DNA from: Escherichia coli | Lineage (GTDB): Bacteria > Pseudomonadota > Gammaproteobacteria > Enterobacterales > Enterobacteriaceae | Length of the DNA stretch: 64,000 nt | Direction: 5' to 3' (one strand) | Assembly: GCF_003334335.1 (NCBI RefSeq) | Contig: NZ_QOWQ01000006.1 | Part shown: piece by piece, positions 1-64,000 of the stretch | How the letters are laid out: each line of letters starts with the position of its first letter | Position numbering within the stretch: position 1 is the stretch's first letter | Program-made: the position numbers and the translations under genes | The notes under the pieces: model-generated | Told to the model about the DNA's origin: nothing | What the model saw: only the letters and a program-made list of their open reading frames with translations | Database searches by the model: none

Positions 1-359
1 TCTTTATCATCTTTAAAGATACGAAAGCGCACAACGGCATCGGCATGATCGGCGTCAGTTTGGGTTATCGCAACGCTTTCTAGCACCAGATCGCCAAAAT
101 CCTGACAATCACAAACCGGATCATAATCCAGCCAGCCAATATTGCCCGGCAGCGTAAGATTGTCGTTCAGGGTAAGCGCCTGTTGAATACGCGCAGAAGT
201 TATCGCCCGCTCTCCGGTTTCACCAAAATAAGGGGCAGTGGCATCTGATTTATAGTTCTGATAAATATGCCGGACTGTTTGTTCTACGGTCTGTGAGGGG
301 GGCTGTGCGTGTACGGTAAAACTTGCCAGGGCTGCTAAAAACAGAAGTATTATTTTCAT
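1..359 (-). CDS. yqhG: yqhG-like secreted protein, N-terminal part only (gene continues beyond window start)
   Basis: ATG at 359 on minus strand; translation MKIILLFLAALASFTVHAQPP... is a typical signal peptide; open to window edge; sits downstream of dkgA as in E. coli. Confidence 0.65.
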   Translation of the reverse strand, partial: MKIILLFLAALASFTVHAQPPSQTVEQTVRHIYQNYKSDATAPYFGETGERAITSARIQQALTLNDNLTLPGNIGWLDYDPVCDCQDFGDLVLESVAITQTDADHADAVVRFRIFKDDK

Positions 360-558
360 CTGTTTTTCACCTCTCCGTTGCGTTTATCCCGGATATAGAT
401 GAGTTGTTCTTTTAAGAGCTTCCGGCTCTGCATGATGATGTCCTTATATTTGGCATTCCTGAACAAGGAAGAGTAACAACGGGCGGGACGCGAGGGGAAT
501 AAATGATTTCTGAAAAGTCCGGTAGCGGAACATTACCGCCACCGGGAGAATTTGCATG

Positions 559-1386
559 TTAGCCGCCGAACTGGTCAGGATCGGGACCGAGACGCTTGCC
601 CTGATCGAGTTTTGCAATTTCGCCGAGTTCGTCTTTGTCGAGACGGAAATCCCAGACATCAAAGTTTTCGGCAATACGTGAAGGTGTGACCGATTTCGGG
701 ATCACCACCAGGCCGCTATCCAGATGCCAGCGGATAACAATCTGCGCCGGGGTTTTGCCGTATTTATCTGCCAGATCGCGAATGACTTTCTGATCGAAAA
801 CGCCTTTCCCTCCTTGCGCTAATGGGCTCCAGGATTCGGTCTGGATTTTGTGTGTCGCGTTCCAGGCGTGTAGCTGGCGTTGTTGCATCAGCGGATGAAG
901 TTCGATCTGGTTTATCACAGGCGTCACGCCAGTTTCATCAATCAGGCGTTGCAGGTGATGGATCTGGAAGTTGCACACGCCGATGCTTTTGATTAATCCC
1001 TCTTTTTGCAATTCGATCATGCCTTTCCATGCTTCGACATAATGGTCGATAGCGGGAACGGGCCAGTGCATTAAGTAGAGGTCGATATAATCAAGCTGGA
1101 GTTTTTTCAGGCTGTCGAGCAGGGCTTCGCGGGGGCGCTTGTGGTCGTCGTTCCACAGCTTAGTGGTGATGAACAGTTCTTCTCTGTTGACTGAGGCATT
1201 TTTCAGGGCTTTGCCGACACCTTCTTCGTTCTTGTAGGCCGCGGCGGTATCAATCGAGCGATAACCCACTTCTAACGCTTTTTGAATGGCGGTGATTACT
1301 TCCTCATTACTTGCTTGCCAGACGCCCAGTCCCAGCTGGGGCATGACATTGCCATCCTGTAGCTTAATAACGGTTGGATTAGCCAT
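559..1386 (-). CDS. dkgA: 2,5-diketo-D-gluconate reductase A (aldo-keto reductase)
   Basis: 275-aa ORF; aldo-keto reductase motifs (IDTAAAYKNEE, LMHWP); synteny with yqhD. Confidence 0.9.
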   Translation of the reverse strand: MANPTVIKLQDGNVMPQLGLGVWQASNEEVITAIQKALEVGYRSIDTAAAYKNEEGVGKALKNASVNREELFITTKLWNDDHKRPREALLDSLKKLQLDYIDLYLMHWPVPAIDHYVEAWKGMIELQKEGLIKSIGVCNFQIHHLQRLIDETGVTPVINQIELHPLMQQRQLHAWNATHKIQTESWSPLAQGGKGVFDQKVIRDLADKYGKTPAQIVIRWHLDSGLVVIPKSVTPSRIAENFDVWDFRLDKDELGEIAKLDQGKRLGPDPDQFGG

Positions 1387-1490
1387 ACGTTCCTCCTTTA
1401 TATGAACTCACCGGAGCAGGCTCCGGTGAGGTGTTGTGAACTTAAGTCTGGACGAAATGCCCGAAAACGAAAGTTTGAGGCGTAAAAAGC

Positions 1491-2654
1491 TTAGCGGGCG
1501 GCTTCGTATATACGGCGGCTGACATCCAACGTAATGTCATGATTTTCGCCCAGTTGGGTCATGCCGTGCTCTTCCAGTTTTTTCAGCAAAGCCGGGATGG
1601 AGCTGCCGTCCAGACCGTAGTCGGAGAGGTGGGTCGGCACGCCTAATTGCTCAAAGAAATTGCGGGTTGCGGCAATCGCGGCGTCAATACGCTCATCATC
1701 GGAACCTTCAGTGATGTTCCAGACGCGTTCAGCATATTGCAGCAGCTTAGCGCGCTTGGTATCGCGTTTTTCATTCCACAGTGCAGGCAGGACGATAGCC
1801 AGTGTTTGCGCGTGATCCAGACCGTGCATCGCAGTCAGTTCGTGGCCCAGCATATGCGTTGCCCAGTCCTGCGGTACGCCAGCGCCAATCAAACCGTTCA
1901 GCGCCTGAGTCGCCGCCCACATGACGTTGGCGCGCACATCGTAGTTTTCTGGCTCTTTCAGGGCTTTCGGACCATCTTCGATTAGCGTCAGCAAAATGCC
2001 TTCTGCGAAACGGTCCTGAATTTTGGCATCAACCGGTTTGGTAACATACTGTTCCACGGTGTGTACAAAGGCGTCCACTACGCCGTTAGCCACCTGACGC
2101 GGCGGCAGGGTGTAGGTATAAACCGGATCGAGCACGGCAAATACCGGCTGAACATGGGCAGAATGGAACGCCTGCTTGTCGCCTGTGGTTTTACGGGAGA
2201 TCACCGCGCCTGCGTTGGATTCTGAACCGGTTGCTGGCAGCGTCAGCACACAGCCCATCGGGATGGCGCTTTTAATCTCTTTACCGCCCGTTTGCAGAAT
2301 GTGCCACGGATCGATATTTTCCGGATAGTTAGCCGCTGCGGCGATAAATTTGGTGCCGTCCAGTACAGAACCGCCGCCAACCGCCAGCAGGAAAGTCACT
2401 TTCTGTTCGCGAACCAGTTTCACGGCGTTCATCAGCGTTTCATAAGCCGGGTTTGGCTCAATACCGCCAAATTCCAGCACGTCCATGCCTTTCAGGGCAT
2501 CCAGAACTTGATCGAGAACGCCGGTTTTTTTCACGCTGCCGCCGCCGTAGGTAATCAATACGCGAGCATCGTGAGGAATTTGTTCGCGTAAACCAGCGAT
2601 TGCGCCTTTACCAAACAGAATGCGGGTTGGGGTGTGCAGATTAAAGTTGTTCAT
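1491..2654 (-). CDS. yqhD: NADPH-dependent aldehyde reductase, iron-containing alcohol dehydrogenase family
   Basis: ORF 1491..2678; start placed at internal Met ([17 protein letters not shown]...) to give 387 aa; Fe-ADH family sequence. Confidence 0.9.
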
Positions 2655-2790
2655 TACTTGCTCCCTTTGCTGGGCCAATATGAGGGCAGAGAACGATCTG
2701 CCTGATGTTTTTCATTGTGATCGCCAGCGCCCTGGCTCTCAATGCTCATTTCTGCCAATGTCTTGCCTATTTCTCCAGAGTGCTGGAGAA

Positions 2791-3747
2791 ATGCTACAAA
2801 ATTGCGCACAATCAAATTGCCGCATTATTCCTAAGAAATTACGCGATATGAAACGTGAAGAGATTTGCCGCTTGCTGGCGGATAAAGTTAATAAACTGAA
2901 AAATAAAGAAAATAGTTTGTCAGAACTGTTGCCCGATGTGCGTTTGTTGTATGGCGAGACGCCTTTCGCACGTACACCGGTGATGTACGAGCCTGGCATC
3001 ATAATTCTCTTTTCCGGGCATAAAATCGGTTATATCAATGAACGCGTGTTTCGTTATGATGCCAATGAATACCTGCTGCTGACGGTGCCGTTGCCGTTTG
3101 AGTGCGAAACCTATGCCACGTCAGAGGTGCCGCTGGCAGGGTTGCGTCTCAATGTCGATATTTTGCAGTTACAGGAACTGTTGATGGACATTGGCGAAGA
3201 TGAGCATTTCCAGCCGTCGATGGCAGCCAGCGGGATTAACTCCGCCACGTTATCAGAAGAGATTTTATGCGCGGCGGAGCGGTTACTCGACGTGATGGAG
3301 CGACCACTGGATGCGCGTATTCTCGGCAAACAGATCATCCGCGAAATTCTGTACTACGTGCTGACCGGACCTTGCGGCGGCGCGTTACTGGCGCTGGTCA
3401 GTCGCCAGACTCACTTCAGTCTGATTAGCCGCGTGCTGAAACGGATTGAGAATAAATACACCGAAAACCTGAGCGTCGAGCAACTGGCGGCAGAAGCCAA
3501 CATGAGCGTATCGGCGTTCCACCATAATTTTAAGTCTGTCACCAGTACCTCGCCGTTGCAGTATTTGAAGAATTACCGTCTGCATAAGGCGCGGATGATG
3601 ATCATCCATGACGGCATGAAGGCCAGCGCAGCAGCGATGCGCGTCGGCTATGAAAGCGCATCGCAATTTAGCCGTGAGTTTAAACGTTACTTCGGTGTGA
3701 CGCCGGGGGAAGATGCGGCAAGAATGCGGGCGATGCAGGGGAATTAA
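2791..3747 (+). CDS. yqhC: AraC-family transcriptional activator of yqhD-dkgA
   Basis: ORF 2620..3747; start placed at Met giving 318 aa ([13 protein letters not shown]...); C-terminal AraC-type HTH; divergent from yqhD. Confidence 0.85.
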
Positions 3748-3786
3748 ATACGTTCCCGGTACAGCAACCGGGAACGGGGAAAATCG

Positions 3787-4446
3787 TCAGGCGTTACAGT
3801 ATTTTTTTTTAATCACCACAAACAGCGTGCCTAACAAGCCAGCGGTTAACAAGGCAATTGGCAGGATCATCAGGAACGTCATTACCTGATCTTCATGGCG
3901 TTTAACGAACGGAATCATACTTAAGGCATAGCCAAAACTGGTTACCACGCTGACCCACAGCAATCCACTTAACCAGTTGAAAAACTGGAAGCGGCGGTTT
4001 GGCAGACCGGAAATTCCCGCCATGGTTGGCAGCAGCGTACGGACAAATGCAAGAAAACGTCCAGCCAGCAGCGCCAGCAGACCGTGGCGGTCAAACATGC
4101 AGGTGGCGCGCTGGTGATATTTAGCAGGAAGCTGTGCCAGCCAGCCTTTCACCGTTTTGGTATTCCCTAACCAGCGCCCCTGAATATAACTTAGCCAGCA
4201 GCCCAGACTTGCTGCGGCGGTCAGAATCGCAATCGTAGGCAGAAAATCCATAACCCCCTGGGCAATCAATGCGCCTGCCAGTATCAACAAGCTGTCGCCT
4301 GGCAAAAATGAGGCGGGCAGCAGGCCGTTTTCTAAAAACAGCGTGGCAAACATGACAAAGTAAACAACGCTAACAATATGAGGATCCGCCAGCGCGGCAA
4401 AGTCGTGTTGCCAGAGCGCAGCGATGATATCTTGAATAACAGCCAT
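3787..4446 (-). CDS. yghB: DedA-family inner membrane protein
   Basis: 219-aa hydrophobic ORF with DedA-like sequence; located downstream of metC. Confidence 0.85.
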
Positions 4447-4585
4447 GGACTTTCCTGTGGAACAGCGTTTAAGCCTTTATCTGCCTATTGTACTCCTGAA
4501 TCGTCCGGGACGCCTTGATCCCGGACGCAACAATTTAAGACTTTTCACAATAAAATGTCTGCAAAATTGTCCAAAAGTGGCAATG

Positions 4586-5773
4586 TTATACAATTCGCGC
4601 AAAACCGGCGTCCAGATCGGCAATCAGATCGTCGACATCTTCCAGACCAATATGCAGGCGAATCAAGGTCCCGCTAAAATCGATCTCGCCTTGTGGGCGA
4701 ATGGCGGCGATATGTTCTGGTTGATTTGCCAGGATCAACGATTCATACCCGCCCCACGAGTAGGCCATGCTGAATAAACTGAAGTTATCCAGATAGTTCG
4801 CCAGCTCTTCATTATTGAGTTTTTTCTTAAGCACAAAGGAAAATAGCCCGCTGCTGCCTGTAAAGTCTCGTTTCCAGAATTCGTGACCTTTACTGCCAGG
4901 CAGAGCAGGGTGGTTAACTCGCGCAACTTGCGGATGTTCTGCCAGCCATTCAGCCACTTTCAGACTGCTTTCATGATGTTGACGCAAACGCACACCTAAT
5001 GTGCGCAGGCCACGGCTGGTTATATAGGCGGTATCGGCATCGACCATCTGGCCCATCAGATAGGCATTTTCCCGTAGCTGCTCCCAGCAACGGGCATTGC
5101 ACACGGCAGTGCCAATCATCGCATCTGAATGCCCAACCAGATATTTGGTGGCGGCTTGAATAGAAACATCGATGCCAAAATCCAGCGCCTTAAACAGCAC
5201 ACCGGCTGCCCAGGTGTTGTCGATCATAATGATGGCATCCGGCACCACACTGCGTACGGCGGCAACAATCGCCGGAACGTCGTGGACTTCCATGGTGATG
5301 GAGCCTGGCGATTCCAGAAACACGATTTTAGTGTTTGGCTGCAGATGCTTAACGATATCGGCACCAATCAGCGGATCAAACCATGATGTCGTTACGCCCA
5401 GTTTGCTGAGGATTTTGCTACAGAAATCCTGACTCGGTTCATAGGCGGTGTTGGTCATCAACACATGATCGCCCTGTTCGATAAAAGCAAGAATGGAATT
5501 AGCAACCGCTGCCGCCCCGCAGGGAAATAGCACGCAGCCTGCGCCACCTTCCAGTTCACACATCGCTTGTTGTAAGGAGAAATGGGTTAACGTTCCGCGC
5601 CGTCCATAGAACAACTCTCCATTGGCGCGATTACGTGTCGCGTGTTTTTTGGCTTCTACACTGTCAAAGACCAGCGAAGAAGCGCGCTGAATCACGCTAT
5701 TTACCGCGCCGAGAGAGTATTTTTTGCTGCGTCCTGCATTCACCAGTTGAGTATCAAGCTTTTTGTCCGCCAT
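4586..5773 (-). CDS. metC: cystathionine beta-lyase
   Basis: ORF 4586..5908; start placed at [19 protein letters not shown] (395 aa); PLP-dependent Cys/Met metabolism fold. Confidence 0.9.
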
Positions 5774-6024
5774 GTCGGGATTCCTGTTTTTATACGTCTG
5801 GATGTCTAAACTAGCATGAATATTCGCGGGCGCATCCTGAAGAATTGGCATAAAGCAGAAAATTTTCGCAAATGGCGTGCTGGTGACTTTTTTACTGCGT
5901 AAACGCAAGGAAAAGAAAGCAAAGGTACGGCAGTATGCAAATAGTAATGAGAACGACTATCAATTCGACGTCGTTTTGATATTATTATGCGCAGATTTTG
6001 TGACTTGCGTCCTGGAGATACACA

Positions 6025-6759
6025 GTGGGTAATAATTTAATGCAGACGGACCTTTCCGTCTGGGGTATGTATCAGCACGCCGATATTGTCGTTAAGTGCG
6101 TGATGATTGGGCTTATTTTGGCCTCCGTAGTCACCTGGGCAATCTTCTTCAGTAAGAGCGTAGAGTTCTTCAATCAGAAGCGTCGCCTTAAGCGCGAGCA
6201 GCAACTGCTGGCTGAAGCGCGTTCCTTAAACCAGGCCAACGATATCGCCGCTGATTTTGGTAGCAAAAGCTTAAGCCTGCATTTGCTCAATGAAGCGCAG
6301 AATGAGCTGGAACTGTCAGAAGGCAGCGACGATAACGAAGGTATTAAAGAACGTACCAGCTTCCGTCTGGAGCGTCGGGTCGCCGCAGTGGGTCGTCAAA
6401 TGGGCCGCGGTAACGGCTATCTGGCAACCATCGGCGCGATTTCTCCGTTCGTTGGTCTGTTTGGTACGGTCTGGGGCATCATGAACAGCTTTATTGGTAT
6501 CGCGCAAACGCAGACCACTAACCTGGCAGTCGTTGCGCCGGGTATCGCAGAAGCTCTGTTAGCAACGGCAATCGGCCTCGTGGCAGCGATTCCTGCGGTC
6601 GTTATCTATAACGTATTTGCACGCCAGATTGGCGGCTTTAAAGCGATGCTGGGTGATGTTGCAGCGCAGGTATTGTTGCTGCAAAGCCGTGACCTGGATC
6701 TGGAAGCCAGCGCCGCTGCGCATCCGGTTCGTGTCGCACAAAAATTACGCGCAGGATAA
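6025..6759 (+). CDS. exbB: TonB-system energizer ExbB
   Basis: 244-aa ORF with GTG start (MGNNLMQTDLSVWGMYQHADIVVK...); MotA/TolQ/ExbB family membrane protein. Confidence 0.9.
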   Translation: MGNNLMQTDLSVWGMYQHADIVVKCVMIGLILASVVTWAIFFSKSVEFFNQKRRLKREQQLLAEARSLNQANDIAADFGSKSLSLHLLNEAQNELELSEGSDDNEGIKERTSFRLERRVAAVGRQMGRGNGYLATIGAISPFVGLFGTVWGIMNSFIGIAQTQTTNLAVVAPGIAEALLATAIGLVAAIPAVVIYNVFARQIGGFKAMLGDVAAQVLLLQSRDLDLEASAAAHPVRVAQKLRAG

Positions 6760-6765
6760 TATCCG

Positions 6766-7191
6766 ATGGCAATGCATCTTAACGAAAACCTCGACGATAA
6801 CGGCGAAATGCATGATATCAACGTGACGCCGTTTATCGACGTGATGTTGGTTCTGCTGATTATCTTTATGGTGGCGGCACCGTTAGCGACGGTAGATGTG
6901 AAGGTGAACTTGCCTGCTTCTACCAGCACGCCGCAGCCGCGCCCGGAAAAACCGGTTTATCTGTCGGTGAAGGCAGACAACTCGATGTTTATCGGTAACG
7001 ATCCGGTCACCGATGAAACAATGATTACGGCGTTGAATGCGTTAACCGAAGGCAAGAAAGACACCACCATCTTCTTCCGAGCGGACAAAACCGTCGATTA
7101 CGAGACGTTGATGAAGGTAATGGATACGCTGCATCAGGCGGGTTACCTGAAGATAGGTCTGGTCGGCGAAGAAACCGCCAAAGCGAAGTAA
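6766..7191 (+). CDS. exbD: TonB-system protein ExbD
   Basis: 141-aa ORF immediately after exbB; ExbD/TolR family. Confidence 0.9.
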   Translation: MAMHLNENLDDNGEMHDINVTPFIDVMLVLLIIFMVAAPLATVDVKVNLPASTSTPQPRPEKPVYLSVKADNSMFIGNDPVTDETMITALNALTEGKKDTTIFFRADKTVDYETLMKVMDTLHQAGYLKIGLVGEETAKAK

Positions 7192-7198
7192 AGTAGAA

Positions 7199-7410
7199 TT
7201 GCCTGATGCGCTACGCTCATCAGGCCTACAAAATCTATTGCAACATGTTGAATCTTCGTGCGTTTGTAGGCCGGATAAGGCGTTCACGACGCATCCGGCA
7301 TTAGGTGCTCAATGCCTGATGCGCTACGCTTATCAGGCCTACAAAATCTATTGCAACATGTTGAATCTTCATGCGTTTGTAGGCGGATAAGGCGTTTTCG
7401 CCACATCAGG
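7199..7410. repeat. REP/BIME cluster: two near-identical ~105-bp units, each holding inverted REP palindromes
   Basis: Unit gcctgatgcgctacgct(c/t)atcaggcctacaaaatctattgcaacatgttgaatcttc(g/a)tgcgtttgtaggc... occurs at about 7199-7311 and again at 7313-7410; classic REP core. Confidence 0.7.
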
Positions 7411-7430
7411 TAAGAGTGAATTCACAATGA

Positions 7431-7465
7431 TGCCCGGTTGCTTTTCACAACCGGGCATTTTTTTA
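7431..7465. terminator. stem-loop with T-run between convergent exbD and yghA (probable bidirectional terminator)
   Basis: tgcccggttg-cttttca-caaccgggca followed by ttttttt. Confidence 0.5.
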
Positions 7466-8347
7466 ACCTAAATGCTCGCCGCCGCACACGCCGTGCACTT
7501 CTGCGGTGACGTAGCTCGACTCCTGACTTGCCAGATAAACATATACAGGGGCCAGTTCCGCCGGTTGCCCCGCACGTTTCATCGGCGTTTGCTGACCAAA
7601 CTGCGGGATCTTATCCTGCGTTTGTCCGCCGGAAATTTGCAGTGCTGTCCAGATCGGGCCTGGCGCGACAATATTCACCCGAATACCTTTCTCCGCGACC
7701 TGTTTTGCCAAGCCACGGCTGTAGTTCAGAATCGCCGCCTTCGTAGCCGCATAGTCCAGTAAATGCGGACTTGGCTGGTATGCCTGGATTGACGAAGTGG
7801 TGATGATACTTGCACCTTTCGGTAGCAGGGGGATCGCTTCCTGGGTTAGCCAGAACAGCGCGAAAACGTTAATGGCAAAGGTCTTTTGAAACTGTTCGCT
7901 GGTGAGGTCTGCAATATCCGGAATGGCAACCTGTTTCCCGGCGACCAGCGCCATAATATCCAGCCCGCCTAACGCCTTGTGCGCTTCGTGAACCAGCGAA
8001 CGGGCAAATTTCTCATCGCTTAAATCGCCTGGCAGCAGAACGGCTTTGCGTCCGCATTCTTCAATGATCTTTTTCACATCCTGAGCGTCTTCTTCTTCCA
8101 CGGGAAGATAACTGATCGCCACGTCAGCCCCTTCACGCGCGTAAGCGATGGCGGCAGCGCGACCTATTCCGGAATCGCCCCCTGTCACCAGTGCTTTACG
8201 ATCTTTCAGGCGACCGCTACCAACATAGGTTTTCTCGCCGCAATCCGGTACCGGTGTCATCTTCGCCTGGATGCCTGGCGTCGGTTGTTTCTGTTTGGGA
8301 TATTCACCAGTGTAATACTGCGTGGTCGGGTCTTTTAAATGAGACAT
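7463..8347 (-). CDS. yghA: short-chain dehydrogenase/reductase family oxidoreductase
   Basis: 294-aa ORF; SDR glycine-rich motif [12 protein letters not shown]. Confidence 0.9.
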
Positions 8348-8468
8348 CGTTTTTCTCCCTTCAGGTTCAACGTCCTTTAAGGGTAGACGTTCTCGATGCG
8401 TTGATAAGGGAACCAGGAAGATCCCTAAACCTCAGAATTATGCGACAAAGGTTTAACGTATATGTTGA

Positions 8469-9032
<564 letters not shown>

Positions 9033-9071
9033 TCTGATTCGGGCGCGGTTCGCGCGCCCGTTATTAACAGG

Positions 9072-10112
9072 TCATTTATCGGAAGACGCCTGCCACAGAT
9101 TCAGCTCGCCATCGGCGATATGCTGATCAATCTGCGCCAGCTCCTTGGTGCTAAATGTCAGATTATTCAGCGCCTGCACGTTCTCCTCTAGTTGCTCCGC
9201 GCGGCTGGCACCAATCAATACCGACGTCACGCGATCATCTTTCAGCAACCAGCTTAACGCCATTTGCGCCATTGATTGTCCACGCTGCTGTGCCATTTCA
9301 TTCAATAAGCGCAGGCTGTTGAGGTTGGCTTCGGTAAGCATTTTCGGTGTCAGACCACGAACTTTATTCCCTTCACGATGCATCCGTGAATCTTGCGGAA
9401 TGCCGTTGAGATATTTTCCGGTCAGCAATCCCTGAGCCAGAGGAGTAAAGGCAATACAGCCCACGCCGTTATTTTGCAGGGTATCCAGCAGGCCGCTTTT
9501 ATCCACCCAGCGGTTCAGTAAATTGTACGAAGGTTGATGAATTAACAGCGGAATTTTCCACTCGCGCAGCAACTCGACCATTTTTTGCGTCCGCTCTGGC
9601 GAGTAAGAGGAGATCCCGACATACAGCGCCTTACCGCTTTGTACCGCATGAGCCAGCGCAGAGGCGGTTTCTTCCATCGGCGTATTTTCATCGACGCGAT
9701 GAGAGTAAAAGATATCGACATACTCAAGCCCCATACGCTTCAGGCTTTGGTCGAGGCTGGCGAGCAGGTATTTACGTGAACCGCCAGAGCCGTAAGGGCC
9801 GGGCCACATATCGTAGCCAGCCTTGGTAGAGATAATCAGTTCATCGCGATAAGCGGCAAAATCCTCCCGCAGCAGGCGACCAAAGTTCTCTTCTGCGCTT
9901 CCTGGAGGCGGCCCGTAATTGTTGGCTAAATCAAAGTGCGTAATGCCCAAATCAAACGCTTTACGCAGGATCGCACGCTGTGATTCCAGCGCGTTAACGT
10001 GACCGAAATTGTGCCATAAACCGAGCGATAACGCGGGCAGGCGTAAACCACTTTTTCCGCAATAGCGGTATTGCATCTGCCCGTAACGTTCGGGATTCGC
10101 TAACCAGACCAT
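9072..10112 (-). CDS. yghZ: L-glyceraldehyde 3-phosphate reductase (aldo-keto reductase)
   Basis: 346-aa ORF with aldo-keto reductase family sequence. Confidence 0.9.
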   Translation of the reverse strand: MVWLANPERYGQMQYRYCGKSGLRLPALSLGLWHNFGHVNALESQRAILRKAFDLGITHFDLANNYGPPPGSAEENFGRLLREDFAAYRDELIISTKAGYDMWPGPYGSGGSRKYLLASLDQSLKRMGLEYVDIFYSHRVDENTPMEETASALAHAVQSGKALYVGISSYSPERTQKMVELLREWKIPLLIHQPSYNLLNRWVDKSGLLDTLQNNGVGCIAFTPLAQGLLTGKYLNGIPQDSRMHREGNKVRGLTPKMLTEANLNSLRLLNEMAQQRGQSMAQMALSWLLKDDRVTSVLIGASRAEQLEENVQALNNLTFSTKELAQIDQHIADGELNLWQASSDK

Positions 10113-10268
10113 GACCTCTCCTTTCCACCGTTCAATTTCGAAACAATGTTTCTAGTTTAGCGATTCGCCAGCGCGTATCCCGTAGTCTGGCTCACAGAGT
10201 GACGAAAAACTGGGCAAAAACACGTGCTTATGCTTTGCTTAAAAAAACACCAACTGAGGAGTGCAACG

Positions 10269-11153
10269 ATGCCGCGTTTAACCGCCAAAGATTTCCCACA
10301 AGAGTTGCTGGATTACTATGACTATTACGCTCACGGGAAAATCTCGAAACGTGAGTTCCTCAACCTTGCGGCGAAGTGCGGTAGGCGGGATGACGGCATT
10401 AGCGTTGTTTGATTTGCTCAAGCCAAATTATGCGCTGGCGACTCAGGTAGAGTTTACCGACCCGGAAATTGTTGCTGAGTACATCACGTATCCTTCGCCA
10501 AATGGTCACGGCGAGGTGCGGGGTTATCTGGTGAAGCCCGCAAAGATGAGCGGCAAAACGCCAGCCGTAGTGGTGGTGCATGAGAATCGTGGACTGAATC
10601 CGTATATCGAAGATGTGGCACGGCGAGTGGCGAAGGCGGGGTATATCGCCCTGGCACCTGACGGCTTAAGTTCCGTTGGAGGTTATCCGGGAAATGATGA
10701 TAAAGGTCGTGAGCTGCAACAGCAGGTTGATCCAACAAACTGATGAATGATTTCTTTGCCGCAATTGAGTTTATGCAACGCTATCCGCAAGCGACAGGCA
10801 AAGTGGGTATTACCGGATTTTGCTATGGCGGTGGCGTATCGAACGCGGCGGCTGTCGCGTATCCGGAACTGGCCTGCGCGGTGCCGTTTTATGGTCGTCA
10901 GGCACCCACTGCCGATGTGGCGAAGATTGAAGCGCCTTTACTACTCCACTTCGCGGAACTGGACACCCGAATCAACGAGGGCTGGCCTGCTTACGAGGCG
11001 GCGTTGAAAGCCAATAATAAGGTTTATGAGGCGTATATCTATCCGGGGGTTAATCACGGATTCCATAATGATTCCACGCCCCGTTATGACAAATCTGCCG
11101 CCGATCTTGCCTGGCAAAGGACACTGAAATGGTTCGATAAATATCTCTCCTGA
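10269..11153 (+). pseudogene. yghX: dienelactone-hydrolase-family protein disrupted by two frameshifts
   Basis: Reading frame jumps between three ORFs (10224..10412, 10318..10743, 10743..11153); GAGGA RBS before ATG at 10269; second shift lies in the A-run ccaacaaactgatg near 10740. Confidence 0.65.
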
Positions 11154-11271
11154 TAGGTTTATCTCTTACGGGATTACGTCTTAAACAAGCATGAAAAAAT
11201 AGCGTGCGCAAAAGTCGTTCTTTGCCTAAAATATCGCTATATATGACAATATATAGCGAATGAGGTGAACG

Positions 11272-11559
11272 ATGAATAACCATTTTGGTAAAGGCTTAAT
11301 GGCGGGATTAAAAGCAACGCATGCCGACAGTGCGGTTAATGTGACAAAATTCTGTGCCGATTATAAACGCGGTTTTGTATTAGGCTACTCACACCGGATG
11401 TACGAAAAGACCGGAGATCGCCAGCTTAGCGCCTGGGAAGCGGGTATTCTGACGCGCCGCTATGGACTGGATAAAGAGATGGTAATGGATTTCTTTCGTG
11501 AGAATAATTCCTGTTCTACGTTGCGCTTTTTTATGGCCGGTTATCGCCTCGAAAATTGA
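11272..11559 (+). CDS. yghW: small protein YghW
   Basis: 95-aa ORF ([24 protein letters not shown]...) upstream of hybO. Confidence 0.75.
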
Positions 11560-11747
11560 TCAAACATACGTATTATCTTGCTTTAATTAATTACACTAAT
11601 GCTTCTTCCCTTCGTTTTAGCGCCCCGCCGCAGTATCATGATATCGATAACCATAATAAATGTGTGGTAAATGGCGCATCGATCGCATTATTGATTTTGC
11701 GATTGAGGCAAAATATATGCCAGGTCTTCGCAACGGAATAACTATAA
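11560..11747 (+). promoter_or_regulatory. hyb operon promoter/leader region (AT-rich)
   Basis: AT-rich non-coding stretch directly upstream of hybO; exact promoter elements not resolved. Confidence 0.35.
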
Positions 11748-12866
11748 ATGACTGGAGATAACACCCTCATCCATTCTCACGGCATTAACCGTCGTGATTT
11801 CATGAAGCTTTGTGCAGCATTAGCCGCCACCATGGGGTTAAGTAGCAAAGCCGCTGCAGAGATGGCCGAATCGGTTACTAACCCGCAGCGTCCGCCAGTT
11901 ATCTGGATTGGCGCGCAGGAGTGCACCGGTTGTACGGAATCTCTGCTTCGTGCAACGCATCCAACGGTAGAAAACCTCGTACTGGAGACTATCTCTCTGG
12001 AGTATCACGAAGTGCTTTCCGCCGCCTTCGGTCATCAGGTCGAAGAGAACAAACATAACGCTCTCGAGAAGTACAAAGGGCAGTATGTGTTAGTGGTGGA
12101 TGGTTCCATCCCATTAAAAGATAACGGTATTTATTGCATGGTTGCCGGTGAGCCGATTGTGGATCACATCCGCAAAGCGGCGGAAGGCGCAGCAGCCATT
12201 ATCGCTATCGGTTCCTGCTCTGCGTGGGGCGGTGTTGCCGCAGCTGGAGTTAACCCAACTGGCGCAGTCAGCCTGCAAGAAGTTCTGCCAGGCAAAACCG
12301 TTATCAATATTCCGGGCTGCCCGCCGAACCCGCACAACTTCCTCGCGACCGTTGCGCACATCATCACTTACGGCAAACCGCCGAAACTGGATGACAAAAA
12401 CCGTCCGACCTTCGCCTATGGCCGTCTGATTCACGAACACTGCGAACGTCGCCCGCACTTCGATGCTGGTCGTTTTGCCAAAGAGTTCGGTGATGAAGGC
12501 CACCGCGAAGGCTGGTGCCTGTACCACCTCGGCTGTAAAGGGCCAGAAACTTACGGCAACTGCTCAACGCTGCAATTCTGCGATGTTGGCGGTGTGTGGC
12601 CGGTGGCGATTGGTCACCCGTGCTATGGCTGTAACGAAGAAGGTATCGGCTTCCATAAAGGCATCCATCAGCTTGCCAACGTCGAAAATCAAACTCCGCG
12701 TTCACAGAAACCGGATGTTAACGCTAAAGAGGGCGGCAACGTCTCTGCAGGCGCTATTGGTTTGCTCGGCGGTGTGGTTGGGTTGGTTGCCGGTGTCAGC
12801 GTGATGGCGGTGCGTGAACTGGGTCGTCAGCAAAAGAAAGATAACGCTGACTCACGGGGAGAATAA
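11748..12866 (+). CDS. hybO: hydrogenase 2 small subunit
   Basis: 372 aa; twin-arginine signal (RRDFMK); NiFe-hydrogenase small-subunit Cys clusters. Confidence 0.9.
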
Positions 12867-12868
12867 CC

Positions 12869-13855
12869 GTGAACAGACGTAATTTTATTAAAGCAGCCTC
12901 CTGCGGGGCATTGCTGACGGGCGCGCTGCCGTCTGTCAGTCATGCGGCTGCTGAAAACCGCCCGCCAATTCCGGGATCGCTGGGGATGTTGTACGACTCG
13001 ACCTTGTGCGTAGGCTGCCAGGCTTGCGTCACCAAGTGTCAGGATATCAATTTCCCTGAACGTAACCCGCAAGGGGAACAGACCTGGTCGAACAACGACA
13101 AACTGTCGCCGTATACCAATAACATCATTCAGGTGTGGACCAGCGGCACAGGGGTCAACAAAGACCAGGAGGAGAACGGCTACGCGTACATTAAGAAACA
13201 GTGTATGCACTGCGTCGATCCGAACTGTGTCTCTGTGTGCCCGGTCTCTGCACTGAAAAAAGATCCGAAAACCGGCATTGTCCATTACGACAAAGATGTG
13301 TGCACCGGCTGCCGTTACTGCATGGTCGCCTGTCCGTACAACGTGCCGAAGTACGACTACAACAACCCGTTTGGTGCGCTGCATAAGTGCGAGCTGTGCA
13401 ACCAGAAAGGTGTGGAACGTCTCGATAAAGGCGGTCTACCTGGCTGCGTAGAAGTGTGCCCGGCGGGCGCGGTGATTTTCGGTACGCGTGAAGAGCTGAT
13501 GGCGGAGGCGAAAAAACGTCTGGCGCTGAAGCCTGGCAGCGAATACCACTATCCGCGTCAGACGCTGAAATCTGGCGACACTTACCTGCATACGGTGCCG
13601 AAATATTATCCGCATCTGTACGGCGAGAAAGAGGGCGGCGGTACTCAGGTTCTGGTACTGACGGGTGTGCCTTATGAAAATCTCGACCTGCCGAAACTGG
13701 ACGATCTTTCTACCGGTGCGCGTTCCGAAAATATTCAACACACCCTGTATAAAGGCATGATGCTACCACTGGCTGTGCTGGCGGGCTTAACCGTGCTGGT
13801 TCGTCGCAACACCAAAAACGACCATCACGACGGAGGAGACGATCATGAGTCATGA
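12869..13855 (+). CDS. hybA: hydrogenase 2 4Fe-4S ferredoxin-type component
   Basis: 328 aa; GTG start; Tat motif (RRNFIK); multiple CxxCxxCxxxCP motifs. Confidence 0.9.
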
Positions 13856-15023
13856 TCCACAACCGCTGGGCGGCAAAATCATCAGTAAACCAGTCATGAT
13901 TTTTGGACCGTTAATCGTCATCTGTATGCTCCTGATTGTGAAGCGTCTGGTGTTCGGTCTGGGCTCTGTCTCTGACCTGAACGGCGGCTTCCCGTGGGGC
14001 GTGTGGATCGCGTTTGACCTGCTGATTGGCACCGGCTTTGCCTGTGGCGGCTGGGCGCTGGCGTGGGCGGTATACGTCTTTAACCGTGGGCAATACCATC
14101 CGCTGGTGCGTCCGGCGCTGTTGGCGAGTCTGTTTGGTTACTCACTGGGTGGCTTGTCGATCACTATCGACGTGGGTCGCTACTGGAACCTGCCGTACTT
14201 CTACATTCCGGGTCACTTCAACGTGAACTCGGTACTGTTCGAGACGGCGGTCTGTATGACCATCTATATCGGCGTGATGGCACTGGAGTTTGCTCCGGCA
14301 CTGTTTGAACGTCTGGGGTGGAAGGTGTCGCTACAGCGACTAAACAAGGTGATGTTCTTCATCATCGCGCTCGGTGCGCTGCTGCCGACCATGCACCAGT
14401 CTTCAATGGGGTCGCTGATGATCTCGGCGGGCTACAAGGTGCATCCGTTGTGGCAGAGCTATGAAATGTTGCCGCTGTTCTCGCTGCTGACGGCGTTCAT
14501 CATGGGCTTCTCGATTGTCATCTTTGAAGGTTCGCTGGTGCAGGCGGGTCTGCGTGGCAACGGTCCGGATGAAAAGAGTCTGTTTGTTAAGCTGACCAAC
14601 ACCATCAGTGTGTTGCTGGCGATTTTCATCGTGCTGCGCTTTGGCGAGCTTATCTATCGCGACAAGCTGTCGTTAGCGTTTGCCGGTGACTTCTACTCCG
14701 TGATGTTCTGGATTGAAGTCCTGCTGATGCTCTTCCCGCTGGTCGTTCTGCGTGTGGCGAAGCTGCGTAATGATTCCCGCATGCTGTTCCTGTCAGCACT
14801 GAGCGCACTGTTAGGTTGTGCAACCTGGCGTCTGACCTATTCGCTGGTGGCATTCAACCCGGGCGGCGGTTACGCCTACTTCCCGACCTGGGAAGAACTG
14901 TTGATTTCTATTGGTTTTGTGGCTATTGAGATTTGCGCTTACATCGTACTCATTCGTCTACTGCCGATACTTCCTCCTTTAAAACAAAACGATCATAATC
15001 GTCATGAGGCGAGCAAAGCATGA
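13845..15023 (+). CDS. hybB: hydrogenase 2 integral membrane cytochrome-b-type subunit
   Basis: 392-aa polytopic membrane ORF overlapping hybA end by 11 nt. Confidence 0.9.
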
Positions 15024-16723
15024 GCCAGAGAATTACTATTGATCCGGTAACCCGTATTGAGGGGCATTTACGCATCGATTGCGAAATCGAAAATGGCGTC
15101 GTTTCGAAAGCATGGGCTTCCGGTACCATGTGGCGCGGCATGGAAGAGATCGTGAAAAACCGCGATCCGCGCGATGCATGGATGATTGTGCAACGTATCT
15201 GTGGCGTATGTACTACCACTCACGCGCTGTCTTCCGTTCGTGCGGCAGAAAGTGCGCTGAATATCGACGTTCCGGTTAACGCGCAATACATCCGTAACAT
15301 CATTCTGGCTGCGCACACCACGCATGACCATATTGTTCATTTCTATCAGCTTTCGGCGCTGGACTGGGTGGACATCACTTCTGCACTGCAAGCTGACCCA
15401 ACCAAAGCCTCCGAAATGCTGAAAGGCGTTTCGACCTGGCACCTGAACAGTCCGGAAGAGTTCACCAAAGTTCAGAACAAGATCAAAGATCTGGTTGCCA
15501 GCGGTCAGTTGGGTATTTTCGCTAATGGCTACTGGGGTCATCCGGCGATGAAACTGCCGCCGGAAGTGAACCTGATTGCGGTAGCGCACTACCTGCAAGC
15601 GTTGGAGTGCCAGCGTGACGCTAACCGCGTCGTGGCGCTGCTGGGCGGTAAAACGCCGCACATTCAGAACCTGGCGGTAGGTGGTGTCGCGAACCCGATC
15701 AACCTCGACGGTTTGGGCGTGCTGAACCTTGAGCGCCTGATGTACATCAAGTCTTTCATCGACAAACTGAGCGACTTTGTTGAGCAGGTTTATAAGGTTG
15801 ATACCGCAGTTATTGCCGCGTTCTACCCGGAATGGCTGACACGCGGTAAAGGTGCGGTGAACTACCTGAGCGTGCCGGAATTCCCGACCGACAGTAAAAA
15901 CGGCAGCTTCCTGTTCCCGGGCGGCTACATTGAGAATGCGGATCTGTCCTCGTATCGTCCGATCACTTCTCATTCCGATGAATACCTGATCAAAGGCATT
16001 CAGGAAAGCGCGAAGCACTCCTGGTATAAAGACGAAGCGCCGCAGGCACCGTGGGAAGGCACCACCATTCCGGCTTATGATGGTTGGTCTGACGACGGGA
16101 AATATTCCTGGGTGAAATCACCGACTTTCTACGGCAAAACGGTAGAAGTGGGGCCACTGGCTAATATGCTGGTGAAACTGGCGGCAGGTCGCGAATCTAC
16201 CCAGAACAAACTGAATGAAATCGTTGCGATTTATCAGAAACTGACTGGCAACACGCTGGAAGTGGCACAGCTGCACTCCACGCTGGGCCGTATTATTGGT
16301 CGTACCGTTCACTGCTGTGAATTGCAGGATATCCTGCAAAACCAATACAGTGCACTGATCACCAATATCGGCAAAGGCGATCACACCACCTTTGTGAAGC
16401 CGAACATTCCGGCAACGGGTGAATTCAAAGGTGTTGGCTTCCTCGAAGCGCCGCGCGGTATGCTCTCTCACTGGATGGTTATTAAAGACGGTATCATCAG
16501 CAACTACCAGGCGGTTGTTCCATCAACCTGGAACTCTGGTCCGCGTAACTTCAATGATGACGTCGGTCCTTACGAGCAGTCGCTGGTGGGTACACCGGTT
16601 GCCGATCCGAATAAACCGCTGGAAGTGGTGCGTACCATTCACTCCTTTGACCCGTGCATGGCCTGTGCGGTACACGTAGTGGATGCTGACGGCAACGAAG
16701 TGGTTTCAGTGAAGGTTCTGTAA
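15020..16723 (+). CDS. hybC: hydrogenase 2 large subunit
   Basis: 567 aa; N-terminal RICGVC and C-terminal DPCMACAVH Ni-binding motifs. Confidence 0.9.
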   Translation: MSQRITIDPVTRIEGHLRIDCEIENGVVSKAWASGTMWRGMEEIVKNRDPRDAWMIVQRICGVCTTTHALSSVRAAESALNIDVPVNAQYIRNIILAAHTTHDHIVHFYQLSALDWVDITSALQADPTKASEMLKGVSTWHLNSPEEFTKVQNKIKDLVASGQLGIFANGYWGHPAMKLPPEVNLIAVAHYLQALECQRDANRVVALLGGKTPHIQNLAVGGVANPINLDGLGVLNLERLMYIKSFIDKLSDFVEQVYKVDTAVIAAFYPEWLTRGKGAVNYLSVPEFPTDSKNGSFLFPGGYIENADLSSYRPITSHSDEYLIKGIQESAKHSWYKDEAPQAPWEGTTIPAYDGWSDDGKYSWVKSPTFYGKTVEVGPLANMLVKLAAGRESTQNKLNEIVAIYQKLTGNTLEVAQLHSTLGRIIGRTVHCCELQDILQNQYSALITNIGKGDHTTFVKPNIPATGEFKGVGFLEAPRGMLSHWMVIKDGIISNYQAVVPSTWNSGPRNFNDDVGPYEQSLVGTPVADPNKPLEVVRTIHSFDPCMACAVHVVDADGNEVVSVKVL

Positions 16724-17217
16724 TGCGTATTTTAGTCTTAGGGGTCGGCAATATTTTGCTGACCGATGAAGCCATCGGTGTGCGGATTGTCGAAGCGTTA
16801 GAGCAACGATACATTCTGCCGGATTATGTTGAGATCCTCGATGGCGGCACGGCGGGAATGGAGCTGCTTGGCGACATGGCAAATCGCGATCATTTGATTA
16901 TTGCGGATGCCATTGTCTCGAAAAAGAACGCGCCGGGAACGATGATGATCCTGCGGGATGAAGAAGTTCCGGCGTTGTTTACCAACAAAATCTCTCCGCA
17001 TCAGCTTGGCCTGGCCGACGTCTTGTCGGCCCTGCGCTTCACCGGCGAGTTTCCGAAAAAGCTGACCCTGGTCGGCGTGATCCCGGAATCGCTGGAGCCA
17101 CACATCGGCTTAACGCCGACGGTTGAAGCAATGATTGAACCTGCGCTTGAGCAGGTTCTGGCTGCGCTGCGTGAATCTGGCGTGGAAGCCATCCCACGGG
17201 AGGCGATTCATGACTGA
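16723..17217 (+). CDS. hybD: hydrogenase 2 maturation endopeptidase
   Basis: 164-aa ORF (MRILVLGVGNILLTDEAIGVR...) of HycI/HybD protease family. Confidence 0.9.
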   Translation: MRILVLGVGNILLTDEAIGVRIVEALEQRYILPDYVEILDGGTAGMELLGDMANRDHLIIADAIVSKKNAPGTMMILRDEEVPALFTNKISPHQLGLADVLSALRFTGEFPKKLTLVGVIPESLEPHIGLTPTVEAMIEPALEQVLAALRESGVEAIPREAIHD

Positions 17218-17698
17218 AGAGATAGCAGGTTTCCAGACCTCCCCGAAGGCGCAAGTACAGGCAGCGTTTGAAGAAATTGCCCGGCGTTCGATGCACGATC
17301 TCTCTTTTCTGCATCCTTCAATGCCGGTGTATGTTTCTGATTTTACGCTGTTCGAAGGTCAGTGGACGGGGTGTGTGATCACCCCGTGGATGCTGAGTGC
17401 AGTTATCTTCCCCGGCCCGGATCAACTCTGGCCGCTGCGCAAAGTGAGTGAAAAAATTGGTCTGCAACTGCCGTATGGCACTATGACCTTTACCGTTGGC
17501 GAACTGGACGGTGTTTCGCAATATCTCTCCTGTTCGCTGATGTCGCCGCTTTCGCACAGCATGTCGATTGAAGAGGGCCAACGCCTGACGGATGACTGCG
17601 CACGAATGATCCTTTCGCTGCCAGTCACGAATCCGGATGTACCACACGCAGGGCGTCGCGCCCTGCTGTTTGGTCGCAGGAGTGGCGAAAATGCATGA
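17210..17698 (+). CDS. hybE: hydrogenase 2-specific chaperone
   Basis: ORF 17135..17698; start placed at MTEEIAGFQTSPK (162 aa), overlapping hybD end. Confidence 0.85.
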   Translation: MTEEIAGFQTSPKAQVQAAFEEIARRSMHDLSFLHPSMPVYVSDFTLFEGQWTGCVITPWMLSAVIFPGPDQLWPLRKVSEKIGLQLPYGTMTFTVGELDGVSQYLSCSLMSPLSHSMSIEEGQRLTDDCARMILSLPVTNPDVPHAGRRALLFGRRSGENA

Positions 17699-18032
17699 GT
17701 TGTCTCTTTGCCAGAGCGCCGTTGAAATTATCCAACGGCAGGCGGAGCAGCACGATGTTAAGCGCGTCACCGCCGTGTGGCTGGAAATTGGCGCGCTCTC
17801 CTGCGTTGAGGAGAGCGCCGTCCGTTTTAGTTTTGAAATTGTCTGCCACGGAACGGTGGCGCAAGGGTGCGATTTACATATCGTCTATAAACCCGCCCAG
17901 GCTTGGTGCTGGGATTGCAGCCAGGTGGTGGAGATTCATCAGCACGATGCGCAGTGTCCGCTCTGTCACGGCGAGCGGTTGCGTGTCGATACCGGCGATT
18001 CGCTGATCGTCAAAAGTATTGAAGTTGAATAA
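17691..18032 (+). CDS. hybF: hydrogenase nickel-insertion protein (HypA-like)
   Basis: ORF 17637..18032; start placed at MHELSLCQSAVEII (113 aa); C-terminal CxxC...CxxC zinc motif. Confidence 0.85.
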   Translation: MHELSLCQSAVEIIQRQAEQHDVKRVTAVWLEIGALSCVEESAVRFSFEIVCHGTVAQGCDLHIVYKPAQAWCWDCSQVVEIHQHDAQCPLCHGERLRVDTGDSLIVKSIEVE

Positions 18033-18044
18033 CCGGAGTTAATA

Positions 18045-18293
18045 ATGTGTATTGGCGTTCCAGGCCAGGTGCTGGCTGTCGGTGAAGATATTCACCAGCT
18101 TGCGCAGGTTGAAGTATGTGGTATCAAGCGCGATGTGAATATCGCCCTGATTTGTGAAGGTAACCCTGCCGATCTACTGGGCCAGTGGGTGCTGGTACAC
18201 GTCGGATTTGCCATGAGCATCATCGACGAAGATGAAGCCAAAGCCACATTAGACGCACTGCGCCAAATGGATTACGACATTACCAGCGCGTGA
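18045..18293 (+). CDS. hybG: hydrogenase maturation factor (HypC-like)
   Basis: 82-aa ORF starting MCIGVPGQV (HypC family N-terminus). Confidence 0.85.
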
Positions 18294-18295
18294 TG

Positions 18296-18392
18296 ATTAG
18301 CTTTCGTAGGCCTGATAAGACGCGGCAGCGTCGCATCAGGCATTGTGCACGATTGCCGGATGCGGCGTGAACGCCTTATCCGGCCTGGATGG
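18296..18392. repeat. REP-type palindromic repeats between hybG and yghU
   Basis: taggcctgataagacgcg...gcatccggcatt...gccttatccggcc REP-like units. Confidence 0.55.
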
Positions 18393-18415
18393 CTTGCTGC
18401 GACGAACACCAACCC

Positions 18416-19282
18416 TTACCCCTGACGCTTATCTTCCGTATTCGTCTCGAAATCACTGGCGTCATGGCGCTCATGCAACTGCTCATTCAGCGGTCCGTTG
18501 GTGCGGTTAACAATACGCCCACGTTTCACCGCCGGACGTTCGCCTACTTCTTTCGCCCAGCGTTGTACATGCTTATAACTGCCCGCATCAAGAAACTCAG
18601 CGGCATCATACACACCACCTAACACCACGTTGCCAAACCACGGCCAAATCGCCATATCCGCAATGGTGTACTCATCGCCCGCAACAAACTTATGCTGCGC
18701 CAGTTGCTTATCCAGCACGTCGAGCAGACGTTTGGCTTCCATGGTAAAGCGGTTGATGGCGTACTCAATCTTTACCGGTGCGTAATGGTAAAAGTGACCA
18801 AAACCACCGCCGAGGAACGGTGCCGCGCCCTGTAACCAGAACAGCCAGTTCATCGTTTCAGTACGCTTTGCCAAATCCTGCGGCAGGAAGTAGCCAAATT
18901 TCTCCGCCAGATAAAGCAGGATCGAACCAGATTCAAACACGCGGATCGGCGGATTATGCGTATGATCGCGCAGCGCCGGGATCTTCGAGTTTGGGTTCAC
19001 TTCGACAAAGCCGCTGGAGAATTGATCGCCATCGCCAATACGAATCAGCCAGGCGTCGTACTCTGCACCAGTAACGCCCAGCGCCAGCAGCTCCTCAAGC
19101 ATAATCGTTACTTTCTGACCGTTCGGCGTTCCCAGCGAATAAAGTTGCAATGGGTGTTTGCCAACGGGCAGCGTTTTTTCATGCGTCGGACCAGAAACCG
19201 GGCGATTGATATTGGCGAACGTGCCGCCAGCGGATTTATCCCACGTCCAGACTTTCGCGGGCTGATAAGTATTGTCTGTCAT
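18416..19282 (-). CDS. yghU: glutathione S-transferase-like protein (Nu-class, disulfide-bond reductase)
   Basis: ORF 18416..19330; start placed at MTDNTYQPAKVW (288 aa); GST fold. Confidence 0.85.
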   Translation of the reverse strand: MTDNTYQPAKVWTWDKSAGGTFANINRPVSGPTHEKTLPVGKHPLQLYSLGTPNGQKVTIMLEELLALGVTGAEYDAWLIRIGDGDQFSSGFVEVNPNSKIPALRDHTHNPPIRVFESGSILLYLAEKFGYFLPQDLAKRTETMNWLFWLQGAAPFLGGGFGHFYHYAPVKIEYAINRFTMEAKRLLDVLDKQLAQHKFVAGDEYTIADMAIWPWFGNVVLGGVYDAAEFLDAGSYKHVQRWAKEVGERPAVKRGRIVNRTNGPLNEQLHERHDASDFETNTEDKRQG

Positions 19283-19486
19283 AGTGAGTTGCCTTCTGAG
19301 TGGTAGTGTTGAAGCAGTGTAGCAGGTCACTTGCTGTACAGAATGTGAATTTTTTAACCCTTTGCGCCAGCCGCTGCGATGAGGTGTATGATTAGTCTGA
19401 CCTCTGTCCGGTTAATGTCGCTGAGCAGGTAATCAGAGCACAACAATTACGCCAACTGCTTAGGTTGTATTGTTAAAGGTAAAGTG

Positions 19487-21346
19487 ATGAGCAAAGGAAC
19501 GACCAGCCAGGATGCCCCGTTCGGGACATTATTGGGCTACGCCCCAGGTGGGGTAGCAATCTACTCTTCAGATTACAGTTCTCTCGATCCGCAGGAATAC
19601 GAAGATGACGCCGTATTCCGTAGCTATATCGACGACGAATATATGGGCCACAAGTGGCAATGCGTTGAATTTGCTCGCCGTTTTCTCTTTCTGAATTACG
19701 GTGTGGTCTTTACTGACGTGGGTATGGCGTGGGAGATTTTCTCGCTGCGCTTCCTGCGAGAAGTGGTTAATGACAACATCCTGCCATTGCAGGCATTTCC
19801 TAACGGCTCGCCGCGTGCGCCGGTCGCGGGTGCGCTTCTTATCTGGGATAAAGGCGGTGAATTTAAAGACACTGGCCATGTCGCCATCATTACCCAATTG
19901 CATGGCAACAAAGTCCGTATTGCGGAACAGAACGTGATTCATTCCCCGTTGCCGCAAGGGCAACAGTGGACGCGCGAGCTGGAGATGGTGGTCGAAAACG
20001 GCTGCTATACCCTGAAAGACACTTTTGATGACACCACCATTCTGGGCTGGATGATCCAGACGGAAGATACTGAATACAGCTTACCGCAGCCGGAAATTGC
20101 AGGCGAGCTGCTGAAAATCAGCGGAGCGCGCCTGGAAAACAAAGGCCAGTTTGACGGTAAATGGCTGGATGAAAAAGATCCGCTGCAAAACGCCTATGTG
20201 CAGGCCAACGGTCAGGTGATCAATCAGGATCCTTATCATTACTACACCATTACCGAGAGTGCCGAGCAGGAGCTAATTAAAGCCACCAACGAGCTGCACC
20301 TGATGTATCTTCACGCAACCGACAAGGTGCTGAAAGATGACAACCTGCTGGCGCTGTTCGACATCCCGAAAATCCTCTGGCCACGTTTGCGTCTCTCCTG
20401 GCAGCGTCGCCGTCACCATATGATCACTGGTCGTATGGATTTCTGCATGGATGAGCGTGGCCTGAAGGTTTACGAGTACAACGCCGACTCCGCCTCCTGT
20501 CATACCGAAGCGGGCTTGATCCTCGAACGTTGGGCGGAGCAGGGCTATAAAGGCAACGGCTTCAATCCGGCGGAAGGGCTGATTAACGAATTGGCTGGTG
20601 CCTGGAAACACAGTCGTGCACGTCCGTTTGTCCATATCATGCAGGACAAAGATATCGAGGAAAACTATCACGCGCAGTTTATGGAGCAGGCGCTGCACCA
20701 GGCGGGCTTTGAAACGCGTATCTTGCGTGGATTGGATGAACTGGGCTGGGATGCTGCCGGGCAACTGATTGATGGGGAAGGGCGACTGGTTAACTGCGTG
20801 TGGAAAACCTGGGCGTGGGAAACCGCGTTTGATCAGATTCGTGAAGTTAGCGACCGTGAGTTTGCTGCGGTGCCAATCCGTACCGGTCATCCGCAAAACG
20901 AAGTGCGTCTTATCGACGTATTGCTGCGCCCGGAAGTGCTGGTCTTTGAGCCGCTGTGGACGGTGATCCCCGGCAACAAAGCGATTCTGCCGATCCTCTG
21001 GTCGCTGTTCCCGCACCATCGTTACCTGCTGGATACCGATTTCACTGTTAATGATGAACTGGTGAAAACAGGTTACGCAGTGAAACCGATCGCCGGTCGC
21101 TGTGGCAGCAATATCGACCTCGTCAGCCATCATGAAGAGGTGCTGGACAAAACCAGCGGTAAATTTGCCGAGCAGAAAAACATCTATCAGCAACTGTGGT
21201 GTTTGCCGAAAGTGGACGGTAAATACATTCAGGTATGTACCTTCACCGTTGGCGGCAACTACGGTGGGACGTGTTTGCGCGGTGATGAATCACTGGTCAT
21301 CAAAAAAGAGAGTGATATTGAACCGTTAATTGTGGTGAAAAAGTAA
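19487..21346 (+). CDS. gss: bifunctional glutathionylspermidine synthetase/amidase
   Basis: 619 aa; N-terminal CHAP amidase domain and C-terminal synthetase domain. Confidence 0.9.
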   Translation: MSKGTTSQDAPFGTLLGYAPGGVAIYSSDYSSLDPQEYEDDAVFRSYIDDEYMGHKWQCVEFARRFLFLNYGVVFTDVGMAWEIFSLRFLREVVNDNILPLQAFPNGSPRAPVAGALLIWDKGGEFKDTGHVAIITQLHGNKVRIAEQNVIHSPLPQGQQWTRELEMVVENGCYTLKDTFDDTTILGWMIQTEDTEYSLPQPEIAGELLKISGARLENKGQFDGKWLDEKDPLQNAYVQANGQVINQDPYHYYTITESAEQELIKATNELHLMYLHATDKVLKDDNLLALFDIPKILWPRLRLSWQRRRHHMITGRMDFCMDERGLKVYEYNADSASCHTEAGLILERWAEQGYKGNGFNPAEGLINELAGAWKHSRARPFVHIMQDKDIEENYHAQFMEQALHQAGFETRILRGLDELGWDAAGQLIDGEGRLVNCVWKTWAWETAFDQIREVSDREFAAVPIRTGHPQNEVRLIDVLLRPEVLVFEPLWTVIPGNKAILPILWSLFPHHRYLLDTDFTVNDELVKTGYAVKPIAGRCGSNIDLVSHHEEVLDKTSGKFAEQKNIYQQLWCLPKVDGKYIQVCTFTVGGNYGGTCLRGDESLVIKKESDIEPLIVVKK

Positions 21347-21361
21347 TACATGTTGTAGCAA

Positions 21362-21398
21362 CCCCGTACTGATTATGAAGAATAATCAGTACGGGGAT
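21362..21398. terminator. inverted repeat downstream of gss (possible terminator, no clear T-run)
   Basis: ccccgtactgattat-gaag-aataatcagtacgggg. Confidence 0.35.
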
Positions 21399-21637
21399 TA
21401 ATCAAAATATTCAATATTTATATATTCCAATATTTATTCATTTCATATGTGAATATATTAACCAGTGGAATACCTGTGTTTTGATTATTTCTAAAGGTTT
21501 TGAATGAATGCTTATTGTCTGATACACAAGAAATAACACTCTTTTTATCGTTAAAAAATGATATTTCACTTTGCCCATGCCGTTAAAGTCACTGATAATG
21601 CGTCCGTTCGTAAATTCAAAATGGCGTAATCTAATAT

Positions 21638-23137
21638 ATGCTAAATTTATTTGTTGGCCTTGATATATACACAGGGCTTTTGTTATTGCTTGCTCTGGCA
21701 TTTGTGTTGTTCTACGAAGCAATCAATGGTTTTCATGACACGGCGAATGCGGTGGCAGCCGTTATTTATACTCGTGCCATGCAACCACAACTTGCTGTGG
21801 TGATGGCGGCATTTTTTAACTTTTTTGGCGTGTTATTGGGCGGACTTAGCGTTGCCTATGCCATTGTCCATATGTTGCCAACCGATTTGTTGCTGAATAT
21901 GGGGTCAACCCACGGCCTGGCGATGGTCTTTTCCATGCTGCTGGCGGCGATTATCTGGAACCTGGGAACGTGGTTCTTCGGTTTACCGGCCTCCAGTTCG
22001 CACACCTTGATTGGTGCGATTATCGGCATCGGTTTAACCAACGCGCTGTTAACCGGCTCATCGGTGATGGATGCGTTAAACCTGCGTGAAGTGACCAAAA
22101 TTTTCTCCTCGCTGATTGTTTCCCCTATCGTCGGCCTGGTCATTGCGGGAGGCCTGATATTCCTGCTGCGACGCTACTGGAGCGGGACGAAAAAGCGTGA
22201 CCGTATTCACCGCATTCCGGAAGATCGCAAAAAGAAAAAAGGCAAACGTAAACCGCCATTCTGGACGCGTATTGCGCTGATTGTTTCCGCTGCGGGCGTG
22301 GCGTTTTCGCACGGCGCGAACGACGGACAAAAAGGGATCGGCCTGGTAATGCTGGTACTGGTGGGGATTGCCCCTGCTGGCTTCGTCGTCAATATGAATG
22401 CGTCCGGCTATGAAATTACCCGTACCCGCGATGCCGTTACCAACTTCGAACACTACCTGCAACAGCATCCTGAACTGCCGCAGAAGTTGATTGCGATGGA
22501 ACCTCCATTGCCTGCAGCATCGACTGATGGCACGCAAGTAACAGAGTTTCACTGTCATCCGGCAAATACCTTTGATGCTATTGCGCGCGTTAAAACGATG
22601 CTGCCAGGCAATATGGAAAGTTACGAGCCGTTAAGCGTGAGTCAGCGCAGCCAGCTGCGCCGCATTATGCTGTGCATCTCTGATACCTCCGCGAAGCTAG
22701 CGAAACTGCCAGGCGTCAGTAAAGAAGACCAGAACCTGCTGAAAAAACTTCGCAGCGATATGTTAAGCACCATTGAGTACGCTCCGGTGTGGATCATCAT
22801 GGCGGTAGCACTGGCGCTCGGCATTGGCACCATGATTGGCTGGCGTCGTGTAGCGATGACCATCGGTGAGAAGATTGGTAAGCGCGGCATGACGTATGCG
22901 CAAGGCATGGCGGCACAAATGACGGCGGCAGTGTCTATCGGTCTTGCCAGTTATATTGGGATGCCCGTCTCCACAACACACGTCCTCTCGTCTGCAGTTG
23001 CAGGGACGATGGTGGTGGACGGCGGTGGGTTACAGCGTAAAACGGTAACCAGCATCCTGATGGCGTGGGTATTTACTTTACCGGCGGCAATTTTTCTTTC
23101 TGGTGGGCTGTACTGGATAGCATTGCAGTTGATTTAA
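21638..23137 (+). CDS. pitB: low-affinity inorganic phosphate transporter
   Basis: 499 aa; PiT family membrane protein with duplicated [12 protein letters not shown] motifs; AT-rich upstream region. Confidence 0.9.
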
Positions 23138-23146
23138 CCTTCCTGA

Positions 23147-23185
23147 AAATGCCCGGTCCTGGCGATCGGGCATTTCCATTTTTGA
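23147..23185. terminator. stem-loop between convergent pitB and yghT
   Basis: aaatgcccg-(loop)-cgggcattt followed by ccattttt. Confidence 0.5.
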
Positions 23186-23878
23186 CTAGTGATAACCACG
23201 CGCGGTCATAAAATCCGTAATCGCTTTTTCTGCATCAACCAACACCTGTTCCAGTGGCTGATTGGCATCGATATCAACCAGTTGTGCACCACCAAAGGTT
23301 AACTGTGGCGTTATGGCAATCTTCCTCGCCAGCGATTCCCGTTTATGGTCGGGTTTACGTGCACAGGCAACTTCAAGGTCAACATTGAGTTTGATGACCA
23401 GATCAGGCTTATGGCTCGCCATCCAGTGAAACGCTTTACGTTCCTGGCTTGCCAGCCATGAGACAAAACGACCACCTTCAACGTTAGGTGGGAACACCGT
23501 ACCATCGTAAGCGCCAGGAATTTGGTCCTGAGGATAACGGTCGGTTAGAACAATTAACCCGCGACGACGACAGGCAAGCATATGACGAAAGCGCAGTAAG
23601 CGACGGGCGACAAACGCTGTAATTACCAGCGCCGGAACTGGTCCAGGCAATTTTTTTGCTGTTTTCACCTGATTTCGTTCAATTGTTTTATGTAAGGATT
23701 TTCCCATCAACGGTAATTTTGTCACTGCACGACCGACATTTCCGGCCTGTTTTCCTAAATGAACTCTTTCGGCAGCACCATATTTTTCGACAACGGTAAT
23801 AAGATGTTCACACACCGTTGACTTGCCTGAACCATCGCTACCAATAACGGCAATTAATGGAGGTGTTATTGACTGCAT
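23186..23878 (-). CDS. yghT: P-loop NTPase, kinase-like (Walker A plus DRYP motif)
   Basis: 230 aa; [11 protein letters not shown]alker [10 protein letters not shown] motif; paralogous to yghS and yghR. Confidence 0.8.
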
Positions 23879-24051
23879 GAATATATCCTTTAATTTAAAT
23901 ATCCATTAAAAATATTTATTTGGTTAATATGTTTTTATGAAAGCGTAATTCAGGTCAATGTCACAATTAACCATTGTCACAATAAGGTTGAACGGATATT
24001 CTGAGCACGGACCACGTAATATTCAATACATTATTTACTGCCGGGTTTTTC

Positions 24052-24765
24052 GTGAATCAACGTAATATGTCAATAATTAATTCCACGCCAGTGCGTGTTA
24101 TTGCCATTGTAGGATGTGATGGTTCAGGTAAATCGACCCTCACGGCAAGCCTGGTAAATGAACTGGCAGCAAGAATGCCAACAGAACACATTTATCTCGG
24201 GCAATCGTCCGGGCGAATTGGCGAATGGATTTCACAGCTCCCTGTTATTGGCGCACCTTTTGGGCGTTATCTGCGAAGTAAAGCGGCACATGTGCACGAA
24301 AAGCCCTCAACACCGCCTGGCAATATTACTGCACTGGTTATCTATCTGCTTTCCTGCTGGCGGGCGTACAAGTTTCGCAAAATGTTGTGTAAAAGCCAGC
24401 AAGGCTTTCTGCTCATCACCGACCGCTACCCGCAGGTTGAAGTGCCGGGGTTTCGCTTTGATGGCCCGCAATTGGCAAAAACCACGGGCGGTAACGGTTG
24501 GATAAAAATGTTAAGGCAGCGCGAGCTGAAGCTGTACCAATGGATGGCATCTTATTTGCCCGTATTGTTGATTCGTCTTGGCATTGATGAACAAACCGCG
24601 TTTGCGCGTAAACCTGACCACCAACTGGCAGCGTTACAGGAAAAAATCGCCGTTACGCCGCAACTGACATTCAATGGCGCAAAGATCCTTGAACTGGATG
24701 GGCGACACCCCGCCGATGAAATTCTGCAAGCGTCACTACGCGCAATTCACGCCGCGCTTTCCTGA
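24052..24765 (+). CDS. yghS: P-loop NTPase, kinase-like
   Basis: 237 aa; VGCDGSGKSTL Walker A; ITDRYPQVE motif. Confidence 0.8.
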   Translation: MNQRNMSIINSTPVRVIAIVGCDGSGKSTLTASLVNELAARMPTEHIYLGQSSGRIGEWISQLPVIGAPFGRYLRSKAAHVHEKPSTPPGNITALVIYLLSCWRAYKFRKMLCKSQQGFLLITDRYPQVEVPGFRFDGPQLAKTTGGNGWIKMLRQRELKLYQWMASYLPVLLIRLGIDEQTAFARKPDHQLAALQEKIAVTPQLTFNGAKILELDGRHPADEILQASLRAIHAALS

Positions 24766-24796
24766 TCACCAAAATGGATAGGGGATGATTTAACGA

Positions 24797-25555
24797 ATGG
24801 ATGCACTACAAACTCAAACTGTTAATAGTACAACCGCGCCGCAGCCCAACTACATTCCGGGGCTGATTGCGGTGGTCGGGTGTGATGGCACCGGTAAATC
24901 CACACTGACCACCGACCTGGTGAAATCGCTGCAACAACACTGGCAAACCGAGCGGCGCTATCTGGGGCTGCTCTCCGGCGAAGACGGCGACAAAATCAAA
25001 CGATTGCCGTTGGTTGGCGTCTGGCTGGAACGGCGACTGGCGGCCAAATCCTCGAAAACCCAAAGCATGAAAACCAAATCTCCGGCGCTATGGGCGGCGG
25101 TGATTATGTACTGCTTCTCGCTGCGAAGAATGGCGAATCTACGCAAGGTTCAGCGACTGGCGCAAAGTGGCGTTCTGGTGGTCAGCGATCGCTTCCCGCA
25201 GGCTGAAATTTCGGGCTTTTATTATGATGGACCGGGGATTGGCGTCGAACGTGCGACCGGGAAAATCAGCATGTTTCTGGCGCAGCGCGAACGGCGTTTA
25301 TACCAACAAATGGCGCAATATCGCCCGGAATTAATTATTCGCCTGGGCATTGATATTGAGACTGCCATCTCCCGCAAGCCTGACCATGACTATGCCGAGC
25401 TGCAGGACAAAATCGGTGTCATGTCGAAGATTGGCTATAACGGCACAAAAATTCTTGAGATTGATTCCAGAGCGCCCTACAGCGAAGTGCTGGAACAGGC
25501 ACAGAAGGCGGTTTCTCTGGTTGCCATCGTTTCTGACCGCCGAAGTTTAACTTAA
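24797..25555 (+). CDS. yghR: P-loop NTPase, kinase-like
   Basis: 252 aa; VGCDGTGKSTL Walker A; VSDRFPQAE motif. Confidence 0.8.
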   Translation: MDALQTQTVNSTTAPQPNYIPGLIAVVGCDGTGKSTLTTDLVKSLQQHWQTERRYLGLLSGEDGDKIKRLPLVGVWLERRLAAKSSKTQSMKTKSPALWAAVIMYCFSLRRMANLRKVQRLAQSGVLVVSDRFPQAEISGFYYDGPGIGVERATGKISMFLAQRERRLYQQMAQYRPELIIRLGIDIETAISRKPDHDYAELQDKIGVMSKIGYNGTKILEIDSRAPYSEVLEQAQKAVSLVAIVSDRRSLT

Positions 25556-25600
25556 GGCTGGCGGGATACTTTTTACTATCAACGATAAGGTCAGGCTGAA

Positions 25601-26950
25601 TTGGCGGGTTTTAACATCAAACATTGGTTTGCAGATGGCGCGTTTCGCACCATTATTCGCAATAGCGCCTGGTTAGGCTCCAGTAATGTCGTGAGCGCCT
25701 TGCTGGGTCTGTTGGCGCTCTCGTGTGCCGGTAAAGGGATGACGCCCGCCATGTTTGGCGTACTGGTGATTGTGCAATCGTACGCCAAGTCGATCAGCGA
25801 TTTTATTAAGTTTCAGACATGGCAACTGGTGGTTCAGTACGGAACACCAGCATTAACCAACAATAATCCGCAGCAATTCCGCAATGTCGTCTCATTTTCC
25901 TTCTCGCTGGATATCGTCAGCGGCGCGGTGGCGATTGTCGGTGGCATTGCCTTACTGCCATTCCTTTCCCATTCATTAGGTCTGGATGACCAAAGTTTTT
26001 GGCTGGCAGCGCTCTATTGCACGCTCATTCCTTCAATGGCTTCCTCCACGCCGACCGGCATTCTGCGTGCGGTAGATCGCTTCGATTTAATTGCTGTACA
26101 GCAGGCGACGAAACCTTTTCTGCGCGCAGCGGGGAGCGTCGTAGCCTGGTATTTTGACTTTGGTTTTGCGGGTTTTGTTATTGCCTGGTACGTGTCGAAT
26201 CTGGTTGGCGGCACCATGTACTGGTGGTTTGCCGCGCGCGAATTACGCCGCCGAAATATCCATAACGCCTTCAAATTGAATCTGTTTGAGTCTGCCCGAT
26301 ACATTAAAGGCGCGTGGAGTTTTGTCTGGTCAACCAACATTGCCCACTCCATCTGGTCGGCGCGTAACTCGTGCAGCACAGTGTTGGTGGGGATCGTGTT
26401 AGGACCCGCTGCCGCCGGGTTATTTAAAATCGCCATGACATTCTTCGACGCCGCCGGAACGCCAGCGGGTTTGCTGGGTAAAAGTTTTTACCCAGAGGTG
26501 ATGCGTTTAGATCCGCGCACCACCAGACCGTGGTTGTTAGGTGTGAAGTCCGGTTTACTGGCGGGCGGAATCGGTATTCTGGTGGCGCTCGCGGTGTTGA
26601 TCGTCGGCAAGCCGCTCATTTCGCTGGTGTTTGGCGTTAAGTATCTCGAAGCGTATGACCTGATTCAGGTGATGCTGGGCGCAATTGTGATTTCGATGCT
26701 GGGCTTCCCTCAGGAGTCATTGCTATTGATGGCGGGAAAACAGCGCGCTTTTCTCGTGGCGCAAACCATCGCCTCAATCGGCTACATCGTATTGCTGTTC
26801 ATGTTCTGTCATCTGTTTGGTGTGCTGGGAGCAGCGTTTGCTTACTTCGGTGGGCAATGTCTGGACGTGGCGCTCTCGTTAATTCCAACCTTAAAGGCAT
26901 TTTTTCAGCGCCATTCCTTGCTTTATAACGCAGCCGGAGAGAAATCCTGA
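25601..26950 (+). CDS. yghQ: MOP-superfamily (Wzx/MurJ-like) polysaccharide/lipid flippase-type membrane protein
   Basis: 449-aa polytopic membrane ORF; TTG start as listed, true start uncertain; stop overlaps next start (TGATG). Confidence 0.75.
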   Translation: MAGFNIKHWFADGAFRTIIRNSAWLGSSNVVSALLGLLALSCAGKGMTPAMFGVLVIVQSYAKSISDFIKFQTWQLVVQYGTPALTNNNPQQFRNVVSFSFSLDIVSGAVAIVGGIALLPFLSHSLGLDDQSFWLAALYCTLIPSMASSTPTGILRAVDRFDLIAVQQATKPFLRAAGSVVAWYFDFGFAGFVIAWYVSNLVGGTMYWWFAARELRRRNIHNAFKLNLFESARYIKGAWSFVWSTNIAHSIWSARNSCSTVLVGIVLGPAAAGLFKIAMTFFDAAGTPAGLLGKSFYPEVMRLDPRTTRPWLLGVKSGLLAGGIGILVALAVLIVGKPLISLVFGVKYLEAYDLIQVMLGAIVISMLGFPQESLLLMAGKQRAFLVAQTIASIGYIVLLFMFCHLFGVLGAAFAYFGGQCLDVALSLIPTLKAFFQRHSLLYNAAGEKS

Positions 26951-27774
26951 TGATGAGAAAATATTTCCCGCTTGAGGCGAGCGAGCGTCTATTTGTTGCG
27001 ATTGAAGAAGATGATGTCGTTGATGCACAGGTTAGTTTGCCGCCGACTATTGCACTAAGTTGTACCACCGAAATCATTCATGATAATTACGCGTTATGCC
27101 TGCAATTCTGGCTCAATGGCGTTGATCGTCAGGAGTTACTGCGTTTAGTTCGCAAACAAGCCAAAGGCGATGAGCTGACTGCTGATGAGCGCAAACAATT
27201 TAAATACATGCGAGCGCGCTACAAGCACCTGCGTTTTGCGCAACGGCTGTATTTAAAGAAGCATCAGGCCGGATTTTTATTCGGCAAAACGACCGTTTTT
27301 CTGGGGCGTTTTCAGGACGGCTTTCGTAACGGTAAGAAAAATATTGTGTCGTATTACGGCAACCTGTTACGGATTTATTTAAGCTCTCCGGTCTGGTCGT
27401 TGGTGAACTATTCATTACGCCATAGCCAGTTAGAAAGCGTAAGCAGTTTTATTGCCTATCGGCAAAAGCAAATGCATACCCTGAAAGAGATTATTGCCAA
27501 ACCGCGACTAACCGGTAGGGAATTTCATGATGTGCGAAAAATCATCAGCCAGCAGGTTTCTTATTACGACACCTTAAGATCGCTTGATCCTGAAAATAAA
27601 GAGGCGTTACAGATATCCCGCTTCCTCGCCGCCATTAATGGCCTGATGGGAGATAAACACGACGACATGGTGGCGGATGATATGGAAAACCGCCAGTCGT
27701 ATGATGCACCGGTGGCGCTGGATAGCGATATTCGTCAGCGCTTAGAGCTGCTGATTTCGCGTTTTCCGCTATAG
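26950..27774 (+). CDS. hypothetical protein, no recognisable domain
   Basis: 274-aa ORF translationally coupled to yghQ; basic/charged, no transmembrane segment or nucleotide-binding motif seen. Confidence 0.55.
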   Translation: MMRKYFPLEASERLFVAIEEDDVVDAQVSLPPTIALSCTTEIIHDNYALCLQFWLNGVDRQELLRLVRKQAKGDELTADERKQFKYMRARYKHLRFAQRLYLKKHQAGFLFGKTTVFLGRFQDGFRNGKKNIVSYYGNLLRIYLSSPVWSLVNYSLRHSQLESVSSFIAYRQKQMHTLKEIIAKPRLTGREFHDVRKIISQQVSYYDTLRSLDPENKEALQISRFLAAINGLMGDKHDDMVADDMENRQSYDAPVALDSDIRQRLELLISRFPL

Positions 27775-27782
27775 CCGGAGCA

Positions 27783-28346
27783 ATGATGTCATCTCGTTTG
27801 ATTATTGCGTTGATTATCATGCTCTTAGCCCCGGGTGTGCAGGCACACAATTTCGTCACTGGCAAAACGGTTACCCCTGTTTATATCCAGGAAGGCGGCG
27901 AGCTGCTTCTGAATAGCGACGACGAAATTCACTACCAAAAGTGGAACAGCACACAATTAGCGGGAAAAGTCCGCATTATTCAGTATATCGCCGGGCGTAA
28001 GTCGGCGAAGAAAAAGAACTCACTGTTAATTAAAGCGGTTGAAGCGGCAAACTTTCCGCAGGATCGTTTTCAGCCCACCACCATTGTGAACACCGATGAT
28101 GCCATCTTTGGTACTGGCTATTTTGTTGTTGGCAAAATCGAAAAAAATAAACGCCGCTATCCGTGGGCGCAATTCGTTATTGACGGCAATGGACAGGGAC
28201 GCGTTGCCTGGCGCTTGCCGGAGCAGAGTTCAACCATTCTGGTGCTGAATAAAGCCGGGCAAATTCAGTGGGCAAAGGACGGCAGCCTGACGCCGGAAGA
28301 GGTAGATCATGTCATTGCGTTGGCGCAGAAACTGATCAATGAATAA
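27783..28346 (+). CDS. YtfJ-family periplasmic protein (signal peptide)
   Basis: 187 aa; N-terminal signal peptide MMSSRLIIALIIMLLAPGVQA; motifs TTIVNTDDAI and WAKDGSLTPEEV resemble E. coli YtfJ as I recall it. Confidence 0.55.
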   Translation: MMSSRLIIALIIMLLAPGVQAHNFVTGKTVTPVYIQEGGELLLNSDDEIHYQKWNSTQLAGKVRIIQYIAGRKSAKKKNSLLIKAVEAANFPQDRFQPTTIVNTDDAIFGTGYFVVGKIEKNKRRYPWAQFVIDGNGQGRVAWRLPEQSSTILVLNKAGQIQWAKDGSLTPEEVDHVIALAQKLINE

Positions 28347-28376
28347 AAAACTCAAAGGATTGAGGGCGTTAGTGAG

Positions 28377-29447
28377 ATGAAGCTGGTTGAACACTACATC
28401 ATGCGTGGTACGCGCCGTCTGGTGCTGATTATCGTCGGTTTTCTGATCTTTATTTTCGCCAGCTACTCCGCACAGCGTTATCTGACCGAAGCGGCAAATG
28501 GGACATTAGCTCTTGATGTTGTGCTGGATATCGTTTTCTACAAAGTACTGATTGCACTGGAGATGTTGTTACCTGTTGGTCTGTATGTGTCAGTTGGCGT
28601 GACGCTAGGGCAGATGTATACCGACTCGGAAATTACCGCTATCTCTGCGGCGGGGGGCAGTCCGGGACGCTTGTACAAAGCCGTTCTTTATCTGGCGATA
28701 CCGCTAAGTATTTTTGTCACCCTTCTGTCGATGTATGGTCGTCCGTGGGCTTATGCGCAGATTTATCAACTGGAGCAGCAGTCGCAGTCGGAGCTGGATG
28801 TTCGCCAGTTGCGGGCAAAGAAATTTAACACTAACGATAACGGACGAATGATCCTTTCGCAGACGGTTGATCAGGATAATAATCGCCTGACTGACGCGCT
28901 GATTTATACTTCTACTGCCAATCGAACCCGCATTTTCCGCGCCCGTTCGGTTGATGTGGTTGACCCATCACCCGAGAAACCGACCGTTATGTTGCACAAC
29001 GGCACTGCCTATCTTATCGATCATCAGGGGCGTGATGACAACGAACAGATCTACCGTAATCTGCAATTACATCTGAATCCGCTGGATCAAAGCCCTAACG
29101 TCAAACGCAAAGCGAAATCGGTCACGGAGCTGGCGCGCTCCGTCTTTCCAGCCGATCATGCCGAACTGCAATGGCGGCAAAGCCGTGGCCTGACCGCATT
29201 GTTGATGGCGCTGCTGGCCATTTCATTAAGTCGGGTAAAACCGCGGCAAGGGCGATTTTCAACGTTATTGCCACTGACGTTGCTGTTTATTGCCATTTTT
29301 TATGGCGGTGACGTCTGCCGTACGCTGGTGGCTAACGGCGCGATTCCCCTCATTCCTGGTTTGTGGTTAGTACCCGGACTCATGCTAATGGGCCTGCTGA
29401 TGCTGGTCGCACGCGACTTCTCTTTGCTGCAGAAATTTTCCCGATGA
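28377..29447 (+). CDS. LptF/LptG-family (YjgP/YjgQ) permease
   Basis: 356 aa; N-terminal transmembrane helices, large periplasmic insert, C-terminal transmembrane helices, as in LptF/LptG. Confidence 0.7.
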   Translation: MKLVEHYIMRGTRRLVLIIVGFLIFIFASYSAQRYLTEAANGTLALDVVLDIVFYKVLIALEMLLPVGLYVSVGVTLGQMYTDSEITAISAAGGSPGRLYKAVLYLAIPLSIFVTLLSMYGRPWAYAQIYQLEQQSQSELDVRQLRAKKFNTNDNGRMILSQTVDQDNNRLTDALIYTSTANRTRIFRARSVDVVDPSPEKPTVMLHNGTAYLIDHQGRDDNEQIYRNLQLHLNPLDQSPNVKRKAKSVTELARSVFPADHAELQWRQSRGLTALLMALLAISLSRVKPRQGRFSTLLPLTLLFIAIFYGGDVCRTLVANGAIPLIPGLWLVPGLMLMGLLMLVARDFSLLQKFSR

Positions 29448-30523
29448 ATGTTTTCAGCCGCTATTTAATCCGTCATCTCTTTCTCGGTTTTGCCGCCGCC
29501 GCAGGGCTATTGCTGCCGCTTTTTACCACCTTCAACCTGATTAACGAACTGGATGATGTCAGCCCGGGCGGTTATCGCTGGACTCAGGCGGTGCTGGTGG
29601 TGCTAATGACCTTACCGCGCACACTGGTCGAACTTTCGCCATTTATCGCCTTATTGGGAGGGATTGTCGGCCTGGGGCAGTTATCGAAAAACAGTGAGCT
29701 TACCGCCATTCGCAGCATGGGGTTTTCTATCTTCCGTATTGCACTGGTGGCGCTGGTTGCAGGGATATTGTGGACTGTTTCGTTAGGCGCGATAGATGAG
29801 TGGGTAGCGTCGCCATTACAGCAACAGGCGTTGCAAATCAAATCGACCGCCACCGCGTTGGGGGAGGACGATGACATTACCGGCAATATGCTGTGGGCCA
29901 GGCGTGGTAATGAATTTGTGACGGTGAAATCGCTGAACGAGCAGGGCCAGCCGGTGGGCGTGGAGATTTTTCATTATCGCGACGATCTCTCGCTCGAATC
30001 CTACATTTATGCACGCAGTGCCACCATTGAAGACGACAAAACGTGGATCCTGCATGGTGTGAATCATAAAAAATGGCTGAATGGCAAAGAAACGCTGGAA
30101 ACATTAGATAATCTTGCCTGGCAATCGGCCTTCACCAGTATGGATCTTGAAGAGTTATCAATGCCGGGCAATACTTTTTCTGTCCGTCAGCTTAATCATT
30201 ACATCCATTATTTGCAGGAAACCGGGCAACCCAGCAGCGAATACCGCCTTGCACTGTGGGAAAAACTGGGGCAACCCATCCTGACCCTGGCGATGATTTT
30301 GCTGGCTGTGCCGTTTACCTTTAGCGCCCCGCGCTCGCCAGGGATGGGTAGCCGTCTCGCTGTAGGTGTCATCGTTGGCTTACTCACCTGGATCAGCTAT
30401 CAAATCATGGTCAATCTGGGATTGCTATTTGCGTTGAGCGCACCTGTTACCGCGCTCGGTTTACCGATAGCGTTTGTGCTGGTGGCGTTGAGCCTGGTGT
30501 ATTGGTATGACAGACAACATTAA
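29444..30523 (+). CDS. LptF/LptG-family (YjgP/YjgQ) permease, second paralog
   Basis: ORF 29363..30523; start placed at MNVFSRYLIRHLF (ATG 29444 overlaps upstream stop, ATGA); same topology as previous gene. Confidence 0.7.
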   Translation: MNVFSRYLIRHLFLGFAAAAGLLLPLFTTFNLINELDDVSPGGYRWTQAVLVVLMTLPRTLVELSPFIALLGGIVGLGQLSKNSELTAIRSMGFSIFRIALVALVAGILWTVSLGAIDEWVASPLQQQALQIKSTATALGEDDDITGNMLWARRGNEFVTVKSLNEQGQPVGVEIFHYRDDLSLESYIYARSATIEDDKTWILHGVNHKKWLNGKETLETLDNLAWQSAFTSMDLEELSMPGNTFSVRQLNHYIHYLQETGQPSSEYRLALWEKLGQPILTLAMILLAVPFTFSAPRSPGMGSRLAVGVIVGLLTWISYQIMVNLGLLFALSAPVTALGLPIAFVLVALSLVYWYDRQH

Positions 30524-30524
30524 A

Positions 30525-30551
30525 CCCGCCGTGGCGCAACACCACGGCGGG
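30525..30551. terminator. GC-rich hairpin between convergent operons (probable bidirectional terminator)
   Basis: cccgccgtgg-cgcaacac-ccacggcggg lies between the LptG-like stop (30523) and the reconstructed aminotransferase stop (30558). Confidence 0.5.
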
Positions 30552-30557
30552 CTCACA

Positions 30558-31737
30558 TTACTGCTTCAGAGTAGCAAATGCCTGAATGATGGCATCGATT
30601 TGCTCACGACTGTGAGCAGCGTTTACGCTACAGCGCAGCAGCGTGATGCCTGCAGGCGCGGCAGGTGGCAGGTGGCAGGATAAGATTCACATAAACGCCC
30701 AGCGAAATAAGCTCGCGCCAGATGCGTAAACCGTCCTCTTTCGAACCGATTATTACCGGCACTACCGGGCTAATATGTGAACTTAACTCATAACCCAGTT
30801 TTTGCAGACCGTCATACAGATGGTTGGCATTATCCATCAGCTTTTGCCGCAGCTCTGGTTGTGTGGCAATAGTTCTTAACGACGAGCGCACGGTCGCAAT
30901 GCAGGACGGAGAAGGAGAGGCGGTAAAAATATACGGGCGGCTGCCGTAGCGCAGCACTTCCATCGCTTCCGAACCGACAGCAAAACCGCCAATCGAGGCC
31001 AGACTTTTACTGAAGGTGCCAACGATAATATCCACATCATCTTCAACGCCGACAGCTTCAGCCAGTCCGCGCCCCGTTGCGCCTAACACGCCAAACGAAT
31101 GCGCTTCATCGACAATCAAATAACCACCGAGACGACGTTTGATATCAACAATTTCCGCTAACGGCGCAACGTCACCGAGCATGCTGTAGATACCCTCAAC
31201 GATGATAATCGCCTCTTTCGCCCGTTCACCGAGGCGAACCATGCGCCGTTCCAGATCTTTAGCATCGTTATGGCGGAAACGAATAATTTCCGCGCCACCG
31301 AGAGAACAGGCGTCATAAATACTGGCGTGGCTGTCGGCATCCAGTAACACCACGGCGTTATGGTCGGCAAGTGCGCTGATGACGCCTAAATTAGCGGTAT
31401 AACCGGTTGAAAAAACGATAGCGGTAGGGCGATTGAAAAACTCGGCAATCTCTTTCTCTAACGCCAGGTGCGGCGCATAACTGCCGTTTGCCATACGAGA
31501 ACCGGTGGTGCCGGTACCTTGGGCCGCTAACGCGGCCTGACCTTCGCTGATGGCATCATGATTAAAGGTTAAACCGAGATAATTATTGGTCCCGGCCAGA
31601 ATCACTTTTTTATTGCCGATCCGGCCTTCGGTGGCGGAATACACTTCATCAATACAGGTGCCAAACGGTGTTAACCCGTTGTCACTAAATTGCAGTCGCT
31701 CGCCAGCAAGGCGCGCATATTTATCGTATAGCCCCAT
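30558..31737 (-). CDS. alpha-oxoamine synthase (serine palmitoyltransferase/BioF/KBL family), frameshifted near the 3' end; longest intact frame is 30628..31737
   Basis: PLP-lysine motif GTFSKSLASIGGF; listed ORF ends ...ILPPATCRACRHHAAAL; a 7-bp tandem duplication at about 30661-30674 shifts frame; removing one copy gives ...PPAAPAGITLLRCSVNAAHSREQIDAIIQAFATLKQ; ATG overlaps ACP stop (TAATG). Confidence 0.75.
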
Positions 31738-31985
31738 TATTTATTCTCCAGCCATGGAAGTAGAGTTTCCATTAATTGCGCAGGGGTTTTGACATCCAGC
31801 AGAATATTAATAGGAATGGAAATATCGAATCTGTCTTCCAGCATCATTAAGAGATCCATCACTTTGATCGACTCCAGGCCAAGATCGTTGACGAGATCGC
31901 TGTCGGGCTTAATTTCCACACCGTTTTCGACCAAATCCTGTAAACAGGAAAGGATGTAATCCATTACTATTTCACGATTTACCAT
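31737..31985 (-). CDS. acyl carrier protein
   Basis: 82-aa acidic ORF with phosphopantetheine attachment motif DLGLESIK. Confidence 0.8.
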   Translation of the reverse strand: MVNREIVMDYILSCLQDLVENGVEIKPDSDLVNDLGLESIKVMDLLMMLEDRFDISIPINILLDVKTPAQLMETLLPWLENK

Positions 31986-32016
31986 AGAAACGTTAACACA
32001 CCTTTAAACAAGACAA

Positions 32017-32931
32017 TCAAAATAGCCCGTTGCGTAATGCGTGTTCCAGGCTAATCCCGGGAAACCAATTAATATCTTCAGAAATACGGTTATTACTTGC
32101 CGACCAGTCGGCGTGGGTTAATTCACGAATTTTCGAGCGGGTCAGCATAGGTTCTTTACCTGCCAGGCGACTCAACGCGGTACTGATATCCGCAAGGCCG
32201 GTGAGTACCGGCAGAGGAATGCCAACCATTCGCACGGAACCGCAACGGGCGTCGGCGGCAAGTTGCTGTACGCGTTGCCAGTCATAGCCGCCGGCGACGC
32301 CATCGCATAATTCATAGGTTTGCGTCTGTATAGTTTCGGCGCTTAACCACTGACCCACTGCTTGCGCGAAATCGGTGACGTGCAGAAAAGAGAGCTGTGT
32401 ATCTGGCGCACCAAGTCGTGGCAGCAGGCCGCGCAGCATCCAGTCAAACAGCGGTTTTAACTCTTTATCGCCGGGACCATACACGGCTGTCGGGCGAAAA
32501 ACGCCCAGCGTAATTTCGTCCGCCATTGCTGCCAGTCGTTGCTCGGCGACGTATTTGGATTTTGCATACCAGGAGAGCTCGGGATGGCGCGCCGCCAGCG
32601 AAGAGATAAACAGAAAACGTTGGCAAAAGCCGCTCTCTTTTGCTGCTTGCATCAGGCGCAGGCTGCCGTCAACGTTACAGCGGGTGAAAATCTCTTCTTT
32701 GTGCCCGCGCACTTGCCCGGCGCAATGGACCACTACGCTGGCTCCGGCAACCAGCTCGCTAAGTGAATGAGTATCTTCCAGCGAACCGCGCACCCAGGTG
32801 AGATTATCATTGACGTGAGCGCGGGCAGTACGCGTCAATGCGCGAACGTGAAAGCCGCGGGCGAGCAGGTTATCGATAATATATTTACCGATAAACCCGG
32901 TAGCGCCCGTCACCGCGACAGTTTGATTCAT
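32017..32931 (-). CDS. NAD(P)-dependent epimerase/dehydratase-family oxidoreductase (candidate keto-reductase)
   Basis: 304 aa; Rossmann motif VTGATGFIG; catalytic YAKSK (YxxxK); ATG overlaps upstream stop. Confidence 0.75.
   Translation of the reverse strand: MNQTVAVTGATGFIGKYIIDNLLARGFHVRALTRTARAHVNDNLTWVRGSLEDTHSLSELVAGASVVVHCAGQVRGHKEEIFTRCNVDGSLRLMQAAKESGFCQRFLFISSLAARHPELSWYAKSKYVAEQRLAAMADEITLGVFRPTAVYGPGDKELKPLFDWMLRGLLPRLGAPDTQLSFLHVTDFAQAVGQWLSAETIQTQTYELCDGVAGGYDWQRVQQLAADARCGSVRMVGIPLPVLTGLADISTALSRLAGKEPMLTRSKIRELTHADWSASNNRISEDINWFPGISLEHALRNGLF

Positions 32932-64000: not shown

Follow-up and report, generated by a model that had tools for sequence, protein, structure and literature searches.

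A tandem pair of BIME-1-like units, very probably the listed REP222 cluster, between exbD and yghA of Escherichia coli

The intergenic region between exbD and yghA carries two near-identical repeat units in direct orientation. In the window, a term used here for the whole 64-kb stretch of DNA that was analysed, the two copies occupy positions 7200-7412 with a period of 113 bp, as found both by reading the sequence and by a repeat search. The two genes converge on the repeats, as the first-pass annotation had claimed, with exbD on the plus strand and yghA on the minus strand according to the open reading frame list and the RefSeq annotation. The features of the locus are as follows:

6766-7191, plus strand: exbD coding sequence, 141 aa, with the stop codon TAA at 7189-7191 (ORF list, RefSeq annotation)
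7193-7425: segment of 233 bp that is missing from empty-site alleles, made up of the array and its flanks, GTAGAAT on the left and AGAGTGAATTCAC on the right
7200-7229, plus strand: Y-type REP of unit 1, TGCCTGATGCGCTACGCTCATCAGGCCTAC; hairpin of -15.3 kcal/mol, z -5.1; invariant across paralogous BIME-1 copies
7230-7265: L linker of unit 1, 36 nt, delimited by alignment with other BIME-1 linkers
7253-7241, minus strand: IHF-like core ATTCAACATGTTG in the unit 1 linker (consensus scan)
7266-7300, plus strand: Z-type REP of unit 1 in the GTAG orientation, GTAGGCCGGATAAGGCGTTCACGACGCATCCGGCA; hairpin of -17.0 kcal/mol; inverted with respect to Y
7301-7312: S-type linker TTAGGTGCTCAA, 12 nt, joining the Z REP of unit 1 head-to-head to the Y REP of unit 2
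7313-7342, plus strand: Y-type REP of unit 2, TGCCTGATGCGCTACGCTTATCAGGCCTAC (repeat search, hairpin fold)
7343-7378: L linker of unit 2 (alignment with unit 1)
7366-7354, minus strand: IHF-like core ATTCAACATGTTG in the unit 2 linker (consensus scan)
7379-7412, plus strand: decayed Z-type REP of unit 2, GTAGGC-GGATAAGGCGTTTTCGCCACATCAGGTA; one 1-nt deletion and six substitutions relative to the Z REP of unit 1
7429-7464, plus strand: intrinsic terminator, a hairpin at 7429-7459 followed by a T-run, common to exbBD and yghA (terminator scan)
7463-8347, minus strand: yghA coding sequence, convergent with exbD, stop at 7463 (ORF list, RefSeq annotation)

The exbB gene (6025-6759) is labelled 'tol-pal system-associated acyl-CoA thioesterase' in genomes annotated by PGAP, and 'Ton complex subunit ExbB' in the MG1655 record. 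The former is a product name that we take to belong to YbgC, and the label looks like a propagated product-name error.

The repeat search returned a 72-nt direct repeat, 7200-7271 against 7313-7384, with 97% identity and a spacing of 113. The repeat goes on past the 1-nt deletion, with 81% identity between 7272-7298 and 7384-7410. When 7200-7300 is globally aligned with 7313-7412, 92 of the 101 columns are identical, and the remainder consists of eight mismatches and one gap; seven of these nine differences sit in the last REP (7271-7299). The unit length is 100-101 bp, and the period of 113/112 bp exceeds it because a 12-nt spacer (7301-7312) parts the units. At first reading, two nearly identical units of about 105 bp had been placed at 7199-7410, downstream of exbD. 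The duplication itself is borne out, and is also present in MG1655; the coordinates and the unit size are essentially right, whereas the period is 113 bp and not 105. The 16-nt linker core TTGCAACATGTTGAAT occurs in just two places in the window, both of them in the array, with 0.22 occurrences expected by chance. Tandem Repeats Finder returned no array at 7200-7412. This is presumably a false negative, reflecting a limit of sensitivity at 1.9 copies, and it was dismissed since the repeat search and the direct alignment show the array clearly. Open reading frames within the array (e.g., 7199-7390) were also dismissed, as by-products of the repeat.

From 7170 to 7480, the window matches E. coli K-12 MG1655 (NC_000913.3) base for base. 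The intergenic region of MG1655 is 271 bp long, with yghA ending at 3150546 and exbD at 3150818. At an identity of at least 95%, 3675 of the 5426 complete E. coli genomes searched contain the junction between the units. Given the identity with MG1655 and the presence of the junction in so many genomes, the array is not an assembly artefact.

The order of elements in the array is Y-L-Z-S-Y-L-Z*, where Z* denotes the decayed REP. All four REPs carry CTAC or GTAG, the tetranucleotide conserved at the foot of these imperfect palindromes of 30-40 nt, and three of the four are stable as hairpins (-13 to -17 kcal/mol, z -3.6 to -5.1). The Y REP of both units has the form TGCCTGATGCGCTACGCT(C/T)ATCAGGCCTAC; in unit 1 its hairpin stem starts at 7201, 9 nt past the exbD stop. 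The Z REP of unit 1 is one base off the Z REP of paralogous BIME-1 copies in the alignment. The Z REP of unit 2, when folded alone, does not form the REP stem but a different, weak hairpin (-9.6 kcal/mol, z -2.4). In both linkers, ATTCAACATGTTG has one mismatch to the IHF core WATCAANNNNTTR. Taken alone this is weak evidence, as the window holds about 1.2 such near-matches per kb.

Three classes of BIME bear on the assignment of this array, and they are distinguished by their REPs and linkers (Ton-Hoang et al. 2012, PMC3333891). BIME-1 (RIP/RIB) consists of inverse y and z REPs and a long conserved L linker, often with an IHF site, and is defined as a single copy per locus. BIME-2 has y and z2 REPs, an S linker, and flanking linkers of the s, l or r type, and is bound with high affinity and cleaved by DNA gyrase. 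Atypical BIMEs mix L and S motifs and are found in multiple copies, the number of which differs between strains.

The array is extragenic, lying between the exbD stop and the yghA stop, and has a median of 16-39 matching places per genome across the 5426 genomes. Each unit runs from a Y REP through an L linker to an inverted Z REP and aligns over its full length with the dispersed BIME-1 copies at uspB-pitA and tcdA-mltA, in agreement with the composite REP/BIME identity that had been proposed for it. A seven-way alignment, which includes the alleles of strains E69 and EC42405 at this same locus, shows hardly any variation in the Y and Z REPs and clear homology in the linker. The Y REP of unit 2 is identical over 29 nt to a reference REP query quoted in PMC11208160. 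The junction between the units is a canonical S-type linker, since near-identical 12-mers join Z and Y REPs at nadR-ettA (TTCGGTGCTCAA) and yjjX-trpR (TTCGGTGCACGA). The array does not belong to the BIME-2 class: it does have an S-like linker, but an L linker takes the other place and the Z loop is of the BIME-1 type. The combination of L and S linkers in a multicopy, strain-variable array therefore places it among the atypical BIMEs.

The supplement of a preprint (Harris et al. 2026, bioRxiv 10.64898/2026.03.23.713779) gives REP222 as the nearest REP to the exbB:exbD:yghA terminator, at a distance of 27 nt. The array is thus very probably, with a probability of roughly 0.88, the REP/BIME cluster listed as REP222, an 'atypical BIME' in which two BIME-1-like units are joined by a canonical S linker as Y-L-Z-S-Y-L-Z*. 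It is an ordinary array that has already been catalogued. The local RefSeq record of MG1655 has no REP features at this position; it has none at REP325 either, so their absence is uninformative. A literature search for exbD together with REP found nothing relevant.

Two further BIMEs were observed. In strain FDAARGOS_1304, the nadR/nadS-ettA intergenic region (L015 380-535) holds an atypical BIME of the order Z-S-Y-L-Z, whose S linker differs by one base. It is abutted by a truncated nadS pseudogene, and may be related to the exbD-yghA junction or have donated it. The second BIME of the window, at 18306-18388, is a single Y-S-Z pair, GTAGGCCTGATAAGACGCGGCAGCGTCGCATCAGGCA-TTGTGCACGAT-TGCCGGATGCGGCGTGAACGCCTTATCCGGCC.

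The two units of the array might have arisen on the spot or have arrived separately. Both share the linker variant CAACATGTTGAATCTTC, whereas the other copies examined, including the single units at the same locus in E69 and EC42405, have the usual TTGAATTTGCATG. Over their first 71 nt, units 1 and 2 differ at two positions only. Because the shared linker variants are absent from all other copies examined and the differences are so few, the alignments indicate that the units are each other's closest relatives and result from local amplification, in line with the tandem duplication that was first claimed. Under the alternative, two BIME-1 elements would have been inserted independently, side by side. 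This would agree with the description of BIME-1 as single-copy per locus (PMC3333891), and with the S linker between the units, which recurs as a family motif and does not copy the outer flank. However, independent insertions would leave two neighbours with the same private linker variants and with near-identity over 71 nt, and we consider them very unlikely. Local amplification does not by itself account for the S linker, which the alignment does not find at the outer flanks of single-unit alleles.

BIME copy-number variation between strains has been described since the 1990s. At the present locus it was surveyed by searches of the 5426 complete E. coli genomes, from which 59 chromosomes were sampled evenly down the ranking. 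The alleles are as follows:

Two intact units: about 64% (38 of 59 chromosomes), including K-12, BL21, O157:H7, O111 and O103
Two units, interrupted by an insertion sequence: about 5%, with IS621 in two rows and IS200C in one row of 59
One hybrid unit, K-12 type: about 2% (1 of 59 rows)
Empty site: about 30%, e.g., UTI89 (B2)
One divergent unit with an intact Z REP: about 23 genomes, about 0.4%, EC42405 type

Two units are present in about 68% of E. coli genomes. The number of genomes that cover at least 80% of a 551-nt query (3591) fits the sampled estimates, as does the junction count of 3675. The comparison of 5426 genomes supports the statement, made at first reading, that the copy number varies between strains: zero, one and two units were all seen. 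With a synthetic three-unit query, no allele of three units ranked at the top, although diverged ones could be hidden.

The same annotation had connected such units with local recombination, and two kinds of allele at this locus agree with it, the hybrid single unit and the array with IS621 inside a REP. In the single unit of the K-12 type, the Y loop has the unit-1 variant, while the linker has the unit-2 variant and the Z REP is the decayed one. This is consistent with unequal crossing-over or slippage inside an identical 39-bp stretch (7218-7258).

The empty allele reads GCGAAATAAA/AATGATGCCC in strain Z142-7, and UTI89 has the same 318-nt span. Escherichia sp. MOD1-EC7003 shares this empty sequence, and the identity of its flanks to K-12 is only about 94-95%. 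Strain E69, which is about as divergent from K-12 as MOD1-EC7003, has a single unit. Since one of these outgroups is empty and the other is filled, they do not settle the polarity on their own. A wider outgroup scan with the terminator pattern returned three loci only, one of which was a chance match in an Akkermansia MAG. The empty state is probably ancestral, as a precise deletion that regenerates the T-run seems less likely. A further difference between the alleles lies in the last codon of exbD, which is AAA in every empty allele examined and AAG in every BIME-bearing one examined. This split suggests old linked haplotypes rather than recent excision.

Some of the two-unit arrays are occupied by mobile elements. 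IS621 has as its natural target ATCAGGCCTAC, whose core is CT (PMC11208160). In strains L5_E1779_ETEC and S21, IS621 has inserted into the Y REP of unit 2, where the sequence reads ATCAGGCCT-IS621-ACAAAATC; the insertion point is exactly between CT and AC, at window position 7340/7341. The IS621 copies lie at L004 3641-4912 and L005 1223-2502, and SNPs in the flanks show that the strain backgrounds differ. In all, at least three sampled genomes have IS621 at this point of the unit 2 REP; in the third, GPEC1176, the match pattern is the same as in S21. A junction query for IS621-occupied genomes is confounded by IS621 at other REP loci. In HCM-25C-3, the insertion is a different one: IS200C (IS200/IS605 family) is found in the T-run of the exbD/yghA terminator (L006 2914-3624, at about window position 7462). 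The locus is likely to be a hotspot for recombination and IS621 insertion, with the array acting as a natural IS621 landing site. Elsewhere in the window, the second BIME (18306-18388) includes a minus-strand IS621 target at 18316, and ATCGGGCCTAC, an exact match to the target loop of the IS621 bridge RNA, occurs once, at 50748-50758 on the plus strand.

The duplication also creates a junction that resembles a catalogued RNA:

7269-7339, plus strand: Z-S-Y junction, match to Rfam naRNA4 (RF02564) of 61.0 bits (gathering score 59.5)

This stretch folds as one hairpin (-41.4 kcal/mol, z -6.8), and the minus strand of the junction matches naRNA4 with 44.9 bits. One could suppose that the junction encodes a naRNA4-like nucleoid-associated RNA, which would work with HU on the chromosome. 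The score is above the gathering score, and the Z-S-Y topology is that of the REP325 repeats. However, the score is marginal, and the opposite strand matches too, as expected for a palindromic REP pair. The Y REP is also short here, with 30 nt as opposed to 37 nt in REP325. Moreover, the model in effect detects generic REP pairs, given that 18309-18385 in the window scores 92.6 bits; that score is for the minus strand of the second BIME (18306-18388), the plus strand of which scores 60.1 bits. Finally, REP325/naRNA4 was without measurable nucleoid compaction, and REP-REP contacts were not seen (Harris et al. 2026, preprint). A naRNA4-like RNA from this junction is therefore extremely improbable, and the match is not taken as evidence for a distinct RNA gene. 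Other small RNA matches at the gathering level in the window are C0719 at 43632-43853 (minus strand, 298 bits) and ES173 at 1425-1488 (minus strand, 99 bits).

The array lies between the stop codon of exbD and the shared terminator, and is therefore part of the 3' UTR of exbBD. The supplement of Harris et al. 2026 lists a bidirectional terminator exbB:exbD:yghA at MG1655 3150546-3150582; the source study of these terminators is called sequence-based in the main text. The predicted structure of the 285-nt region is very stable on both strands (minimum free energy of -110.8 kcal/mol and z -6.7 on plus, -113.2 kcal/mol and z -8.7 on minus). In both cases, the global optimum is predicted to be one long, near-continuous hairpin of about 210 nt, centred on the S linker. 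The terminator of the empty allele is compact and scans as bidirectional, whereas for K-12 the scan accepts the exbD-side site alone. The idea that BIME insertion abolished termination on the yghA side was considered, and it is weakened by the listing of the K-12 hairpin as a bidirectional terminator in the preprint supplement.

From what is known of its family, several ways in which the array could act on its neighbours may be proposed. The effect on mRNA stability that was named at first reading belongs to the family as a whole, and may extend to this locus. Once transcribed, the REP hairpins would impede 3'-to-5' exonucleases and partly attenuate transcription, and might in this manner modestly tune exbBD and yghA mRNA. 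REPs are described as terminators or stabilisers in 3' UTRs, and REP-containing convergent gene pairs are expressed above controls (Harris et al. 2026). According to the summary of Liang et al. 2015 given in PMC12306157, translation of a gene can be lowered by REPs that lie at most 15 nt beyond its stop codon. The first hairpin, 9 nt past the stop, falls inside this range and may act likewise on exbD. Each L linker offers a putative IHF site, and the Z-S-Y junction resembles BIME-2, a gyrase target, so that binding of these proteins might be envisaged. Genome-wide, terminal REPs do not lengthen half-lives. The strong intrinsic terminator hairpin downstream could by itself protect the 3' end. 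Against a strong role for the array, it is dispensable, being absent from about 30% of E. coli genomes including UTI89.

A more elaborate scenario can be drawn from the comparison of alleles. BIME insertion would have parted the exbD stop from a terminator that was ancestrally compact and bidirectional, and would have replaced the yghA-side T-run; the array hairpin would be a substrate of RNase III; and the presence of zero, one or two units would tune ExbB/ExbD, the energiser of TonB, and yghA according to lineage. We regard this scenario as doubtful.

A simpler possibility is that the array is a neutral, selfish or passenger repeat without measurable effect on exbBD or yghA, whose copy number is set by drift and recombination. 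Clean empty sites in about 30% of genomes would be expected of such a passenger, as would the rare genomes that tolerate IS621 or IS200C in or beside the array, the decay of the last REP, and the genome-wide half-lives referred to above. On the other hand, the two-unit form is nearly unchanged in about two thirds of genomes and in several lineages (K-12, BL21, O157:H7, O111 and O103). The higher expression of convergent pairs with a REP, and the position of the first hairpin within the distance from the stop codon at which translation is reported to be affected, also speak for some effect. The neutral alternative has appreciable weight, but on balance we think it rather unlikely.

For an element that is a textbook REP/BIME cluster of the reference K-12 genome, the importance of the array beyond housekeeping is little. 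Its interest lies in the series of alleles at one locus, i.e., empty, single divergent, double, recombinant single and IS-interrupted. This series could serve as a natural experiment on the effect of REPs at the 3' end of the operon that energises TonB.

Comparison with known systems places the array between described classes. The likeness to BIME-1 lies in the Y REP and the inverted Z REP with the loop GTTCACG, in an L linker of about 35 nt that holds TCAA-N4-TTG, and in the placement at the 3' end of a transcription unit. The difference is that BIME-1 is a single copy, whereas here an S linker joins two units, of which the second has a degraded Z REP.

The array is also similar to BIME-2 as represented by REP325 (yjdM-yjdN). 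REP325, the source of naRNA4, has alternating inverted Z and Y REPs, an S linker of 11-12 nt that joins them head-to-head, and a period of about 100-113 bp. The S linker of REP325, ACGGTGCCGAC, corresponds to TTAGGTGCTCAA of the present array. In contrast, REP325 consists of six repeats, its Y REP is 37 nt long instead of 30 nt, and its Z loop is GTTTACG instead of GTTCACG. In addition, it has a 17-nt non-IHF linker, AAATTCCCGCACCCTCC, where the exbD-yghA array has the 36-nt L linker.

With respect to IS621, a bridge-RNA recombinase element of the IS110 family, the target ATCAGGCCTAC is present in both Y REPs, at 7219-7229 and 7332-7342. The target is a property of the REP and not a separate element, and the window itself is without IS621.

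The closest correspondence is with the atypical BIMEs. A related arrangement, Z-S-Y-L-Z, exists at the nadR-ettA locus. As described in 2012, an atypical BIME has L and S linkers, y and z REPs, and more than one tandem copy in a number that varies between strains, and from this description the exbD-yghA array shows no essential difference.

Follow-up and report, generated by a model that had tools for sequence, protein, structure and literature searches.

The yghX locus and its reading frames

The window (the whole 64,000-nucleotide stretch of Escherichia coli DNA that was analysed) carries yghX, the gene of the E. coli YghX-family dienelactone hydrolase (DLH), between gpr (yghZ, minus strand, 9072-10112) and yghW (11272-11559), the latter followed by hybO and onwards. 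The gpr and yghW/hybO flanks are those of the annotated yghX in every genome inspected, and the gene therefore lies at the orthologous position. With frames named by position modulo 3, the coding sequence is read as frame 0, frame +1 and again frame 0 (Table 1): frame 0 is open from the ATG at 10269 to a TGA at 10410-10412 and once more between 10731 and the stop at 11151-11153, and frame 1 is open from 10282 to a TGA at 10741-10743. The earlier note, made from the letters alone, had described a good ribosome-binding site ahead of the first ATG, and this is indeed present.

The three fragments divide the enzyme between them. The frame-0 ORF that makes up fragment 1 is letter-for-letter the K-12 small protein YqhI. 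Fragment 2 contains the strands that precede the nucleophile, including VVVHENRG, and ends at a TGA two codons past the second lesion. Fragment 3 holds the complete Cys186-Asp233-His264 triad, in the motifs GFCYGG, ELD and NHGF, which align with the DLH structures 3F67 and 4ZV9; it starts at the native internal Met160, whose ATG shares bases with the fragment-2 stop codon (TGATG, 10741-10745). The fragments matched consecutive parts of the NCBIfam profile for the YghX family hydrolase (NF041440; 292 positions, curated cut-off 460 bits), namely positions 1-35 (E=5e-15), 34-155 (E=2e-69) and 158-292 (E=5e-78), so that the two frame changes put forward in the earlier note are real, far beyond chance. 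Scored separately, the fragments reached 55.4, 233.9 and 262.2 bits, each below the cut-off, and the intact allele described below 586.2 bits. The DLH domain (PF01738) is cut at residue 157, with the triad in fragment 3 and the N-terminal strands in fragment 2, and is not carried by any single polypeptide. The window DNA is a member of the YghX family by descent, and no protein that it encodes qualifies as one.

Table 1. Features of the yghX locus, with positions counted from the first letter of the window.
Feature	Position	Strand	Description
yghX pseudogene, whole	10269..11153	+	885 nt with two frameshifting deletions; labelled 'frameshifted' by PGAP at exactly these coordinates in colinear genomes
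Shine-Dalgarno GAGGAG	10256..10261	+	7 nt before the yghX/yqhI start ATG 10269; read from the sequence
Fragment 1, frame 0	10269..10412	+	36 native YghX residues and 11 out-of-frame residues, then TGA; identical to K-12 YqhI (b4755), 47 aa
Lesion 1	10376..10377	+	2-bp deletion (TA or AT) within codon Tyr37; true frame shifts +1
Fragment 2, frame +1	10318..10743	+	141-codon ORF; residues 21-140 are native YghX 38-157, the first 20 out-of-frame junk
Lesion 2	10736..10736	+	one C remains where intact alleles have CC (Thr157 ACC); true frame returns to frame 0
Fragment 3, frame 0	10743..11153	+	native YghX residues 160-295

Around the locus, the first 50 kb of the window are colinear with strain G1/2 at 99.97% identity. 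Between MG1655 and the window a single nucleotide differs in 1,801 bp around yghX, at intergenic position 10221, between gpr and yghX and ahead of the yghX/yqhI start (C in the window, T in the K-12 strains MG1655 and DHB4), and the yghX coding sequence is identical. Downstream, a perfect 11-nt inverted repeat (TCGCTATATAT / ATATATAGCGA, 4-nt spacer, 11234-11259) ends 13 nt upstream of the yghW start and might serve as an operator or form an mRNA hairpin near the yghW ribosome-binding site. Rfam matches at the gathering threshold, to C0719 sRNA, ES173 sRNA and naRNA4 (REP-derived) elements, lie at 43632-43853 (-), 1425-1488 (-), 18309-18385 and 7269-7339, none of them near yghX, and the scan of the whole window returned no RNA family at the locus itself. 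Promoter and terminator scans gave counts no higher than shuffled controls. Further away, at about 25600-34600, colinearity with G1/2 places a cluster of genes for a lipopolysaccharide-biosynthesis protein, lptF/lptG paralogs, spt (serine palmitoyltransferase), an acyl carrier protein, an epimerase/dehydratase and a fatty acyl-AMP ligase. Such a pathway, for a sphingolipid-like lipid, is unusual in E. coli.

Two small deletions and the intact gene

The lesions were placed by alignment with intact alleles (strains E-1246, 2A, HH97 and KL53) and with other broken alleles, ten alleles being compared in all. At lesion 1, GCG AAG TAT GCG GTA of the intact gene has become GCGAAGTGCGGTA, with the junction falling between the two positions given in Table 1. 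At lesion 2, intact CCAACCAAACTG has become CCAACAAACTG or, viewed by codons, CCA ACC AAA CTG ATG has become CCAACAAACTGATG. Both fall within the ranges proposed in the earlier note, the second to within 4 nt, and it is in the nature of the second change that the note erred: it had assigned the shift to a run of A and suggested that the length of this run be compared among strains. We discarded the A-run as the shift site, since AAA (10737-10739) is of equal length in all ten aligned alleles, CAAAC having three A's whether the gene is broken or intact, and the lost base is a C just upstream. Repeats inside yghX were limited to short ones at chance level, and no signature of repeat-mediated deletion was found there beyond T-A-T and C-C microrepeats.

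The intact allele is a single ORF of 888 nt that encodes 295 residues. Its PF01738 domain covers the full model (1-217; E=3.8e-48) and is preceded by the 36-residue segment PF23678, the Pfam 'YqhI-like' family, which matches residues 1-36. The crystal structure of YghX residues 59-294 is available as PDB 4ZV9, deposited as an 'uncharacterized protein', and in alignments GFCYGG, ELD and NHGF fall where other DLH structures have their Cys-Asp-His triad region. All of the best 120 homolog clusters are 292-299 aa long and carry both PF23678 and PF01738, and the homologs in Citrobacter, Pseudescherichia, Enterobacter, Kosakonia and Leclercia are single ORFs of 295-298 aa that align continuously through both break points, where LAA[KR]YAVGG and VDPTKLMNDFF are conserved in these five other genera. 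The alignment with intact dienelactone hydrolases that the earlier note had recommended thus upholds its reading of one gene broken twice, as opposed to homologs naturally split at the same positions.

Compared with the ClcD-type dienelactone hydrolases (carboxymethylenebutenolidases; PF01738, ClcD PDB 1DIN), YghX has the same full DLH domain and the GxCxG, D and H motifs, but differs from these cytoplasmic enzymes in an extra N-terminal region of about 58 residues, made up of the YqhI-like segment and a hydrophobic stretch. Residues ~26-58, with a conserved KREFL, the hydrophobic stretch and then ALA, look like a signal peptide, a reading supported solely by the 4ZV9 construct, which begins at about residue 57; the N-terminus of intact YghX gave no match to any Tat-signal model.

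That yghX is a frameshift pseudogene is already known, and nothing in this core finding is new. PGAP annotates one gene over the whole locus ('YghX family hydrolase, frameshifted'), whereas RefSeq for MG1655 gives a pseudogene yghX (b4658) from the ATG equivalent to window position 10318 and, as a separate overlapping CDS, yqhI (b4755). Only the annotations differ: K-12 and the window have the same deletions and the same three ORFs, with no biological difference between them. The 'pseudogene yghX locus' has been used as a dispensable chromosomal integration site (PMC7677707), and many similar papers on this use appear in the literature; our literature search found no report of a YghX protein from K-12.

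Distribution of intact and broken alleles in E. coli

We estimated allele frequencies in 5,426 complete E. coli genomes from the identity bands of short BLAST queries, which is not per-genome genotyping. The locus was at least partly present in all 5,426, and 5,416 had 80% or more of it. At site 1, a 34-mer with the lesion-1 junction at its centre had exact matches in 1,248 genomes and one-substitution matches in a further 257, giving about 1,505 of the 5,392 matched, and about 3,890 genomes aligned to it only with a 2-bp gap, as intact alleles do. At site 2, the deleted 62-mer was exact in 1,198 genomes and the intact 63-mer in 4,015, leaving about 209 genomes with an SNP in the probe, which count towards neither figure. 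By these counts, ~28% of complete E. coli genomes carry lesion 1, ~22% carry both lesions and ~72% are intact at both sites. The double lesion is common to about 1,200 of the 5,426 genomes, including K-12, W3110 and C, and broken yghX also occurs in C600 and many isolates.

About 300 genomes have the first deletion alone. A first estimate of this class from exact 60-mers (1248 - 1198 = 50) proved too low, the 34-mer search having revealed the 257 further genomes with a nearby SNP. Three strains from unrelated studies, CUVET20-PYO1, JKHS006 and 30859_5#21, carry lesion 1 without lesion 2 and over 1 kb show no further difference from the window. In such alleles (CUVET20-PYO1, L002:619-1455) an ORF of 278 aa from an internal ATG, equivalent to window position 10318, spans the whole hydrolase domain, and its residual expression in these genomes is conceivable. 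The junk N-terminus of this ORF happens to hold an RR pair before a hydrophobic segment. A query with the window's lesion 1 repaired, corresponding to lesion 2 alone, had no exact match among the 5,426 genomes, its best matches being intact alleles aligned with one gap. With both deletions repaired, the window matches at least 12 genomes with 100% identity over 1004 bp; in the one checked, KL53, yghX is annotated as intact (WP_001137768.1). The window and KL53 alleles share the context gpr-yghX-yghW-hybO and, apart from the three deleted bases, are 100% identical in DNA, but the single 295-aa ORF of KL53 is not encodable by the window allele.

Since not one substitution in 1004 bp separates it from an intact allele that still exists, the pseudogene is evolutionarily young and its decay recent. 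Of the two options in the earlier note, 'long-standing pseudogene' is therefore apt in that the gene is a pseudogene, annotated as such by PGAP and in MG1655, and widespread, and inapt as to age. The simplest history would run from the intact gene through the TA deletion to the TA and C deletions combined, on one haplotype and with no substitutions between the steps, and it is by parsimony that we infer this order of the two deletions.

The neighbourhood varies in other ways among the strains inspected. Other lineages show independent inactivations of yghX, J6 having an IS1A insertion in the gene and NCTC9041 a match confined to the final 144 bp of the region used as query. KL53 has an intact yghX and, next to it, a yghW truncated by an IS1B insertion (L011:1376-1604), and strain 2A shows the reverse of the pattern in the window, with the adjoining gpr (L-glyceraldehyde 3-phosphate reductase) annotated as frameshifted and yghX as intact (L004:1-413).

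YqhI and the present state of the locus

Intact single-ORF orthologs exist, and the window frame is disrupted relative to them. We are highly confident that yghX in the window is a recently inactivated gene, an ordinary young pseudogene from which the hydrolase is presumably not made and a short by-product peptide still is. Ancestrally, yghX would have encoded one 295-aa protein composed of the conserved 36-residue 'YqhI-like' segment, a signal-peptide-like hydrophobic stretch ending in ALA, and a DLH alpha/beta-hydrolase domain with the Cys-Asp-His triad. The frame would then have been shifted by the loss of 2 bp from codon 37 in an ancestor of the K-12/E. coli C-like lineage, such that translation from the still-active start at 10269 would now stop at the TGA at 10410 to give the 47-aa YqhI. 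The gene being dead by then, a later loss of 1 bp from codon 157 would have broken the sole remaining long ORF, that from the ATG at 10318, as continued decay would. The locus would now be a non-functional remnant, from which a functional hydrolase is presumably absent and whose promoter and ribosome-binding site would still drive the short by-product peptide.

The peptide itself has been observed: the identical 47-aa sequence was validated as YqhI by chromosomal epitope tagging in K-12, and detection of the 3'-tagged frame-0 product means that ribosomes do reach the premature stop (PMC6001520). YqhI was also among 17 small proteins with raised ribosome footprints under Mg2+ starvation, and deletion of yqhI in K-12 lowered growth yield in low Mg2+, a defect that plasmid-borne YqhI did not complement (PMC11429745). 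This translation, induction and deletion phenotype, together with an allele present in ~28% of complete genomes, would suit a locus that has become a new small-protein gene, with the first deletion retained because the 47-aa product has a function of its own. We nevertheless find such a gain of function very unlikely. The failure to complement the growth defect in trans is more in keeping with a cis effect at the locus than with a peptide function; 36 of the 47 residues are the native YghX N-terminus and the tail is out of frame; the allele is over-represented among sequenced genomes owing to laboratory K-12 derivatives; and, since no substitution has accrued since its origin, there is no signal of selection either way. 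We hold it to be very probable that YqhI is not an independent gene but the translated N-terminal stub of frameshifted yghX, occurring only in the ~28% of E. coli with the 2-bp deletion, its induction in low Mg2+ reflecting regulation of the ancestral yghX promoter and the deletion phenotype a cis effect. Given the uncomplemented defect, the locus may not be entirely inert.

Two further readings would have the broken gene still yield a hydrolase. Slippage-dependent expression, offered in the earlier note as the alternative to a pseudogene, would here take the form of programmed recoding, +1 near 10376 and -1 near 10738, or of RNA polymerase slippage, giving a regulated, low level of full-length enzyme. 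The start codon, ribosome-binding site and transcription are still active, YqhI being made, and ribosomes could pause at the rare codons AGG CGG (10383-10388, in frame 0 past lesion 1) and, at site 2, at the stop TGA 10741 after AAC. Against this, two independent events would both be needed, and the sequence at neither site favours one: the longest homopolymer in yghX is 5 nt and none lies at either lesion; the P-site codons at site 1 (AAG, TGC, GGT) cannot re-pair in the +1 frame; and a -1 shift could rescue site 2 only within the 12 nt (10731-10743) where both frames are open, a stretch lacking any X XXY YYZ heptamer. A scan for slippery sites turned up none at either lesion, the only such heptamers in the frame-1 register being at 10335 and 10689, away from both. 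Known programmed frameshifts are conserved across homologs, and E. coli genes that use them include prfB (+1 at CUU UGA C), dnaX (-1 at A AAA AAG) and IS1 insAB'. The likeness of yghX to these is superficial, being limited to homology that continues in another frame, and yghX differs from them in lacking a slippery motif, in having no stimulatory element identified, in not being conserved among homologs and in needing two shifts. Moreover, ~72% of E. coli and every other genus sampled lack the lesions, which are nested like successive steps of decay, and the peptide detected by 3' tagging is that of frame 0 (PMC6001520). Recoding is thus extremely improbable. The arrangement of fragments 2 and 3 speaks against full inactivation, in that the entire triad is in fragment 3 and the overlap of its ATG with the fragment-2 stop can allow translational coupling; made separately from the ATGs at 10318 and 10743, the two jointly cover the mature domain of 4ZV9 (residues 59-294) and might assemble as an active two-chain hydrolase. 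Yet neither ATG is preceded by a recognisable Shine-Dalgarno sequence (only GGA, 5 nt upstream, in the case of 10318), the overlap arose incidentally with the deletion, its ATG being the native Met160 codon, fragment 2 is without the native N-terminal segment, and no naturally split homolog was seen among the best 120 clusters or in the five genera. Judging by the general alpha/beta-hydrolase fold, the break in this single-domain enzyme would also come directly ahead of the helix leading into the nucleophile strand. A functional split enzyme is accordingly highly improbable, and an inactivated gene with a translated stub remains the reading that we adopt.

The explicit link between YqhI and broken yghX is the one useful by-product of this analysis. 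Their parentage is absent from the two small-protein papers: PMC11429745 does not contain the words 'pseudogene', 'yghX' or 'dienelactone', and PMC6001520 names yghX only as a neighbour. In practice, the Pfam 'YqhI-like' family is the N-terminal segment of full-length YghX hydrolases, and the origin of YqhI as a pseudogene by-product should temper the functional reading both of the peptide and of this family name. For strain engineering, the pseudogene supports the use of yghX for neutral integration in K-12 and W3110, whereas most other E. coli have an intact gene at this site. The biological importance of the finding is small, yghX being a textbook strain-specific pseudogene. With the intact, 2-bp-deletion and double-deletion alleles all extant on an otherwise identical haplotype, it provides a clean, datable decay series within one species, usable as a lineage marker for K-12-like phylogroup-A strains.

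Follow-up and report, generated by a model that had tools for sequence, protein, structure and literature searches.

YghT, YghS and YghR, three thymidylate-kinase-fold paralogs at the Escherichia coli sphingolipid locus, and their possible role in head-group phosphorylation

YghT, YghS and YghR of E. coli are paralogous P-loop proteins encoded beside the genes for ceramide synthesis, and we infer from their sequences and predicted fold that they form a hitherto undescribed branch of the thymidylate-kinase superfamily. The best explanation that we can offer for their role, to which we give about an even chance, is that this triad and a neighbouring CHAD-domain protein put a phosphate-rich anionic head group on ceramide before the lipid is flipped and exported.

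Gene content of the sphingolipid locus

The window analysed is a 64-kb stretch of E. coli DNA. The triad lies at one end of the sphingolipid cluster, with yghT transcribed divergently and yghS and yghR at the start of a seven-gene run on the plus strand. The features of the locus are as follows.

23186..23878, minus strand: yghT, 230 aa; thymidylate-kinase-fold P-loop protein
23879..24051: yghT-yghS intergenic region, 173 bp, divergent; presumed shared control region
24052..24765, plus strand: yghS, 237 aa; yghT paralog
24797..25555, plus strand: yghR, 252 aa; paralog, 44.5% identity with YghS
25601..26950, plus strand: yghQ, 449 aa; MOP/Wzx-type flippase family, weak match only (NCBIfam NF007773, 32.5 bits)
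26950..27774, plus strand: 274-aa "hypothetical protein" with a divergent CHAD domain
27783..28346, plus strand: YtfJ-family protein, 187 aa (TIGR01626, 212 bits, above cutoff)
28377..29447, plus strand: LptF paralog, LptF2 (TIGR04407, 318 bits)
29444..30523, plus strand: LptG paralog, LptG2 (TIGR04408, 308 bits)
30521..30555: G+C-rich hairpin of 16 pairs between the convergent lptG2 and spt; terminator-like
30628..31737, minus strand: spt (serine palmitoyltransferase), a frameshifted copy
31737..31985, minus strand: acpR, specialised acyl carrier protein for Spt (from annotation; PMC9386255)
32017..32931, minus strand: cerR-type NAD-dependent epimerase/dehydratase family reductase (PMC11087976)
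32928..34616, minus strand: aasR, fatty acyl-AMP ligase / acyl-AcpR synthetase (PMC9386255)
35026..36168, plus strand: yghO, presumptive N-acyltransferase (ceramide synthase), its role being inferred

The lipid locus of the first-pass annotation corresponds to the bacterial sphingolipid cluster already described (spt, acpR, cerR, aasR and yghO); the ceramide-synthesis genes, five in number, are reported to lie together in E. coli BL21 (PMC9386255). The whole cluster is present in about three quarters of complete E. coli genomes (approximately 4,000 of 5,426), and its base composition is unremarkable (0.45-0.54 GC), giving no compositional sign of recent transfer. The DNA of yghT, yghS and the gene for YghR is 100% identical to the E. 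coli K-12 counterparts. In the window's sequence, spt encodes 369 aa rather than 390, as an apparent private 7-bp tandem duplication near its 3' end (around 30655-30675) shifts the reading frame. The yghT-yghS intergenic region contains one sigma-70-like match (23974-24002, plus strand), which is no more than shuffled sequence gives. In K-12, overexpressing SlyA raises yghS 3.1-fold, and the gene appears among those listed as bound by H-NS (PMC5797941).

On the plus-strand run, yghR is directly followed by yghQ, and the N-terminus of the YtfJ-family protein (MMSSRLIIALIIMLLAPGVQA) looks like a secretion signal. Caulobacter homologues of LptF2 and LptG2 are needed for sphingolipid transport (bioRxiv 10.64898/2026.04.12.717747). 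No homolog of CpgB, the Caulobacter ceramide kinase, is annotated in the E. coli locus, nor are other Caulobacter head-group or flipping enzymes. The kinase role is thus vacant, and head-group chemistry and flipping have no candidates in the locus other than YghT, YghS, YghR, the CHAD protein and YghQ. Literature searches returned no functional study of yghR/yghS/yghT, yghQ or E. coli sphingolipids (the search for yghQ with sphingolipid was too broad), and no report of a sphingolipid from E. coli, or of its head group, was found in the literature on the cluster.

Paralogy, fold and active sites

The open reading frames match exactly the coordinates at which three paralogous genes had been proposed, and all are full-length (34-44% identity). 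By BLASTP over approximately 218 residues, YghT shares 36% identity with YghS (E-value: 6e-53) and 34% with YghR (E-value: 2e-47), while YghS and YghR share 44.5% (E-value: 3e-63). The Walker A motif GxDGxGKST, also recognized at first pass, is common to the three proteins (one copy reads GCDGTGKST). The downstream motif had been given as (L/V)(T/S)DR(Y/F)PQ; its DR[YF]PQ core is present in all three (e.g. VVSDRFPQ), but the first position is isoleucine in YghS, a trivial departure. Another common motif, RKPDH, was absent from that annotation and falls in the LID region. When the window was searched in six frames, GxDGxGKST, DR[YF]PQ and RKPDH were each found three times, only in these proteins. 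With a pI of 9.6-9.9 for the window's proteins and family medians of 9.6-10.0, all three are strongly basic, which counts as supporting evidence for the head-group proposal.

Sets of 80 T, 59 S and 57 R sequences resolve into clean, ancient orthogroups in which S is sister to R and T is the most widely conserved. The Walker A G-x-D-G-x-G-K, a helix arginine, D-R-x-P-Q, D-G, a glutamate, R-K-P-D-H and a downstream lysine are 93-100% conserved per orthogroup, and the DR motif keeps its aspartate and arginine in 100% of the T, S and R sequences. Natural fusions join S to R (P0121) and T to R (P0122 and P0029). Among distant relatives, the kinase domain is either C-terminal to a Polysacc_synt flippase (fusions P0219 and P0263) or encoded right after one. 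The N-terminal domain of relatives of approximately 500 aa (CHWKSN...GExDxDLLV) has no Pfam match.

The nucleotide-kinase-like fold suggested by the motifs was borne out by structure prediction and fold search. The AF2 model (pLDDT 92.5) has an NMP-kinase/dTMPK fold with a LID, and not that of an ABC ATPase. Its best match is TMPK (20-25% identity) and its second-best structural match is a solved cPPK3 homolog. Several other candidates were rejected. An LptB-like ABC ATPase for LptF2G2 has the wrong fold; the signature, Q-loop and H-loop motifs are lacking, and the ABC_tran matches cover the P-loop only. Homologs of CpgB had been the first expectation, but CpgB belongs to the DAGK family and these P-loop kinases have no DAGK match. 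PADLOC matches to anti-phage defence proteins were of P-loop length only (E-value ≥ 2e-4). Neither a family-profile match to PPK2 (PF03976) nor a PPK2-type helix bundle was found in the Ygh proteins.

Taken literally, the fold would make these proteins genuine dTMP or NMP kinases, supplying nucleotides for nucleotide-activated head-group donors. The RefSeq product name of yghS and yghT is "dTMP kinase", and in addition to the best fold match, the P-loop (with its aspartate), the DR(Y/H) motif and the LID are all present on a dTMPK fold. We consider this reading very improbable for four reasons. First, the three proteins score 25.8, 24.3 and 32.3 bits with TIGR00041 (curated cutoff 83.25) and 17-26 bits with NF005923 (cutoff 193), and the best i-Evalue for Pfam PF02223 (Thymidylate_kin) is only 0.013. 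Second, TMPKs have an S/T..AYQ-type segment after DRY that binds thymine and sugar; in its place, all three orthogroups carry an invariant P-Q...D-G loop specific to this family. Third, the annotation of the E. coli locus includes no nucleotidyltransferase, and the essential tmk gene is located elsewhere in E. coli. Fourth, Sulfolobus paralogs annotated as dTMPKs proved to be a polyphosphate kinase (PMC12995831), which advises caution with the name. The preferred reading is instead that YghT, YghS and YghR would be three non-redundant, catalytically competent ATP-dependent phosphotransferases, as their intact motifs suggest.

Conserved neighbourhood and the CHAD-like protein

Gene neighbourhoods were compared across 79 loci of other species, drawn from the 80 best YghT matches and biased towards Enterobacterales. 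All three kinase genes are kept in 64 of these loci, and in 61 they have the divergent layout, with S and R pointing away from T. A CHAD-like gene of the 274-aa type is found in 60 loci and is commoner than spt, which lies within 10 kb in 50; a yghQ-like gene is present in 50 and LptF2/G2 in 39. The first-pass idea that a lipid head group or precursor is phosphorylated in succession is partly supported. A kinase, CHAD and flippase module also occurs without spt within 10 kb, so the acceptor may be a glycan or glycolipid and not ceramide itself. Among loci of the latter kind, those of Acetobacteraceae carry GT4 and His_Phos_1 genes (the SixA/PhoE-type His_Phos_1 gene was found only in two Acetobacteraceae loci), and betaproteobacterial "T-only" loci carry GT4 and carbamoyltransferase genes. 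In 11 distant loci, the start of yghT is adjoined by a gene whose sole NCBIfam match is LmtA, the lipid A 1-phosphate O-methyltransferase (112-119 bits for two copies, against a cutoff of 325); this neighbour points to lipid-bound phosphate.

The 274-aa neighbour is a divergent CHAD (conserved histidine alpha-helical, polyphosphate-binding-type) domain protein. Fold search gave two four-helix bundles with a structural match to solved CHAD domains, and the invariant His, Arg and Lys residues of its family fit the CHAD signature. In a Pfam scan PF05235 was unmatched by the E. coli protein and 17-18 homologs, and a PDB sequence search found nothing; a precomputed PF05235 match exists for at least nine family members among the 120 listed (E-value ≤ 1e-110 to the family profile). 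A relationship to the N-terminal domain of the approximately 500-aa relatives was rejected, as BLASTP detected no similarity. CHAD domains are polyphosphate binders (PMC6537752).

An unlikely alternative is that the triad is a soluble polyphosphate kinase resembling PPK3, a hetero-oligomer interconverting ATP and polyphosphate, with the CHAD protein keeping hold of the polymer; the lipid genes would then lie close by for reasons of phosphate or energy supply and not of lipid modification. The CHAD partner in 60 of the 79 loci fits this reading, as do the natural paralog fusions, the basic proteins, the Acetobacteraceae His_Phos_1 gene and the presence of several dTMPK-fold paralogs per locus, as in SaPPK3, whose operon also has CHAD, SixA and PPX. 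The family profile, however, is closer to canonical TMPKs (E-value: 5e-11) than to the cPPK3 homolog 2plr (E-value: 1e-4, over the P-loop stretch only), and the PPK3 regulatory subunit is without the DRX arginine that is invariant in all three orthogroups here. The E. coli locus has no annotated PPX gene, PPK1 is already available to E. coli, and the tight linkage to MOP flippases (fusion in relatives) and to LptFG paralogs would be left unexplained.

That linkage could also mean that the three proteins are not pathway enzymes but subunits that regulate or energise the YghQ flippase or the LptF2G2 extractor in a nucleotide-dependent manner. The flippase fusions of distant relatives, the position of yghQ immediately after yghR and the lack of an LptB of its own in the sphingolipid locus are consistent with this. 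We regard it as quite improbable: an NMP-kinase fold that has a LID and, on the acceptor side, a conserved subdomain is not an ABC ATPase, three paralogs that each have a fully conserved active site suit catalysis better than regulation, MOP flippases are not known to be driven by ATP, and Caulobacter LptF2G2 bind the housekeeping LptB (bioRxiv 10.64898/2026.04.12.717747).

Proposed head-group pathway and comparison with known systems

According to the head-group proposal, the kinases would act on the cytoplasmic side with the adjacent CHAD protein, probably within a hetero-oligomer or as steps of a tight pathway. Ceramide from Spt, AcpR, AasR, YghO and CerR would be the acceptor for the phosphate-rich anionic head group, as might glycosylated ceramide in lineages with a GT4 glycosyltransferase in the locus. 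The CHAD protein would bind or chaperone the phosphorylated head group, and the finished lipid would be flipped by the MOP-family YghQ and then drawn from the inner membrane by LptF2G2. The acceptor, the order and number of phosphorylations and the formation of a complex are presumptive parts of this scheme. In its favour are the paralogy, the kinase fold, the intact motifs, the paralog fusions and the conserved synteny with sphingolipid, CHAD, flippase and Lpt-like genes; PPK3, formed by a pair of dTMPK paralogs that were exapted and share an operon with a CHAD gene, offers a precedent by analogy. Against it, the remodelled acceptor region has invariant acidic residues (D-G and E) that are unexpected for a purely polyanionic acceptor, and the frameshifted spt and the silence of the literature on an E. 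coli sphingolipid also count on this side.

A more specific version, which we think rather unlikely, is that ceramide itself is the anchor on which the triad and the CHAD protein build a chain of pyro-, oligo- or polyphosphate. The hydroxyl group would first be phosphorylated in one dNK-like step, and TMPK-like steps would then add phosphate onto phosphate; alternatively, a PPK3-like hetero-oligomer could extend the chain processively while CHAD holds it.

If the head-group proposal is correct, it would mean that bacteria reach anionic sphingolipids by two non-homologous routes, and it would place a CHAD domain in a membrane-lipid setting for the first time. It would also build on the recent finding, from PPK3, that exaptation for phosphoanhydride chemistry is open to "thymidylate kinase" paralogs, and correct the common database name "dTMP kinase". 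If the chain version is correct, many Gammaproteobacteria and Betaproteobacteria, and about three quarters of E. coli strains, would have a lipid-anchored oligophosphate that a Wzx-like protein flips and an Lpt-like machine carries to the outer membrane. This would be an LPS-independent dense negative surface charge, made by enzymes non-homologous to those of Caulobacter ceramide diphosphoglycerate. ΔyghT, ΔyghS, ΔyghR and ΔCHAD mutants would be simple genetic tools for finding the E. coli sphingolipid and for asking what part it plays in outer-membrane charge, polymyxin binding and host interaction.

Four known systems are relevant for comparison. The Ygh family differs from dTMPK (PF02223, TIGR00041) in scoring far below the family cutoffs, in having the invariant PQ...DG loop in place of the nucleotide-monophosphate pocket, in its strongly basic proteins and three fixed paralogs in an envelope-lipid locus, and in an extra conserved LGxxxGxxG...LPxxG subdomain. 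PPK3 of Sulfolobus acidocaldarius (Saci_2019/Saci_2020; PMC12995831) is a heteromeric polyphosphate kinase. Like the Ygh genes, it has adjacent dTMPK-fold paralogs misannotated as thymidylate kinases and a CHAD gene, with a histidine phosphatase in some loci, and the second-best structural match to the Ygh kinase is a cPPK3 homolog. The Ygh system differs in having three paralogs and not two, all with the catalytic DR arginine, in its P-loop-limited sequence similarity to cPPK3, in the absence of PPX, and in its setting amid sphingolipid synthesis, MOP flippase and LptFG-paralog genes. The Caulobacter crescentus ceramide kinase, CpgB, carries a GGDG motif and a kinase domain of the LCB5/DAG type (PMC10331486). 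It is a soluble cytoplasmic kinase in a sphingolipid locus that starts an anionic head group, as is proposed for one or more of the Ygh kinases, but its fold is unrelated to that of P-loop kinases; Ygh proteins acting on ceramide would thus be a non-homologous replacement of CpgB. Finally, LpxK, the lipid A tetraacyldisaccharide 4'-kinase, is a P-loop kinase whose membrane-lipid substrate is bound for the Lpt pathway, and it is a precedent for the phosphorylation of an Lpt-destined lipid by a P-loop kinase, as proposed for YghT, YghS and YghR.

Kinase-fold paralogs YghT, YghS and YghR

The window follows an E. coli chromosome segment (dkgA, hyb operon, gss, pitB, ygh genes, glc operon, sslE, gsp genes). 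It is nearly identical to strain WP5-S17-ESBL-10: departures are confined to window positions 1-300, a short internal spot (~7284-7313) and 63187-64000, with ~99.9% identity otherwise. That strain carries IS elements (ISVsa5, ISSfl8) near both window ends, and yghX (window ~10269-11153) is annotated as a frameshifted pseudogene in both WP5-S17-ESBL-10 and K-12. Three ORFs, described in the first-pass annotation as paralogous P-loop kinase-like genes flanking a lipid locus, were found exactly where it had placed them:

23186-23878, - strand: yghT, DNA 100% identical to the K-12 gene
24052-24765, + strand: yghS, DNA 100% identical to the K-12 gene
24797-25555, + strand: yghR, DNA 100% identical to the K-12 gene

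Their paralogy holds over the full length of the proteins (T-S: 36% identity, E-value: 6e-53; T-R: 34%, 2e-47; S-R: 44.5%, 3e-63). The Walker A motif attributed to them is present in all three as G[SC]DG[ST]GKST. The second motif likewise recurs in each as [TS]DR[YF]PQ, except that the residue before its T, described as L or V, is I in YghS. A third shared motif is RKPDH. Across all six reading frames of the whole window, each motif is encoded three times, only in these genes. All three proteins are strongly basic (pI 9.6-9.9; family medians 9.6-10.0). The low-affinity phosphate transporter gene pitB (window 21638-23137) is convergent with yghT, with a terminator-like hairpin between them (23147-23175). 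Because this adjacency is found in only 12 loci, all from close relatives (Escherichia, Pseudocitrobacter, Citrobacter and Hafnia), it is probably coincidental.

No Pfam or NCBIfam family scores above threshold for YghT, YghS or YghR. The highest-scoring NCBIfam model, dTMP kinase TIGR00041, reaches 24-32 bits where its cutoff is 83.25; E-values for Pfam Thymidylate_kin are no lower than 0.013, the remaining matches cover the P-loop alone, and a PADLOC search returned nothing. An AlphaFold2 model of YghT, built from an alignment of 46 diverse homologs, is confident (pLDDT 92.5, pTM 0.88), and a Foldseek search with it agrees with the TMPK fold. The family profile also matches TMPKs among PDB sequences (E-value: 5e-11) in an alignment that covers the P-loop, the helix-Arg/DRY region and the LID. 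The earlier guess of a kinase fold was thus right, and an ABC-type or other NTPase class, the alternative against which it was to be checked, is ruled out by the fold search and the profile match.

This fold would suit true nucleotide kinases. Nevertheless, a dTMP kinase in the annotated sense is rejected for three reasons. First, scores fall far below the cutoffs. Second, TMPKs bind the thymine and sugar with the segment after DRY; here a loop peculiar to the family, in which P, Q, D-G and E are invariant, takes its place. Third, the family has an extra conserved subdomain, LG..G..G...LP..G. We consider nucleotide kinase activity very improbable. We place the Ygh proteins in a well-known superfamily as a new branch that is internally triplicated.

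The adjoining sphingolipid cluster

The lipid locus is a bacterial sphingolipid cluster: spt (serine palmitoyltransferase), acpR (a specialised ACP), a CerR-type reductase gene, aasR (acyl-AcpR synthetase) and yghO. Published work already describes it in E. coli B and UTI89 and includes assays of the E. coli proteins Spt, AcpR and AasR (PMC9386255; bioRxiv 10.64898/2026.04.12.717747). Five more + strand genes, with short or overlapping junctions, lie between yghR and spt:

+ strand: yghQ, MOP/Wzx-type flippase family
26950-27774, + strand: 274-aa "hypothetical protein"
+ strand: YtfJ-family protein gene
+ strand: LptF paralog and LptG paralog genes (lptF2, lptG2)

A strong G+C-rich hairpin of 16 pairs (30521-30555) sits exactly between the convergent lptG2 and spt, parting the + strand run from the spt operon; it is likely a bidirectional terminator marking both operon ends.

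The full cluster is kept in ~4,000 of 5,426 complete E. coli genomes. In K-12 (L001 17102-19296; window ~25601-35100), a deletion adjoining IS5 has removed the 3' part of yghQ, the start of yghO and everything between them (the gene for the 274-aa protein, the ytfJ-like gene, lptF2, lptG2, spt, acpR, cerR and aasR), so that the K-12 yghRST genes are orphans. The spt gene of the window has a 7-bp tandem duplication near 30660 (30655-30675, - strand; GGCAGGT three times versus twice) that puts the last ~30 codons out of frame, so that the ORF has 369 aa versus 390. Among the 4,092 complete E. coli genomes matching the region, not one has this duplication (best identity 92.3%, 84/91 bases). Whether an inactivating mutation private to this strain or an error in the sequence, it is a warning for experimental work using this strain.

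In K-12, yghS is 3.1-fold up on SlyA overexpression and is among the listed H-NS-bound genes (PMC5797941); the locus is therefore probably silenced under laboratory conditions. Knockouts of K-12 yghQ, yghR, yghS and yghT left silkworm killing unchanged (PMC9278758), an uninformative result, given that the remainder of the cluster is absent from K-12. The genes are already known as y-genes, and the cluster is published. Our literature search found no paper giving yghR, yghS or yghT a role, recognising the 274-aa protein as a CHAD domain, describing a conserved module of the triad (all three genes), CHAD and flippase, or tying that module to the polyphosphate kinase PPK3.

Gene context across bacteria

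The 274-aa protein has no Pfam or PDB match by sequence. A precomputed match to Pfam CHAD (PF05235) is present in 9 of 120 listed members of its family, whose invariant residues are His-, Arg- and Lys-rich. We assign this neighbour to the CHAD domains as a divergent member; modules of this kind bind polyphosphate specifically (PMC6537752).

A search of one genome per species gave 248 relatives, and the best 79 loci were analysed together with flanks of up to 10 kb. These loci come from Enterobacterales, Xanthomonadales, several Betaproteobacteria, Halioglobus-type Gammaproteobacteria, and Myxococcales and Desulfuromusa MAGs; as best matches to YghT they lean toward Enterobacterales, and genes within ±10 kb were found by tblastn with E. 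coli protein queries. Their 196 P-loop proteins fall into three clean clusters, T (80), S (59) and R (57), S and R being sisters. Catalytic-type positions (Walker A Gly/Asp/Gly/Gly/Lys, helix Arg, DR..PQ, D-G, E, RKPDH and a later Lys) are 93-100% conserved within each orthogroup; all three orthogroups are ancient and intact. Natural fusions (S-R in P0121; T-R in P0122 and P0029) are classic evidence for paralogs acting together.

The triad is complete in 64/79 loci, 61 of which have the E. coli layout (R and S on the same strand, T divergent). A homolog of the 274-aa protein accompanies yghT (60/79) more often than spt does (50/79, 49 with the triad); a yghQ-like flippase is present in 50/79 and LptF2/G2 in 39/79. 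Six loci have an additional LptA/LptC-like protein. Co-occurrence with the lipid genes, whose lack the first-pass annotation had named as a refuting outcome, is thus upheld among these best YghT loci within ±10 kb. Regulation of the flippase or of a transporter by the Ygh proteins would fit these neighbours; however, none of T, S or R looks in sequence like a degenerate regulatory copy, and we regard such a role as improbable.

Eleven distant non-enterobacterial loci, among them some with spt, have a gene for a membrane methyltransferase that ends right at the yghT homolog start (L073 9234-9977; L047, L057, L061, L062, L071, L074, L075, L077, L080, L081); the E. coli window lacks this gene. 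The two copies scanned have LmtA as their sole NCBIfam match (112-119 bits, under the 325 cutoff), a name denoting lipid A 1-phosphate O-methyltransferase, which hints at a lipid-bound phosphate.

The 274-aa homolog also adjoins YghT homologs in T-only loci (L047, L058, L063, L078) and in Acetobacteraceae loci (hhalign probability 100). These two groups carry GT4 glycosyltransferases, a carbamoyltransferase and a histidine phosphatase, and spt was not found within 10 kb. The Acetobacteraceae loci L087 (10001-18488) and L088 (8008-12752), again without spt within 10 kb, encode the kinases as one T-R fusion, after which come genes for a CHAD-like protein, a Polysacc_synt flippase (annotation clear in L088) and a His_Phos_1 phosphatase. 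L087 also has GT4 genes, and L088 has genes for dTDP-sugar (rhamnose-type) synthesis. Distant relatives of ~500 aa (P0162, P0168, P0171; L082 7223-8731) have an N-terminal ~260-aa domain (residues 1-260) with the motif CHWKSN..L..AL.GE.D.DLLV and no Pfam match; in Wzx/Wzy polysaccharide loci their genes immediately follow that of a Wzx-type flippase. Others are fused to a flippase (P0219, P0263) or a GT4 glycosyltransferase (P0247). Judged by these neighbours, what the wider family has in common is a lipid-linked envelope product in need of flipping, and in triad-bearing lineages this product is tied to sphingolipid genes.

Proposed role and comparison with PPK3

As a fixed set, the three intact kinase-fold paralogs are thus linked in the genome to genes for ceramide synthesis, a CHAD domain, a MOP flippase and an Lpt-like extractor. 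Spt and the ceramide synthase reside in the cytoplasm, and a flippase for sphingolipids has not been identified (PMC11087976). Caulobacter requires an anionic head group begun by CpgB, a ceramide kinase unrelated to the Ygh proteins, and its sphingolipid transport requires LptF2G2 working with the housekeeping LptB (bioRxiv 10.64898/2026.04.12.717747). We propose that the Ygh proteins use ATP at the inner membrane face to build a phosphate-rich head group on ceramide (in some lineages, perhaps on glycosylated ceramide), that the CHAD protein would bind this polyanion, and that YghQ would then flip the lipid for extraction by LptF2G2. We give this general reading an even chance. A sharper version, in which successive or processive phosphate-on-phosphate transfer would yield a ceramide pyro- or oligophosphate, is doubtful. 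The probability left over after the general reading and its rivals lies with an explanation outside those considered here. The proposal offers a concrete lead, inexpensive to test, towards the head group of the E. coli sphingolipid.

In Sulfolobus acidocaldarius, the heteromeric polyphosphate kinase PPK3 is the product of two genes annotated as thymidylate kinases, whose operon also contains genes for ppx, SixA and a CHAD protein, and PPK3-like operons also occur in some bacteria (PMC12995831). The shared CHAD partner would suit a soluble PPK3-like polyP kinase, a reading we hold to be unlikely. The Ygh proteins depart from the definition of PPK3: in profile matches their sequences come nearer to canonical TMPKs, each of the three retains the DR arginine missing from the PPK3 regulatory subunit, and no PPX gene was seen with them, in contrast to the PPK3 operon. 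We treat PPK3 as an example of what such a gene set can do, namely phosphoanhydride chemistry on a polyanion, rather than as the family of the Ygh genes; a link between the Ygh system and polyphosphate chemistry is plausible.

Follow-up and report, generated by a model that had tools for sequence, protein, structure and literature searches.

The stretch of DNA analysed here, referred to as the window, is 64 kb in size and contains two divergently transcribed genes, yghT and yghS, that encode paralogous P-loop proteins (Table 1). The preliminary description had recognised this divergent layout from the open reading frames, and the RefSeq gene names agree with it. The spacer between the two genes covers positions 23879-24051 (173 bp) and has a G+C content of 29%, as compared to 52% for the window, in line with its earlier description as AT-rich. 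In the RefSeq genomes, yghS is the first gene of a run that comprises yghS-yghR-yghQ and the genes after these, and pitB is located beyond yghT. E. albertii, Citrobacter and Hafnia share the gene order pitB-yghT / yghS-yghR-yghQ and likewise have a spacer of about 173 bp. For E. coli 2013C-3492, the annotation gives yghT as a frameshifted pseudogene, with the spacer and yghS intact. A 262-bp low-coverage contig in an assembly of Nocardioides malaquae encodes the last 80 residues of YghT with 100% identity to E. coli, and is almost certainly E. coli contamination.

Within the spacer, the 9-mer TGTCACAAT occurs twice on the + strand and, by exact match, nowhere else in the window; both the sequence and the coordinates reported previously for this pair were correct. 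The copies start 16 bp apart and are placed in the middle of the spacer, 81 bp from the start codon of yghT and 69 bp from that of yghS. If one mismatch is allowed, the repeat grows to 12 nt (CAATGTCACAAT / CATTGTCACAAT) with the same 16-bp period. Owing to the internal symmetry of TGTCACA, the pair can equally be read as an inverted repeat, TGTcACAAT-taacc-ATTGTcACA, with its centre at 23970.

Table 1. Features of the yghT-yghS region, with positions in the window and identity to E. coli among seven non-Escherichia species.
Feature	Position	Strand	Description	Identity or matches
yghT	23186-23878	-	P-loop, dTMP-kinase-like protein, 230 aa; ORF, RefSeq annotation and weak dTMP kinase profile match	
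Upstream background	23928-23958			39%
Copy 1 of TGTCACAAT	23959-23967	+	Exact match; conserved in its 3' part only, which runs on as ACAATTA	
First four bases of copy 1, TGTC	23959-23962			39%
ACAATTA	23963-23969			82%
Dyad ACAAT-TAACC-ATTGT	23963-23977		Candidate operator, centre at about -39 from the predicted yghS start	
Dyad centre	23970-23972			33%
CATTGTCAC	23972-23980		Conserved block	95%
Predicted -35, TTGTCA	23974-23979	+	Promoter of yghS(RQ...); invariant in nine species	
Copy 2 of TGTCACAAT	23975-23983	+	Exact match; inside the conserved block CATTGTCAC	
Last T of copy 2	23983			0/7
ATATTCTGA	23995-24004		Block with the predicted -10	80%
Predicted -10, TATTCT	23997-24002	+	17 bp downstream of the -35; part of the conserved block ATATTCTGA	
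yghS	24052-24765	+	P-loop protein paralogous to YghT, 237 aa, GTG start; ORF and RefSeq annotation	

To assess how readily such a pair arises, we compared the counts with those in shuffled sequences. The two occurrences of TGTCACAAT in the window compare with 0.74 expected, and at least two were obtained in 14 of 100 shuffles of the whole window. Exact 9-mer direct repeats at most 30 bp apart number 13 in the window versus 5.2 ± 2.3 in dinucleotide-preserving shuffles, and 4.3% of the shuffles of the 173-bp spacer alone give one such repeat. A scan of the window, with its dozens of spacers, should thus meet one or two repeats of this kind, and the repeat alone is therefore no evidence of function.

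The same spacer contains a second, unrelated direct repeat with a 16-bp period, ATATCCTTTAA / ATATCCATTAA, located at 23883-23909 and adjoining the start of yghT, which indicates that AT-rich DNA yields such pairs readily. The first copy of this repeat holds the ribosome-binding site of yghT (AAGGA, - strand), and a third GGATAT, in inverted orientation at 23994-23999, overlaps the predicted -10 of yghS. The repeat is poorly conserved beyond Escherichia and Pseudocitrobacter. A longer imperfect repeat, ACGTAATAT(G)TCAATA(C)ATT(A)ATT, is present at 24012-24036 and 24058-24083, with copies 46 bp apart that match at 22 bases and differ by three one-base gaps. Its first copy is located in the yghS leader over a widely conserved TAATAT / TACAAT block that resembles a -10 element, and its second copy falls within codons 3-10 of yghS.

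For comparisons across genera, we used loci from Escherichia species, Pseudocitrobacter, Shimwellia, Pluralibacter and Erwinia, and added loci identified via protein relatives in E. albertii, two Citrobacter species, Hafnia, Sodalis, Klebsiella, Serratia and Mangrovibacter. With ATTGTCAC as the anchor, nine species were compared, and identity to E. coli was counted among the seven of these that do not belong to Escherichia (Table 1). Position by position, the number of species out of seven that match E. coli is 0, 4, 3, 4, 5, 6, 6, 5 and 6 in copy 1, and 7, 7, 7, 7, 7, 7, 4, 6 and 0 in copy 2. The segment TTGTCAC at 23974-80 is matched in all seven species, and the outermost T of each copy is specific to Escherichia, with no match in any of the seven.

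A motif search in orthologous intergenic regions had been proposed as a check on the repeat; the outcome was that the 9-mer pair is not kept as a repeat, the conserved parts being complementary halves of the two copies. This pattern is unlike that of two equivalent tandem sites, and fits either a dyad or a -35 element with a separate upstream element. The preliminary description had suggested a binding site for a dimeric or tandem-binding regulator of both transcription units, and this is supported in part. A conserved non-coding element is indeed present there, and it may be a site for a dimeric protein, but the notion of two equivalent tandem copies could not be upheld, given the 39% identity in the TGTC of copy 1 and the failure of the last T in copy 2 to match in any of the seven species. 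The composite ACAATTANNCATTGTCAC is present once per locus, at the orthologous position, in the loci compared. The yghT-yghS spacers of Klebsiella, Serratia and Mangrovibacter, which are about 265-445 bp in size and otherwise divergent, have in common the block (ACA)ATTAGCAC(A/G)AA, which resembles the E. coli-type ACAATTAnnCATTGTCACAA minus 7 bp.

The spacer was found in 4688 of 5426 complete E. coli genomes, at 96.6-100% identity. The TGTCACAAT pair was unchanged in five sampled E. coli variants, while a few positions close by vary. The 41 bp around the repeat are altered in 3.7% of the E. coli genomes as compared to 15.6% for the 41 bp proximal to yghT, which is mild evidence of constraint on the sequence, limited by the shared ancestry of the genomes. 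Among the orthologous loci examined, the exact 9-mer pair is restricted to E. coli and two genomes of Escherichia cryptic clades; in E. albertii and E. whittamii, copy 1 reads TGCCACAAT.

A consensus scan of positions 23700-24250 identified TTGTCA-17-TATTCT, with matches at 9 of the 12 consensus positions, as the only sigma-70-like site, although a single hit in 551 bp is not above the 1.6 expected from shuffles. In a weight-matrix scan of nine species (from Escherichia, Citrobacter, Hafnia, Pseudocitrobacter, Shimwellia and Sodalis), this site obtained the top promoter score on the + strand in every species. Both hexamers are near consensus, the distance between them falls within 16-18 bp, and the -10 has the A at position 2 and the T at position 6. 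The hexamers are also kept (TTGTCAC in all seven species, the -10 block at 80%) while the background has drifted to 39%. On the strength of the consensus match and the conservation, we infer that TTGTCA-17-TATTCT is probably an active yghS promoter, with a start site at the position predicted below. A second candidate further downstream, which as TTGAAC-16-TACAAT is a strong match in Klebsiella, Serratia and Sodalis, has decayed to CTGAGC-15-TTCAAT in E. coli; since the TACAAT-type -10 is more widely conserved, the main promoter could differ between lineages. Start sites for yghS and yghT were absent from the searchable supplements of start-site papers, one of which does include 5' UTRs of the neighbouring genes pitB, gss and yghU, and this absence fits a silent (silenced) locus.

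Taken together, we lean towards an explanation in which copy 2 is the -35 region of the yghS promoter, copy 1 contributes through its 3' half a conserved upstream block that pairs into a 5+5 dyad with the bases next to the -35, and the 9-mer identity is an Escherichia-specific by-product. By this account, which we hold with slightly better than even confidence, copy 2 would supply the -35 TTGTCA, with the -10 TATTCT 17 bp further on, and transcription of yghS would start near 24009, about 43 nt ahead of the GTG. Copy 1 would supply only ACAATTA, a conserved block at about -46 to -40, which together with the ATTGT at the -35 would make the short dyad ACAAT-N5-ATTGT, with its centre near -39. 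Such a dyad could be the target of a dimeric helix-turn-helix regulator that blocks the -35 or acts from a class-II-like position; another option is a contact of the upstream block with the alpha subunit of RNA polymerase. The exact identity at nine of nine positions in E. coli is then attributable to the internal symmetry of ATTGTCACAAT and to two bases specific to Escherichia. Under laboratory conditions, H-NS probably keeps the AT-rich spacer silent. Judged by the conservation pattern, the 9-mers probably do not amount to a pair of equivalent binding units, and we regard the region as an ordinary promoter/operator region with a possible dyad operator. The sequences themselves show the matches, their spacing and their conservation, and any binding of a protein is inferred.

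The dyad is the only match to ACAATNNNNNATTGT with zero or one mismatch in the window, as compared to 2.6 expected by chance. Its arms ACAAT and ATTGT are matched in 5-7 of the seven species per position versus 33% at the centre. Five-base arms of this kind are however common by chance, and the right arm overlaps the -35 hexamer and is inseparable from it, so that the symmetry is without independent support. The element did not recur above chance in the 64-kb window nor elsewhere in the fetched loci, and was not found in the other divergent control region of the neighbouring lipid gene cluster (34658-34948). No regulator gene was consistently adjacent to the locus among the genomes compared. 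A search against Rfam gave no meaningful match (best E = 0.89, to a Plasmodium family), and the RNA fold was not notably stable relative to shuffles on either the + strand (z = -0.08) or the - strand (z = -1.5).

We also considered other readings of the repeat. If the two TGTCACAAT copies were tandem sites for a direct-repeat regulator that controls both yghT and yghS, bound for example by a response-regulator dimer or by two dimers, one could point to the exact recurrence of a 9-mer with a 16-bp period at the centre of the spacer, to its invariance in the five E. coli variants and the two Escherichia cryptic-clade genomes, and to the persistence of a shorter CACAA...CACAA with the same period in Hafnia and Shimwellia. 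Yet conservation falls on different positions in the two units, with the 5' half of copy 1 at the background level of 39% and that of copy 2 at 100%, and copy 1 is altered already in E. albertii and E. whittamii. Furthermore, a period of 16 bp places the copies on opposite faces of the helix, which does not fit the period of 10-11 bp in tandem sites of the OmpR/PhoB type; no TGTCA is present at an 11-bp period, and the repeat is within the chance expectation for a window scan. We judge tandem sites to be very improbable. A different reading is that the repeat arose by chance in AT-rich, H-NS-bound DNA where the conservation reflects the promoter core only and the upstream block is neutral. Such repeats are seen in 4.3% of the shuffled spacers and 13 times in the window, an unrelated repeat with the same period is present 60-76 bp away in the same spacer, and the motif is not above chance elsewhere in the window. 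We nevertheless consider this reading unlikely in view of the 82% conservation of ACAATTA, as compared to 39% just upstream, and the recurrence of a related AATTAGCAC block in the divergent, longer spacers of Klebsiella, Serratia and Mangrovibacter.

The symmetry would need no regulator site if the ATTGT arms were the outward-facing -35 TTG elements of back-to-back promoters, with TTGTCA serving yghS on the + strand and either TTGTGA (the reverse complement of 23961-66) or GTGACA serving yghT on the - strand. The combination of GTGACA, here the complement of copy 2, with TAGTAT or TATTTT at a distance of 17 bp scores 9.1-9.3 in both Citrobacter species, Hafnia and one related metagenomic contig, which equals the score of the yghS promoter, and the GTGACA of copy 1 in E. 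coli is followed 16 bp downstream by TTTCAT (score 7.0). The -10 candidates on the - strand are however found at no conserved position, and those in E. coli are poor, with TTTCAT lacking the A at position 2 and TGACCT scoring 5.5. In the weight-matrix scan of nine species no consistently placed -10 was identified for a yghT promoter that uses the element, and no start site for yghT is recorded in the start-site supplements searched. We regard back-to-back promoters as a rather doubtful account of the symmetry; a divergent yghT promoter that shares the element is possible, and is not consistently supported by the sequences.

Downstream of yghQ, positions 26950-36168 of the window contain a set of genes that resembles a sphingolipid/ceramide-type lipid cluster with its own transport genes. 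On the + strand, yghQ is followed by genes for a YtfJ-family protein and an LptF-like plus LptG-like pair, and on the - strand are genes for a serine palmitoyltransferase, which scored 555 bits where the curated cutoff is 500, for an NAD-dependent reductase/epimerase and for a fatty acyl-AMP ligase, which reached 878 bits. Next come an ORF of 406 aa without a family match and then glcC. The set of serine palmitoyltransferase, acyl carrier protein, reductase and acyl-AMP ligase accompanies yghSRQ in the window and in other Enterobacterales.

In Klebsiella, Serratia and Mangrovibacter, genes for an aminotransferase, an acyl carrier protein, an epimerase and an AMP-ligase are located directly after yghT (at about 3300-5730 in the fetched loci), a position that is occupied by pitB in E. 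coli. This placement suggests a functional tie to yghT, yghS, yghR and yghQ, and the gene orders suggest that these four genes belong functionally with the lipid cluster and are separated from lipid genes by pitB in E. coli. In the K-12 derivative XL1-Blue, the stretch with the lipid cluster is missing beyond yghQ, which is truncated there: the annotation has it broken off after 1065 nt, and mobB-mobA-yihD-srkA-dsbA come next (locus positions 7723-9550). On the standard K-12 map these genes lie far from yghQ, which suggests a rearrangement in the strain or in the assembly, its breakpoint being in yghQ.

In itself, the repeat is of little importance, being mostly a likely promoter -35 box with an adjoining conserved block. 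What is gained is a concrete model of the promoter that would serve yghS and its downstream genes, and a delimited stretch of 20 bp at 23963-23982 for mutation or for use as a bait for regulators. It is conceivable, if rather improbable, that the conserved 20-bp ACAATTAnnCATTGTCACAA is the operator of a dimeric regulator that switches yghS-yghR-yghQ and the downstream LptFG-like genes on, or keeps them off; if so, a cryptic lipid pathway of the sphingolipid type would be controlled in E. coli through ACAATTAnnCATTGTCACAA. Learning how the lipid cluster is switched on could help to find the conditions under which it is expressed. The presence of a sphingolipid-type gene set beside yghTSRQ is more intriguing than the repeat.

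Previous studies have placed yghS in the H-NS regulon, with a 3.1-fold increase of its mRNA on overexpression of SlyA (PMC5797941). The 29% G+C content of the spacer and the response of yghS to both proteins are reminiscent of H-NS silencing with counter-silencing of the SlyA/LeuO type. The table of EMSA fragments in the same paper does not include the yghS promoter region among those given (PMC5797941). The only TTAN6TAA in the spacer, as a candidate SlyA/MarR-type site, is located at 23916-23927, off the repeat. A weak genomic-SELEX peak for FlhDC has been assigned to the yghT-yghS spacer, and the boxes predicted in that study map to 23706-23749 inside yghT, about 210 bp from the repeat (PMC9962212).

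Several other motifs were compared with the repeat. The TGTCA core in direct orientation and the phosphate transporter gene pitB next beyond yghT recall the Pho box, in which CTGTCAT direct repeats are bound by PhoB with a period of 11 bp, but the period here is 16 bp, conservation does not extend to the T and G of copy 1, and no TGTCA pair with an 11-bp period was found on either strand of the spacer. TGTGA, as in the CRP site TGTGA-N6-TCACA, is read on the - strand at both copies, opposite their TCACA, and no partner half-site at N6 was found in the spacer, even with the relaxed pattern TGTnA-N6-TnACA. A pattern search for FNR gave no hit at the repeat. Operators of phage 434 and of the Xre type have the form ACAA-N6-TTGT. 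The outward ACAA...TTGT arms with an unconstrained centre are similar to these, except that the spacing here is N7 rather than N6, and no Xre-type gene is located beside the locus in the genomes examined. Inspection by eye against consensus sequences indicated the lac operator half-site AATTGTGA in the wrong orientation, and wrong spacing or missing halves for the ArcA box, DnaA box, IHF, and sigma-E and sigma-54 promoters. Among all of these patterns, no known regulator motif fits the dyad.

There is also a close resemblance to a sigma-70 promoter whose -35 hexamer has a dyad operator overlapping it or adjacent to it. The -35 TTGTCA matches the consensus at five of six positions and the -10 TATTCT at four of six, including the key A2 and T6, at a distance of 17 bp, and this pair of hexamers is conserved across six genera. 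The difference is that the arms of the dyad are only 5 bp in size here and that the right arm coincides with the -35. The centre of the dyad near -39/-40 is likewise similar to the layout of class II activators, as in the CRP/FNR-type, and of many repressors that occlude the -35.

Follow-up and report, generated by a model that had tools for sequence, protein, structure and literature searches.

A divergent CHAD-like protein and a YtfJ paralogue as candidate accessory factors of the Escherichia coli sphingolipid island

What might the products of two little-described neighboring genes do within an E. coli operon of kinases, a flippase, and paralogues of the LPS-export permeases? The locus lies in the 64,000-nucleotide stretch of DNA analyzed here (the window; assembly GCF_003334335.1, contig NZ_QOWQ01000006.1), where seven genes follow one another in the order yghS-yghR-yghQ-orf274-ytfJ2-lptF2-lptG2. 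The operon opens with yghS (24052..24765, + strand) and yghR (24797..25555, +), both encoding dTMP-kinase-like P-loop kinase paralogues; a third such paralogue, yghT (23186..23878, -; a RefSeq name, with sub-cutoff matches to dTMP kinase), is divergent from yghS. It continues with yghQ (25601..26950, +), a full-length, 449 aa MOP/Polysacc_synt-type flippase with a weak NCBIfam MOP flippase match, and then with the two genes in question, orf274 (‘Ybl138’; 26950..27774, +; 274 aa) and ytfJ2 (27783..28346, +; 187 aa), the latter starting in RefSeq at its second ATG, 27786. The last two genes encode paralogues of LptF (lptF2, 28377..29447, +; TIGR04407, 318 bits) and LptG (lptG2, 29444..30523, + in RefSeq coordinates; TIGR04408, 308 bits) and overlap by 4 nt (ATGA). 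A promoter and terminator scan returned sites no more numerous than those in shuffled sequence, except for a strong G+C-rich hairpin with a 16-bp stem (30521..30555) between the convergent lptG2 and spt, which is probably a bidirectional terminator.

The first-pass annotation had called this a transport operon; it forms one arm of the previously published sphingolipid (ceramide) island of E. coli. In the RefSeq annotation the seven genes abut spt-acpR-cerR-aasR and yghO: serine palmitoyltransferase (spt, 30558..31737, -; NF047599, 553 bits), an acyl carrier protein specialized for sphingolipid synthesis (acpR, 31737..31985, -; RefSeq annotation and PMC9386255), an NAD(P)-dependent reductase of the ceramide pathway (cerR/epi, 32017..32931, -), an acyl-AcpR synthetase, or fatty acyl-AMP ligase (aasR, 32928..34616, -), and a homologue of the acyl-CoA N-acyltransferase gene aca, the bacterial ceramide synthase (yghO, 35026..36168, +; PMC9386255). 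All five genes and lptF2/lptG2 thus fall within the window and match the published BL21 and UTI89 loci. Among the carriers of the island are BL21 and other derivatives of strain B, as well as uropathogenic E. coli, UTI89 for example (PMC9386255; bioRxiv 10.64898/2026.04.12.717747), and Spt, AcpR, and AasR of BL21 produce 3-oxosphinganine (PMC9386255). The copy of spt studied here carries a 7-bp duplication (30660-30666) that shifts the frame, so that the ORF ends at 30628; this duplication occurs in none of the 4085 complete E. coli genomes with spt. Of 5426 complete E. coli genomes, about three quarters (4115) carry the orf274-ytfJ2 segment itself at 80% coverage or more. In K-12 an IS5 deletion removed most of the island and truncated yghQ, and the K-12 papers that name yghQ concern this truncated gene. 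Published work on the island has focused on ceramide synthesis and LptF2G2 (PMC9386255; bioRxiv 10.64898/2026.04.12.717747). Our literature searches found no description of the island's sphingolipid product or of how it crosses the inner membrane, and no paper linking CHAD or yghR/S/T with sphingolipids.

Both orf274 and ytfJ2 are real genes, not chance ORFs, and full-length ORF274 homologues occur in other orders at identities down to ~20-30%. A TGATG overlap between yghQ and orf274 had been taken to imply a functional partnership. The overlap is as described, with the ATG of orf274 sharing one base with the TGA of yghQ (TCCTGATGATG), and its conservation, together with that of the gene adjacency, supports the partnership. 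Searching with a 36-sequence alignment of the ORF274 family, we find 64 loci in which a same-strand yghQ homologue sits immediately 5' of the orf274 homologue. They come from Enterobacterales, Xanthomonadales, Sphingomonadales, and a single Acetobacteraceae genome; in 49 the yghQ stop overlaps the orf274 start, and in the remainder at most 23 nt separate the two genes. yghQ lies directly upstream of orf274 in 41 of 46 Enterobacterales loci, 4 of 5 in Xanthomonadales, and 16 of 18 in Sphingomonadales. Two or three dTMP-kinase-like paralogues are usually found near orf274 homologues, and in the conserved gene order the kinases precede yghQ, which in turn precedes orf274. A YghQ homologue at one related locus also matches PF01943.

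The same loci bear on whether this module serves sphingolipids at all. It could instead build and flip some other component of the envelope, for instance an undecaprenyl-linked glycan bearing phosphate or a different glycolipid, with a loose or secondary connection to sphingolipids in gammaproteobacteria. MOP flippases classically transport undecaprenyl-pyrophosphate-linked substrates, and several loci would fit such a role: spt is absent within 10 kb of the module in Sphingomonadales, in Acetobacter cibinongensis the module has GT4 and GT2 glycosyltransferases and a further MOP flippase as neighbors, and the orphan copy that Pluralibacter retains has unrelated surroundings. However, spt shares the locus with orf274 in 39 of 46 Enterobacterales and in all five Xanthomonadales, where a single same-strand run, aasR-cerR-acpR-spt-yghQ-orf274, places spt directly before the pair. 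The family is also small, with 303 clusters in a set of 1.84 billion representatives, and nearly all of its named members belong to groups known to make or encode sphingolipids, namely Sphingomonadales, Acetobacteraceae, Zymomonas, and gammaproteobacteria with spt. One homologue on a metagenome contig adjoins aasR, and the sphingolipid locus of Caulobacter likewise includes a Polysacc_synt-type flippase candidate, CC_1166. We therefore consider a different envelope product quite unlikely.

The 274-aa protein had been described as having no recognizable motif. This is valid at the level of direct scans, because Pfam-A and NCBIfam give no significant match to E. coli ORF274 and Pfam CHAD is absent even at E<=10, but it does not extend to structure and profile comparison, where ORF274 emerges as a divergent CHAD-like protein. 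Its AlphaFold2 model (pLDDT 92.3) is all-alpha, with 11 helices and two four-helix bundles related by pseudo-twofold symmetry, as in CHAD domains, and Foldseek relates the model at TM >0.9 to ‘CHAD domain-containing’ proteins of Sphingomonas, Zymomonas, Acetobacter, Gluconobacter, and Komagataeibacter. The protein is soluble and basic (pI 9.27), without a hydrophobic segment. In searches of the PDB, a narrower profile of close homologues gave no matches, and only a wider profile of 80 family members reached RcCHAD (6qv5; E 0.0017). The resulting alignment pairs K85-R88-K92-R95 and H193-R196 with the H-x2-R-x3-R motifs of CHAD, lysine replacing the first histidine in the N-terminal half; these motifs are mutationally validated polyphosphate contacts (PMC6537752). 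Across the family R88, D123, H193, and R196 are invariant, 12 positions are at least 80% basic, and those aligned to the CHAD motifs are invariant or at least 95% basic. Pfam CHAD is the sole recurrent family among the 80 members, matching 20 at E<=0.1 and 3 at E<=0.001. In a separate lineage, an APH-type kinase is fused to two CHAD-like repeats of the ORF274 family.

Set against reference CHAD domains (PF05235; RcCHAD 6qv5, CtCHAD 3e0s/6qvA, Streptomyces PptA 6rn5, and the C-terminal domain of YgiF), ORF274, a stand-alone protein, is similarly basic and carries a (H/K)-x2-R-x3-(R/K) motif in each half, aligned to the polyphosphate contacts, but has family-specific invariants in D123 and an NG-x-MG-x2-HD block at 230-238. 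Whereas canonical CHAD domains accompany PPX, PPK1, PPK2, or TTM enzymes, ORF274 is coupled to a MOP flippase in sphingolipid loci. We do not claim sequence-level homology between ORF274 and E. coli YgiF, a short-type CHAD protein, since hhalign with the 80-sequence profile gave no meaningful alignment between the two. ORF274 is best regarded as a very divergent relative of CHAD, judging by predicted fold and marginal profile scores. Remote-homology and structure comparison could have assigned the protein to an unrelated family and broken the partnership idea; the CHAD likeness instead suggests a chemical meaning for the partnership with YghQ, in the form of predicted phosphate or polyphosphate binding.

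The kinases are the only head-group enzyme candidates in the E. coli island, and we deduce a phosphorylated head group from this gene content. YghR, YghS, and YghT retain Walker A, DR(Y/F)PQ, and RKPDH (lid) motifs, and their family profile finds thymidylate kinases in the PDB at E 3e-7, making them dTMP-kinase-superfamily paralogues that are distinct from the housekeeping Tmk. Their pairing with a CHAD-like protein echoes, by analogy, the archaeal PPK3 operon of Sulfolobus acidocaldarius (saci_2017-2021), in which two dTMP-kinase-like paralogues share an operon with a CHAD protein (PMC12995831), much as the adjacent yghT, yghS, and yghR stand beside orf274. ORF274 could accordingly bind inorganic polyphosphate, with YghR/S/T acting as PPK3-like or polyphosphate-dependent kinases; the module would then make or consume free polyphosphate at the membrane rather than hold the lipid head group, and could in this way supply phosphate or energy for head-group synthesis or sense phosphate status and so gate the pathway. 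The CHAD fold and its conserved polyphosphate-contact motifs favor this alternative, as does pitB, a phosphate transporter gene just upstream of the island. Yet neither the ORFs nor the RefSeq annotation of the island include a gene for PPX, PPK1, PPK2, or SixA, and the island differs from the PPK3 operon in lacking PPX and SixA and in having a flippase, LptF2G2, and ceramide-synthesis genes besides. PPK3 pairs a catalytic subunit with a degenerate regulatory one (rPPK3), whereas none of the three E. coli paralogues has lost its catalytic motifs, and the kinase profile shows no particular preference for the structural homologue of the catalytic subunit cPPK3 (2plr/5h70), which scores E 0.0095, weaker than canonical thymidylate kinases. 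E. coli already possesses PPK1 and PPX, and binding of free polyphosphate would leave the near-universal coupling to a flippase for lipid-linked substrates unexplained. We judge this alternative to be unlikely.

We favor a reading, held tentatively at a probability of roughly 0.4, in which orf274 and ytfJ2 are accessory genes of the sphingolipid island and ORF274 handles a phosphate head group, or its donor, for flipping by YghQ. The CHAD likeness of ORF274 and its company of kinases and flippase suggest that the E. coli sphingolipid has a phosphate-rich head group. YghS, YghR, and YghT would build a pyro- or oligophosphate head group on ceramide, and ORF274, a presumably cytoplasmic protein made in fixed proportion with YghQ through translational coupling, would hold that head group as its predicted ligand; alternatively, it may hold a polyphosphate donor used by the kinases. 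With either ligand, ORF274 would present the anionic lipid to YghQ and so act as an adaptor between lipid phosphorylation and flipping. Once the lipid has been flipped, LptF2G2 would extract it for delivery to the outer membrane, probably with power supplied by the housekeeping LptB. The analysis shows that the genes are real and describes their operon, folds, conserved motifs, conserved gene order, and setting in the island; we infer the ligand, the order of these steps, and any physical contact among the proteins.

The earlier assignment of the ytfJ2 product to the YtfJ family is borne out by TIGR01626 (212.1 bits against a cutoff of 151.1, residues 2-185), by PF09695 (2e-59), and by 54% identity to K-12 YtfJ. 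A signal peptide is likewise apparent, with cleavage between MMSSRLIIALIIMLLAPGVQA and HNF: the N-terminus combines a positively charged n-region with a hydrophobic core (mean 2.03 in the top 19-residue Kyte-Doolittle window, which begins at residue 1) and a V-Q-A cleavage motif, and it has no lipobox cysteine. Of the 46 Enterobacterales loci, 44 have ytfJ2 no more than 1.5 kb downstream of orf274; no locus from the other groups does. On sequence grounds, then, YtfJ2 is a true YtfJ paralogue, a second copy apparently dedicated to the sphingolipid islands of Enterobacterales. Its AlphaFold2 model (pLDDT 81) has a thioredoxin-like fold with an N-terminal beta-hairpin, as in TlpA/ResA-type proteins. 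Unlike the periplasmic thioredoxin-like proteins DsbE/CcmG, TlpA, ResA, and Sco, it has no CXXC; the mature protein (pI 9.27) is free of cysteine, peroxidatic or otherwise, and thus cannot be a thiol-disulfide oxidoreductase or peroxiredoxin. Invariant residues concentrate in the beta3-alpha1 loop, where AGRxSAK(K)KN occupies the position of CXXC in fold relatives, although model confidence for this putative anion-site loop is low (pLDDT ~61 at residues 71-80). Our literature search found no description of a function for the YtfJ family (YtfJ/HI0045).

The first-pass annotation had proposed that the YtfJ-like protein is a periplasmic lipid-binding shuttle. We see no sign of lipid carriage, and the model does not have the Lpt-type (LptC/LptA) beta-jellyroll with a hydrophobic groove. 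A related alternative makes YtfJ2 a shuttle that replaces LptC2, handing sphingolipid from YghQ on to LptF2G2 or ferrying it across the periplasm, with ORF274 a ligand-free scaffold or assembly chaperone for YghQ whose CHAD shape is mere ancestry. Translational coupling suits a stoichiometric partner, and LptC2 is reported to be restricted to Caulobacter, which would leave Enterobacterales without a dedicated periplasmic component; in E. coli, ytfJ2 sits between orf274 and lptF2 and its product has a signal peptide. But the invariants of ORF274 are basic and histidine positions matching CHAD ligand contacts rather than a hydrophobic interface; ytfJ2 remains with yghQ-orf274, not with lptF2G2, in rearranged loci; and K-12 keeps its 54%-identical YtfJ despite having lost the island. 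A scaffold and shuttle pair is, in our estimate, highly improbable. Under the favored reading, YtfJ2 would be exported to the periplasm as a redox-inactive thioredoxin-fold protein that, in Enterobacterales only, handles the anionic head group or assists the hand-over from YghQ to LptF2G2.

The best-studied anionic-sphingolipid locus, CC_1152-CC_1168 of Caulobacter crescentus, offers a comparison. It comprises spt, acpR, cerR, aasR, bcerS, cpgABC, lptF2, lptG2, lptC2, and the flippase candidate, and shares with the E. coli locus the five ceramide-synthesis genes, lptF2/lptG2, and a Polysacc_synt-type flippase candidate; in both an anionic lipid is expected to require export. Caulobacter LptF2/G2 bind LptB and are required once anionic sphingolipid is made (bioRxiv 10.64898/2026.04.12.717747). 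The head-group genes are entirely different: Caulobacter has the DAG-kinase-type CpgB, CpgA/C, a HIT protein, and a glycerophosphotransferase-like protein, whereas E. coli has three dTMP-kinase-like proteins and ORF274. Caulobacter also has LptC2 and no YtfJ, and Enterobacterales the reverse. We considered CC_1167 and CC_1157 as counterparts of ORF274 and rejected both, one being glycerophosphotransferase-like and the other a HIT protein; a relationship between YghR/S/T and CpgB, the Caulobacter ceramide kinase, was likewise rejected, CpgB being of DAG-kinase/LCB5 type. Because the Caulobacter locus has no CHAD-like gene and its ceramide kinase is of DAG-kinase type, the role proposed for ORF274 is not universal.

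To the published picture of the island this work adds that three thymidylate-kinase-like enzymes are its only head-group candidates, and that their constant companion is a flippase-coupled, divergent domain of predicted polyphosphate-binding type. These observations lead to a testable prediction of a phosphate-rich head group, with defined residues to mutate, and to a four-gene module of kinases, flippase, and CHAD-like protein that can be searched for in Sphingomonadales, Acetobacteraceae, and Xanthomonadales. For the uncharacterized YtfJ family, a fold is assigned and the hypotheses are sharply narrowed. A bolder and, we think, very unlikely extension is a lipid-anchored oligo- or polyphosphate, in which YghS/R/T would build a phosphate chain on ceramide, ORF274 would hold it in the way that canonical CHAD holds polyphosphate, YghQ flip it, YtfJ2 receive it, and LptB2F2G2 export it to the surface; the kinases would then be ‘related in principle’ to PPK3. 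If true, such surface lipids would form a new bacterial class, and the CHAD fold would gain a new biological role. In Caulobacter, anionic surface sphingolipids are the colistin target and support survival without LPS (bioRxiv 10.64898/2026.04.12.717747), so the chemical nature of the E. coli lipid could matter for envelope biology and antibiotic action.

The window is Escherichia coli chromosome, and in it orf274 (26950-27774, +) and ytfJ2 (27783-28346, +) are just as the first-pass annotation described them. RefSeq annotation of the identical region and our family scans give the order pitB, yghT (-), then yghS-yghR-yghQ-orf274-ytfJ2-lptF2-lptG2 (+), and every junction from yghS to lptG2 is an overlap or a gap of at most 45 nt. 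A strong hairpin (30521-30555) lies 3' of lptG2; beyond it aasR-cerR-acpR-spt converge on the operon, followed by yghO. The yghS-lptG2 operon with yghT, these four genes and yghO are together the E. coli sphingolipid island. The island has already been published, as have its ceramide genes and LptF2G2: Spt, AcpR and AasR of BL21 give 3-oxosphinganine, and yghO encodes an N-acyltransferase homologue (PMC9386255), while a 2026 preprint, which pictures the UTI89 locus, reports that the Caulobacter permease paralogues LptF2/LptG2 work with the housekeeping LptB and are required once an anionic sphingolipid is made (10.64898/2026.04.12.717747).

Of 5426 complete E. coli genomes, 4115 contain the 1.4 kb spanning orf274 and ytfJ2 at ≥80% coverage; the segment is 100% identical to strains LH13-b and JCM 5491 and 99.9% identical to BL21(DE3). 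In K-12 MG1655 (locus L085, 3130146-3131340, against window 26670-35100), an IS5 element (IS5LO) replaces the 3' end of yghQ, orf274, ytfJ2, lptF2, lptG2, spt, acpR, cerR and aasR, which explains why genes such as orf274 and ytfJ2 have no K-12 names; only yghT, yghS, yghR, a 355-aa YghQ and yghO remain. An IS1-like element likewise splits the orf274-ytfJ2 match of LH13-b into two pieces (NZ_CP100525.1, 729744-731917), a further case of the island being damaged by an insertion sequence. In the window, spt (-) shows a 7-bp tandem duplication at 30660-30666 (GGCAGGT on the plus strand), which shifts the frame about 100 nt ahead of the normal stop at 30558; the reading frame then closes prematurely at 30628 after an aberrant tail, giving 369 instead of 390 aa. 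The duplication is absent from all 4085 complete E. coli genomes carrying that stretch. Either serine palmitoyltransferase is inactivated or altered in this strain, or the sequence is in error.

The 274-aa product, ORF274, had been said to have no recognisable motif. This holds for the E. coli sequence taken singly, on which Pfam and NCBIfam scans are blank, but not for its family. Homologues occur throughout Enterobacterales, and an exhaustive profile search returned only 303 clusters (50% identity) among 1.84 billion representatives; the family is therefore small and distinct. A profile of 80 members matches the CHAD structure RcCHAD (6qv5) at E 0.0017, and the alignment places K85-x2-R88-x3-K92-x2-R95 and H193-x2-R196-K197 opposite the CHAD H-x2-R-x3-R motifs, which contact polyphosphate according to crystallography and mutagenesis by Lorenzo-Orts et al. 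(PMC6537752). All family members share R88, D123, H193 and R196, basic residues make up at least 80% at twelve positions, and CHAD is the sole recurrent Pfam family among the 80 members (20 at E≤0.1, 3 at E≤0.001). The AlphaFold2 model (33 sequences; pLDDT 92.3, pTM 0.89) is all-helical, and Foldseek against AFDB50 finds full-length matches (TM >0.9) that share 26-42% identity and bear the label 'CHAD domain-containing protein'; they come from Sphingomonas, Zymomonas, Acetobacter, Gluconobacter, Komagataeibacter and Commensalibacter. The remote-homology and structure-prediction checks proposed at first pass gave a CHAD-like fold and a marginal profile match. The E. coli protein itself fails the Pfam model, and hhalign of the family against the E. 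coli CHAD protein YgiF gave nothing. For these two reasons we call ORF274 a divergent CHAD-like family rather than an ordinary CHAD protein. With a pI of 9.27 and no hydrophobic segment, the basic protein should be cytoplasmic. In some genomes, ORF274-family genes occur as tandem pairs (Luteibacter: L043, 10001-11800, and L050, 9152-10816), and in one 564-aa protein, P0122, two copies are joined head to tail; the protein may therefore work as a dimer or engage an extended ligand.

The first-pass annotation had further proposed a functional partnership between ORF274 and the MOP flippase YghQ from their TGATG overlap, in which the ATG of orf274 and the TGA of yghQ do have one base in common. 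We surveyed 79 loci, one genome per species, using the E. coli island proteins as queries. Of 46 Enterobacterales loci, 41 have yghQ directly upstream of orf274; several of the remaining five are orphan copies or are truncated where the locus ends. Three kinase paralogues occur in 37 of the 46 loci and spt in 39. In Xanthomonadales (Luteibacter, Rhodanobacter, Dyella), the genes make up a single same-strand run, aasR-cerR-acpR-spt-yghQ-orf274, with three kinases just upstream. In Acetobacteraceae, a kinase gene is directly 5' of orf274 in three genomes, and the complete series of two kinases, yghQ and orf274 occurs in one genome. Where yghQ is upstream (64 loci), its stop overlaps the orf274 start in 49 cases, 33 of them as ATGA, and no gap is longer than 23 nt. 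Since both gene order and overlap are conserved across loci, the partnership is well supported; one of the main rivals to a phosphate-binding role accepts such a pairing and makes ORF274 a ligand-free scaffold. In another lineage, two tandem ORF274-type repeats form one protein with an APH-type kinase domain, which ties the ORF274-type domain to phosphotransferases of two unrelated folds. These proteins (P0226 and P0235; L086, 8001-10931; ~980 aa) carry a hydrophobic segment at the N-terminus together with an APH/choline-kinase-type phosphotransferase domain and two CHAD-like repeats, and no sphingolipid genes are found in their neighbourhood. An orphan homologue (56-59% identity) in Pluralibacter gergoviae and a related MAG (L020 and L026, ~10001-10800) has as neighbours a BCCT transporter, an amidohydrolase, an MFS transporter and a LysR regulator; neither a flippase nor a kinase nor spt is close by.

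The conserved module may not always serve sphingolipids, and a second main rival is that it makes a different envelope product. In Sphingomonadales, 16 of 18 loci have yghQ directly upstream of orf274 together with at least one kinase (two or more in 15), and none of the 18 has spt within 10 kb. In Acetobacter cibinongensis (L076, 6433-14163), a kinase and CHAD-like pair lies beside GT4 and GT2 glycosyltransferases and a divergent MOP flippase, along with a 503-aa protein without family match, a second kinase and an adjoining type I-F CRISPR cas1; this hints that the module may serve a glycosylated product in acetic acid bacteria.

Within the thymidylate kinase superfamily, YghR, YghS and YghT form a set of paralogues with 35-40% mutual identity. 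Their profile matches PDB thymidylate kinases at E 3e-7, and all three keep Walker A, DR(Y/F)PQ and the RKPDH lid. Relative to thymidylate kinases, YghS and YghR (24052-25555) and YghT (23186-23878) share a conserved insertion of ~55 residues (about residues 45-100; YLGxxSGxxGxxIxxLPxxG...) after the P-loop helix, at the expected dTMP-binding region, which may be a lipid- or membrane-facing element. Archaeal PPK3 consists of two dTMP-kinase-like paralogues whose operon also encodes PPX, SixA and a CHAD protein, and the authors of that study argue that bacterial dTMP-kinase paralogues beside such genes are also polyphosphate kinases (PMC12995831, 2026 JBC). The E. coli module resembles that operon in joining kinase paralogues to a CHAD-type protein, and PPK3-like handling of free polyphosphate by ORF274 and the kinases is accordingly a main rival. 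The E. coli module differs from the PPK3 operon, however, in having no PPX or SixA, in its added MOP flippase, in lacking a degenerate kinase subunit and in the weak match of its kinases to the PPK3 structure.

The open reading frames and RefSeq annotation of the E. coli island include no glycosyltransferase or other head-group transferase, which leaves the kinases as the sole candidates for decorating ceramide. The typical substrates of MOP flippases are pyrophosphate-linked lipids. From these two points and the Caulobacter need for LptF2G2 with an anionic sphingolipid, we infer a scheme in which YghS/R/T would add phosphates to ceramide and so give it a pyro- or oligophosphate group, the basic CHAD-like surface of ORF274 would bind the phosphate chain and couple the product to YghQ, and LptB2F2G2 would extract the flipped lipid for the outer membrane. 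Beyond gene presence and joint conservation, every step of this scheme is inference. To a bolder reading, a ceramide-anchored oligo- or polyphosphate surface lipid, we give roughly one chance in eight.

YtfJ2 truly belongs to the YtfJ family (TIGR01626, 212 bits, cutoff 151; PF09695, 2e-59) with a classical Sec signal peptide (MMSSRLIIALIIMLLAPGVQA, then HNF), as the first reading had proposed. At 54% identity, it is paralogous to the product of the housekeeping ytfJ, a gene that K-12 keeps elsewhere on the chromosome. YtfJ2 cannot be a redox enzyme and bears no resemblance to known lipid carriers. The suggested periplasmic lipid shuttle finds no support, though it keeps a small probability. 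In 44 of 46 Enterobacterales loci ytfJ2 follows orf274 within 1.5 kb, whereas it does so in none of the surveyed loci outside Enterobacterales, and in rearranged islands it remains with yghQ-orf274, not with lptF2G2. Two stretches show little or no variation among 29 family members, K-12 YtfJ among them: the mature start His-Asn-Phe (residues 22-24, window 27846-27854), whose histidine could bind metal, and the basic AGRxSAK(K)KN loop (residues 70-79, window 27990-28019), which could bind an anion. The literature searched gives no function for YtfJ; our best guess, held with low confidence, is that YtfJ2 binds an anionic head group in the periplasm.

Our literature search, in which journal coverage was incomplete, found no paper tying ORF274, YtfJ2 or YghR/S/T to sphingolipids, or CHAD domains to lipids. 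New here are the CHAD-like assignment of ORF274, the fold assignment for YtfJ, the kinase-flippase-CHAD-like module conserved across sphingolipid-encoding proteobacteria, and its analogy to PPK3.

What the first reader, a model, noticed from the sequence alone, without database searches (positions are those of the whole stretch)
28377..30523. Orphan LptF/LptG-like permease pair without an adjacent LptB-type ATPase
Two translationally coupled paralogs have the LptF/LptG architecture. The canonical lptFG pair that moves lipopolysaccharide lies elsewhere on the chromosome and works with the LptB ATPase. A second pair embedded in a lipid-synthesis context suggests a dedicated extractor for a different amphiphile, possibly borrowing LptB or another ATPase; no ABC ATPase is encoded in the locus (the yghRST P-loop proteins lack ABC signature features by eye).
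Basis: partly seen in the sequence, partly recalled or inferred. Interest (0 to 1): 0.6.

Follow-up and report, generated by a model that had tools for sequence, protein, structure and literature searches.

The report
Second LptFG pair in sphingolipid locus
This is a real extra copy of the two membrane subunits of the lipopolysaccharide extractor, sitting inside E. coli's accessory sphingolipid gene cluster; a 2026 preprint has already described this kind of pair and shown it borrows the LptB motor in Caulobacter, so the idea is right but not new.

Summary
Window 28377-29447 and 29444-30523 encode full-length LptF-like and LptG-like proteins joined by an ATGA overlap. They are an extra copy. 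E. coli C carries an identical pair and also the canonical lptFG next to pepA. The canonical pair is in 5426 of 5426 complete E. coli genomes, and this pair is in 4132. K-12 lost it to an IS5-associated deletion.

The lipid context is the bacterial ceramide cluster (aasR-cerR-acpR-spt, yghO/cerS). No ABC ATPase is encoded anywhere in the 64 kb.

Relatives of the pair down to about 30% identity lie next to spt/cerS genes in many taxa, and none has its own LptB. The coupling-helix glutamates are invariant. The lipid A-binding lysines of LptG (K34, K40, K41) are replaced by N/D, D/E and D. dN/dS is 0.04-0.09.

They showed that Caulobacter LptF2/G2 bind LptB, and their figure includes the E. coli UTI89 locus. 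Nothing has been tested in E. coli, and its lipid product is unknown.

In this window spt carries a private 7-bp frameshift, so the pathway may be broken in this strain.

The parts
28377..29447 (+). lptF2: LptF-like permease, 356 aa, second copy
   Evidence: PF03739 E 8e-54 over residues 7-345. TIGR04407 318 bits. 29% identity to E. coli LptF over 268 aa. Coupling-helix S84-E85 conserved. dN/dS 0.05-0.09.
29444..30523 (+). lptG2: LptG-like permease, 359 aa; its start overlaps the lptF2 stop as ATGA
   Evidence: PF03739 E 1e-69. TIGR04408 308 bits. 28% identity to E. coli LptG over 350 aa. AF2 model TM 0.81-0.83 to LptG chains 6mjp_G and 6mit_G. LptG K34/K40/K41 are replaced by N/D/D.
30521..30555 (.). 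16-pair GC-rich hairpin between the convergent lptG2 and spt genes; likely a shared terminator
   Evidence: Terminator-like scan; sequence read.
27783..28346 (+). ytfJ2: periplasmic YtfJ-family paralogue immediately upstream of lptF2
   Evidence: TIGR01626 212 bits. 54% identical to canonical YtfJ of E. coli C. N-terminal hydrophobic segment. Found with the pair only in Enterobacterales.
26950..27774 (+). 274-aa protein with no family match; predicted CHAD-like all-helical fold
25601..26950 (+). Full-length yghQ: MOP-superfamily flippase candidate, 449 aa
   Evidence: Weak MOP flippase matches. Annotated 'lipopolysaccharide biosynthesis protein' in E. coli C. Truncated by IS5 in K-12.
24797..25555 (+). 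yghR: P-loop protein, not an ABC ATPase
   Evidence: Walker A only, no ABC signature. Weak dTMP-kinase match of 32 bits.
24052..24765 (+). yghS: P-loop protein, not an ABC ATPase
23186..23878 (-). yghT: P-loop protein, not an ABC ATPase
30565..31737 (-). spt: serine palmitoyltransferase. Frameshifted here by a 7-bp tandem duplication at about 30660-30666, so the ORF ends at 30628
   Evidence: NF047599 555 bits. Alignment to E. coli C shows the duplication. Identical to E. coli C Spt over residues 1-357, after which the 'LLRCS...' tail is lost. None of 4085 genomes has the duplication.
31737..31985 (-). acpR: specialised acyl carrier protein
   Evidence: Annotated ACP. It corresponds by position, just upstream of spt, to ECD_02853 of BL21(DE3), which was shown to be an ACP (PMC9386255).
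32017..32931 (-). cerR/epi: NAD-dependent epimerase/dehydratase family, putative ketosphinganine/ceramide reductase
   Evidence: Assigned in PMC9386255.
32928..34658 (-). aasR: fatty acyl-AMP ligase / acyl-AcpR synthetase. The RefSeq start is about 34616; the longest ORF starts at 34658
   Evidence: NF006624 878 bits. The BL21 AasR acylates AcpR (PMC9386255).
34948..36168 (+). yghO: putative bacterial ceramide synthase (N-acyltransferase). The RefSeq start is about 35026
   Evidence: 60% identical to the Azotobacter cerS-position gene. Named as the aca/cerS orthologue in PMC9386255. No Pfam match.

Best explanation
The two genes encode the transmembrane halves (LptF2 and LptG2) of a second LptB2FG-type lipid extractor. 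This extractor belongs to the accessory ceramide/sphingolipid gene cluster of E. coli.

The proposed mechanism is as follows. A sphingolipid is made at the cytoplasmic face by AasR, AcpR, Spt, CerR and YghO. It is flipped across the inner membrane, probably by the YghQ MOP-type flippase. It enters the cavity of the LptF2-LptG2 heterodimer from the outer leaflet and is expelled toward the periplasmic beta-jellyroll domains. The power comes from the cell's single LptB ATPase dimer, which docks on the conserved coupling helices. From there the lipid would travel to the outer membrane, possibly over the ordinary LptC/A/DE bridge.

Shown here:
- the fold and architecture;
- extra-copy status;
- the sphingolipid gene context and its conservation;
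- absence of a cognate ATPase;
- conserved coupling-helix glutamates;
- an altered lipid A-binding patch;
- purifying selection.

Inferred by analogy to Caulobacter:
- LptB sharing;
- the direction of transport;
- the downstream route.

Unknown: the chemical identity of the E. coli lipid. In the genome this window comes from, spt is frameshifted, so the transporter may currently have no substrate.
For: Family and fold.

Extra copy.

Context: convergent operons with aasR-cerR-acpR-spt, plus yghO. The BL21 Spt, AcpR and AasR are biochemically active (PMC9386255).

Synteny: in 81 loci, relatives at 31-98% identity always have an LptG2-like gene adjacent. Most also have spt, acpR, cerR, aasR or cerS homologues within 10 kb, and none has pepA, lptC or lptA. 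Two independent metagenome contigs show the same arrangement. A relative at 26% identity lies in the canonical pepA-holC context.

No partner ATPase: there is none in the 64 kb. Across the loci the only ABC hits are at most 35% identical to LptB. In the Pseudomonas and Azotobacter loci the hit coordinates point to the nucleotide-binding end of a fused MsbA-like exporter; I read the roughly 590-aa ORF itself only in Azotobacter.

Coupling helix: the residue equivalent to LptF E84 is invariant in 80 of 80 sequences, and the residue equivalent to LptG E88 in 80 of 81.

Substrate change: LptG K34 becomes N/D, K40 becomes D/E, K41 becomes D and R133 becomes L/I/F across the clade. K62, R136, and LptF R33 and K317 mostly stay basic. 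The contact residues are taken from PMC6744409.

Selection: dN/dS is 0.04-0.09.

Experimental precedent: Caulobacter LptF2/G2 co-purify with each other and with LptB. They can be deleted only when spt or cpgB is absent (10.64898/2026.04.12.717747).
Against: - Nothing has been tested in E. coli. Native sphingolipid production by E. coli is not documented in the papers I could search.
- The experimentally studied Caulobacter pair is only about 24-25% identical to the Azotobacter and Pseudomonas luteola members of this clade (PMC11324152 S2 table). Orthology is therefore unproven, and the analogy may rest on convergent recruitment.
- The E. coli window has no homologues of the Caulobacter/Azotobacter CPG head-group genes. 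The substrate must differ from the one studied.
- The locus is dispensable. It is absent from 24% of genomes, including K-12, and is disrupted by IS elements in some strains.
- In this window spt is frameshifted.
Confidence: 0.65

Rival explanations
1. The pair is a redundant or alternative LPS exporter, as the RefSeq annotation says ('LPS export ABC transporter permease LptF/LptG'). It would move LPS or an LPS variant.
For: Both proteins exceed the NCBIfam equivalog cut-offs for LptF and LptG and are so named in RefSeq. Some basic cavity residues are kept: LptF R33 and K317, LptG K62 and R136.
Against: - The pair is only 28-29% identical to the canonical pair.
- It always lies with spt/cerS genes and never with pepA.
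- LptG K34, where a K34E change is lethal in the canonical protein (PMC6744409), is N or D here. K40 and K41 are acidic.
- The pair is absent from K-12 and from 24% of genomes, while the canonical pair is universal.
Confidence: 0.06
2. In E. coli, or at least in this strain, the pair is an idle or decaying remnant of a horizontally acquired cluster and transports nothing at present.
For: - spt in this window has a private 7-bp frameshift that removes the conserved C-terminal 'LLRCS' segment.
- K-12 lost the block to an IS5-associated deletion.
- ISKpn26 insertions split the pair's region, apparently within lptG2, in some strains.
- Truncated and fused forms are present in the protein database, for example PF03739+PF01384.
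Against: - There is strong purifying selection on lptF2, lptG2 and their neighbours within Escherichia and out to Pseudocitrobacter: dN/dS 0.03-0.12.
- 4106 of 5426 genomes keep the pair at 80% coverage or more.
- Both reading frames are intact here.
Confidence: 0.15
3. The pair works with a partner other than LptB. Candidates are another ABC ATPase elsewhere in the genome or the neighbouring YghR/S/T P-loop proteins. Alternatively it works without ATP as a passive lipid conduit.
For: There is no direct evidence for LptB binding in E. coli. YghR/S/T homologues accompany the pair in most Enterobacterales loci and in some Pseudomonas loci.
Against: - YghR/S/T have no ABC signature and match only dTMP-kinase-type families.
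- Many loci have the pair without YghR/S/T.
- The coupling-helix glutamates are invariant.
- The Caulobacter pair binds LptB.
Confidence: 0.1

Closest known systems
LptF2/LptG2 of the Caulobacter crescentus sphingolipid locus (CCNA_01214/CCNA_01213 = CC_1156/CC_1155). Sources: Olea-Ozuna et al. 2024, PMC11324152; Uchendu, Isom and Klein 2026, bioRxiv 10.64898/2026.04.12.717747
   Same: A second adjacent PF03739 pair inside the spt/cerS/cerR/acpR/aasR cluster. No LptB gene in the locus. The canonical lptFG lies elsewhere. A candidate flippase lies nearby. The preprint itself draws the E. coli UTI89 locus as homologous.
   Different: - The sequence relationship is distant. Caulobacter against the Azotobacter and Pseudomonas luteola members of the E. 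coli clade is 24-25% identity.
- There is no LptC2 in E. coli.
- The window has no homologues of the CPG head-group genes cpgA, cpgB, cpgC, CC_1152 or CC_1153. Instead it has a YghQ MOP flippase, a CHAD-like protein, YtfJ2 and YghR/S/T.
- LptB binding and conditional lethality are shown only in Caulobacter.
Canonical LptB2FG(C) lipopolysaccharide extractor of E. coli (lptF/lptG = yjgP/yjgQ; structures 6MHU, 6MIT, 6S8H)
   Same: Same fold: six transmembrane helices, a periplasmic beta-jellyroll, and a coupling helix with the conserved glutamate. The pair is translationally coupled in F-then-G order. TM-score 0.81-0.83.
   Different: - 28-29% identity.
- Accessory rather than essential or universal.
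- Different locus.
- The LptG TM1 lysines that contact the lipid A phosphates and core are replaced by N/D/D, and R133 by leucine.
LptF2/G2-type pairs of Azotobacter vinelandii (Avin_44330/44340), Pseudomonas luteola and Nitrosomonas (PMC11324152, S2 table)
   Same: Same clade as the E. coli pair: 52-54% identity for Azotobacter and P. luteola, 31-34% for Nitrosomonas MAGs. Same adjacency to cerS/spt genes.
   Different: The Azotobacter and P. luteola loci carry CPG-type head-group genes (PMC11324152). They also carry an MsbA-like fused ABC exporter instead of the enterobacterial MOP flippase, CHAD-like protein and YtfJ2 trio.

Membership tests
LptF/LptG permease family (Pfam PF03739; type VI ABC exporter transmembrane domains) | Full-length match to the family profile | tested here: met
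   PF03739 E 8e-54 (model positions 2-352 of 353) and 1e-69 (1-352 of 353).
LptF/LptG permease family (Pfam PF03739; type VI ABC exporter transmembrane domains) | Three transmembrane helices, then a periplasmic beta-jellyroll, then three transmembrane helices | tested here: met
   The AF2 model of LptG2 has helices at 3-139, strands at 150-227 and helices at 247-358, with TM 0.81-0.83 to LptG chains. The hydropathy of LptF2 and LptG2 parallels that of LptF and LptG. LptF2 aligns over residues 7-343 to 5x5y_F.
LptF/LptG permease family (Pfam PF03739; type VI ABC exporter transmembrane domains) | Coupling helix with the conserved glutamate (LptF E84, LptG E88) that engages LptB | tested here: met
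   S-E is invariant in the four-way alignment. E is present in 80 of 80 LptF2 and 80 of 81 LptG2 clade members. The role of these glutamates is from my own knowledge of the LptB2FG literature; I did not re-check it in a paper here.
Functional LPS exporter LptF/LptG (NCBIfam equivalogs TIGR04407/TIGR04408) | Score above the curated equivalog cut-off | tested here: met
   318 bits against 230, and 308 against 240. This explains the RefSeq names.
Functional LPS exporter LptF/LptG (NCBIfam equivalogs TIGR04407/TIGR04408) | Basic residues that bind the lipid A phosphates and inner core (LptG K34, K40, K41, K62, R133, R136; LptF R33, K317) | tested here: not met
   K34 becomes N, K40 becomes D, K41 becomes D and R133 becomes L in E. 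coli LptG2, and likewise across the clade. K62, R136, LptF R33 and K317 remain basic.
Functional LPS exporter LptF/LptG (NCBIfam equivalogs TIGR04407/TIGR04408) | Universal, single-copy core gene pair in the conserved pepA-lptFG context | tested here: not met
   Present in 4132 of 5426 genomes against 5426 of 5426 for the canonical pair. Absent from K-12. Located between yghQ and spt, not next to pepA.
Sphingolipid-locus LptF2/LptG2 (Caulobacter type) | An adjacent PF03739 pair embedded among spt, acpR, cerR, aasR and cerS | tested here: met
   The arrangement is conserved in most of 81 related loci and in two further metagenome or MAG contigs.
Sphingolipid-locus LptF2/LptG2 (Caulobacter type) | A second copy in addition to canonical lptFG, with no LptB paralogue in the locus | tested here: met
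Sphingolipid-locus LptF2/LptG2 (Caulobacter type) | Physical complex with the housekeeping LptB | not testable with these tools
   Shown only for Caulobacter by pull-down.
Sphingolipid-locus LptF2/LptG2 (Caulobacter type) | Deletion tolerated only when sphingolipid synthesis (or its anionic head group) is abolished | not testable with these tools
   Caulobacter genetics only. The natural spt frameshift in this window with intact lptF2G2 is compatible with this feature but is not a test of it.
Sphingolipid-locus LptF2/LptG2 (Caulobacter type) | Sequence orthology to CCNA_01214/CCNA_01213 | not tested
   I could not obtain the Caulobacter sequences. Published BLAST of Caulobacter against the Azotobacter and P. 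luteola pairs gives 24-25% identity with E 1e-6 to 1e-13. This is no closer than the canonical LptFG.

The most novel reading that the evidence does not exclude
About three quarters of E. coli strains, though not K-12, make a still-unidentified ceramide-based lipid. This lipid is chemically distinct from the Caulobacter phosphoglycerate sphingolipids.

The strains would export it with a second LptB2-F2G2 extractor whose LptG TM1 patch has a reversed charge. That extractor would compete with LPS for the single LptB and perhaps for the LptC/A/DE bridge.

The beta/gamma-proteobacterial F2G2 clade may have been recruited to sphingolipid loci independently of the alphaproteobacterial pair. A CHAD-like protein, YtfJ2 and YghR/S/T would be enterobacterial accessories of the pathway.
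Probability: 0.35. Interest if true: 0.65.

Novelty: already known. Interest (0 to 1): 0.3.

Why it matters
LPS transport in E. coli is the reference system for outer-membrane lipid export and a current antibiotic target. Most natural E. coli strains carry a second LptFG-type extractor that the K-12 laboratory strain lacks. This means that sharing of LptB between two substrates could be studied in the best-equipped model organism.

It also matters for annotation. RefSeq names both pairs 'LPS export permease LptF/LptG', and that name is probably wrong for this copy.

The concept itself, and the existence of the E. coli homologues, are already in the literature: a proposal in 2024 and experimental support in a 2026 preprint. 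The finding therefore confirms existing work and does not open a field. What remains open is the E. coli lipid product, whether E. coli LptB is really shared, and how substrate choice is encoded.

Tried and rejected
1. I suspected from memory that YghR/S/T might be homologues of the Caulobacter ceramide kinase CpgB. This was rejected. CpgB has an LCB5/diacylglycerol-kinase domain with a GGDG motif (PMC10331486). YghR/S/T are Walker-A proteins that weakly resemble dTMP kinases.

A 7-sequence alignment worked.

3. The contigs for the nearest non-enterobacterial relatives P0127 and P0129, and for P0212, were too short to show context.

4. Pfam, NCBIfam and PADLOC found nothing for the 274-aa protein or for YghO. 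There is no defence-system link.

5. I looked for CPG head-group genes and an MsbA-like exporter from the Azotobacter locus in the window. There are none.

6. I could not obtain the Caulobacter LptF2/G2 sequences.

7. The promoter scan of 23000-36500 found fewer sites than the shuffled controls (12 against 15.2), so I assert no promoter.
Full report
**1. What is at the coordinates**

Window 28377-29447 (+) encodes a 356-aa protein. The next gene starts at the ATG at 29444 and ends at 30523 (359 aa). The longest open frame for the second gene reaches back to a GTG at 29363. However, RefSeq annotation and homology both begin at the ATG, which overlaps the first gene's TGA as ATGA.

Both proteins match Pfam PF03739 (LptF_LptG) over the whole profile, with E 8e-54 and 1e-69. 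The first is specifically LptF-like: TIGR04407 gives 318 bits and TIGR04408 gives 65. The second is LptG-like: TIGR04408 gives 308 bits and TIGR04407 gives 87. Against solved structures they align end to end with LptF and LptG chains.

An AlphaFold2 model of the second protein was built from 45 clade members (mean pLDDT 84.8). It has the expected order of helices, a six-strand beta domain at 150-227, and more helices. It superposes on Vibrio and Enterobacter LptG at TM 0.81-0.83.

**2. It is an extra copy**

The 2147 bases are 100% identical to many E. coli chromosomes. In E. coli C the identical pair lies between a YtfJ-family gene and spt. The same chromosome carries canonical lptF-lptG beside pepA-holC-valS.

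The paralogues are 29% (LptF2 against LptF, 268 aa aligned) and 28% (LptG2 against LptG, 350 aa aligned) identical. The canonical pair occurs in 5426 of 5426 complete RefSeq E. coli genomes, and the second pair in 4132 of 5426.

In K-12 MG1655 an IS5 element lies between yghO and a truncated yghQ. It takes the place of the whole block from the 3' end of yghQ to aasR. This explains why the pair is not part of standard K-12 knowledge.

**3. Context**

The plus-strand run is yghS, yghR, full-length yghQ (a MOP-type flippase candidate), a 274-aa protein, a YtfJ paralogue, lptF2 and lptG2. It ends at a 16-pair hairpin (30521-30555) shared with a convergent minus-strand run of aasR, cerR, acpR and spt. 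yghO follows on the plus strand.

These five minus-strand and yghO genes are the bacterial dihydroceramide set. For E. coli BL21(DE3), Spt, AcpR and AasR have been shown to be active, and yghO and the epimerase-like gene were assigned as N-acyltransferase and reductase (PMC9386255). So the 'lipid-synthesis context' is a sphingolipid cluster.

**4. No ATPase**

A scan of every stop-to-stop frame of the 64 kb found no protein with both a Walker A and an ABC signature motif. YghT, YghS, YghR and one further frame at 55103-56701, which I did not characterise, have Walker A only. YghR/S/T match only dTMP-kinase-type models, far below cut-off.

**5. Relatives elsewhere**

An exhaustive profile-free search of 1.84 billion representatives found enterobacterial orthologues (at least 55% identity). 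After them came a long series at 38-26% identity.

A scan of one genome per species returned 80 loci. I screened these loci, plus metagenome contig L007, with tblastn for E. coli cluster proteins.
- An LptG2-like gene follows the LptF2-like gene in all 81 loci.
- Homologues of spt, acpR, cerR, aasR and/or yghO lie within 10 kb in most. These include Citrobacter, Hafnia, Serratia, Erwinia, Pantoea, Pseudomonas and Azotobacter, and MAGs assigned to Nitrosomonas, Nitrosospira, Methylothermaceae, Desulfobacteraceae and Acidobacteriota.
- None has pepA, lptC or lptA nearby.

Two contigs from the metagenome and MAG collections show the same arrangement, at 37% and 30% identity. The representative at 26% identity lies in the canonical pepA-holC context. 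So there is a distinct sphingolipid-linked clade that is closer to E. coli LptF2 than any canonical LptF I sampled.

ABC hits in these loci are at most 35% identical to E. coli LptB. In the Pseudomonas and Azotobacter loci the hit coordinates point to the nucleotide-binding end of a fused exporter; I read the ORF itself only in Azotobacter, where it is 586 aa and MsbA-like. The pair therefore lacks a cognate ATPase throughout the clade, not only in E. coli.

**6. Features bearing on mechanism**

The coupling-helix serine-glutamate is invariant among the four E. coli proteins. The glutamate is kept in 80 of 80 LptF2 and 80 of 81 LptG2 clade members. This fits docking on an LptB-type ATPase.

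Tang et al. 2019 list the residues that contact LPS: LptG K34, K62, R133, R136 and LptF R33 at one phosphate; LptG K40 and LptF K317 at the other; LptG K41 at the core. In that work K34E and R136E are lethal (PMC6744409). The clade behaves as follows at those positions:

| Canonical residue | State in the LptF2/LptG2 clade |
|---|---|
| LptG K34 | N or D |
| LptG K40 | D or E |
| LptG K41 | D |
| LptG R133 | L, I or F |
| LptG K62 | R in 70 of 81; other residues in some distant members |
| LptG R136 | K or R (H in 2) |
| LptF R33 | R in 71 of 80; K, D, V or N in some distant members |
| LptF K317 | R or K in 72 of 80; Q in 8 |

The N-terminal alignment is ungapped in BLASTP. The cavity entrance on the LptG side has thus lost, and in fact reversed, part of its positive charge. 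That argues for a substrate other than bis-phosphorylated lipid A with Kdo.

Both genes are under strong purifying selection: dN/dS is 0.04-0.09 against Escherichia relatives and Pseudocitrobacter.

**7. Comparison with what is known**

Olea-Ozuna et al. 2024 named CC_1156 and CC_1155 of the Caulobacter sphingolipid cluster LptF2 and LptG2. They proposed that these proteins, with LptC2 and a flippase, move phosphosphingolipids to the outer membrane (PMC11324152).

Uchendu, Isom and Klein (bioRxiv, 13 April 2026) reported four things:
- The three genes can be deleted only when spt or cpgB is absent.
- LptF2 and LptG2 co-purify.
- Both bind the single LptB.
- lptF2/lptG2 occur in many alpha- and gammaproteobacterial sphingolipid loci. 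Their Figure 2B includes the E. coli UTI89 locus.

In the papers I could search, only that preprint touches on the E. coli pair, and it does so only as a figure panel.

Three differences should be kept in view.
- The Caulobacter pair is only 24-25% identical to the Azotobacter and P. luteola pairs, which are 52-54% identical to the E. coli pair. Orthology with the tested proteins is not established.
- The window has no homologue of the Azotobacter CPG-type head-group genes or of its MsbA-like exporter. Enterobacterales instead carry the MOP flippase, the 274-aa protein and YtfJ2. The transported lipid is probably different and is unknown.
- There is no LptC2.

**8. State of the pathway in this window**

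spt carries a 7-bp tandem duplication (GGCAGGT three times instead of twice, at about 30660-30666). The protein is identical to E. coli C Spt for 357 residues. It then reads 'TCRACRHHAAAL*' instead of 'APAGITLLRCSVNAAHSREQIDAIIQAFATLKQ*'.

None of the 4085 complete genomes that match this stretch has the duplication. To my knowledge the lost segment contains the conserved arginine of the 'LLRCS' motif, which is important in Sphingomonas SPT; I did not verify this here. If the change is real and not a sequencing error, this strain probably makes no sphingoid base, and the transporter would be idle.

**9. Verdict**

What I add beyond the literature I read is:
- population frequencies;
- the K-12 deletion structure;
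- clade-wide synteny without an ATPase;
- the reversed-charge LptG TM1 patch with retained coupling glutamates;
- purifying selection;
- the enterobacterial accessory genes.

Interest is modest (0.3). The open part, namely what lipid E. coli makes and whether LptB is shared, is worth an experiment.

Noticed in passing
window 30660-30666 (within spt, minus strand; ORF 30628-31737): A 7-bp tandem duplication frameshifts spt after codon 357 and removes the conserved C-terminal 'LLRCS...' tail. None of the 4085 complete E. coli genomes that match this stretch has the duplication. It could be a private loss-of-function allele or a sequencing error.
   Followed up: yes
[not shown]
   Followed up: partly
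window 25601-28346 (yghQ, 274-aa gene, ytfJ2): The trio of MOP flippase, CHAD-like protein and YtfJ paralogue accompanies lptF2G2 only in Enterobacterales. The Pseudomonas and Azotobacter loci lack the trio and instead show an ABC hit that, in Azotobacter, lies in a fused MsbA-like exporter. YtfJ2 is 54% identical to the housekeeping YtfJ, which makes it a much younger duplicate than LptF2/G2.
   Followed up: partly
window 23186-25555 (yghT, yghS, yghR): The three P-loop paralogues that K-12 retains are found beside the sphingolipid cluster in most enterobacterial loci and, at 36-46% identity, in several Pseudomonas loci. They are not ABC ATPases and are not related to the Caulobacter ceramide kinase CpgB. 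They may be unrecognised members of the pathway.
   Followed up: partly
L004 (K-12 MG1655 3129043-3132408), corresponding to window about 26700-35000: In K-12 an IS5 element (insH9) lies between yghO and a 355-aa truncated yghQ. It replaces the 274-aa gene, ytfJ2, lptF2, lptG2, spt, acpR, cerR and aasR.
   Followed up: yes
window 28377-30523 and RefSeq records (e.g. NZ_CP029371.1): RefSeq/PGAP names this pair 'LPS export ABC transporter permease LptF/LptG', identical to the canonical pair, because both exceed the TIGR04407 and TIGR04408 equivalog cut-offs. Given the context and the altered lipid A-binding residues, the name is probably an over-assignment.
   Followed up: yes
hits H2 and H3; proteins P0014-P0020 and P0105: There are signs of recurrent decay in some lineages. 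ISKpn26 insertions split the pair's region, apparently within lptG2, in strains PSS-04 and PSJ-32-1. One 450-aa product combines PF03739 with the PitB-type PF01384 domain (P0016, seen on 34 contigs), which would fit a pitB-to-lptF2 deletion. Shigella boydii has a 238-aa truncated form.
   Followed up: no
L037 against window, lptF2/lptG2/yghQ: Synonymous divergence between the window and another genome labelled E. coli (SCPM-O-B-8794) is 0.24-0.49 at this locus. Most complete genomes are only 95-99% identical to the window here. This is high for a within-species comparison and might reflect a divergent lineage or recombination.
   Followed up: no

Follow-up and report, generated by a model that had tools for sequence, protein, structure and literature searches.

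A 7-bp tandem duplication truncating the serine palmitoyltransferase gene spt in an Escherichia coli lineage, very probably a loss-of-function allele made by slippage

The spt operon and its surroundings

The DNA analysed here, a 64-kb stretch that we call the window, is an Escherichia coli chromosome segment carrying yqhG, hyb, gss, pitB, the genes from yghT to yghO, glc, sslE and gsp. Its sequence is all but identical to that of phylogroup-A-like strains, MS 124-1 and EC416 among them. On its minus strand lies spt, the gene for serine palmitoyltransferase (SPT), which is annotated under this name in thousands of RefSeq genomes. It closes the aasR-epi-acpR-spt operon, within the yghT-yghO sphingolipid cluster. 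Together with yghO (aca), the four genes of this operon form the dihydroceramide cluster of E. coli (PMC9386255). As in sphingolipid clusters of the Rhodobacteria type, an acyl carrier protein (ACP) gene directly precedes spt, and aasR, epi and aca are found nearby. With the exception of spt itself, the genes of this pathway are intact in the window (Table 1). No gene follows spt in the operon, and just beyond its native stop there is a terminator-like hairpin, so a lesion in spt is not expected to be polar on genes downstream.

Table 1. Features of the spt locus (window coordinates) and catalytic residues of its product (numbering of E. coli SPT)
Feature	Position	Strand	State	Basis
Terminator-like hairpin immediately 3' of the native stop of spt, where this gene and an lptG paralogue converge	30521..30555	-
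Native 3' end of spt left beyond the new stop: final 22 sense codons and the TAA at 30558-30560	30558..30627	-	out of frame
Truncated spt ORF, 369 aa, with TAG stop at 30628-30630	30628..31737	-		ORF as sequenced
Period-7 tandem run, GGCAGGT x2.9 on the plus strand; coding strand CCTGCCA CCTGCCA CCTGCC	30660..30679	-		repeat scan
acpR, specialised acyl carrier protein	31737..31985	-	intact	PMC9386255
epi, NAD-dependent epimerase/dehydratase family, presumptive keto-sphinganine reductase	32017..32931	-	intact	PMC9386255
aasR, fatty acyl-AMP ligase / specialised acyl-ACP synthetase	32928..34616	-	intact	PMC9386255
yghO (aca), predicted N-acyltransferase of dihydroceramide synthesis	35026..36168	+	intact	PMC9386255
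Histidine opposite S. paucimobilis H159	H137		retained in 369-aa product	alignment to 2JG2
Aspartate opposite S. paucimobilis D231	D210		retained in 369-aa product	alignment to 2JG2
Histidine opposite S. paucimobilis H234	H213		retained in 369-aa product	alignment to 2JG2
PLP lysine, opposite S. paucimobilis K265	K244		retained in 369-aa product	alignment to 2JG2
Arginine opposite S. paucimobilis R390	R366		lost from 369-aa product	alignment to 2JG2

Another group of genes adjoins the spt operon at 23186-30523. This block encodes yghT/yghS/yghR-like ATP-binding proteins, a hypothetical protein, a YtfJ-family protein, a full-length polysaccharide-type flippase of 449 aa (yghQ, truncated in K-12), as well as a second LptF and a second LptG. 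The sphingolipid cluster of Caulobacter includes LptC2/F2/G2 and a flippase, which have been proposed to act as sphingolipid exporters (PMC11324152), and the gene content of the block hints at a putative dedicated sphingolipid export route in E. coli.

Comparison with MS 124-1 also revealed differences outside spt. A G/A difference at 26987 changes Arg13 to His in a hypothetical protein (26950-27774), and an A/G difference at 35217 is synonymous at Val64 of yghO. In the spacer between exbD and yghA (~7285-7400), the window is 113 bp longer than MS 124-1 and its flanks match the same MS 124-1 segment twice, which looks like a difference in the copy number of a REP-type intergenic repeat. Lastly, yghX (~10269-11153) is annotated in MS 124-1 as a frameshifted pseudogene, and the window has the same sequence save for one SNP at 10683.

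A heptamer duplication truncates serine palmitoyltransferase

The original prediction, made from the sequence alone, was that the conserved C-terminus of an alpha-oxoamine synthase is put out of frame by a 7-bp tandem duplication. When we read the tract and the open reading frame again from the sequence, both were as described. On the plus strand the tract is GGCAGGTGGCAGGTGGCAGG, that is, GGCAGGT GGCAGGT GGCAGG, to which Tandem Repeats Finder assigns a period of 7, 2.9 copies and 100% matches. It is the sole run in the window with at least period + 4 matched positions at periods 4-12, and a period-7 run of such length appeared in 1 of 300 shuffles of the window. The wild-type tract, GGCAGGTGGCAGG, consists of two hexamers one base apart (GGCAGG-T-GGCAGG) and thus already amounts to 1.9 copies, which is why the window reaches 2.9. 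Compared with each of the complete E. coli genomes examined, the window has a surplus of one 7-bp unit.

The interval between the ATG (31737) and the native stop (30558) measures 1180 nt, that is, 1173 + 7, so the arithmetic on which the predicted frameshift was based holds. Removal of one unit yields a 390-aa protein ending in ...LILPPAAPAGITLLRCSVNAAHSREQIDAIIQAFATLKQ*, in which the conserved C-terminus is regained. In contrast, the ORF as sequenced encodes 369 aa and ends in ...LILPPATCRACRHHAAAL*. The frame shifts at codon 358: residues 1-357 are native, whereas residues 358-369 (TCRACRHHAAAL) come from the shifted frame and are followed by the TAG, so that translation ends 70 nt short of the native spt stop. 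The part of the lost C-terminus that includes Arg366 lies just upstream of the stranded 3' end and is likewise read out of frame. The expectation that the last 30 or so residues would be replaced was therefore right about the replacement, the exact exchange being 33 native residues for 12 foreign ones.

The assignment to the alpha-oxoamine synthase family (Pfam PF00155) also stands, and it can be refined to serine palmitoyltransferase by the NCBIfam SPT equivalog NF047599 and by the match to the spt product of BL21. The repaired 390-aa protein scores 599.2 bits on NF047599, against a cut-off of 500, and in the profile search the spt protein stayed under the respective cut-offs of the bioF, kbl and ALAS models. 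It is identical to WP_000524970.1, the annotated spt product of E. coli BL21. The SPTEc enzyme ECD_02854 of BL21(DE3) forms 3-oxo-sphinganine, with acyl-AcpR as its preferred substrate (Padilla-Gomez et al, 2022, PMC9386255); the activity is thus known for ECD_02854 of BL21(DE3), and the sequence compared here is WP_000524970.1 of BL21. BL21 has the same aasR-epi-acpR-spt operon as the window, with yghO/aca nearby, and its DNA is 99.5% identical to window positions 30500-31800, consistent with a match everywhere except for the 7 bp. Unlike BL21 spt, the window allele contains the extra GGCAGGT and encodes 369 aa that lack the last 33 residues, Arg366 included.

E. coli SPT is a full-length homologue of Sphingomonas paucimobilis SPT (PDB 2JG2; E = 4e-111). 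The PLP lysine and the His/Asp/His residues that characterise SPT are all present and are all encoded upstream of the frameshift, whereas the C-terminal arginine of the enzyme is present in the repaired allele and absent from the 369-aa product (Table 1). The catalytic residues and the C-terminal motif PPAxPAG...LLRCS...A(A/E)H are conserved in the SPTs of S. paucimobilis (2JG2), S. wittichii (2X8U) and E. coli, and the lost segment can be aligned across SPT, KBL, AONS, ALAS and CqsA structures. Unlike the Sphingomonas enzymes, the window allele has no native residues from position 358 on. In S. paucimobilis SPT, Arg390 takes the serine carboxylate once palmitoyl-CoA binds and is needed after external aldimine formation, and mutation of the analogous Arg370 of S. 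wittichii SPT abolished the detectable substrate quinonoid (PMC6148460). The truncated protein matches NF047599 at profile positions 1-361 of 394 only and scores 44 bits below the repaired protein. Because both Arg366 and the family-conserved C-terminal segment are lost, we infer that the 369-aa enzyme is dead or unstable. With the Arg390 counterpart absent from its product, spt of the window is predicted from sequence to be a disrupted member of the SPT family, a pseudogene rather than a functional gene. A dead enzyme would leave the lineage unable to make 3-oxo-sphinganine by the spt pathway.

It could be argued that a functional product is made after all, either because the 369-aa protein is active or because ribosomal or transcriptional recoding regains the native frame. 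Such a reading would draw on the retained PLP lysine and His/Asp/His residues and on the profile score of the truncated protein, which at 554.9 bits is still above the family cut-off of 500. However, the counterpart of the missing arginine is required for catalysis (PMC6148460), and conservation of the lost segment extends to the whole alpha-oxoamine synthase family. As for recoding, inspection by eye of the stretch between codon 358 and the TAG stop revealed no slippery heptamer or homopolymer able to support a -1/+2 shift. We consider a functional product extremely unlikely.

The retained part of the protein also differs from the Sphingomonas enzyme at codon 354 (about 30676-30678, minus strand), where E. 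coli SPT has Leu354 and S. paucimobilis SPT has Arg378, within a loop that reads LPPAAP in the former and RPPATP in the latter. Arg378 of S. paucimobilis is a mobile arginine; in the external aldimine it forms a salt bridge to the carboxylate of serine. The presence of Leu354 in its place may be related to the acyl-AcpR preference of E. coli SPT.

Distribution of the allele

The original prediction had proposed comparing the copy number of the repeat among related genomes, and this comparison showed it to be invariant. We probed 5426 complete RefSeq E. coli genomes, 4104 of which carry spt. The wild-type probe matched all 4104, and no -7, +7 or +14 allele was found among them. The best identity to the 120-nt probe of the tract as sequenced (+7) was 94.2% (113/120), so that none of the 4104 spt-carrying genomes has the duplication; across the 5426 complete genomes, the artificial -7 allele reached at best 94.7%, with no genome attaining the carrier threshold of >=95%, and the artificial +14 allele at best 90.4%, below carrier level in all. 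The sampled matches were of wild-type length apart from that of strain BS-04. Given this invariance in 4104 genomes, the state of the window is rare and derived.

BS-04 (NZ_CP172819.1) gave the one weak match to the wild-type probe, and its annotation breaks the entire cluster into short frameshifted pieces. Real decay and an error-rich assembly would both account for this, and the strain is therefore uninformative on the site at 30660.

A search of species-representative genomes with the 21-nt duplicated junction returned 41 matches, all in unrelated, mostly GC-rich taxa and none in Escherichia, which we discarded as chance or low-complexity similarity. In public metagenome contigs, the 31-nt duplicated junction had no matches, compared with 42 for the wild-type control, a null result that shows the rarity of the allele only.

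The exact 369-aa protein was nonetheless present in a collection of 15 billion proteins, where it occurred only in Logan assemblies of public runs, on 11 contigs. We read five of these (ERR13330971, SRR30938087, ERR10114333, ERR10140859 and SRR27904302). All aligned to the window end to end without gaps, and therefore all five contain the duplication, with 0-2 SNPs each relative to the window. These SNPs lie at 35217 in two contigs (the G mentioned above), at 33944 and 22302 in one, and at 27358 in another. Counting the window, the duplication is thus found on at least four haplotypes; some of the 11 runs are possibly repeat sequencing of one strain, though the SNPs differ.

These data bear on the two options that had been left side by side at the outset, a real slippage mutation or a sequencing or assembly error. 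In the latter case the true genome would read GGCAGGTGGCAGG, and the extra 7 bp would come from assembly or polishing, which would agree with the absence of the allele from every RefSeq complete E. coli genome and every public metagenome contig searched. Against this, 11 contigs from separate assemblies of different runs code for precisely the truncated protein, and the five that we read are gapless against the window and have differing private SNPs. At least four haplotypes from independent read sets are not explained by an artefact of a single assembly. Moreover, comparison with the near-identical strain MS 124-1 over 42.7 kb gave 11 SNPs and one indel, the 7-bp insertion (at 30660); no other indel is present in that part of the assembly. 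To our knowledge, clean 7-bp tandem duplications are also not typical sequencing errors. An artefact is thus most improbable, and it is very likely that spt of this lineage bears a genuine, heritable 7-bp tandem duplication, a loss of function produced by slippage.

Origin of the duplication and loss of the sphingolipid pathway

Replication slippage between the two GGCAGG hexamers would add exactly one GGCAGGT unit, and this is the most likely origin of the duplication. Short tandem duplications made by slippage at direct repeats are exemplified by the CTGG hotspot of lacI. Like those duplications, the unit in the window is flanked by a short direct repeat, GGCAGG, and the outcome is a frameshift allele, here predicted to be null. 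Unlike the lacI hotspot, the site is no hotspot at the population level, as none of the 4104 genomes vary there. All carriers examined have nearly the same background, as a single event would leave it. The allele belongs to a small, rare lineage and appears to be recent, given the intact state of the rest of the pathway and the near identity of the carriers.

It had also been suggested that the pathway might be phase-variable or counter-selected. The phase-variable part would require a contingency switch, in which the heptamer tract grows and shrinks at high frequency and turns sphingolipid synthesis on and off. The mutant tract, with 13 matched positions at period 7, could in principle revert by slippage with greater ease than it arose, and E. 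coli frequently loses the pathway. Yet the variation in copy number among close relatives that marks a contingency locus was not seen in the 4104 complete genomes, and the carriers are confined to a single background. Known phase-variable tracts are, in addition, far longer than the 1.9 copies of the wild type. We therefore regard a switch as very unlikely. Only slightly less doubtful is that the duplication represents a reversible off-state, selected in a gut lineage in which synthesis was turned off under pressure from phage, host immunity or an envelope-targeting agent. If this were true, the pathway could be regained by precise loss of 7 bp, which the 13-base tandem homology would make more frequent, and the tract would be a low-copy incipient contingency locus. 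The other part of the suggestion, a counter-selected or dispensable pathway, is plausible, as losses are frequent.

No match to the spt segment searched was found in 1290 of the 5426 complete genomes (about 24%). In K-12 MG1655 (NC_000913.3 3129043-3132408, corresponding to window ~26000-36168), an IS5 element (IS5LO) lies between yghO and the truncated yghQ, and the whole lptF2/lptG2-spt-acpR-epi-aasR segment is missing. Strain 2023CK-01509 (NZ_CP141736.1) has an independent disruption, with IS1A inserted at the 5' end of spt. In contrast to the K-12 deletion with IS5 and to the IS1 insertion in 2023CK-01509, the lesion in the window is a 7-bp duplication that leaves the rest of the cluster intact. 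It is plausible that the sphingolipid cluster is a dispensable, repeatedly lost accessory pathway in E. coli.

Taken as slippage-made loss of function, the duplication is an ordinary strain-level allele of a known and characterised gene, arisen by a textbook mechanism, and it adds a point-mutational case beside those losses of the sphingolipid cluster in E. coli that are linked to IS elements. In annotations, spt of this lineage should be called a pseudogene. Carriers are predicted to be without 3-oxo-sphinganine or ceramide made by the spt pathway, and such strains offer natural spt-null controls for comparison with near-isogenic wild types, for example MS 124-1 and EC416.
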